Part shown: in pieces, positions 1-29,844 of the stretch
Layout: each line of letters begins with the position of its first letter
Position numbering within the stretch: position 1 is the stretch's first letter
Source of the DNA: a virus
Taxonomy: Duplodnaviria; Caudoviricetes
IMG/VR virus record: IMGVR_UViG_3300027486_000020
Coordinates: 1-29,844 of that record
Reading direction: 5' to 3' (one strand)
DNA length: 29,844 bases
The notes under the pieces: model-generated
What the model saw: only the letters and a program-made list of their open reading frames with translations
What the model was told of the DNA's origin: nothing
Database searches by the model: none
Translations under genes and position numbers: made by a program

Positions 1-1
1 T

Positions 2-100
2 GATAAATGGTATTACAACACGGAAACCATGGCAATTATACAGATACCAGCAGCGCCGCCTTACCCTAGCACAGGAACGACTGGGACTCAAACCGTATGA
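2..100 (+). CDS. 3' end of a small tail-fibre-associated protein (partial)
   Basis: Frame 2 is open from the window edge: DKWYYNTETMAIIQIPAAPPYPSTGTTGTQTV*. Its TGA overlaps the ATG of the next gene (ATGA, 97-100). Confidence 0.6.
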   Translation, partial: DKWYYNTETMAIIQIPAAPPYPSTGTTGTQTV

Positions 101-375
101 AGCAACTACTCCCGTACCACAGTTTTGTGTATGCGGGGGCGCAGATCAATGTCTATCACGCAGACAAGGGTGATGGGCTGCCAATGCACCAGCACCCCTT
201 CAACCACGCAAATGTGTGCCAGGTGGGTTCCTGCGTTGTTCGCGTGAAAGGCAAAGAAATTGTGATGAATGCGGAAACCCAGCCGCTGGACCTCCCCGCT
301 GACATCCCGCATGAGATCGAGGCGCTTGAAGACGGCACGGTGTTTGTGAACATCTTCAAAGAGGGTAGCTACTAA
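97..375 (+). CDS. Cupin (RmlC-like) domain protein
   Basis: 92 aa with cupin motifs LPMHQHPFNH and PADIPHEIEALEDGTVFVNIF; coupled to the upstream gene. Confidence 0.8.
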   Translation: MKQLLPYHSFVYAGAQINVYHADKGDGLPMHQHPFNHANVCQVGSCVVRVKGKEIVMNAETQPLDLPADIPHEIEALEDGTVFVNIFKEGSY

Positions 376-376
376 T

Positions 377-925
377 GTGGACCCGATTACTATCGGCCTA
401 GCGTTTGCCGGAGCCAAAGCTGCGGTAGCCACCATCAAGGAGGTTATCAAGCTGGGCAAAGATGCCAATGAAATAACCCAAAGTATCGTTGGATACTTTG
501 ACCAGAAGGCGATTATTGAGAAGGCTGAGGCGGTAAAAGAGCGAGAGAAGCGCGAGGCGCTGTGGGACAAGGTTAACGGGGTTAAGCCCAAGAAGACGGA
601 CGCAGAGTTAACCGCAGAGGCGATGGATGTCGTCATGAAGCGGCGGGAGCTGGAGCGGCAAGAGTACGAGCTGTACGAGATGTTGGTCTGGTCGGGGCAG
701 GGACAGATCTGGGACGACATGGTCAAGACCAGAGAGGAAATGCGTAGGCAGATCGCTCAGGAAGAGGCGGAGGCAATCAAGCAAAAGATCATCGACGCGG
801 CCCAAGTTAAAGAGCGCAAAGAGATGATCCATGACATACAGCTCTCAGCGGCGGTTTTGGCGGCTTTTGGTTTATTGATGTACTGGCTGGTCCATTGGGG
901 AATATCAAAAGGAATGTGGAGATGA
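377..925 (+). CDS. Hypothetical coiled-coil membrane protein
   Basis: GTG start 1 nt after the previous stop; charged helical core and a C-terminal hydrophobic segment (LSAAVLAAFGLLMYWLVHW). Confidence 0.75.
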   Translation: MDPITIGLAFAGAKAAVATIKEVIKLGKDANEITQSIVGYFDQKAIIEKAEAVKEREKREALWDKVNGVKPKKTDAELTAEAMDVVMKRRELERQEYELYEMLVWSGQGQIWDDMVKTREEMRRQIAQEEAEAIKQKIIDAAQVKERKEMIHDIQLSAAVLAAFGLLMYWLVHWGISKGMWR

Positions 926-1539
926 GTGAGCAGGACGACAAGGCGTTGGGTGTACTGGACCGCATACTGTCGTATGTGGACAGCCCGTTCAAGCTAGTTG
1001 CGCTGCTCGTCATGTTTGTGTTTGGGTTCTGCGCTTGGTTTGTCTATGCCAACCAAGAGCTGCTGGTCGGTGCGTACAAGGAAAGCCAGAAGCTGCCCAG
1101 TATCAATGAAGCCAGGGTTGAGGATGCGGCGGCGGTGCTGATCAAGTACGGCGGCGCGCAGACCGTGGCGATATTCAAAGTTAACCCTTTGTTTGGTACG
1201 CGTGTTTTGTATCGCGCGTACACAAAGGATGGACGGGATAAAAGATTGGAAGGCATTGATGTTGGTCTCTTCACAACTAATCAGGCGAACAATGCAGACG
1301 TTGTTAAGCTCATGGCGGGAGAAACACCGTGCGGAGACTACCACAAGCCACAAAGCGAAATCGGCCTGTGGTACGTCGAAGCCGGTGTTACCTACGGCTG
1401 TCGAATCTCTGTACCACCGGACGCAACACGTTTCATCGGTCAAATTACCGTCGGGTTCAAAGATCGACCTGAAAGCGTAGAAGATGTTCAGTCTATGCTG
1501 AGTATTGCTTCATCCATGTTAACCAAAAAGAGCTATTAA
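922..1539 (+). CDS. T4 gpT-like holin (single TM plus periplasmic GAF-like domain)
   Basis: Start placed at ATG 922 (ATGA overlap with previous stop), 205 aa. ALGVLDRIL, one TM helix, then AYKESQK, AQTVAIFKVNP, FIGQITVGF and two Cys, in the same order as recalled T4 gpT segments (LFGVLDRLF, YYKQSK, ADFSAVYSFRP, YAGTITMYW). Lies next to the endolysin. Confidence 0.6.
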   Translation: MSEQDDKALGVLDRILSYVDSPFKLVALLVMFVFGFCAWFVYANQELLVGAYKESQKLPSINEARVEDAAAVLIKYGGAQTVAIFKVNPLFGTRVLYRAYTKDGRDKRLEGIDVGLFTTNQANNADVVKLMAGETPCGDYHKPQSEIGLWYVEAGVTYGCRISVPPDATRFIGQITVGFKDRPESVEDVQSMLSIASSMLTKKSY

Positions 1540-1971
1540 ATGGGAATCTTAGACGCACTTGCAACCGGCCCCATGGGGGCGCTGGTGTCTGTTGGCAGCA
1601 AGATCCTGGACCGAGTGATCCCGGACCCCGCAGCCAACGAGGCGGCCAAGATGGAGCTGGCCAAAATGGCCCAGGAGGGTGAGCTGGCCAAGATGGCCAA
1701 CGACACCAAACTGTTTGAGACAGAGCAAAACAATCTCACAGAGCGCCTCAAAGCTGACATGGTGAGTGATTCCTGGCTGTCCAAGAACATCCGCCCCATG
1801 ACCCTCATAGCTATCTTGGCAGGTTACTTTACATTTGCCATGATGTCTGCGTTTGATAAAAACACCAACCAGGCGTATGTTGAGCTGCTGGGACAGTGGG
1901 GTATGCTCATTATGTCGTTCTACTTTGGTGGGCGTACGCTTGAGAAAATCATTGACATGAAGAAAAAATGA
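1540..1971 (+). CDS. Holin-like protein (GTA 3TM holin family)
   Basis: KILDRVIPDP...SDSWLSKNIRP...TM...MSFYFGGRTLEK signature; overlaps the endolysin start. Confidence 0.8.
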   Translation: MGILDALATGPMGALVSVGSKILDRVIPDPAANEAAKMELAKMAQEGELAKMANDTKLFETEQNNLTERLKADMVSDSWLSKNIRPMTLIAILAGYFTFAMMSAFDKNTNQAYVELLGQWGMLIMSFYFGGRTLEKIIDMKKK

Positions 1972-2396
1972 ACCTGAGCCCTAACTTCACCCTGGAAGAG
2001 TTGACACACACGGATCATCGTCAATTCGACAATACGCCCAATGATTCTGAAATCAATAACCTCAAACGACTCGCCGAGTTCTTGGAAGATGTCAAGGCAA
2101 CCCTTGGCGGAAAGCCCATCATTGTCAACAGCGCGTTTCGCTGTAAACAGGTCAATGATGCTGTGGGTAGCAAAGATACTTCTCAGCATCGCATCGGTTG
2201 TGCTGCTGACATTCGGGTTCCCGGCATGACGCCGGACCAGGTTGTCAAGGCCATCATCGCCGCGCAGCTGCCGTACGACCAAGTGATTCGCGAGTTTGAC
2301 CGCTGGACCCACGTGTCGATCCCGAACTCGACCCTGGACAAACCGCGGCATCAGGCCCTAATCATTGATAAACAAGGGACGCGTATCTACGCGTAA
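1968..2396 (+). CDS. Endolysin, peptidase M15A family
   Basis: LSPNFTLEEL N-terminus; SAFRC..VN..VG....SQH..G.AAD and W.HVS zinc-ligand motifs. Confidence 0.9.
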   Translation: MNLSPNFTLEELTHTDHRQFDNTPNDSEINNLKRLAEFLEDVKATLGGKPIIVNSAFRCKQVNDAVGSKDTSQHRIGCAADIRVPGMTPDQVVKAIIAAQLPYDQVIREFDRWTHVSIPNSTLDKPRHQALIIDKQGTRIYA

Positions 2397-2401
2397 ACAA
2401 A

Positions 2402-3025
2402 ATGTCAGCAGCAAACATGACCTATGACAGCCTCGTTGAGGATGTCATCAAGTACGCAGAACGGAATGATGAGTCTTTTGTGACCCAGATTCCGCGCCTG
2501 ATCATGCTCACCGAGCAGTCGATTGCTGCAGAGATCAAAACGCTTTTGCAGCTTAACGTGGTCAACACGACAATTGCGTCTGGCGACTCCACCGTGGAAA
2601 AGCCGGTTCGTTGGCGCAAGACGGTCAGCATGAAAATAAACGGCGAGCCGGTGCTCAACCGATCCATGGACTACGTGACGCAGTACCTGAGCGAGGCCCC
2701 CGCGGGTCAGCCACTGTACTACGCCGAGTATGACTATGACCACTGGGGCTTCGCGCCTGTGACAGACCAGGCATACCCGGTCCAGATTATTTACTACAGC
2801 CGCATTCAGCCGCTTGACATCACCAACCAGGAAAACCTGCTGACGCGTGAGGCCCCTCAGGCTTTGTTGTATGGCACGTTACTCCAGGCGCAGGGCTTCT
2901 TGAAAAACACCGAGAAGCTGGCCGTGTGGAAAAACTACTACAACGACGCCATCGCAGCACTCAAGGGCGAGGACGCTTCTCGAATGGTTGATCGCAACGC
3001 TTCACGACAGGAATCACAATCATGA
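2402..3025 (+). CDS. Head-to-tail adaptor / tail tubular-like protein
   Basis: 207 aa; MTYDSLV...IPRLIMLTEQ...P.YYA....F.P..DQ.Y...YY...LLYG.L pattern typical of podovirus adaptors; position at the start of the tail block. Confidence 0.65.
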   Translation: MSAANMTYDSLVEDVIKYAERNDESFVTQIPRLIMLTEQSIAAEIKTLLQLNVVNTTIASGDSTVEKPVRWRKTVSMKINGEPVLNRSMDYVTQYLSEAPAGQPLYYAEYDYDHWGFAPVTDQAYPVQIIYYSRIQPLDITNQENLLTREAPQALLYGTLLQAQGFLKNTEKLAVWKNYYNDAIAALKGEDASRMVDRNASRQESQS

Positions 3026-4293
3026 CATTCACCTCTCCCTTTACTGGCAACGTCATCCAGCCGACGGATGTCAGCTATGACGCGATCACGTTATCCACGG
3101 TAACGCAGCTCTACTGGCCTCAATATGTAAACAACGGCCAGCAAGTTGCCGCCCGCATCCTGGACGTTAACGCAACGAGCACCGGCGCTATCCTGACATT
3201 GCCGAATGCGCTACAGGGTTCCGTCGGTTCGGATATCTTAATCCGTAACGTCGGCTCGTACTCGTTTGCCGTTCAGAACTTTGCAGAGGTCAACTCTTTC
3301 TCTGTGCCGACCGGGCAGGCCGTTTACACGTACCTGACCAATAACACAACGGCGGGCGGGGTATGGGACAACATTGCGTTTGGTGCTGGTGTTGCCTACG
3401 CTGACGCCGCCACGCTGGCCGGTAATAGCACGGCGGCCATCCTCGGCAAGCTCGAGACAGCGTTTGTAACAAGCTCTTACATTGTTGCGCCGACTATCAC
3501 CGACGCCACACGCGGCCATTGCCTGGTGTGGACAAGCGGCGCCGGTACCTGGACGCTGCCGGCCGTGTCGTCGTTGTCTGAGGGCTGGTTTATTTTGGTC
3601 CGCAACAACGGCACCGGAGCCCTGACCATCCAGACGTCGGCCGTTAACTCGACGATCGATGATCAGAGCAGCATCACGCTGCCGTTGGGTGACTCTTGCT
3701 TCATCTGCGTTAACCGCGACATCACAAAGCAGGACTTCTTTACCGTTGGCCGCGCTCGTCCTAATAGCCTGACGTTCTCCTCGGCTACGTACGACGTCGA
3801 CACCGTGTCTGGCGCAACGTTGAGTTTGATCACCAACACACCCATCATCCAGCGCTTTACCGCGTTGAGCGGGGCCCGCACGTCGTCGTTGCTGGTGCAG
3901 TTGCCTTCGGTGACTCAGGTGTATTACTTCCTCAACGACACCAACCAGAGCTCGTACAACATTAACTTTCAGGTGCAGGGGAGCTCTCAGACGCCGTATT
4001 CTTTAGCGGCTTCTCGCCAGGCTATTGTTCTTAGCGACGGTAACTACATATATCCGCTTTTGCAGTCTAACGTTGGTCAATTCTTAGCCAACCGCGGTAC
4101 TGCTGCGTCTCCGGCGTTCTCGTTCAACCTTGACCCGTCGTCGGGCATGTATTCCCCCAACGATGCCCAGCTTGGGTTTTCAGTTAACGGCACCAACATC
4201 ATAACCCTGGACGGCACAGGCGGAACAGGAAACTTTGTGACCAACATCGTTGGCCGTGTTGATGCTGACCTGATCTCTGGGGGACAGTTCTAA
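3022..4293 (+). CDS. Virion tail structural protein
   Basis: 423 aa, Thr/Ser/Gly-rich with beta-strand repeats (TLP.....G....VRN.G), G.AA.P.FSF motif and C-terminal ISGGQF. Confidence 0.7.
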   Translation: MTFTSPFTGNVIQPTDVSYDAITLSTVTQLYWPQYVNNGQQVAARILDVNATSTGAILTLPNALQGSVGSDILIRNVGSYSFAVQNFAEVNSFSVPTGQAVYTYLTNNTTAGGVWDNIAFGAGVAYADAATLAGNSTAAILGKLETAFVTSSYIVAPTITDATRGHCLVWTSGAGTWTLPAVSSLSEGWFILVRNNGTGALTIQTSAVNSTIDDQSSITLPLGDSCFICVNRDITKQDFFTVGRARPNSLTFSSATYDVDTVSGATLSLITNTPIIQRFTALSGARTSSLLVQLPSVTQVYYFLNDTNQSSYNINFQVQGSSQTPYSLAASRQAIVLSDGNYIYPLLQSNVGQFLANRGTAASPAFSFNLDPSSGMYSPNDAQLGFSVNGTNIITLDGTGGTGNFVTNIVGRVDADLISGGQF

Positions 4294-6413
4294 TGGCTGA
4301 CGCTCAGGCAGGCGCGCCTAAGATCTTCACGCTTCAGGTCAAGCCCGGCATTAAGCGGGACGGTACCCGCTTTGAGGGCGACCAGTTTAGCGATGGGAAG
4401 TGGGTCCGCTTTCAGCGGGGCAAGGCAAAGAAAATCAACGGCTACCGCCAGATGTTTGCCACGCCGTACAACATCCCGCGAGGGATCATCACCAACCCAT
4501 ACAACGGCGTTAACTATGTCTTCGTGGGTAACCGCGAGGGTATTGAGGTGTTTAACACCGGGACCGACCAGGGGGTGGGTGTGGGCCCGTTCCAGGTTGA
4601 GTTCAGCAACACATACGTGGTAACAACGGTCACCGGCGGCTCGTCAACCATTGCGGTCGTCGGCAACGTGGTGGCTACGTTCCCCACTGGAACAACGTTC
4701 TGGGCATATAACACGTCGGGTCTGCGAACCAACTACACGACAACAGGGGTTCCGACGTACAACTCGGGCACCAACCGGACAACCATCACGCTGACGTCGC
4801 TAACGGGTTTGCCGACTACGGTGCCTCTTGAGATTTACACGCCGATCACGTTTCCGGCAAACGATGAGTATCTGTGGCAGTTTGACATTGCGTTTGACTC
4901 CACCGGCGAGGGCAACTCCAAGCTAATCGCTCACCCTGGCAAAAACCTACACAACATCGACTCTGGCGTGTTGTCTTCGCTTTATGCCGGTAACTTCCTG
5001 CCAGACGCTGCAACCCAGAAGTATGTGCTGACCCAGGTGGTGGATTCCTCTGGAACGAGCCCGACTTACCTGCCAATTAACGTTAGCGGCGGCGCAGTTG
5101 TTCTGTATCCTTTCATCTTTACATACAGCAACTTCGGCAACCTGCGCAACAACAACGTGACGTTTACCCCCGGGTCTACGTCGGTGCAGACGTTCTCGGA
5201 CTGGAACGGACCGCTGGCCAACGACACCAACATGACGGCGGGCAAGATCGTGCGCGGGTTTCCGGTGCGCGGTGGTACCGCGTCCCCGTCCGGCATCTTC
5301 TGGTCTACAGATGCGCTGCTGCGTGTTTCGTTCACGGCCACGACCCCGTATTACTGGCGCTATGACACCATCGCCACACAGATCTCAATCATGTCATCCA
5401 ACTCCGTGACCGAGATGGACGGTATCTTTTACTGGATGGGCACAGATCGCTTCTACATCTACAACGGCGCCGTCAAGGTGTTACCCAACGACAAGAACGT
5501 CAACTACCTATTTGACAACCTGAACTTCCAGCAGCGTCAAAAGGTGTGGGCCACCAAGGTTCCACGGTTCAACGAAATCTGGTGGTTTTACCCCCGTGGT
5601 ACGGCGACAGAGTGCAACGACGCGATTATCTACAACGTCAAGGACGACATTTGGTACGACGCAGGCCAGGCTGTTGGTGCTCACCGCTCGTGTGGCTACG
5701 TGACCGAGGTGTTCCCCCGCCCCGTCTGGTGTGGCTGGGAGCCTGAGTTTATAGAGGGCATTTCATACCAGCTGCTGTATGGACCAAACAACGGAGCCCC
5801 GGCAACCACAGCCAACCAGGTGATTGTGTCAGGTGATCTGTCCACAAACCCGCCTGGCAGTTACATGTTCTTCCAAAGCGACGAGAACACCGTTAACCAG
5901 ATCGTTTCGGCCACGTTCACCAACTCGACGACCGGCGGTACGACGTTGATTACCTTTGCCGATACGCTGGACCCGGCGTTGACGACAGGCTCAACCATGG
6001 CACAGATCACGGGTGGCTACCAGATCTGGGAGCATGAGTTCGGCAAAAACAAAGTTACGGCTACTGAAGAGTTTGCGATTGAGTCTTTTGCGGAGACGTC
6101 GGACATCAGCTGGGTAGGTGGAACGCCGGCCGAGGACCACACCATATCCGCCAATCGCCGGATGCACATCACCCGTATCGAGCCCGACTTCAACCAGGTC
6201 GGGGACATGACGATGACGATCGTGGGGCGGCCGTTTGCTCAGTCCCCCGCCGTTGAATCCAACGAGTTCACGTTTGGCCAAAACGACGGAAAGATTGACA
6301 TGCGGGTCGAGCACCGCCTGATCAACCTGCGCTGGAAGAGCAACGTCATTGACGGAAACTACGAAGCCGGCCGGATTATGATCACCGCGGAGATGGGGGA
6401 CGAGCGGCCATGA
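4293..6413 (+). CDS. Tail hub/nozzle (P22 gp10-like stabilisation protein)
   Basis: 706 aa; KPGIKRDGT, WVRFQRG, FYWMG.D.FY.YNG.V..LP and FNEIWWFYP motifs; two Thr-rich insertions. Confidence 0.7.
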   Translation: MADAQAGAPKIFTLQVKPGIKRDGTRFEGDQFSDGKWVRFQRGKAKKINGYRQMFATPYNIPRGIITNPYNGVNYVFVGNREGIEVFNTGTDQGVGVGPFQVEFSNTYVVTTVTGGSSTIAVVGNVVATFPTGTTFWAYNTSGLRTNYTTTGVPTYNSGTNRTTITLTSLTGLPTTVPLEIYTPITFPANDEYLWQFDIAFDSTGEGNSKLIAHPGKNLHNIDSGVLSSLYAGNFLPDAATQKYVLTQVVDSSGTSPTYLPINVSGGAVVLYPFIFTYSNFGNLRNNNVTFTPGSTSVQTFSDWNGPLANDTNMTAGKIVRGFPVRGGTASPSGIFWSTDALLRVSFTATTPYYWRYDTIATQISIMSSNSVTEMDGIFYWMGTDRFYIYNGAVKVLPNDKNVNYLFDNLNFQQRQKVWATKVPRFNEIWWFYPRGTATECNDAIIYNVKDDIWYDAGQAVGAHRSCGYVTEVFPRPVWCGWEPEFIEGISYQLLYGPNNGAPATTANQVIVSGDLSTNPPGSYMFFQSDENTVNQIVSATFTNSTTGGTTLITFADTLDPALTTGSTMAQITGGYQIWEHEFGKNKVTATEEFAIESFAETSDISWVGGTPAEDHTISANRRMHITRIEPDFNQVGDMTMTIVGRPFAQSPAVESNEFTFGQNDGKIDMRVEHRLINLRWKSNVIDGNYEAGRIMITAEMGDERP

Positions 6414-6652
6414 TGCAGATTGAGTTCCTGCCCATGTACGCCACCTGGGACGACTGGAACGGCAACATGATCCACTACTTTGCCGAGCAGCAGTTCCCCA
6501 TCGTTTCCGAGGCCAACTGGACGGAGTTAGCCAACGCCATCGCCCTGAACCCGGTATTTGACAAGTACAACGTCCCCGAACCTTCAACGTTCTCAGACTG
6601 GCGGAAATGGGCGCTTGTTTTGACTGAATCTATCAATGGCGACGGGGCGTAA
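6410..6652 (+). CDS. Small Trp-rich virion-associated protein
   Basis: 80 aa, ATGA-coupled to the hub gene; TWDDW...W..LA...F.DWRKWA. Confidence 0.7.
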   Translation: MMQIEFLPMYATWDDWNGNMIHYFAEQQFPIVSEANWTELANAIALNPVFDKYNVPEPSTFSDWRKWALVLTESINGDGA

Positions 6653-6685
6653 TTGCCCTTAAATATGGGTAATTCTTAATAGAGA
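6645..6685 (+). promoter_or_regulatory. Putative phage promoter, copy 1
   Basis: gggcgtaattgcccttaaatatgggtaattcttaatagaga; 29/41 identical to the minus-strand copy at 24035-24074; upstream of the ejection-protein genes. Confidence 0.55.
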
Positions 6686-6718
6686 AAACATCAAATATAT
6701 CTGAATTGTTTTAGCTTC

Positions 6719-6892
6719 ATGAAAATAGCTCATGTCCCTAACGGAAGCGTAATTGGTTTGATACCAGCGCTTTTGCCGTTCCTGAATAATTCACAGGAAT
6801 GGGGTTATGGACGTGCCAACGCGGACGATATAATCCGTTTGGTTTTATCAGATCGGTTAAGCCTCTGGGCGGTCAACGATAAAGAAGAGTAA
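6719..6892 (+). pseudogene. 57-aa ORF, probably a truncated remnant of the acetyltransferase-like gene that often precedes podovirus ejection genes
   Basis: Below the ORF-track cutoff: MKIAHVPNGSVIGLIPALLPFLNNSQEWGYGRANADDIIRLVLSDRLSLWAVNDKEE*; stop is 2 nt before the next ATG. Family resemblance is from recall. Confidence 0.45.
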
Positions 6893-6894
6893 AA

Positions 6895-9453
6895 ATGGCA
6901 GTTGCAAAAGACTGGAGAGGTAACGTTGTTCCGGGCAACGTATATGAACTTGGTAACACCGATGGAATTGGTGCGCCGTCTTCTCCCGGTATTCAAGCTA
7001 TTCTTGATGGTCTTAAAGCAGGCAACGCTAAAATTGTTTCTGCTTATCCATATACTTATGGAAAAAATGGCTATACCGCTACTGGTTATACAGATCAGCA
7101 AGTTGAACCGTATTATATGGATTGGGAAACAGGACAACATAACGGCGGAAGTCAAATGTTGTTTATGAATGGTAAGTTATATCCTTTTGGAACTAACTGG
7201 AATATTGTTCCGATTACTCAAACAAAAACAACAGGCTATTGGCAAGACGAAATAGGCACACAAATCCCTATCAACCAAGAAGTACCAACAGGTATGTATA
7301 GAGTCCGTACACGGGCTGATAATAACGTATTTGATGAGGTTATTTTTAAGGCCGATGCTTCTGGTAATATAACAGGATATAATCCTAAGATTTACCAAAC
7401 AGGCAGCAATGGCGGTGGATTCTTTGGAAGTAGCCCTCTTGGTAATTTCTTAAATGATATGGTCGATCTGGCTCCCCTTGCCGCTGCCTTAATAGCCCCT
7501 CAATATTTGCCTTTAGTAGCGGGCGCTAAGACCGCTATTCAAGGCGGGGATATTGGCGACATTCTGAAATCGGCTGGTACGTCTTACGCTCTTGGTCAGC
7601 TTGGTCAGCAAGCAGGTGTTTTTGGCGATCAAGCAGCTGCTGCAACTCAATATGGTACAGGTTTGAATTCTGCTCAAACGGCTATGTTGGCCGCTCAAGA
7701 GGCTGGTTTGGGCACTGTTGCAGACGTTGCTGGGAATGTTATCGGCCAAGTAGGAACAAGCGTTGTTTCCCCAATAATAACAGGCAGAGATACCAATCCG
7801 TTAGATGTGCTTTTAAGTAGTGGTGTTTCTGCGGCTACGCCGTTTGTAACCAATCAAATTGAAGGTTTTTCCAAACTGCCTGTGTCAGCGCAGAATTCGA
7901 TTAACACAATTGTGGCCAGCGAATTACTGGATAAAGATCCGACGAATGCCCTTATAGCGGAAGCGTTGAAAGCCGGTAAAACTGCCTACTCGGATTTTAA
8001 ACAAGACTCTTCGCCGACGATAACAACCCCTTCAGGGGTTCAGTTGGCAGCAGCCGATACTGACACTGCGTCGGATGCAAGCGCGCCATATACGGTATCC
8101 GTCGGTGGTTCTCCTATTTATGAGGGCACCAAAGGCGCTGAAAACGTGTCGGCGCCTTTTGGTTATCGTTTGATGACCTTGGCTGAAGGAGATCAGCGGC
8201 CAGTGGGTTCATACTACGACGCAACACAAAATGCCTGGTTTGTCCCAACTAATGAAGTTCAGAAACTTCAGGAGCAACTGACTTCAGGTGCTCAAGATAC
8301 ATTAAGTGGTGGAAGCCTCGGGAGCGAAAGTGATTTACCCCCCGTAACTGGCGAACAAACAACAAACGAGATTCCCGCTGGTGAAATCGATTCGTTAGCT
8401 CCTATCGGAAGCGGAAATGTAACAAGCGGTGGTGGCGGCGCGATTGACGTAACAGGCACAGGCGGCGTTGGTGTGGCTGACGTAACAGGCACCGGCACAG
8501 GCGGCGTTGGTGTGGCTGACGTAACAGGCACTGGCACAGGCGGCGTTGGTGTGGCTGACGTAACAGGCACTGGCACAGGCGGCGTTGGTGTGGCTGACGT
8601 AACAGGCACAGGCATAAGCACAGGTGGTGGAAGCCTAGGGTCTGAGAGTGACATGCCCCCATCAAATGGTGGGAGTCTGGGAGATGAAAGTGACATGCCC
8701 CCATCAAATGGTGGGAGTCTGGGAGATGAAAGTGACATGCCCGCGCCGCCGGGAACTACAACACCGGGCACGGGCACGGGCACGGGCACAACTCCCGGAA
8801 CAGGTACTGGGACGATTCCACGCGTCACAATACCAGGCACTACAACACCTGGCTCTACAACACAAAACGCTACAGGTGCTTTTGCCACAACGCCTTCGGC
8901 GCCCATTGAAAACCTGACGTACAAGAACGCGTACACGGATTTTACGCCGCTTAACCCACTGCTGTTCTCGTTGGCTGGCTTGGGGCCCGTTACAGGATCA
9001 AGTGGTCAGCAAAACCCGTTGGATAGATCAGCGACCGACAAGGACGTGGCGTTTGGCACGTCGCTAGACAACGAACCACAAGAACAAAGCAACGCGCCCA
9101 TGGAATGGTTCTCTAAAGGTGGTCTTGCAGGCCAGCACCCGATGGGTGAGCCTCAGTACTATTCTGAGGGTGCGCTGACAAGCCTGCAAATCAAGGGTGA
9201 CGGCGACGGTACGTCCGACGACATCCCGGCCATGGTGGCAAAGGACGAGTACGTCCTGCCGGCCGATATCGTTTCATCGCTGGGTAACGGGTCCAGCGAC
9301 GCGGGCGCCTCGGTGCTCGACATGTTTGTGCGTCAGATTCGATCGCACAAACATTCCAACGACCCGGGTGAGTTGCCGCCCGACAGCGTGGGCCCGTTAG
9401 AATACTTGAGCGCAGCCATTTCAAAAGGACAGAAGCATGGCCGGAATATTTGA
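6895..9453 (+). CDS. Internal virion / DNA ejection protein with tandem repeats and conserved C-terminal GDGxSDDIPA-EYV domain
   Basis: 852 aa; AT-rich N-terminal part, Ala/Gly helical middle, Gly/Thr repeats, C-terminal FSKGG...IKGDGDGTSDDIPAMVAKDEYVLPADIVSSLGNGSSDAG. Confidence 0.7.
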   Translation: MAVAKDWRGNVVPGNVYELGNTDGIGAPSSPGIQAILDGLKAGNAKIVSAYPYTYGKNGYTATGYTDQQVEPYYMDWETGQHNGGSQMLFMNGKLYPFGTNWNIVPITQTKTTGYWQDEIGTQIPINQEVPTGMYRVRTRADNNVFDEVIFKADASGNITGYNPKIYQTGSNGGGFFGSSPLGNFLNDMVDLAPLAAALIAPQYLPLVAGAKTAIQGGDIGDILKSAGTSYALGQLGQQAGVFGDQAAAATQYGTGLNSAQTAMLAAQEAGLGTVADVAGNVIGQVGTSVVSPIITGRDTNPLDVLLSSGVSAATPFVTNQIEGFSKLPVSAQNSINTIVASELLDKDPTNALIAEALKAGKTAYSDFKQDSSPTITTPSGVQLAAADTDTASDASAPYTVSVGGSPIYEGTKGAENVSAPFGYRLMTLAEGDQRPVGSYYDATQNAWFVPTNEVQKLQEQLTSGAQDTLSGGSLGSESDLPPVTGEQTTNEIPAGEIDSLAPIGSGNVTSGGGGAIDVTGTGGVGVADVTGTGTGGVGVADVTGTGTGGVGVADVTGTGTGGVGVADVTGTGISTGGGSLGSESDMPPSNGGSLGDESDMPPSNGGSLGDESDMPAPPGTTTPGTGTGTGTTPGTGTGTIPRVTIPGTTTPGSTTQNATGAFATTPSAPIENLTYKNAYTDFTPLNPLLFSLAGLGPVTGSSGQQNPLDRSATDKDVAFGTSLDNEPQEQSNAPMEWFSKGGLAGQHPMGEPQYYSEGALTSLQIKGDGDGTSDDIPAMVAKDEYVLPADIVSSLGNGSSDAGASVLDMFVRQIRSHKHSNDPGELPPDSVGPLEYLSAAISKGQKHGRNI
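8446..8613 (+). repeat. In-frame 39-bp tandem repeat (DVTGTGTGGVGVA)
   Basis: One 33-bp copy (8446-8478), three near-identical 39-bp copies (8479, 8518, 8557) and a partial copy at 8596. Confidence 0.95.
8626..8742 (+). repeat. In-frame 42-bp tandem repeat (GGSLG[S/D]ESDMPPSN)
   Basis: Copies start at 8626, 8668 and 8710; a diverged copy (GGSLGSESDLPP) lies at 8308-8343. Confidence 0.9.
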
Positions 9454-10390
9454 CACAAGCAAAGAGACATCCACGACGATGCCGTCGTGGTTTACCAACG
9501 CACAGTCTGGCATTGCGAACACGGCCGGCCAAGTGTACGGCGCCACGCCGGCACCCGGCCAGACCGCGCTGGCTGGCGTGGGTCAGACGTTCAACGCCGC
9601 ACAGAACCCGTTCACGACGGCCATGGGTGGCCTGCAGGACGTGTACCAGGGCATCAGCACCCCGTTCAACGCCGACGGCACACCGAACGCTCAGAGCCCC
9701 CTTGGCTCGTTGTTTGCGTCTCAGTACGCCAAGCTGGACCAGATTTTGCCCCAGGTGACCGCCAAAGAGGGCGCCGCTGGTATCGGTAGCGGCAACTTCA
9801 ACTCCCTGCGTGGACAGACAGCGGTCAATACGGCACGTGCCGGCGCGCTGACTACGCTGGCAGAGCAGCAGAACCAGGCCGCACTCAACGCACAGACCCA
9901 GGGCATCCAGGCGCTCCAGGGCATCGGCAACGTCGGTTCTCAGTATGGTACGACTGGCATCAACCTGGCCGACAAACAGATGTTGGGTGGCCTGCCGTCC
10001 CTAGCCAAGTACAGCGACATCATCAACAACATGGGCACCGTCATTCCCAAGACGACCACCGAGGTCACCAAGGGCAGCACGGTGGAGAATATCAACCGAG
10101 GCATCCAATTGGCTATTGCCGCGGGTAAGGGCATCGACGCCATCAAAGCCGGAACCACGGGGATTAACTGGCTTGACAACATGTTGAGGCCCTCTTCCAC
10201 CCCCAACCCCATCACGTCAGGCGCCGCGGGCAACACCGTAAACTCCGACGGCGTGTGGGGCGACAACGCGATGACCGCTCAACCGCCTAGCTGGAGTACA
10301 GACCAGACCGGCAACTTGCCCTCTGGTGATACGCCGGACAACATTCAAACCCAGGCCGACCTCAATAACTCCGACCTCTGGGGTATTTAA
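9437..10390 (+). CDS. Internal virion / pilot-like ejection protein
   Basis: 317 aa, Ala/Gly/Gln/Thr-rich; TT.MPSWFT.AQ and G.F.SLRGQTA motifs; position in the ejection cluster. Confidence 0.65.
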   Translation: MAGIFDTSKETSTTMPSWFTNAQSGIANTAGQVYGATPAPGQTALAGVGQTFNAAQNPFTTAMGGLQDVYQGISTPFNADGTPNAQSPLGSLFASQYAKLDQILPQVTAKEGAAGIGSGNFNSLRGQTAVNTARAGALTTLAEQQNQAALNAQTQGIQALQGIGNVGSQYGTTGINLADKQMLGGLPSLAKYSDIINNMGTVIPKTTTEVTKGSTVENINRGIQLAIAAGKGIDAIKAGTTGINWLDNMLRPSSTPNPITSGAAGNTVNSDGVWGDNAMTAQPPSWSTDQTGNLPSGDTPDNIQTQADLNNSDLWGI

Positions 10391-10392
10391 TT

Positions 10393-12063
10393 ATGGCAGA
10401 CATGGAACAAACAGGCGGATTGCCTACAGCCACCGAAGACGGCGCGGTTGCCAAGTACGGCACCCGGGGCAACGTGTCCGTTGCCGGCCAAAAGGGCGTG
10501 TCGCTCGAGGGCGCGCAGAGCGCCGACATCCGCGAACGTCTGATGCAGATGATTGCCGAGCGTGAGCGCGGCAACCCCATGCAGGAAGCCCTGGGCCACC
10601 TTGCGTTGGCTGGAAGCGCACCGGGTGAGTATGGCCGCAACTACAACGACTATCTAACTCGTAAGCGCCAACAGGAACAAGACCTCCTGGGCATGCGTGT
10701 GAGCGCGGCACAGTTGGCCAGCGAAGAGGCTCGCCTGCGGCAAGCCGCCGCCGGACAGCGTCAGTTTGCTGACATGGTTTCCCGGGCCGCTGGCATTCAA
10801 CCGCAACAGCCTCAAGTCGGTGGCGCACCGATGGCACAACCGCAAGCGGGTGGTGCGCTTCCCACGGGTGGCGGGGCCGCTCCCCAGCCTACCGCGGGTG
10901 GCTTGCCGGGTCCCTCGCCGATGTTGACGCCGCAACAGGCCGCGACAATTATATCCATGAACATGCAGAACCCCGTCAAGGCGCAAGAACAATTCTTGTC
11001 GATGACCAACCCGACGGAAAAAGAGCGCATTGCAAGGGCCGCAGGGTTGACCCCTGGAACGCCCGAGTACGCCGCCTACATGCGAGCAAACCTTGCCGGC
11101 TCCGGCGCGTTTGTGCCTGGAGACGTTCGCACATCAAGGGGTACAGAACAAATCACGCCAATACAAACCGCGCTTGGCACTGTGACGCCCCAGGGGGCCG
11201 GTGCCCCCACCGCCGCGGTTCCTGGTGCCCCAGGAGTTACTGCTCCTGTAGCTCCGGGCGCTTCCGCCTCTGCGGCTCCTAGCGCCCCCGCTCGTGCCCC
11301 TGTGGCCCCTAGTGCTCCAACTCCCGCTATCCCCACAATGGATACCGGGTTTGCACCGGGCACTAGAGAGGACCTCGCCATTCGTCAACGTCGAGAAGAG
11401 ATGCGTCAGGACGTTGAAAAAGAAGCTGCAATTGAATCTAATAAAAAGATTGACATCCCCGAGCAAAAGGCTCTGGTCGACGCTGTTGCCGCCGCGCCAA
11501 GCAACTTGGTATTGTCCGGTGCTTTGATGAAAGACATCACAAACAACCCAGAGCTGTTTGGCAAGCTAATGCGCCCGGATATGTTCTCCGCATTCGCAAA
11601 CTTGGTCGCAAGCGGCGTGCAATTTGGTCAACTGGGCGCGGTTAACATTCCCGCGGTTGGTAACTTTATACAACAGCTATCTCCTGAAGCCAAAAAAGAC
11701 CCAACAAAGCTGGAGGCATGGAACCGCGTGCTTGGTAACATGGCTAAGGTCAACCTTAACTTTGCACGCATTGCGTACCAGGGTCAAGGCGCCGTGTCTA
11801 ACTTTGAACGCGAGCTTGTTGGCACCGCCGTCGGTGACCCCTCTCGTGACAGCGCAAAGAACTTGGCCATCAAGGCTAAGGTTATCGAGATTGAAGCCCG
11901 CAACGCCATGGAACAGAATAAGCTGTGGGAGCAAAGCAAGAAGAACATGGTGTGGTCGCAGTTCAAAGAAAGCCCGCAGTATAAAGATTTGCAACGCGCT
12001 CAGTTTTATCGCACCGCCAAGGTGCTGAAATTGGACGGCGCCAAGTGGCCCGGGGATGAATGA
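10393..12063 (+). CDS. Internal virion / DNA ejection protein
   Basis: 556 aa with Pro/Ala-rich linkers and a C-terminal helical domain containing GQGAVSNFEREL. Confidence 0.65.
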   Translation: MADMEQTGGLPTATEDGAVAKYGTRGNVSVAGQKGVSLEGAQSADIRERLMQMIAERERGNPMQEALGHLALAGSAPGEYGRNYNDYLTRKRQQEQDLLGMRVSAAQLASEEARLRQAAAGQRQFADMVSRAAGIQPQQPQVGGAPMAQPQAGGALPTGGGAAPQPTAGGLPGPSPMLTPQQAATIISMNMQNPVKAQEQFLSMTNPTEKERIARAAGLTPGTPEYAAYMRANLAGSGAFVPGDVRTSRGTEQITPIQTALGTVTPQGAGAPTAAVPGAPGVTAPVAPGASASAAPSAPARAPVAPSAPTPAIPTMDTGFAPGTREDLAIRQRREEMRQDVEKEAAIESNKKIDIPEQKALVDAVAAAPSNLVLSGALMKDITNNPELFGKLMRPDMFSAFANLVASGVQFGQLGAVNIPAVGNFIQQLSPEAKKDPTKLEAWNRVLGNMAKVNLNFARIAYQGQGAVSNFERELVGTAVGDPSRDSAKNLAIKAKVIEIEARNAMEQNKLWEQSKKNMVWSQFKESPQYKDLQRAQFYRTAKVLKLDGAKWPGDE

Positions 12064-15000
12064 TGGAGTGGCTTAACAAGCTATCTCCGCAACAACGGGC
12101 AATTGCTGACAAGGTTGCCGCAGAGGCTGACCGGCAGGGCGTGCCCCGTGAGCTTGCGCTCGCCGCCGCCATGCAAGAGAGCAGTTTTAAGCCACAGGCC
12201 AAGTCTAAAACGGGGCCCGTTGGCGTCATGATGCTTGGCCGCGCAGCGGCTAAAGAACAAGGCGTTAATCGATACAACATTGATCAAAACATTCGGGGTG
12301 GTGTTGGGTATCTGAAACAAAACTTAGCTCAACAAGGTGGCGACCCGCAACGCGCGTTGATCGCGTATCACGACGGACCCAACAGCGATTTTTTTAAGGG
12401 CGGCTCAATGAGCCCCGCCGCATACAATCACTTGCAAAAGGTTAAATCGTATGGCGGTTTTCAAGGAGACCTGATTCCCATGGCTACAAAACCAGAAAAT
12501 ACTAATACAGGAGTGAGTATCGCGGATATTGAACCTATCCCCGATATTCCTATGTTTTCTCAGCCTCAAGAGACTCCAGGGTTTGGGAACGCCGCTGACA
12601 TTGGCTCCGCTGGTGCCGGCGCTCTTACTGGCATGTTTACTGCGCCGTCGGTTCGTAAACAGGCGGAAATAAATCGGTCGTTAATTCAAGCGGCCAACGC
12701 GTCCAACGTGCCGATCAATGAAGCCAACGCTGCCAACATGCAGCGATACAACGACGAGCTGGCACAACGCAAACGTTTGCTTGATGCCATCACCGAGGCA
12801 CAGAAATCTGGCGGCGTTCCTGGCTACGTTGAGTCACAGCTACAGGGCGGCGCCGAGGATGTTGTTAGCCGGGACCCGCGCGTCATTTCAAACCGAACCG
12901 CACAGGCCGTGATCCCCGAGTACGAAAGCGGAAACACACGCGCGCAGGCCGTCAACCGCGGAGAGCTCGTGTCGGACCCCAACCGGTTTGCAGGCTTGTC
13001 TGTGCCCCGCACCGAATTGGCGCCCCCTGGCCCCACGCCGCAACAGTTGGTTGCTCAACAGCTGGGTCCAGAACCCACGCGCCCCGTGCCCCACCAGCTT
13101 AACGTTCCCCAAGTCCAACCCATCCGGAGCATGGCCGCACAAGGTGCGGCGACGGGCGCGTTGACCGGGTTCAACGCGTTGAAGGCGGCGGAGGGCATCC
13201 ACAGCGACGACCCGGTCAAGGCCCTGCTTGGCTCTGTTGGCGCCGTAAGCGGTGGTTTGGCTAACCAATCACGCAACCCGCGCACGGCGATGCTTGCCGG
13301 CACGTTGAGCGCCATCTCCGGCGCCGCCGGCCACGGACTGGATATGATTCGCGGGCAAAAGAAACCACAAGATAAGAGCGTACTCAACAAGGCAGAGGGA
13401 GGCCTTGCCCGCCTCCCAAAGTTCGCAGGCAAGGGCGAGTCACTCGTAAGGGGCGGTAAGGCCCTTGCCAAAAAAGCTGAAGATGTAATTGGTTTTTCAC
13501 CCGCAGAAAAACAACCGGACGCATGGAAGTTAGGCGATCAGAAGCCAGGCAAATTATCTGACTGGGCACAAAACTATTTAGGTCATTGGTACGTGCCCAC
13601 GCAGGCCGATCGTATGGGTGGCGTCGGCGGTTCAAGTTACAGCGCCAATCAGTTGGTGCTCCCCCAGTATGCCAATCGCGCGTGGGGATCTGGTAAAAAG
13701 GGCACCGCAACATCAATTGCTAACCTGGCAAAAGACCCAAGATTTGGCGGGCCGGAAAATCAAATATTTGCCCCCATCCTTGGCAAGAAAAACATGCACG
13801 AGTCTAATCAGATCGTGTTTAACACCCTGGTTGATGAGTTCTACAAAAATCCTGAGAAGTTGACGCCCGAGTTGCGGTCAAAAATCAACGCATACATTCA
13901 GTCGGGCGGCGTCACACCAAAGGGTAAACTAAAATTCGACCCCATTCCGGGTTTTGATATTGCGGATCGGGGAATGGTTGAAGAACTTGGCAAAACCTTT
14001 GACAAGCGCAAGGCCATTGCCCAACACGCGTTTGGTGGCGAGGGCATCAGTAAGACAAAGGCGCAGATCATTCCCTACCAGCAAATCCTAGACGAAATGT
14101 CTGACCCAATGACGCACGGAGCTCCGTCGTTCTCAATGGGTCCTCGCGCATTTAGGCTAACCGGTGAGGTTGAATCGGTGCCGCGCCCAGATCTGAATCT
14201 TGCGTATCCGAATCAACTGTTTGGTCAAGACTTAAACGTGACATACACGCCCGTGCCTGGCGAGCTGTCGCTGATGGATTTTGGAAATCAGTGGCGCAAA
14301 GATATGGGCAAGACGGAAGCAAAACCGAGCGGCGCATTACACCAACCTGGCTATTTTGAGTACACACTGGGTTACAAACTTCCCGGCGCGTCCGAGCGCA
14401 CCTATCCGCGCCAGTTAATGTCCGAGGAGTGGGTCAAAGAATTACAACGTAGTGGCTTTGCCGACGGGGGTCTGGTGAACTTGCAGTCTGGCGGCAATCC
14501 TAAAACGGCGCTGTTGAAAACGCTGGGTAACAAAGTGCTACCGCTGGTAGAACGTGACGCTAACCTGCAGAAGTTTCTCCTACCCAGTCAGGAGAAGCGT
14601 CGGATGTACCACGGGACAACGGGAGACATCAACAAGTTCAATCCGAACAACAACATCACCTTTTTGACGCCTGAGCCGACGTTTGCCAACTCATTCGCAG
14701 CTAAGAGTTTTGATCCGGTAGAGTCCCAGTCCCGGGGCCCGAACCCCGTGGTCAAGCCCGGCGCCAACGTGATGCCAGTGCATGTGCAGGCGGAGAACAT
14801 TTTTAACCCCTACAAGCCCTCGCACTTGGACTCGTTGTACGACAAGCTCATGCAGGACTACGGGCAAGACCTGGGTAGCTATAACGTTCGCCAAATGGTC
14901 CATGACGTTAAGAACCCCTACGACAACTGGCAGGCCATTGAGAACGACATGGTCCAAAAGGCCATCAAGGAACTTGGCCATGACTCGTTTGTCTCTACCG

Positions 15001-16934
15001 AGGCCGGCGTACAGAACCTGGGCATGTACAACCCGCGTAAGATCAAGTCGGCGATCGGCAACGAGGGCACGTATAACACAAACGAGCTGGACATCAACAA
15101 GGCCAAGGGCGGTCTGGTGCACCTGCAGTCTGGTGGTAATCCCAAGATGGCCGCGTTGAAGGCGATGGCCACGCCTGTTGTGGATCGTCTTAGCATGCAC
15201 TTCAAGGACGTCACCAAGCGCATCCCACAGTTGCAAGAGGCTGCACAGCGCATGAAAAACGGCGAACCTGTTACTCGTGAAGAGTATGAGATGCTAGTTA
15301 ACGCGTACAAGCCCGTGAAGCCTTTTGCATTTGTTCCAAAGCCGGCAACAAAAGAAGAAGCCATTAACGCGCTGACGGCGGACAAAAAAGGCCTGTTTGG
15401 TGCACCGTCTCAAATACTCCAACCGGGGCAAAGTGTAGGCCTTCGCCTTGACATACCGGCATACTCTGACCATGGCGTTTGGGTGCCTGCCGTTCACGAG
15501 AAGGGCACGAAGGCTGGCGCTGGTACACGTGTCGGATACGAGAGTGTGGCGTCTGTCAATAACCCCGTGTTCAACATGTCCGACAAGGGCGCACTGAGCA
15601 TTGCATCTGGTAAACCTAAGTCCACCATTGCCACGATCGAAGGCGGCTGGAACCCGGTCGACGAACAGACCGCCATAGCCAACGCACAACGATATCTGGA
15701 GCATCCGGACTGGCGTCAGGTGGGCATGGACCCCGAGCGCCACGGCTACTTCTACGACCGCGCGTCCATGGAACCGGTCCTGAGCGCTGAAGAGGCGCTA
15801 CAGATCGGTCCCCTGGTGTTGGCGCGCAAACCGGTGTATGGCAAGAAAGAAGACTTTGGTTTTGCTAAGGGCGGTCTGGTGCACATGCAATCGGGTGGTA
15901 ATCCCAAAGCGGCCGCTTTGAAGGCCTTTGCCGACCCCGCCGCCAAATACCTGAAGGACTGGTCCTGGAAGCCAATGCCTGAAGTTGCGGGTAAGCTGGA
16001 CCTGAGAACGGTGCCCGACTACATCCAGGGGGGCTACGGCCAGTTTATGAAGGACCAAGCCAGGCGCGCCGCCGCCGGCGACCTCAACGCCCGTGACCTG
16101 ATCAAGGCGTACACTATCACCCAGTCAAGCATTGGCCGCGGTGGGCTGTCGCATGCAACGGCCACCAAGGCCGGCCTCAAGCTGCCGAACACCGGCGGCG
16201 AGGTCCGACCCGAGGGCGCGTTTGCTGAGTGGCTCGGCTCCCCCATGGGCCAGCGCTACCTGGATACGGCGTCAGCCGGTCAGGCAGACCCCCGGGCCCT
16301 TGCTGAAATTCAACAGCAGTTTGCCCCGTTTGGAAAGCAAAACGACCTAATTGAAAAGATGCAGTACGCGGCGCAGACGATGCCCAACCTGTCGCAAAAC
16401 CTTAACCAAGCAGTCCTCGGCGACAAGGACGCGTATCGCAACTGGGCCGAGCAGATGAAGGGCGTGGCCGGTGCCAAGTCTGGATTCATTGGTTCGATGC
16501 TGGGCCGCGGTGACTTGCCCACGTTTGACGCGCGTCAGATTAACCTGCACACGGCAAACCAGGCTCCCGTCGGCATCAGTTCGATTATGAACCGCGGGAA
16601 GGGCCAGGGTGGCCGTGAGGCCGTCGATCGCCTTGCCGCGCGTCAGGAGGCCCTTGGGCTTGAACTGGACCCCTCCCTGGACCCGTTCTACCAGCATCTG
16701 ACCCATCACGCCGTGTGGGACAAGGTTGGCAACAACCAGACCACGCACGACGACCTAGTCAAGGCCATGCGTAACTACAAGGCTGGCGGTCAGGTTGGCC
16801 TGTATGCCAACATTCACGCCAAGCGTGAGCGCATCAAGCAAGGCTCTGGTGAGAAGATGCGCAAGCCTGGCTCTGAGGGCGCGCCCACGGCCGACGCCTT
16901 CCGCGAGTCTGCTAAGACAGCCAAGCGGAAATGA
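12060..16934 (+). CDS. Giant multidomain (polyvalent) ejection protein: lytic transglycosylase plus several effector-like modules
   Basis: 1624 aa. N-terminal SLT motifs (AMQESSF, GVMML, NIRGGVGYL, AYHDG); ART-like YHGT module; HhH-GPD-like module; modules separated by repeated xxxGG linkers. Confidence 0.85.
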   Translation: MMEWLNKLSPQQRAIADKVAAEADRQGVPRELALAAAMQESSFKPQAKSKTGPVGVMMLGRAAAKEQGVNRYNIDQNIRGGVGYLKQNLAQQGGDPQRALIAYHDGPNSDFFKGGSMSPAAYNHLQKVKSYGGFQGDLIPMATKPENTNTGVSIADIEPIPDIPMFSQPQETPGFGNAADIGSAGAGALTGMFTAPSVRKQAEINRSLIQAANASNVPINEANAANMQRYNDELAQRKRLLDAITEAQKSGGVPGYVESQLQGGAEDVVSRDPRVISNRTAQAVIPEYESGNTRAQAVNRGELVSDPNRFAGLSVPRTELAPPGPTPQQLVAQQLGPEPTRPVPHQLNVPQVQPIRSMAAQGAATGALTGFNALKAAEGIHSDDPVKALLGSVGAVSGGLANQSRNPRTAMLAGTLSAISGAAGHGLDMIRGQKKPQDKSVLNKAEGGLARLPKFAGKGESLVRGGKALAKKAEDVIGFSPAEKQPDAWKLGDQKPGKLSDWAQNYLGHWYVPTQADRMGGVGGSSYSANQLVLPQYANRAWGSGKKGTATSIANLAKDPRFGGPENQIFAPILGKKNMHESNQIVFNTLVDEFYKNPEKLTPELRSKINAYIQSGGVTPKGKLKFDPIPGFDIADRGMVEELGKTFDKRKAIAQHAFGGEGISKTKAQIIPYQQILDEMSDPMTHGAPSFSMGPRAFRLTGEVESVPRPDLNLAYPNQLFGQDLNVTYTPVPGELSLMDFGNQWRKDMGKTEAKPSGALHQPGYFEYTLGYKLPGASERTYPRQLMSEEWVKELQRSGFADGGLVNLQSGGNPKTALLKTLGNKVLPLVERDANLQKFLLPSQEKRRMYHGTTGDINKFNPNNNITFLTPEPTFANSFAAKSFDPVESQSRGPNPVVKPGANVMPVHVQAENIFNPYKPSHLDSLYDKLMQDYGQDLGSYNVRQMVHDVKNPYDNWQAIENDMVQKAIKELGHDSFVSTEAGVQNLGMYNPRKIKSAIGNEGTYNTNELDINKAKGGLVHLQSGGNPKMAALKAMATPVVDRLSMHFKDVTKRIPQLQEAAQRMKNGEPVTREEYEMLVNAYKPVKPFAFVPKPATKEEAINALTADKKGLFGAPSQILQPGQSVGLRLDIPAYSDHGVWVPAVHEKGTKAGAGTRVGYESVASVNNPVFNMSDKGALSIASGKPKSTIATIEGGWNPVDEQTAIANAQRYLEHPDWRQVGMDPERHGYFYDRASMEPVLSAEEALQIGPLVLARKPVYGKKEDFGFAKGGLVHMQSGGNPKAAALKAFADPAAKYLKDWSWKPMPEVAGKLDLRTVPDYIQGGYGQFMKDQARRAAAGDLNARDLIKAYTITQSSIGRGGLSHATATKAGLKLPNTGGEVRPEGAFAEWLGSPMGQRYLDTASAGQADPRALAEIQQQFAPFGKQNDLIEKMQYAAQTMPNLSQNLNQAVLGDKDAYRNWAEQMKGVAGAKSGFIGSMLGRGDLPTFDARQINLHTANQAPVGISSIMNRGKGQGGREAVDRLAARQEALGLELDPSLDPFYQHLTHHAVWDKVGNNQTTHDDLVKAMRNYKAGGQVGLYANIHAKRERIKQGSGEKMRKPGSEGAPTADAFRESAKTAKRK
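14466..14519 (+). repeat. 54-nt dispersed linker repeat, copy 1 (GGLVNLQSGGNPKTALLK)
   Basis: 42/54 identical to copy 2 by manual alignment. Confidence 0.9.
15108..15161 (+). repeat. 54-nt dispersed linker repeat, copy 2 (GGLVHLQSGGNPKMAALK)
   Basis: 47/54 identical to copy 3 by manual alignment. Confidence 0.9.
15870..15923 (+). repeat. 54-nt dispersed linker repeat, copy 3 (GGLVHMQSGGNPKAAALK)
   Basis: 47/54 identical to copy 2; four of the six differing codons are synonymous. Confidence 0.9.
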
Positions 16935-16938
16935 TTTC

Positions 16939-16966
16939 GGGCAAAGCGGACGGAGAAGCCGCGCCC
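16939..16966. terminator. Possible weak hairpin at the convergence of the two arms
   Basis: gggc-aaa-gcgg...ccgc-gccc bulged stem in the 36-nt gap between convergent stops; U-tract poor. Confidence 0.25.
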
Positions 16967-16970
16967 ACCT

Positions 16971-18908
16971 TTATTTGCGGTAACGAGTATCGATCCACGA
17001 CTCCGCGGCAAGCGGAAAGTTGGGTGCCCAACTTGGCGGGGTGGTGAGAGCGGTCATCATCAACTTCTCTACCTCTTTCGCGTCTTCAACGCGACTGAGT
17101 GAAAGGACCTCGTCATGGATAAGGTTGATCACATCCACGCCTTTATCATTCAAAAGCCGCGCAGGCTCGGCCAGAAAATCTCGAGCAGTGCCCTGGACGG
17201 AACTCTGGAAAATGCTGGACCCGATGAGCTTGTTGCGCCCCCACTTGCGGGTGTAGGTGTTCTGGCTGAGAACGTAGACGACCTCCCCCATCTTCCCCCA
17301 CGGGGTTAACTCTTCGACGACCTCTGGTCGTTGCCAGCAGATCAGGCGCCCGCTGGGCAACTGCATCCACAGCGCGCCACGCGCAACCTTCAACACCACC
17401 TTGCCGGCCTTGAACGGCTGTCCCGGGCTCTTGATGGCGTCCACCGCCGCCTGCCCCATCGCGTACCAGCAATTCTTCACCTTGGCGTAGGCTGTCCGGT
17501 ACGTGTTGACGATCTCCTCGGCCTGCGCCGGGGACAACACCACCCCCATGCCTTCCGCGTAGGCCACGAGGCCCTTGGCCCCCTGGCCGAACATGCACCC
17601 GAGCACGGCCGACTTGCTGACCTGCCGCATGTCCTTGGTCACCTCCTCGTACGCAACCTTGTACAGCACGGTGGCGAACGTCTTGTACTCGTCCATACCC
17701 TGGCGGAATAGCTCCAGCTTGTCGTTCTGCCCGGCCATCCAGGCAGACACCCGGTTCTCGATCGAGCTCAGGTCGGCGTCGACGAACGTGTAGCCCTCTG
17801 GCGCCTTGATGGCGTTGCGCACGATGGACGAGCAGGCGTCCATGACGCGGGCGCCAAACAGTAGCCGCATCAGTTTGTGGGACCCCTGCTCTAGCGCGCC
17901 GTCAACTGCCTGTTTCATATTATCGTCCGTCATCCACAGCGCGGGGCGGGCGATGTTCTGCAGGTTGATGCCCCTGGACGCCCAGCGGCCGGTCGAGGCG
18001 CCGTGGTATACGAGACCGTTGCGGATGCGGCCACCCACCTGGACCTCGGCCATCTTGTTGAACTTGGTCACAGAGGTCTTGGATCCCTCCATGCGGAGCT
18101 GTAGCACATGGGATACATCTTTATCTTTGTGCCCCGCCTTGGCAGCTTTCTCGAGCGTTTCGGCCTGCATGTCGGGCAGGTTCAGCCCGCGCTCGTTAAA
18201 CCACTTGAGTAGCTGGTCGCGCTTGCTGACCTCGATGCCGCCAGTCAGCTGGGTGATCTGCGCGTTGATCGACTCGATCTCCTTGTCCACCACCCCGATC
18301 ACGTTGTCCAGCTCCCGTGGGTCCACCGGCACCCCGCGGTCGTTGATCTGTTGTGTGAGCACCCACACCCGGCGCTCGTTGAAGTTGAGTGGCCGTAGCT
18401 TGGCGACAATCGACATCTCGGTCTGCACGTCGCGCTTACAGTAAGCGAACAGCTCGGCCATAAGCTCTGGGTCCTCGCTGAACGTGCCGTCCTTCTTTGG
18501 CTTGCACAACAGCTGGATTAGCTTCTTGCCACGTTTGTCTTTCTGGAACTCCGAGCCCATCACCTCGCCGGCCGTGTCCAGGTCCTGGGGTATGTTGTTA
18601 GCGGCCGCGATGGCCATGGAGTCAACGAGCTGGTCCCACTTGATCTGGGGCCAGCCTAGCTTGGTGCCTACGCGGTTCCAGATGTGGTACTCGAACGCCG
18701 CATTCCATGCGGCAATTGGGCCACCATCCGCCGCGTGGTCGAGCACCCACTGGGGCACGTCCTCGGGGCGCCACACATCTACTTTGTCGGGGGAGGGTCC
18801 AGCCGCGATGCAGAGTATCTCTGTGCTTGGGTCGCTGGAATAAACGTCAAGGCCGCGGTCTTTGAGGTCGATGCGGCTACGTGTTTCAAAGTCAATCGAC
18901 AGAATCAT
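16971..18908 (-). CDS. polA: Family A DNA polymerase with 3'-5' exonuclease domain
   Basis: ExoI IDFETRS, ExoII AWNAAFE, motif A DADLSSIENRV, motif B RQVSKSAVLGCMFG, motif C IHDEV; AGGAG SD 6 nt upstream. Confidence 0.95.
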   Translation of the reverse strand: MILSIDFETRSRIDLKDRGLDVYSSDPSTEILCIAAGPSPDKVDVWRPEDVPQWVLDHAADGGPIAAWNAAFEYHIWNRVGTKLGWPQIKWDQLVDSMAIAAANNIPQDLDTAGEVMGSEFQKDKRGKKLIQLLCKPKKDGTFSEDPELMAELFAYCKRDVQTEMSIVAKLRPLNFNERRVWVLTQQINDRGVPVDPRELDNVIGVVDKEIESINAQITQLTGGIEVSKRDQLLKWFNERGLNLPDMQAETLEKAAKAGHKDKDVSHVLQLRMEGSKTSVTKFNKMAEVQVGGRIRNGLVYHGASTGRWASRGINLQNIARPALWMTDDNMKQAVDGALEQGSHKLMRLLFGARVMDACSSIVRNAIKAPEGYTFVDADLSSIENRVSAWMAGQNDKLELFRQGMDEYKTFATVLYKVAYEEVTKDMRQVSKSAVLGCMFGQGAKGLVAYAEGMGVVLSPAQAEEIVNTYRTAYAKVKNCWYAMGQAAVDAIKSPGQPFKAGKVVLKVARGALWMQLPSGRLICWQRPEVVEELTPWGKMGEVVYVLSQNTYTRKWGRNKLIGSSIFQSSVQGTARDFLAEPARLLNDKGVDVINLIHDEVLSLSRVEDAKEVEKLMMTALTTPPSWAPNFPLAAESWIDTRYRK

Positions 18909-18941
18909 TTCATGCTCCTAAAGGCTATCGGACGTATCCGG

Positions 18942-18976
18942 AAAAAAGGGGGAACGGTGATTGTATCACCGTTCCC
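18942..18976 (-). terminator. Intrinsic terminator upstream of the polymerase gene
   Basis: Perfect 12-bp inverted repeat gggaacggtgat/atcaccgttccc followed on the minus strand by cc-tttttt. Confidence 0.75.
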
Positions 18977-19005
18977 AAAGTCCCCAACCACGAGGACACA
19001 CCAAC

Positions 19006-19218
19006 TCACACCAACGTTTGCTCCAGACGCTTGATCTCGCGGTCCAGGTACCAGCGGGCCTTTTTCAGGTCCTCGAGCTGTCTGCCCTTATGGCTGGCAC
19101 GCGATACGTACTTGACGACGTTACCGAGGTGGTACCCAAGTTGCTTGGCCTCGATGTAGTCTATCGTTTCGATTCCCCCAGTCTTGTAGTGTGAGGGATG
19201 ATTCACTGCGTCCGTCAT
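19006..19218 (-). CDS. DUF3310 (SaV-like) protein
   Basis: DAVNHPSHY..GGIETIDYI...GNVVKYVSRA..K...EDLKKARWYL signature. Confidence 0.9.
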   Translation of the reverse strand: MTDAVNHPSHYKTGGIETIDYIEAKQLGYHLGNVVKYVSRASHKGRQLEDLKKARWYLDREIKRLEQTLV

Positions 19219-19221
19219 AAC

Positions 19222-21093
19222 TTATAGCTCACACACGCCAGCCACGCAGGCCAGCATTTGGGCGCCCTCGACGTTGTCGCGGTTCTCAACAAACGCGTGC
19301 CAATCGATCGTGGGCATCTCGGCCAGCAGCTTGTTGTACTGCGCCTCGTCACACGTCTCATACGGCGCCTGACGATACGTACCGCCGTCGTGAGGCAGGA
19401 ACGACACGCCAGACATCTCGTCGAAATGCTTCCACACGAACGCACCAACGCTTGGCCACTCGTTCTCTGTCACCGAGATGGTGACCGAGGGCTTGTGCTC
19501 GCACCAGTGGCGTTGGTATGTCAGCCACAGCTCGAGGTGCTTGATGGCGTCCACGTCGTCGCGCGTTACCAGGCCCTCGGGCGCGCGCTGGGGGAAGCTG
19601 AACACGGTGGTCGTGTTGGGCTTCATCACGCACGGCTCGGCCGGGATACCCTGGCTGATCAAGAACTGCGTCAGCGGGTCCTTGTTGTCACCACGCACGC
19701 GGCGGATGTAGAACGGCGCGTGGCGCGGGTGGATACCGCTTGCGGTGTCTGTCAGCTGGCTCACGGTCCCGCTAGGCTTGACCGCGGTGATGGCCGTCGA
19801 GTGAGGGATGCCCAACAGGTCGGCGATCTCGGCGTTAGCCTCGTTGGCGACCTCACGTAGCTGATCCAGCCACAAGGGCGCCGAGCGCACGCTACCCATG
19901 ACCTCGTGGTCATAGATGCCGGTTAGGGACACGCCCAGCAAACGCTCCTCCTCGGTGTTGCGTTGCCACACCTTGCGCAGGTAGGGGAAGTGCGTGAACG
20001 TCGCCTGGATCGTGCCCAGGATGGCCGCCATGCGCACCTTTTGCTTCAGGGTCTCCAGCGTGTCGTCGGGGCGCACCATGACCTCGGTCAGGTTACAGAA
20101 CTGGTACGGGCGCAACACGATCTCACTGCAGGGGTTGGTGCCGAACTCGAAGTTGGGGTCACGCTTGCCGTACTTGGCCACGACGTGCTTTGCCGCCTCG
20201 CGGTTGAAGATACCGCGCTCGCCGCTGTGGCTGTTGTACAGCGAGGTCCACTCTTCCAGGAAGGTGCCCACGGTCGGCTTGCTGTCGTACACGGCGCTGT
20301 TGTTGGCCAGCGCGCGGTGCGGGTGGGTCTCCCACCAGTTGCCCGACTTGGCGTGGCGGATGCGCTCATCGTTCAGGTCGGACAGGCTGATCATGGCCGA
20401 GCGGCGCACGCCGCCCACGACCACCACCTCGCCGATCTTGCACATCAGGTCGTGGCACTCGAGCGTGTTGAGCTTGCGGCCCAGGGCGCCACGGAACGTC
20501 TTGATGGTGAACTGGAACAGGTCAACTAGGGGCTCAGGGCCCGATGCGCGGCCACCAAACGTCTTCAGGGGCGTGCCCGCGGCGCGGACCTTGCTCACGT
20601 CCCATTTTGGGATCTCGCCGGCATAGAGGCTCGCCAGGAGCATGCGGTAGGCCTTGGCCCAACCCTCCTTGCTGTCGGCCACGGTGATGAAGTGCTCGGA
20701 CTCGAACAGGCGCTCGGGCACCTCGGGCAGTTTGTTGGTGTACTTGGACTCCACGCTGAAGCCCACGCCGGTGCCACACAGCAGGATGAACATGGCTTCG
20801 TCGAACGACTTCACGTCGTCCACGGGCAGGTAGGAACAGTTGTAGATGCAGGTGTTGTCGCGGTCTGCGGCCTTGCCCGAGGTCATCATGGCGCGCATAG
20901 AGGGCATGATGTGCATGCCGTGGATGGCGTTGTAGATGTCTTGCTTGAGCGTGCCCCGATCCAGCTCGGCGTTGCGGTCAAAGATGTAGTTAACGTATCG
21001 CTGGACCGTCTCGTTCCAGTCCTCCCGGCGACCTTGCTCGGGGAGGTATTTTGCGTAGCGTGACTTGTGGATGTATTGTTGGTATTGGTTCAT
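19222..21093 (-). CDS. nrdJ: Class II (adenosylcobalamin-dependent) ribonucleotide reductase, monomeric RTPR type
   Basis: MPSMR, YNCSY, GTGVG, GGVRRSA, TNPCSEI, VKPSGT and C-terminal ACVAGVCEL; no small-subunit gene adjacent. Confidence 0.92.
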   Translation of the reverse strand: MNQYQQYIHKSRYAKYLPEQGRREDWNETVQRYVNYIFDRNAELDRGTLKQDIYNAIHGMHIMPSMRAMMTSGKAADRDNTCIYNCSYLPVDDVKSFDEAMFILLCGTGVGFSVESKYTNKLPEVPERLFESEHFITVADSKEGWAKAYRMLLASLYAGEIPKWDVSKVRAAGTPLKTFGGRASGPEPLVDLFQFTIKTFRGALGRKLNTLECHDLMCKIGEVVVVGGVRRSAMISLSDLNDERIRHAKSGNWWETHPHRALANNSAVYDSKPTVGTFLEEWTSLYNSHSGERGIFNREAAKHVVAKYGKRDPNFEFGTNPCSEIVLRPYQFCNLTEVMVRPDDTLETLKQKVRMAAILGTIQATFTHFPYLRKVWQRNTEEERLLGVSLTGIYDHEVMGSVRSAPLWLDQLREVANEANAEIADLLGIPHSTAITAVKPSGTVSQLTDTASGIHPRHAPFYIRRVRGDNKDPLTQFLISQGIPAEPCVMKPNTTTVFSFPQRAPEGLVTRDDVDAIKHLELWLTYQRHWCEHKPSVTISVTENEWPSVGAFVWKHFDEMSGVSFLPHDGGTYRQAPYETCDEAQYNKLLAEMPTIDWHAFVENRDNVEGAQMLACVAGVCEL

Positions 21094-21104
21094 TTTATAG
21101 GGTC

Positions 21105-21130
21105 AAAAAAGCCCAGCGCGTGCGCCAGGC
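21105..21130 (-). terminator. Intrinsic terminator just upstream of nrdJ
   Basis: Minus strand gcctggcg-cacg-cgctgggc-tttttt (8-bp stem including G-U pairs, then U6). Confidence 0.65.
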
Positions 21131-21155
21131 CAGTGGAGACGGTGTGGTTGTGTGG

Positions 21156-21326
21156 TTAGGCGGCGGTTTCTTCTTTATCTTTCTCCTCTTCAAGTAGCGC
21201 CTCGGCCTGGGGTTGGCCCTGCTCGGCGATGGCGCGGATGGTTGTGTGGACCTCTGCAAAGGGCAGGCGCCCCAGCAGGCTCAGGATGAAGTTGACTTCG
21301 TCAACGGTGAATTTCAGTGTGATCAT
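21156..21326 (-). CDS. Small hypothetical protein (56 aa)
   Basis: MITLKFTVDEVNFILSLLGRLPFAEV...; start moved to ATG 21326, which has a GGAG SD. Confidence 0.75.
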   Translation of the reverse strand: MITLKFTVDEVNFILSLLGRLPFAEVHTTIRAIAEQGQPQAEALLEEEKDKEETAA

Positions 21327-21336
21327 GAATGCTCCG

Positions 21337-21366
21337 AAAAGGTGCCCGTCTTTCCGGGCTGTCACG
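21337..21366 (-). promoter_or_regulatory. Intergenic hairpin (gcccg-gaaaga-cgggc), possible weak terminator or protein-binding site
   Basis: Minus strand cgtgacagcccggaaagacgggcacctttt directly after the SSB stop codon. Confidence 0.45.
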
Positions 21367-21372
21367 CAGTCT

Positions 21373-21888
21373 TTACACTGCGAAATCTTGCGCGGCGGAG
21401 GTACCACCACCCAGCTTCTCACCATCTTCCAGCTTCTGCAGGTTGTTCAGGCCGCAGGCAATGCCCTTGGAACCTGCCTGGTTGTACGCATAGAACGTCA
21501 ACGATGCACGACCATAGCAACCGCTGTAGAACTCGCCCTGGTCCATGATCTGGTCCAGGTTGGCGTCCACGATCTGCGGCTTCATCGACGAGTTGGCGTT
21601 GATGAAGAACGCACCCTGGTAGGCCGCGTCATCCTTCTCTGCGTCTCCGTCACGCAGGCCACCCTTGAGTGCTTTGGGGATTGTGCCCCCGAACACCGCG
21701 GCGCTACCCTGCTTGACCTTCTCGACAGCGGCGTTGATCTTGTTGATCGTTTCCTTGTCGTTTTTGTCGATGATGATGGACACCGAGTACTTGGGGTCCT
21801 TGCCCTCTTCGCTTGCCTTCGGGGTGAAGACGTTAGCGTAGGAGAAACGAACTTTACCGGTAACCACTTTTTCGCTGACTTTGGCCAT
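21373..21888 (-). CDS. DUF2815 single-stranded DNA-binding protein (T7 gp2.5/Enc34-like)
   Basis: VRFSYANVF, KYSVSIII.K, LRDGD, FYSGCYGRAS, GIACGLNNLQK, C-terminal DF; AAGGAGG SD. Confidence 0.92.
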   Translation of the reverse strand: MAKVSEKVVTGKVRFSYANVFTPKASEEGKDPKYSVSIIIDKNDKETINKINAAVEKVKQGSAAVFGGTIPKALKGGLRDGDAEKDDAAYQGAFFINANSSMKPQIVDANLDQIMDQGEFYSGCYGRASLTFYAYNQAGSKGIACGLNNLQKLEDGEKLGGGTSAAQDFAV

Positions 21889-21912
21889 CTTGGCCTCCTT
21901 GTTTACAGAAAC

Positions 21913-21947
21913 GATGGGACTTGAAAAGGGTGCCCACCTTAACCCTC
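21913..21947 (-). promoter_or_regulatory. H-type RNA pseudoknot in the SSB leader
   Basis: gagggt-taa-ggtggg-c-accctt-ttcaagt-cccatc: two interleaved 6-bp stems. Confidence 0.6.
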
Positions 21948-23060
21948 AAACTCCGTTGCCTTCTTCGCAGGAACCAGCTTCGGCTCCCCAACTGGCTTGA
22001 TTATAAGCTCGCCGAGCAGATGCTTCAACTCGTCTTTGCCCACAACCTTTTCCAATTGTGCCACAGATTTCAACGCCTTTGGTTCAAAGATGTCTTCTCC
22101 GTAATGGCGCAATTTTACCATAGCTTTTTCAACGTCGTCAACAACTCTATTTTTGTTGCTAAAACCCAACTGGTACCCGGGGGGCACAACGCCGTCAGTC
22201 TCGGCCCGCTCGAGCAGGAAGTCCTCGACGTCCTTCAACCACTTACGCGTTTTCGGCGCGTTTGTCAACACCTTTGCGAGCTCGTCCTCAGACAACAACG
22301 GCGGGTCGCGGAAGTCGGACGCCGCGGCCATGTTGTTGAACTCGGTACGCGCCCGGCACTGGGCCTTGGCCTTGCAGAACTGGCAGTGGTCGCCGGCCAG
22401 GAACTCACCCGCACCGGCCCACGCCTTCTTGGCCTTGGGCTTGACCACGTTCTCGGCCCACACCACCAGCTTCTCCAGCGTCGTGCTGTCGGTCGTGATG
22501 CTGTCCAGCCGGGGCTGGTGGATTGTGTACTCGACCTCGGTGATGTTAGGGTAGGACTCCCGGTACTTGTACCAGCCACCTAGCGCGTACAGACGTAGCT
22601 GGGGGTTGTCCTTCGCGTCCACCGGCACGCCGCGGCCGAACTTCAGGTCGATCACTCGCACCTTGTTCTCCGACAGTATCACCACGTCCGCCGTGCCGAA
22701 CCCGTCGGGCACCCACTCGCTGAAGTCCACGCGTTGCTCGAAGTAGGGCGTGTCGCCCTCGCCGATCTGCGATCGCACGTACAGCACGTAGTTGTCGACG
22801 TACGCCTCGAACTCCTCATCGTAGTAGGGCGTTGCCTTGACGGCCTCGACCTCGGCGATGTATTCCTTGGCGGTCATCTGACCATAGTGCCGGCGGAGCT
22901 TGGCCTCTGCCAGGGTGTGGGCTGTCGTGCCCTCCTGACTGAAGTCGAATGCCCCTGGCTTTCGTTTGGGTTCGGGAAGTAGTGCCTCGAGTCGGGCGCT
23001 GGGAGTGCATGTCATCCAACGTTTGGAACCGGATGCACTCAGTAAGGCGTGTGCTGCCAT
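21939..23060 (-). CDS. DUF2800 Cas4-like PD-(D/E)xK exonuclease
   Basis: HALLSAS...W..C, FGTADVV...VIDLKFG.G, NPQL.LYALG, HCQFCKAKAQC. Confidence 0.92.
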   Translation of the reverse strand: MAAHALLSASGSKRWMTCTPSARLEALLPEPKRKPGAFDFSQEGTTAHTLAEAKLRRHYGQMTAKEYIAEVEAVKATPYYDEEFEAYVDNYVLYVRSQIGEGDTPYFEQRVDFSEWVPDGFGTADVVILSENKVRVIDLKFGRGVPVDAKDNPQLRLYALGGWYKYRESYPNITEVEYTIHQPRLDSITTDSTTLEKLVVWAENVVKPKAKKAWAGAGEFLAGDHCQFCKAKAQCRARTEFNNMAAASDFRDPPLLSEDELAKVLTNAPKTRKWLKDVEDFLLERAETDGVVPPGYQLGFSNKNRVVDDVEKAMVKLRHYGEDIFEPKALKSVAQLEKVVGKDELKHLLGELIIKPVGEPKLVPAKKATEFEG

Positions 23061-23072
23061 GGCTTTCTTTCC

Positions 23073-23498
23073 TTAGTTTGTTACAAACCGGTGTTTTCTG
23101 AGGTATTCCACTGCTGATAATAAGACTTCCTCAGAATCTTGCGCGTTACCCAAAACCAAATTGCAACCGCGACAAAGCAATGCTCTTACTTTACCTGTTG
23201 CATGATCATGGTCTACACAAGTGAATATGCCGTCCTTCAATTGGTGCTTGCAAATAGAACAACAGTTTTGTTGTTCCTGGCGCATCCGCTCTACATCATC
23301 AGATGTCAAACCGTATTTTTTGATGTACTTGGAATTTTGAACCTCCCGTTTTACTTTTTCAGGGTGGTTCTTTCTTCGCAAAGCCCCTTTTTCTTTATCA
23401 CATTCTTTGCATGCCGACCTAAGCCCGTTGTGCTTGGCTCGGTCTACATAGAACTCAGACAAAGATTTTTCGGCGCTACATCGAATACACGTTTGCAT
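23073..23498 (-). CDS. Endonuclease VII-family (probable free-standing homing) endonuclease
   Basis: CxxC...CKEC zinc ribbon, KYGLT, C.IC, VDHDHATGKVRALLC..CN..LG; visibly AT-richer than its flanks. Confidence 0.88.
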   Translation of the reverse strand: MQTCIRCSAEKSLSEFYVDRAKHNGLRSACKECDKEKGALRRKNHPEKVKREVQNSKYIKKYGLTSDDVERMRQEQQNCCSICKHQLKDGIFTCVDHDHATGKVRALLCRGCNLVLGNAQDSEEVLLSAVEYLRKHRFVTN

Positions 23499-23508
23499 TG
23501 TTGTGCCC

Positions 23509-23573
23509 TTCCACGGCTGGTTGGTGCGGTATCCAGTGGTGGAGCACTGGCAGGGGAGCTACCCTTTTCCCGC
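23509..23573 (-). promoter_or_regulatory. Structured RNA leader (three-way junction with possible loop-SD pairing)
   Basis: gcgg/ccgc closing stem enclosing aggg/ccct and ccagtg/cactgg hairpins; loop tccac is complementary to gtgga, which overlaps the SD of the endonuclease gene. Confidence 0.5.
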
Positions 23574-23574
23574 G

Positions 23575-23955
23575 TTAAATGGCTTTTTTGAGTGAACTAA
23601 TTAGGTCATTAACGGCAGAACCAAAATCCACTGTGACGTCAGCCTTTACTTCAGCCTTAATTCGCTCTTCACGATAGTCGGCGGGGAATTGACCCCTAAG
23701 CGCCACTTCAACAATTCGCGAATTAAATGCTTTGTTACCAACGTTCTCCAGCATCTGCTGCTCCCAGTAGGCCTGGGCGTGGGTGATGGCCAGATCTAGC
23801 GCATCGGCGAACTCGGGGTGGTTCTTGCGCAGTGTCTGGGCGCCGGTCGAGCTGATGCCCAACGCGGCAAACATCATCTTCTGGCTCGCGCCAGTCTTCC
23901 CAAGCTCTATCAGCTTGTCGCACATTGCTGGATCAAAGGTGTATTTTGTTGTCAT
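23575..23955 (-). CDS. Terminase small subunit-like HTH protein
   Basis: KY.FDP.MC...IELG..G.S.....A.LGIS.......K.HPEF.DA......AQAYWE pattern as in P22/Sf6-type small terminases. Confidence 0.65.
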   Translation of the reverse strand: MTTKYTFDPAMCDKLIELGKTGASQKMMFAALGISSTGAQTLRKNHPEFADALDLAITHAQAYWEQQMLENVGNKAFNSRIVEVALRGQFPADYREERIKAEVKADVTVDFGSAVNDLISSLKKAI

Positions 23956-23960
23956 TGTTC

Positions 23961-24034
23961 TGGTGCCCCATGAGGGAATCGAACCCCCGCCTGACGCTTA
24001 CAAGGCGTCTGCACGACCGTCATGCTAATAGGGC
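23961..24034 (-). tRNA. tRNA-Thr (anticodon UGU)
   Basis: 74-nt cloverleaf: acceptor GCCCTAT/ATGGGGC, anticodon arm GACGC-CTTGTAA-GCGTC, T-loop TTCGATT, encoded 3' ACCA. Confidence 0.93.
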
Positions 24035-24074
24035 TCTCTAGTAGAATTATCCACTTTTCGGGCCAGATTCGTCC
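24035..24074 (-). promoter_or_regulatory. Putative phage promoter, copy 2
   Basis: ggacgaatctggcccgaaaagtggataattctactagaga directly abuts the tRNA 5' end and matches copy 1 at 6645-6685. Confidence 0.55.
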
Positions 24075-24235
24075 TTGGTGGGCGATAAAGTTGCATCTCT
24101 AACCTTGGCCCGCTCCTTGGCCTCCTTGATGGCCTCGTTAATCACTAGGCGGGTAACCGCCCCGGCCATCTCCTGGATCCGCTTTTCTTTACTCTGAACC
24201 CCCAGGGCCTGCTGGAGTTTTTGCGCGTCGTTCAT
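24047..24235 (-). CDS. Small hypothetical protein (62 aa)
   Basis: ATGA-coupled to the upstream gene; helical charged sequence. Confidence 0.7.
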   Translation of the reverse strand: MNDAQKLQQALGVQSKEKRIQEMAGAVTRLVINEAIKEAKERAKVRDATLSPTKDESGPKSG

Positions 24236-24426
24236 GCCTTACCCTTTCGTTGTTGGTCTCTAAAACTACGCAGGTCCGCCAGGATGGCGTCACATTCGTC
24301 TGCGTTCTCAAACTCCCAGATCGACAGAACCTCTTTGTTCTTGTCAAACACGGGATCCTTTGCGTCAACCTGCACGTCGACGTGGGGGAACCCCTCGACG
24401 GCGTACTCGACAATAAAGCCCCTCAT
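24232..24426 (-). CDS. Small hypothetical protein (64 aa)
   Basis: ATGA overlaps on both sides; AGGAG SD. Confidence 0.7.
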   Translation of the reverse strand: MRGFIVEYAVEGFPHVDVQVDAKDPVFDKNKEVLSIWEFENADECDAILADLRSFRDQQRKGKA

Positions 24427-24719
24427 ACCTTTAGCTCCTTCCTGATCCGTTTAATCGACTGCCCCAGATGGTGGCGCCAATACTTCTCGGTGACGGCGAG
24501 GTCCTTGTGTGTATACCCCGACAGCATCGCCTCGACTATCTCCCGTTGCTGTTGCGTTAATTTGTTCTCGATGACGTGCTGTATGTCTCGGATCGTCTCC
24601 GGGCCCCACGATGACCAGCCCGTCAGTGAGCTGGGCTCGACGCTTGCGTCGTCGCTTTCAATTGGATCGGGCTCCTCGTCAGACAGGCGCCGGATCGTCG
24701 CGTTTACCACGTGTTTCAA
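24423..24719 (-). CDS. Sigma-70 region-4-like HTH protein (putative transcription regulator)
   Basis: KLTQQQREIVEAMLSGYTHKDLAVTEKYWRHHLGQSIKRIRKEL resembles sigma region 4; acidic N-terminus; TTG start overlaps the helicase stop. Confidence 0.6.
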   Translation of the reverse strand: MKHVVNATIRRLSDEEPDPIESDDASVEPSSLTGWSSWGPETIRDIQHVIENKLTQQQREIVEAMLSGYTHKDLAVTEKYWRHHLGQSIKRIRKELKV

Positions 24720-26050
24720 AGTTTAATTGCCTCCATCAATGCCGCCTGTAAATCTATCTTGCCCTGTAGCACGTCGACCACCTGCTTGTCGATGCTGTTG
24801 ATCATTTGCAGGTGGTGCACGAACACCGGCTTCTCCTGACCCTGGCGGAACAGGCGTGCGTTGGCCTGCAGGTAGTCCTCACTACTCCACGGCAGGTCGA
24901 ACCACACGATCTGCGCCGTGTCCCCCGCGTTGCACTGTAGGTTCAGCCCGATGCCCACGCTCTTGGGGTGGCACAGTAGCACGTCGATCTCACCCTTGCG
25001 CCAGCGCGCGATGGTGTCCTGGTCGTCGGGGTTCAACAGCACCGCGTCGGGGAATCGTTCCTGCAACCGGGCCAGTGAATGCTTGAAGTTGTAGAACACG
25101 ATCGTCGGGCTGTCGCCCAGCATGTCCTCGAGGTAGTCCAGCTTGCCGTCGTGCACGTGCACCGTCGACTTCTGCTCGTTGTAAATGGTGCCCGCGGTAA
25201 GCTGTAACAGCTTGCCCGTTAGGACCCCTGCAGAGGCCGCGGTGAGCGTGTCTTCTTCGACCTCGGCCACCATGTCCTTCTTCATGCGGTTGTAAACCAA
25301 GCGGGCCTTGGGCTCCCACTGGATCGTGTGGTAGACGTCCTGTCTGGCGGGCATGGTCAGGTAGTCGTCCGCTCGAAGAGACACGCAGATGTCACCGATC
25401 AGTGCGTCTATCTGTTCTTTGGCGCCGGGCTTCAATTTCCAGCTCCATACTAACCCCGTGCGACGATCCCTCGCGTCCGGATCGAAGAATTTCTCTTTGT
25501 AAGAACTCATCGATCTCCCGAGCCGTTGTCCCAGGTCCAAGATACCGACCTGGGGCCATAGGTCCAGGTATGACTTTGGCGTAGGTGTGCCCGTCAAAAT
25601 CAAACGATGCTTGAACCTCGGCAGGAACGCCTTCAGTGACTTCCACCTCTTTGAAGAGGGGTTCTTGAATCTGGACGATTCGTCGATCACCAAGTTGCTC
25701 CAGGATGGAATCAATTTCTGATCGAATAGCCACGAGACGTTCTCGCAGTTGATTAAATAAACATCCGCGTTCGACCGGAGCGCGTTCAAGCGGTCCTGGG
25801 GTGATCCAATCACCAGCGCGAATTTTAGTTTTTGGGTATGTGTCCAATTTGCTGCCTCCTGTTGCCATACGTTAGTCACCACCGCCTTGGGTCCGATGAT
25901 CAGCGTCTTGCCCGGTAACTCGCTGATGATCGTCAGCGCCGTGATTGTCTTGCCCAGGCCCATCTCCATCAGCAGGCCCATGTTGGGCGTTGTCCTGCTC
26001 TGCTCGATCAGGCGCCGCTGGTACGCGTGTAGGTTGTCGGGGGATAACAT
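24716..26050 (-). CDS. SNF2-family (SF2) helicase
   Basis: LHAYQ, MEMGLGKT, VIDESS, LTGTP, GIGLNLQ, QANARLFRQGQ. Confidence 0.93.
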   Translation of the reverse strand: MLSPDNLHAYQRRLIEQSRTTPNMGLLMEMGLGKTITALTIISELPGKTLIIGPKAVVTNVWQQEAANWTHTQKLKFALVIGSPQDRLNALRSNADVYLINCENVSWLFDQKLIPSWSNLVIDESSRFKNPSSKRWKSLKAFLPRFKHRLILTGTPTPKSYLDLWPQVGILDLGQRLGRSMSSYKEKFFDPDARDRRTGLVWSWKLKPGAKEQIDALIGDICVSLRADDYLTMPARQDVYHTIQWEPKARLVYNRMKKDMVAEVEEDTLTAASAGVLTGKLLQLTAGTIYNEQKSTVHVHDGKLDYLEDMLGDSPTIVFYNFKHSLARLQERFPDAVLLNPDDQDTIARWRKGEIDVLLCHPKSVGIGLNLQCNAGDTAQIVWFDLPWSSEDYLQANARLFRQGQEKPVFVHHLQMINSIDKQVVDVLQGKIDLQAALMEAIKL

Positions 26051-26529
26051 CAGTAGCCTCCGCGCTTGCGCGCTGACGCGCTTGTATCAATCCGAGGATT
26101 AGTTGGGCGCTGGATGTAGGTATTTGCAGGGTCGAAAATGGAGGGGGGTCGAAGACTTCCATATTTTTCTATCTCTTTCAATCTGTCGTGTAACCAGTCC
26201 GCCACCGCGTACAGCTCTCGTAGCTTGGCGTTGGACTTAATCATGTTGGCCTTGTTGCTAATGATAGCCACGTTGCCCCTGACGTAGCCCTTCTCGGGGT
26301 CGATGCGGTCCAGGCTGGGGGACGCGTGCTGGGGCGAGCCCTGTTTCGTTTTTGATTTGGTATCCCATAGCAACGCCGTGCCAAACACCGGGCAGATGTC
26401 GGGGGCGATGGAGCACAGGTACTCGAGGTCCACGTCGCAGGGGATGTCCTTTGCCTTGGCTCGCTTCTTTGCCCGGTACAACATGTTGTACATGTGCTTG
26501 CGCTTCTTCAGGTTGTTTTCTGGATTCAT
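26050..26529 (-). CDS. HNH-like (His-Me finger) endonuclease
   Basis: AK.RA...CPVFG...SPSLDRIDPEKGYVRGNVAIISNKANMIKSN. Confidence 0.8.
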   Translation of the reverse strand: MNPENNLKKRKHMYNMLYRAKKRAKAKDIPCDVDLEYLCSIAPDICPVFGTALLWDTKSKTKQGSPQHASPSLDRIDPEKGYVRGNVAIISNKANMIKSNAKLRELYAVADWLHDRLKEIEKYGSLRPPSIFDPANTYIQRPTNPRIDTSASARKRGGY

Positions 26530-26798
26530 AAACTGTCGACAAACTCGTCAACTTCCTCGAATGACGAAAGCACCCACGTCTTCACGCCACACGTATGTAT
26601 TTGCGAGATCACTAAGGTCTGACGTGGAGACAGTGAACCCGTCGGGGATTTTAGCTCCACCGGTATCACCTGACCCTGGAAGAACACCAGCCGGTCCGGC
26701 ACCCCCGTCGTTCCCGGGCTTGTCCACTTCAGACACAACCCTCCCCTCGCCTTTATCTTTTTGACGAGTCTTTGCTCGACGTCCTTCTCTCTTGTCAT
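26526..26798 (-). CDS. VRR-NUC domain nuclease (90 aa)
   Basis: Start placed at ATG 26798: MTREKDVEQRL...KW.SPG..GVPDRL......VELK...G.LS..Q. Confidence 0.9.
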   Translation of the reverse strand: MTREKDVEQRLVKKIKARGGLCLKWTSPGTTGVPDRLVFFQGQVIPVELKSPTGSLSPRQTLVISQIHTCGVKTWVLSSFEEVDEFVDSL

Positions 26799-27195
26799 TC
26801 TTTTCCATCTCCAGTATGCACCCGGTGAACATCTGCTCGACGAGGTGTTGCATGAGGTACGCGCGCGTCTCCTCGCCAAAGTCTTCCACGTTCTCGCCGA
26901 TGTGCTCCAGCAGGCGCGTGATGACGTGCGAGGCCTCGTGTGCGATGGTGCCCGCCAGACAAGCGGGGTTGTTGCCGATGGCCTTGAGGTCAAAGCCCAC
27001 GATGACGACCGACTCCTTGGCCGTCGAGAACGAGTGCGTCTCCGCCATGCCAAGCTCGAACGCCTGCGGATCCTCGTGCACCTTGACGTTGTAGTCCTTC
27101 AGTATCTGCTTGAAGACCTTGGCGTTGAAGCACATCGCGACCGGCAGCGGGAAGAACCCCACGTCGACTGAATAGTACTGGTAGCGCTTGCTCAT
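26548..27195 (-). CDS. HExxH zincin-like metallopeptidase-motif protein with C-terminal tail overlapping VRR-NUC
   Basis: Start placed at ATG 27195 (MSKRYQ); IAHEASH followed by EETRAYL; frame stays open 251 nt into the VRR-NUC gene. Confidence 0.7.
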   Translation of the reverse strand: MSKRYQYYSVDVGFFPLPVAMCFNAKVFKQILKDYNVKVHEDPQAFELGMAETHSFSTAKESVVIVGFDLKAIGNNPACLAGTIAHEASHVITRLLEHIGENVEDFGEETRAYLMQHLVEQMFTGCILEMEKNDKREGRRAKTRQKDKGEGRVVSEVDKPGNDGGAGPAGVLPGSGDTGGAKIPDGFTVSTSDLSDLANTYVWREDVGAFVIRGS

Positions 27196-27197
27196 GC

Positions 27198-27449
27198 TTA
27201 TTTCCTTGCTCGGATGTAATACGCAATCGTGTTGCAAATGTTTTCAGCGACCTGTGCCTTGGTGAAGCTATCCTCGGGTAGGTATGTCCACCCCTCAGCC
27301 CACTGTGCGCATGCTTCACGCTCCTCGGCGGCGACCTTTGCGGCAAATCGTTCAAGCGGCAACAACAAAGAAAGCGCGGCCTCCTCTGCCAAGTACACCC
27401 GTTCAAACCCTGCCTCCCGCGCCATGCGGATGATGTCATCTCGGTTCAT
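27198..27449 (-). CDS. Small phage protein (MNRDDIIRMAREAG...EREACA...IRAR family)
   Basis: 83 aa, ATGA-coupled to the primase gene; recognisable uncharacterised phage family. Confidence 0.8.
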   Translation of the reverse strand: MNRDDIIRMAREAGFERVYLAEEAALSLLLPLERFAAKVAAEEREACAQWAEGWTYLPEDSFTKAQVAENICNTIAYYIRARK

Positions 27450-29764
27450 GCAAATATCTCATCACGTTCAAAGTTGCTGATGCTGTCCACGTACTTGCGC
27501 GCCTTGACGTTGAGCACCACGCCGCGGTACACGTTGTGCTGTTCGCCTTCGATGCGGATACGATCGGCCACCACGCGGTGGTCCTGGGTCGCCGCCAGGA
27601 ACCGGCGCTTGAACGCGAGGTCGGTCCCTGGTGGGATGTTCTTGGCCAGCGCCCACTTCTTCCAGCACGTGAACACGTCGTCCTTGTTAACGTGCCCGAT
27701 GGGGTCATACACCAGCGCGTCCTGCACGAACGAACCGATCGGGTTACTCAACTCTTCCATCAACTCGAGCAACTCGCGGCCCGTCTTAGGCTGTTGGAAC
27801 CGCTGACCCTCGCGCGCCATGCGGCGCTGTTGTCCCTCGATCGCCCAGTTAAAAATACCAGGCAACTCCTTGGCCAACTTGTCGGACAACGACACGTCCT
27901 CGCGGCCGTAAAAACTATTGCTCATTTTGAGAACAATCATTCGGCCCGTCAAAGCGTTGGAGTTTTCCGTCAACTGCAAGGCCTCGTTCGAGTAGATCAC
28001 GATACGCGTCGGCAAATAGCCGCTCCAGGCTTCTTTGTTCTTCCGATTGACTGTCACCGTATCGCCGCCAACAATTCGCAGTAACTGGCTCACGACAGCA
28101 CCCCTGTTGCGCTCCGGTGCACGGGCATCCGTAAAGGAGGCTAGTAATTTCCCAAGCCATGGTTGTAGTCCAAACGTGTCACAGAGCTCTTCCAACTGTG
28201 GCGCCACTGTGTTGTGCTGGCCCAGCAGGGACACGAGCACCTTGTTGATGGTCCCCTTGCCTGAACGGCGCGGGCCGATGATGTTAAAGAACTTCTGCTG
28301 GCTCGAGTCACCGCTCAGGATATACCCAAACATCTCCTGCAAGCACTCGATACTCTCCGGGTCATCGCTCCACAGGTCGCGCAGGAATGCCTCCCAGGTC
28401 GGGCACTCTGCCAGCGGGTCGTACTCAAACGGCAAGCTGTTGAGCGTGAAGAACCCCAGGCTGTGGGGGATCAGCACGTTCTGCTCGGTGTGGAATATCC
28501 CGTTCTGTAACGACACCAGCTTGGCCGGGTCGGGCTTGTCAGACCCGTATCCATCCAACCACACCGGCGGGCGCGTGTTGGCCTTATTAGGCAGGTGCGT
28601 GAGGGCCTGGACCGCGTCCAGCACCCCGGACACCACAGACGGGCCTGGGTTGAACGGGATCAGGTTCATCTTCTTGTCGTACTTTTTACACTTGTCCAGG
28701 AACGTGTACAGCATCGAGCGCACAGTGGCCTCCTCGATGTCTTCGTAGTGCGTGCCCCTGAACTGGAACATGTCGCCGCCGTATGTCGACAGCGTGGTAC
28801 CCTCCTCACACGCGAACGTGCTACTCAGGAACTCCCGCGCGTGGTTCAACGGCCCACCCGTGAGCACCTTCTCGCCGTTGGCGATGACCTCGGCCTCCTT
28901 CATGCGGTTGACCTTGAACACCAGCGTGCGCAGGGTAGTCCCGCTCGTGCCGCTGAAGCTGTTCCACTTGCGCGCACACTCGCCCTCAACGTAAGACGCG
29001 CACTTCCCATCCTGGTAGGACCACCGGTCCCACAGCTCCTGGGCCTCGTAGTCGCCCGCGAACTGGTGCTGTAGGGCCATGCCCACCTGCAACCAGTCTG
29101 CGTAGCCACAGTCGGGCTCCAGGTGTGCCAGCAGGTCGGTCTCAACGCGTGCAAGGTCCCACCCCTCGAGCGGCGGGCTATAGTCCGCGAAGTCGTCACC
29201 CGAGCGATAGCTCTGGCGCTCTGGCACGATGTCGACTAGGTTCTGCTCCTCGTCCGGTATCGCGCCGCCGATCACTTGCCCCGTCACCGTGAAGTACCGG
29301 CCGCGGGGGTACACCTCCAGGCCTTTGTCGTGGTCGACGTGTGCCGCGCTGATGTCCGCGCGGGTGAATATCTTTAGTCCGGTGCCAGACGGGCTGATCT
29401 CTGCGTAGCCCTTGACGCCCTCGAGTATCTTGCGCGCCTCTGGGGCAAGAGAATCGATGCCCACCGATGGGTCAATGCAGTCGTCCAGGTCGACCCCAAC
29501 GATGCCATCACTGCCATCAAATACAAAGCCAACACCATCATACCGACCCGCCTCATAAGCCTCCTGGGCGTGGAGAAAGTCACACCACGTCTCTGGGTTT
29601 GTTGAACTTGCCGCGGATCCATTTGACTGCAAGGGCAATTTTGACCATCGCCTGTTCGACCCTTCCCCAACCTCGACTAACCTCCACAACACCCAGCGGG
29701 GTATCTTCTTTAGGCCAATCGGGATTGACTCGAACTGTACTGGTAGGACTGTTGGTTTCTTCAT
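27446..29764 (-). CDS. Primase-polymerase / PriCT-2 / D5-like SF3 helicase fusion
   Basis: GVDLDDC, YAEISPSGTG, RYFTVTG (prim-pol); YADWLQVGMAL...WDRWS (PriCT-2); GPRRSGKGT Walker A. Confidence 0.92.
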   Translation of the reverse strand: MKKPTVLPVQFESIPIGLKKIPRWVLWRLVEVGEGSNRRWSKLPLQSNGSAASSTNPETWCDFLHAQEAYEAGRYDGVGFVFDGSDGIVGVDLDDCIDPSVGIDSLAPEARKILEGVKGYAEISPSGTGLKIFTRADISAAHVDHDKGLEVYPRGRYFTVTGQVIGGAIPDEEQNLVDIVPERQSYRSGDDFADYSPPLEGWDLARVETDLLAHLEPDCGYADWLQVGMALQHQFAGDYEAQELWDRWSYQDGKCASYVEGECARKWNSFSGTSGTTLRTLVFKVNRMKEAEVIANGEKVLTGGPLNHAREFLSSTFACEEGTTLSTYGGDMFQFRGTHYEDIEEATVRSMLYTFLDKCKKYDKKMNLIPFNPGPSVVSGVLDAVQALTHLPNKANTRPPVWLDGYGSDKPDPAKLVSLQNGIFHTEQNVLIPHSLGFFTLNSLPFEYDPLAECPTWEAFLRDLWSDDPESIECLQEMFGYILSGDSSQQKFFNIIGPRRSGKGTINKVLVSLLGQHNTVAPQLEELCDTFGLQPWLGKLLASFTDARAPERNRGAVVSQLLRIVGGDTVTVNRKNKEAWSGYLPTRIVIYSNEALQLTENSNALTGRMIVLKMSNSFYGREDVSLSDKLAKELPGIFNWAIEGQQRRMAREGQRFQQPKTGRELLELMEELSNPIGSFVQDALVYDPIGHVNKDDVFTCWKKWALAKNIPPGTDLAFKRRFLAATQDHRVVADRIRIEGEQHNVYRGVVLNVKARKYVDSISNFERDEIFA

Positions 29765-29843
29765 GGTGCTCTCTTATTTGGATTACTTTTCCGATCTCAG
29801 TTTTCGTGAACTCGCGTTGCCCTGCCAACTGCTGGCCAAGGTG
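29580..29843 (-). CDS. Possible 3' end of an upstream gene overlapping the primase start (partial)
   Basis: Frame open from the window edge (HLGQQLAGQREFTKTEIGKVIQIRE...); cannot be identified. Confidence 0.3.
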   Translation of the reverse strand, partial: HLGQQLAGQREFTKTEIGKVIQIREHHEETNSPTSTVRVNPDWPKEDTPLGVVEVSRGWGRVEQAMVKIALAVKWIRGKFNKPRDVV

Positions 29844-29844
29844 T

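Follow-up and report, generated by a model that had tools for sequence, protein, structure and literature searches.

Phage polyvalent proteins gather many unrelated conflict-type domains in one late-gene polypeptide, and their packaging, injection and processing into units have been predicted (PMC5512222). A built-in MPTase, common but not universal among them, is the proposed cutter, and that account describes no motif at the junctions (PMC5512222). In ASFV, the virion-internal polyproteins pp220 and pp62 are cut after Gly-Gly during maturation by pS273R, which acts at Gly-Gly-X (PMC10308890), and the prohead-protease processing of T4, phiKZ and SPN3US uses one short site across many head-internal proteins and extends to the capsid protein (PMC10052503). 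Cryo-EM resolves two segments of the crAss001 protein gp45 (C1), a tail segment of residues 214-245 and a portal-bound one of residues 425-552 (PMC10172136; PDB 7QOG); the authors treat the protein as a single threaded chain, and their paper mentions neither a motif nor cleavage. Lambda gpH loses a C-terminal piece of ~14 kDa, the site and catalyst of which were stated to be unknown in 2025 (PMC12617516).

An ejection-type protein with five added modules

The window analysed here is the whole of a 29.8-kb virus record (29,844 nucleotides), with a completeness estimate of 45%. It contains lysis genes, an SU10-type adaptor, a nozzle-like gene and four ejection-cluster genes, with replication genes on the opposite strand, and judged by this gene content it is a podophage without its head module. 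At 26526-27053, VRR-NUC nuclease homology is limited to the last ~90 residues of the frame, the true start of which is likely internal.

The final gene of the adaptor-nozzle-ejection cluster (12060..16934, + strand) is an ORF for a 1624-aa polyprotein in which domain searches delineate an SLT ejection protein and five motif-delimited cassettes. Residues 1-443 (12060..13388, +) form the SLT-bearing internal virion (ejection) protein, which matches phrog_342 and has its SLT domain at aa 20-109 (Pfam, E 1e-16); as a large SLT protein encoded after the nozzle gene, the product fits the podophage ejection proteins of that type. The complete phage MW202545 encodes a 411-aa homologue of this part at the same gene position (33% identity over aa 5-262), in keeping with the initial annotation, which had called the host protein ejection-like. 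Because the homologue ends without further modules, the cassette chain is an addition to an ordinary ejection-type protein. Gene position, the SLT domain and the analogy with crAss001 make it likely that the 1624-aa protein is packed in the phage head and injected. A beta-ketoacyl synthase-like gene lies between the nozzle and ejection genes of MW202545 (L146:22437-23381).

Five copies of the motif [YFK][AK]xGGx[VA] punctuate the protein, each at the position first annotated. The first, KAEGGLA, belongs to linker KAEGGLARLPKFAGKG at aa 444 (13389..13409, +). The second, FADGGLVNLQSGGNPK, at aa 800 (14457..14504, +), has another GG eight residues later, and is followed by KAKGGLVHLQSGGNPK at aa 1014 (15099..15146, +), FAKGGLVHMQSGGNPK at aa 1268 (15861..15908, +; pLDDT <50 at model residues 257-268) and YKAGGQV at aa 1573 (16776..16796, +). 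The pattern [FYK][AK].GG[LQ][VA] is observed five times against a mean of 0.009 per shuffle, with 0/5000 shuffles reaching 5; it was devised after inspection of the sequence, and the homologue set described below is the independent test. As proposed, the linkers mark boundaries of independent domains: the AlphaFold models of M1 and of M3+M4 are folded, and the linker stretches between folded domains are disordered in both (pLDDT <50). A linker profile compared with the PDB matched designed repeat proteins only.

M1 (13467..14456, +) is a folded module (AF2 pTM 0.78) with 18 segments in its family. Structure comparison gave a weak PUA-like (YTH/EVE) likeness, with Z of 5.3-5.7, level with unrelated CARD helices; close relatives were absent in a direct scan and the ESM Atlas held no usable match. 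M2 (14532..15098, +) is an ART-PolyVal ADP-ribosyltransferase-like module with YHGT at aa 850 and TEAG at aa 980. As a cut-out segment it scores 33.3 bits against the ART-PolyVal (PF18760) curated cut-off of 31.2, the whole protein scoring 28.4 bits, and it has the His-Gly-Thr and late Glu of that family. M3 (15177..15860, +) is a folded alpha/beta module in the AlphaFold model. It matched no known family, it had no structural match when searched as a joint M3+M4 model, in which M4 matches filled the lists, and its ESM Atlas scores were 0.77 at most.

Structure comparison assigns M4 (15942..16775, +) the HhH-GPD DNA glycosylase fold, closest to Ogg2. Against Tm1821 (3n0u) it gave Z 16.0 and rmsd 2.8 over 200 aligned residues with 14% identity, Foldseek alone giving E 0.06, and the HhH Lys (aa 1474) and downstream Asp (aa 1490) are invariant in 31 aligned homologues. 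Profiles of M1, M3 and M4 found nothing below E 0.25 among PDB sequences. M5 (16797..16931, +) is a 45-aa basic peptide belonging to phrog_16028 (E 7.5e-26); there are matches in 98 phage records, and cultured cyano-, pelagi- and roseophages encode it as a gene of its own, the counterpart in S-SBP1 being a separate 51-aa gene between the scaffold and capsid genes.

The identities first suggested for M2, M4 and M5 were thus confirmed. The accompanying claim that all modules are host-takeover effectors was not: M4, as modelled, looks like a DNA-repair-type HhH-GPD glycosylase of Ogg2 type and may equally repair injected DNA, M5 is a basic peptide whose gene, in other phages, lies between those for the scaffold and the capsid, and the searches assigned no activity to M1 or M3. 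The label "effector" is justified for the ART-like module only. With SLT, ART-PolyVal and the HhH-GPD fold, the protein contains the at least two unrelated conflict-type domains by which polyvalent proteins are defined.

Polarity of the motif and exchange of modules

Loci recovered by scanning with M4, M3 and the N-terminal part contained 167 proteins with M1-M4, reduced to 104 by near-duplicate removal, a set biased towards M3/M4 carriers. These related polyproteins contain 270 strict motifs against 3 in shuffles, which bears out the proposal of a standard joint between unrelated modules. A motif stands no more than 15 aa from 59% of 4833 internal alignment ends (9% at random) and from 34% of 4707 internal starts (8.5% at random), with pairs that are not independent. 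Cutting at the motif yields 346 segments in 65 families and 88 architectures, a number to which cut contigs and missed motifs contribute, so module number and order vary as anticipated. Most of 94 representative segments had no Pfam match; the matches include ART-PolyVal, LPD23, LPD22, LPD38, InPase, zincin-like DUF6782, PcfJ and DUF6321. Among 93 loci, the chain is a separate gene beside terminase/portal in 77 and stands in the ejection cluster, like the window, in 9, with 7 unplaced. The C-terminal tails of many polyproteins contain a second recurring short element, D-x-M-R-x-E-L with basic residues, often placed behind the last motif.

When module ends are anchored without the motif, GG is found at a fixed offset after 57/57 M4, 23/24 M2 (ART) and 51/53 M3 ends; the ART end without GG is a cut contig, and LPD-type proteins lacking linkers seem to account for the two M3 exceptions. 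The motif follows 28/29 last modules (NKKGG stands in the remaining case), where the tail may be as short as 2 residues, and precedes 90/102 internal modules and 3/34 first modules. It belongs to the C-terminal end of each module, the last module included. The initial annotation, in which the linker merely lay between modules, is too narrow in this respect, and the motif is also found in scaffolds and in unstructured lysine-rich proteins. Some copies stand 2-5 residues from the stop, as in the protein ends FRKGGLS, YRGGGLA and HARGGVAK. Positions P5-P1 are conserved (Y/K/F, A/K, x, G, G; P5 is Y/K/F in 96/102) and P1' is free, with V, I or A at P2' in 86/102. Terminal copies are more basic, with 1.66 K/R at the four scored positions against 0.73.

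At the DNA level, linkers 2-4 double as a 69-nt repeat with 74-84% identity to a reference copy. Four near-identical phages have M1 or M3 swapped for 30-34% identical homologues, or M2 deleted, between flanks that are 94-99% identical. Between the 1624-aa gene and four close relatives, 12/12 breakpoints (9 distinct) fall 7-97 nt after a linker start, a zone that makes up 10% of the gene, and the linker DNA is a seam for module exchange among close relatives. Both the breakpoints and the linker repeat would also be expected if the linker were a flexible seam only, retained as DNA micro-homology for cassette exchange. This explanation is improbable, however, as all four Gly codons are used at both GG positions across the relative set, and selection therefore acts on the peptide. 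Moreover, the choice of residues at P5 is narrow, and the peptide persists between lineages whose DNA is not alike, as well as in scaffolds and in cassette-free repeat proteins.

Motif carriers and the question of cleavage

A module-end profile applied to ten genomes (783 ORFs) found 112 sites against 9-16 in shuffles, 88 of them in 18 ORFs; this enrichment is partly circular, the profile having been derived from related lineages. The motif is carried by polyproteins, by lysine-rich proteins whose genes come after the capsid gene, by some scaffolds and by first ejection proteins. Lysine-rich head-region proteins of 360-446 aa have 7-9 scored copies, and the motif is optional in the acidic linker of the scaffold (18/34 by a looser pattern). 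The capsid proteins of the ten genomes have zero scored sites, and single matches in one portal and one tail protein are within the shuffle rate. The unstructured lysine-rich proteins encoded after the capsid gene at L146:37301-38650, L172:1127-2464 and L175:6551-7807, with 7-9 or more copies, have no family match.

In the window, FSKGG (aa 739) and then a hook/anchor domain close the first ejection-cluster protein (9109..9453, +). This domain, G-x-G-x-G-x-S-D-x-I-P-A...E-Y-V (also E[YF]V), is common to tape measure proteins and matches those of Douge and JBD30 (E 1.4e-8 and 1.3e-4, respectively). It is found in 16/17 near-complete genomes; the exception is G020, where M3 lies within a classical polyvalent protein and the single motif site is at chance level. 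Profile comparison of the hook domain with gpH (probability 1.8%) and with crAss CARG1 was not significant. The same ORF (6895-9453) contains Gly/Thr-rich tandem repeats at 8400-8900 (GTGTGGVGVADVT, GGSLGxESDxP).

The motif may be a processing site that is cut after its second glycine, each piece keeping a C-terminal tag, a reading to which we give not quite an even chance. A cut during particle assembly would turn the ejection protein into a transglycosylase and separate injected modules, each with a C-terminal xxGG end, and the freed end would have a role of its own, accounting for copies two residues from the stop. We infer packaging, the cut, its position after GG, its timing and the role of the GG end alike. 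Conserved P5-P1 with a free P1' is the grammar of a non-prime-side protease site. The cut is also favoured by the fixed offset of GG after module ends, by the existence of M5 as its own gene elsewhere and, by analogy, by the precedent of ASFV pS273R. Multiplication of the motif in unstructured proteins and its optional presence in the scaffold linker point the same way and resemble the prohead-protease sites of SPN3US.

Several observations count against a cut. Searches of 28, 21 and 17 selected proteins (conserved head-region proteins; a set out of 783 ORFs) recognised no protease, and the head module, which looks like that of P22, contains no recognisable prohead protease. The 1624-aa protein itself has no peptidase family match and no zincin module, zincin-like DUF6782 occurring in the cassettes of some relatives only. 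A conserved 181-aa gene between the scaffold and capsid genes (L185:15190-15732 and 33 homologues) encodes an invariant His, two Cys and Asp, which in the alignment suggest a possible protease or metal site; the protein has no family match and no counterpart in the annotated head regions of CRP-207 or crAss001. For mere separation, copies lying 2-5 residues before the stop would serve no purpose, so that cutting requires the assumption of a useful GG end.

Evidence from cultured phages bears on the same question. Among them, the Roseobacter phage CRP-207 combines module M3, four motifs and the hook domain in its gp58. In crAss001, gp45 (L148:1987-4515) has about eight looser xAxGG-like stretches, including the C-terminal KAKGGKVRTKKK, and is the sole protein with a profile score of at least 10 among 25 from the structural region, although the fit is partial (2/21 GG sites score at least 10, and P3 is often aromatic). 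Its published segments, 214-245 and 425-552, begin at or just after GG-like stretches. The portal-bound domain is described as modelled from residue 425, within NAFGG (424-428), with AFGG ordered (PMC10172136), and on that description this copy is therefore uncut after GG.

Published MALDI lists from 13 virion gel bands of crAss001 (PMC6235969) were re-fingerprinted. The proteins detected were gp44, gp47+gp50, gp49, portal, gp26, gp22, gp25, gp23, capsid and gp36, with motif-free gp47, gp49 and gp50 running at full length. In bands 5-9 the 93-kDa portal gave 11 peaks against 1.9 for decoys, whereas gp45 (91 kDa) stayed at decoy level there and never rose above non-virion controls in the 13 bands. 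Its absence may reflect sensitivity, because motif-free gp46 is missing as well, and cut pieces of gp45 would be below 29 kDa, a range with just one excised band. The gel data lean weakly towards processing of gp45. A semi-tryptic mass of 1048.53 ending at GG was discarded as a chance match, since it came from the 270-kDa band. Lambda gpH (L147:1543-4104) has FATGG at 733-737 and YATGG at 778-782, near its maturation cut; a cut after G737 would release 12.2 kDa, compared with the ~14 kDa lost. The failure to find full-length gp45 and the loss from gpH near FATGG favour cutting, and the uncut NAFGG copy, the partial profile fit of gp45 and the mismatch in mass of the gpH piece weigh against it.

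A less probable but substantial alternative is that the motif stays uncut and serves as an address or grip, a peptide bound by the portal, scaffold or hook domain for head loading or for re-engagement of modules during tail threading. Encapsulin cargo-loading peptides are comparable loading tags. Such a tag would account for the asymmetry between last and first modules, the copies at extreme C-termini with their more basic character, and the preference at P2'; the ordered AFGG at the start of the portal-bound gp45 domain and the lack of a protease in the selected proteins scanned agree with it. Yet a single tag would suffice and internal joints nevertheless keep one, full-length gp45 was not detected, and three large cargo proteins packaged by crAss001 (PMC10172136) lack the motif.

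The protein could instead be injected whole and cut in the cell by a host protease recognising Gly-Gly, which would explain why the selected phage proteins yielded no protease and why the motif occurs in phage lineages that differ in their head genes; Iyer et al. propose that domains are released inside the host (PMC5512222). We consider this a poor prospect: the hosts are very different, the motif also marks scaffolds and lysine-rich proteins of the head region, for which injection is not obvious, and full-length gp45 seems already absent from virions.

A broader form of the cut reading is speculative and rather unlikely. A single ubiquitin-like di-glycine grammar would run across tailed phages, with freshwater podophage cargo chains, scaffolds, basic core proteins, gp45 and lambda-type tape measures all being cleaved behind [YFK]AxGG, the hook domain possibly acting as the enzyme or as the place of cutting. 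If so, it would be a plug-in format: any enzyme with the motif at its end would be packaged, freed and injected; the gpH cut, unmapped for 50 years, would lie at G737, and the head and tail segments of gp45 would be separate pieces.

Relation to known systems

The prohead-protease sites of T4, phiKZ and SPN3US end in Glu, and adenovirus protease sites are similar to Gly-Gly-X. Like the former system, the motif is one short signal across many head-internal proteins; unlike it, the capsid protein here has no scored motif and no protease was recognised among the selected proteins. The likeness to ASFV is in the virion-internal polyproteins and the Gly-Gly. ASFV belongs to another virus realm, its products are structural in the cited description and not shuffled cassettes, and no SUMO-protease-like gene was found here. 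The crAss001 protein gp45 is likewise a first ejection protein punctuated by GG-like stretches, although it fits the freshwater profile in part only and its portal-bound domain has no significant likeness to the hook domain.

The first ejection protein of the window resembles tape measures in its closing domain, and the comparison extends to the lambda gpH cleavage (PMC12617516) and the JBD30 tape-measure hook (PMC11445458): [FY]AxGG copies lie on either side of a GE[FY]V-type segment close to the C-terminus. Those proteins are of the tail and not the head, and the direct profile match to gpH is weak. Cleavage is not mentioned in the Douge paper, and no description of the GG motif was found in the phage literature outside subscription papers.

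With the motif as a sequence rule, thousands of hypothetical giant proteins from abundant aquatic phages can be divided into single modules, and the 65 segment families, most of them unannotated and all from a small sample, form a catalogue of candidate injected enzymes. As a cut site or a tag, it would also be a portable handle for loading proteins into phage heads. Two structural questions can now be addressed directly in cultured phages, namely the position of the gpH cut and the way in which a single crAss001 protein lies on both sides of the portal.

The closest relatives are the polyvalent proteins. The 1624-aa protein is, like them, encoded among virion genes, and ART-PolyVal, LPD23, InPase and zincin-like domains, in the published description of that group, are common to the related cassettes. 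It differs in that a fixed xxxGG motif closes each module and a built-in zincin MPTase was not found in it; the classical LPD-type relative (G020/L133) has neither the motif nor the hook domain. Polyvalent proteins and Gly-Gly polyprotein processing, as in ASFV, were already known, and the GG motif in phages would be the new part.
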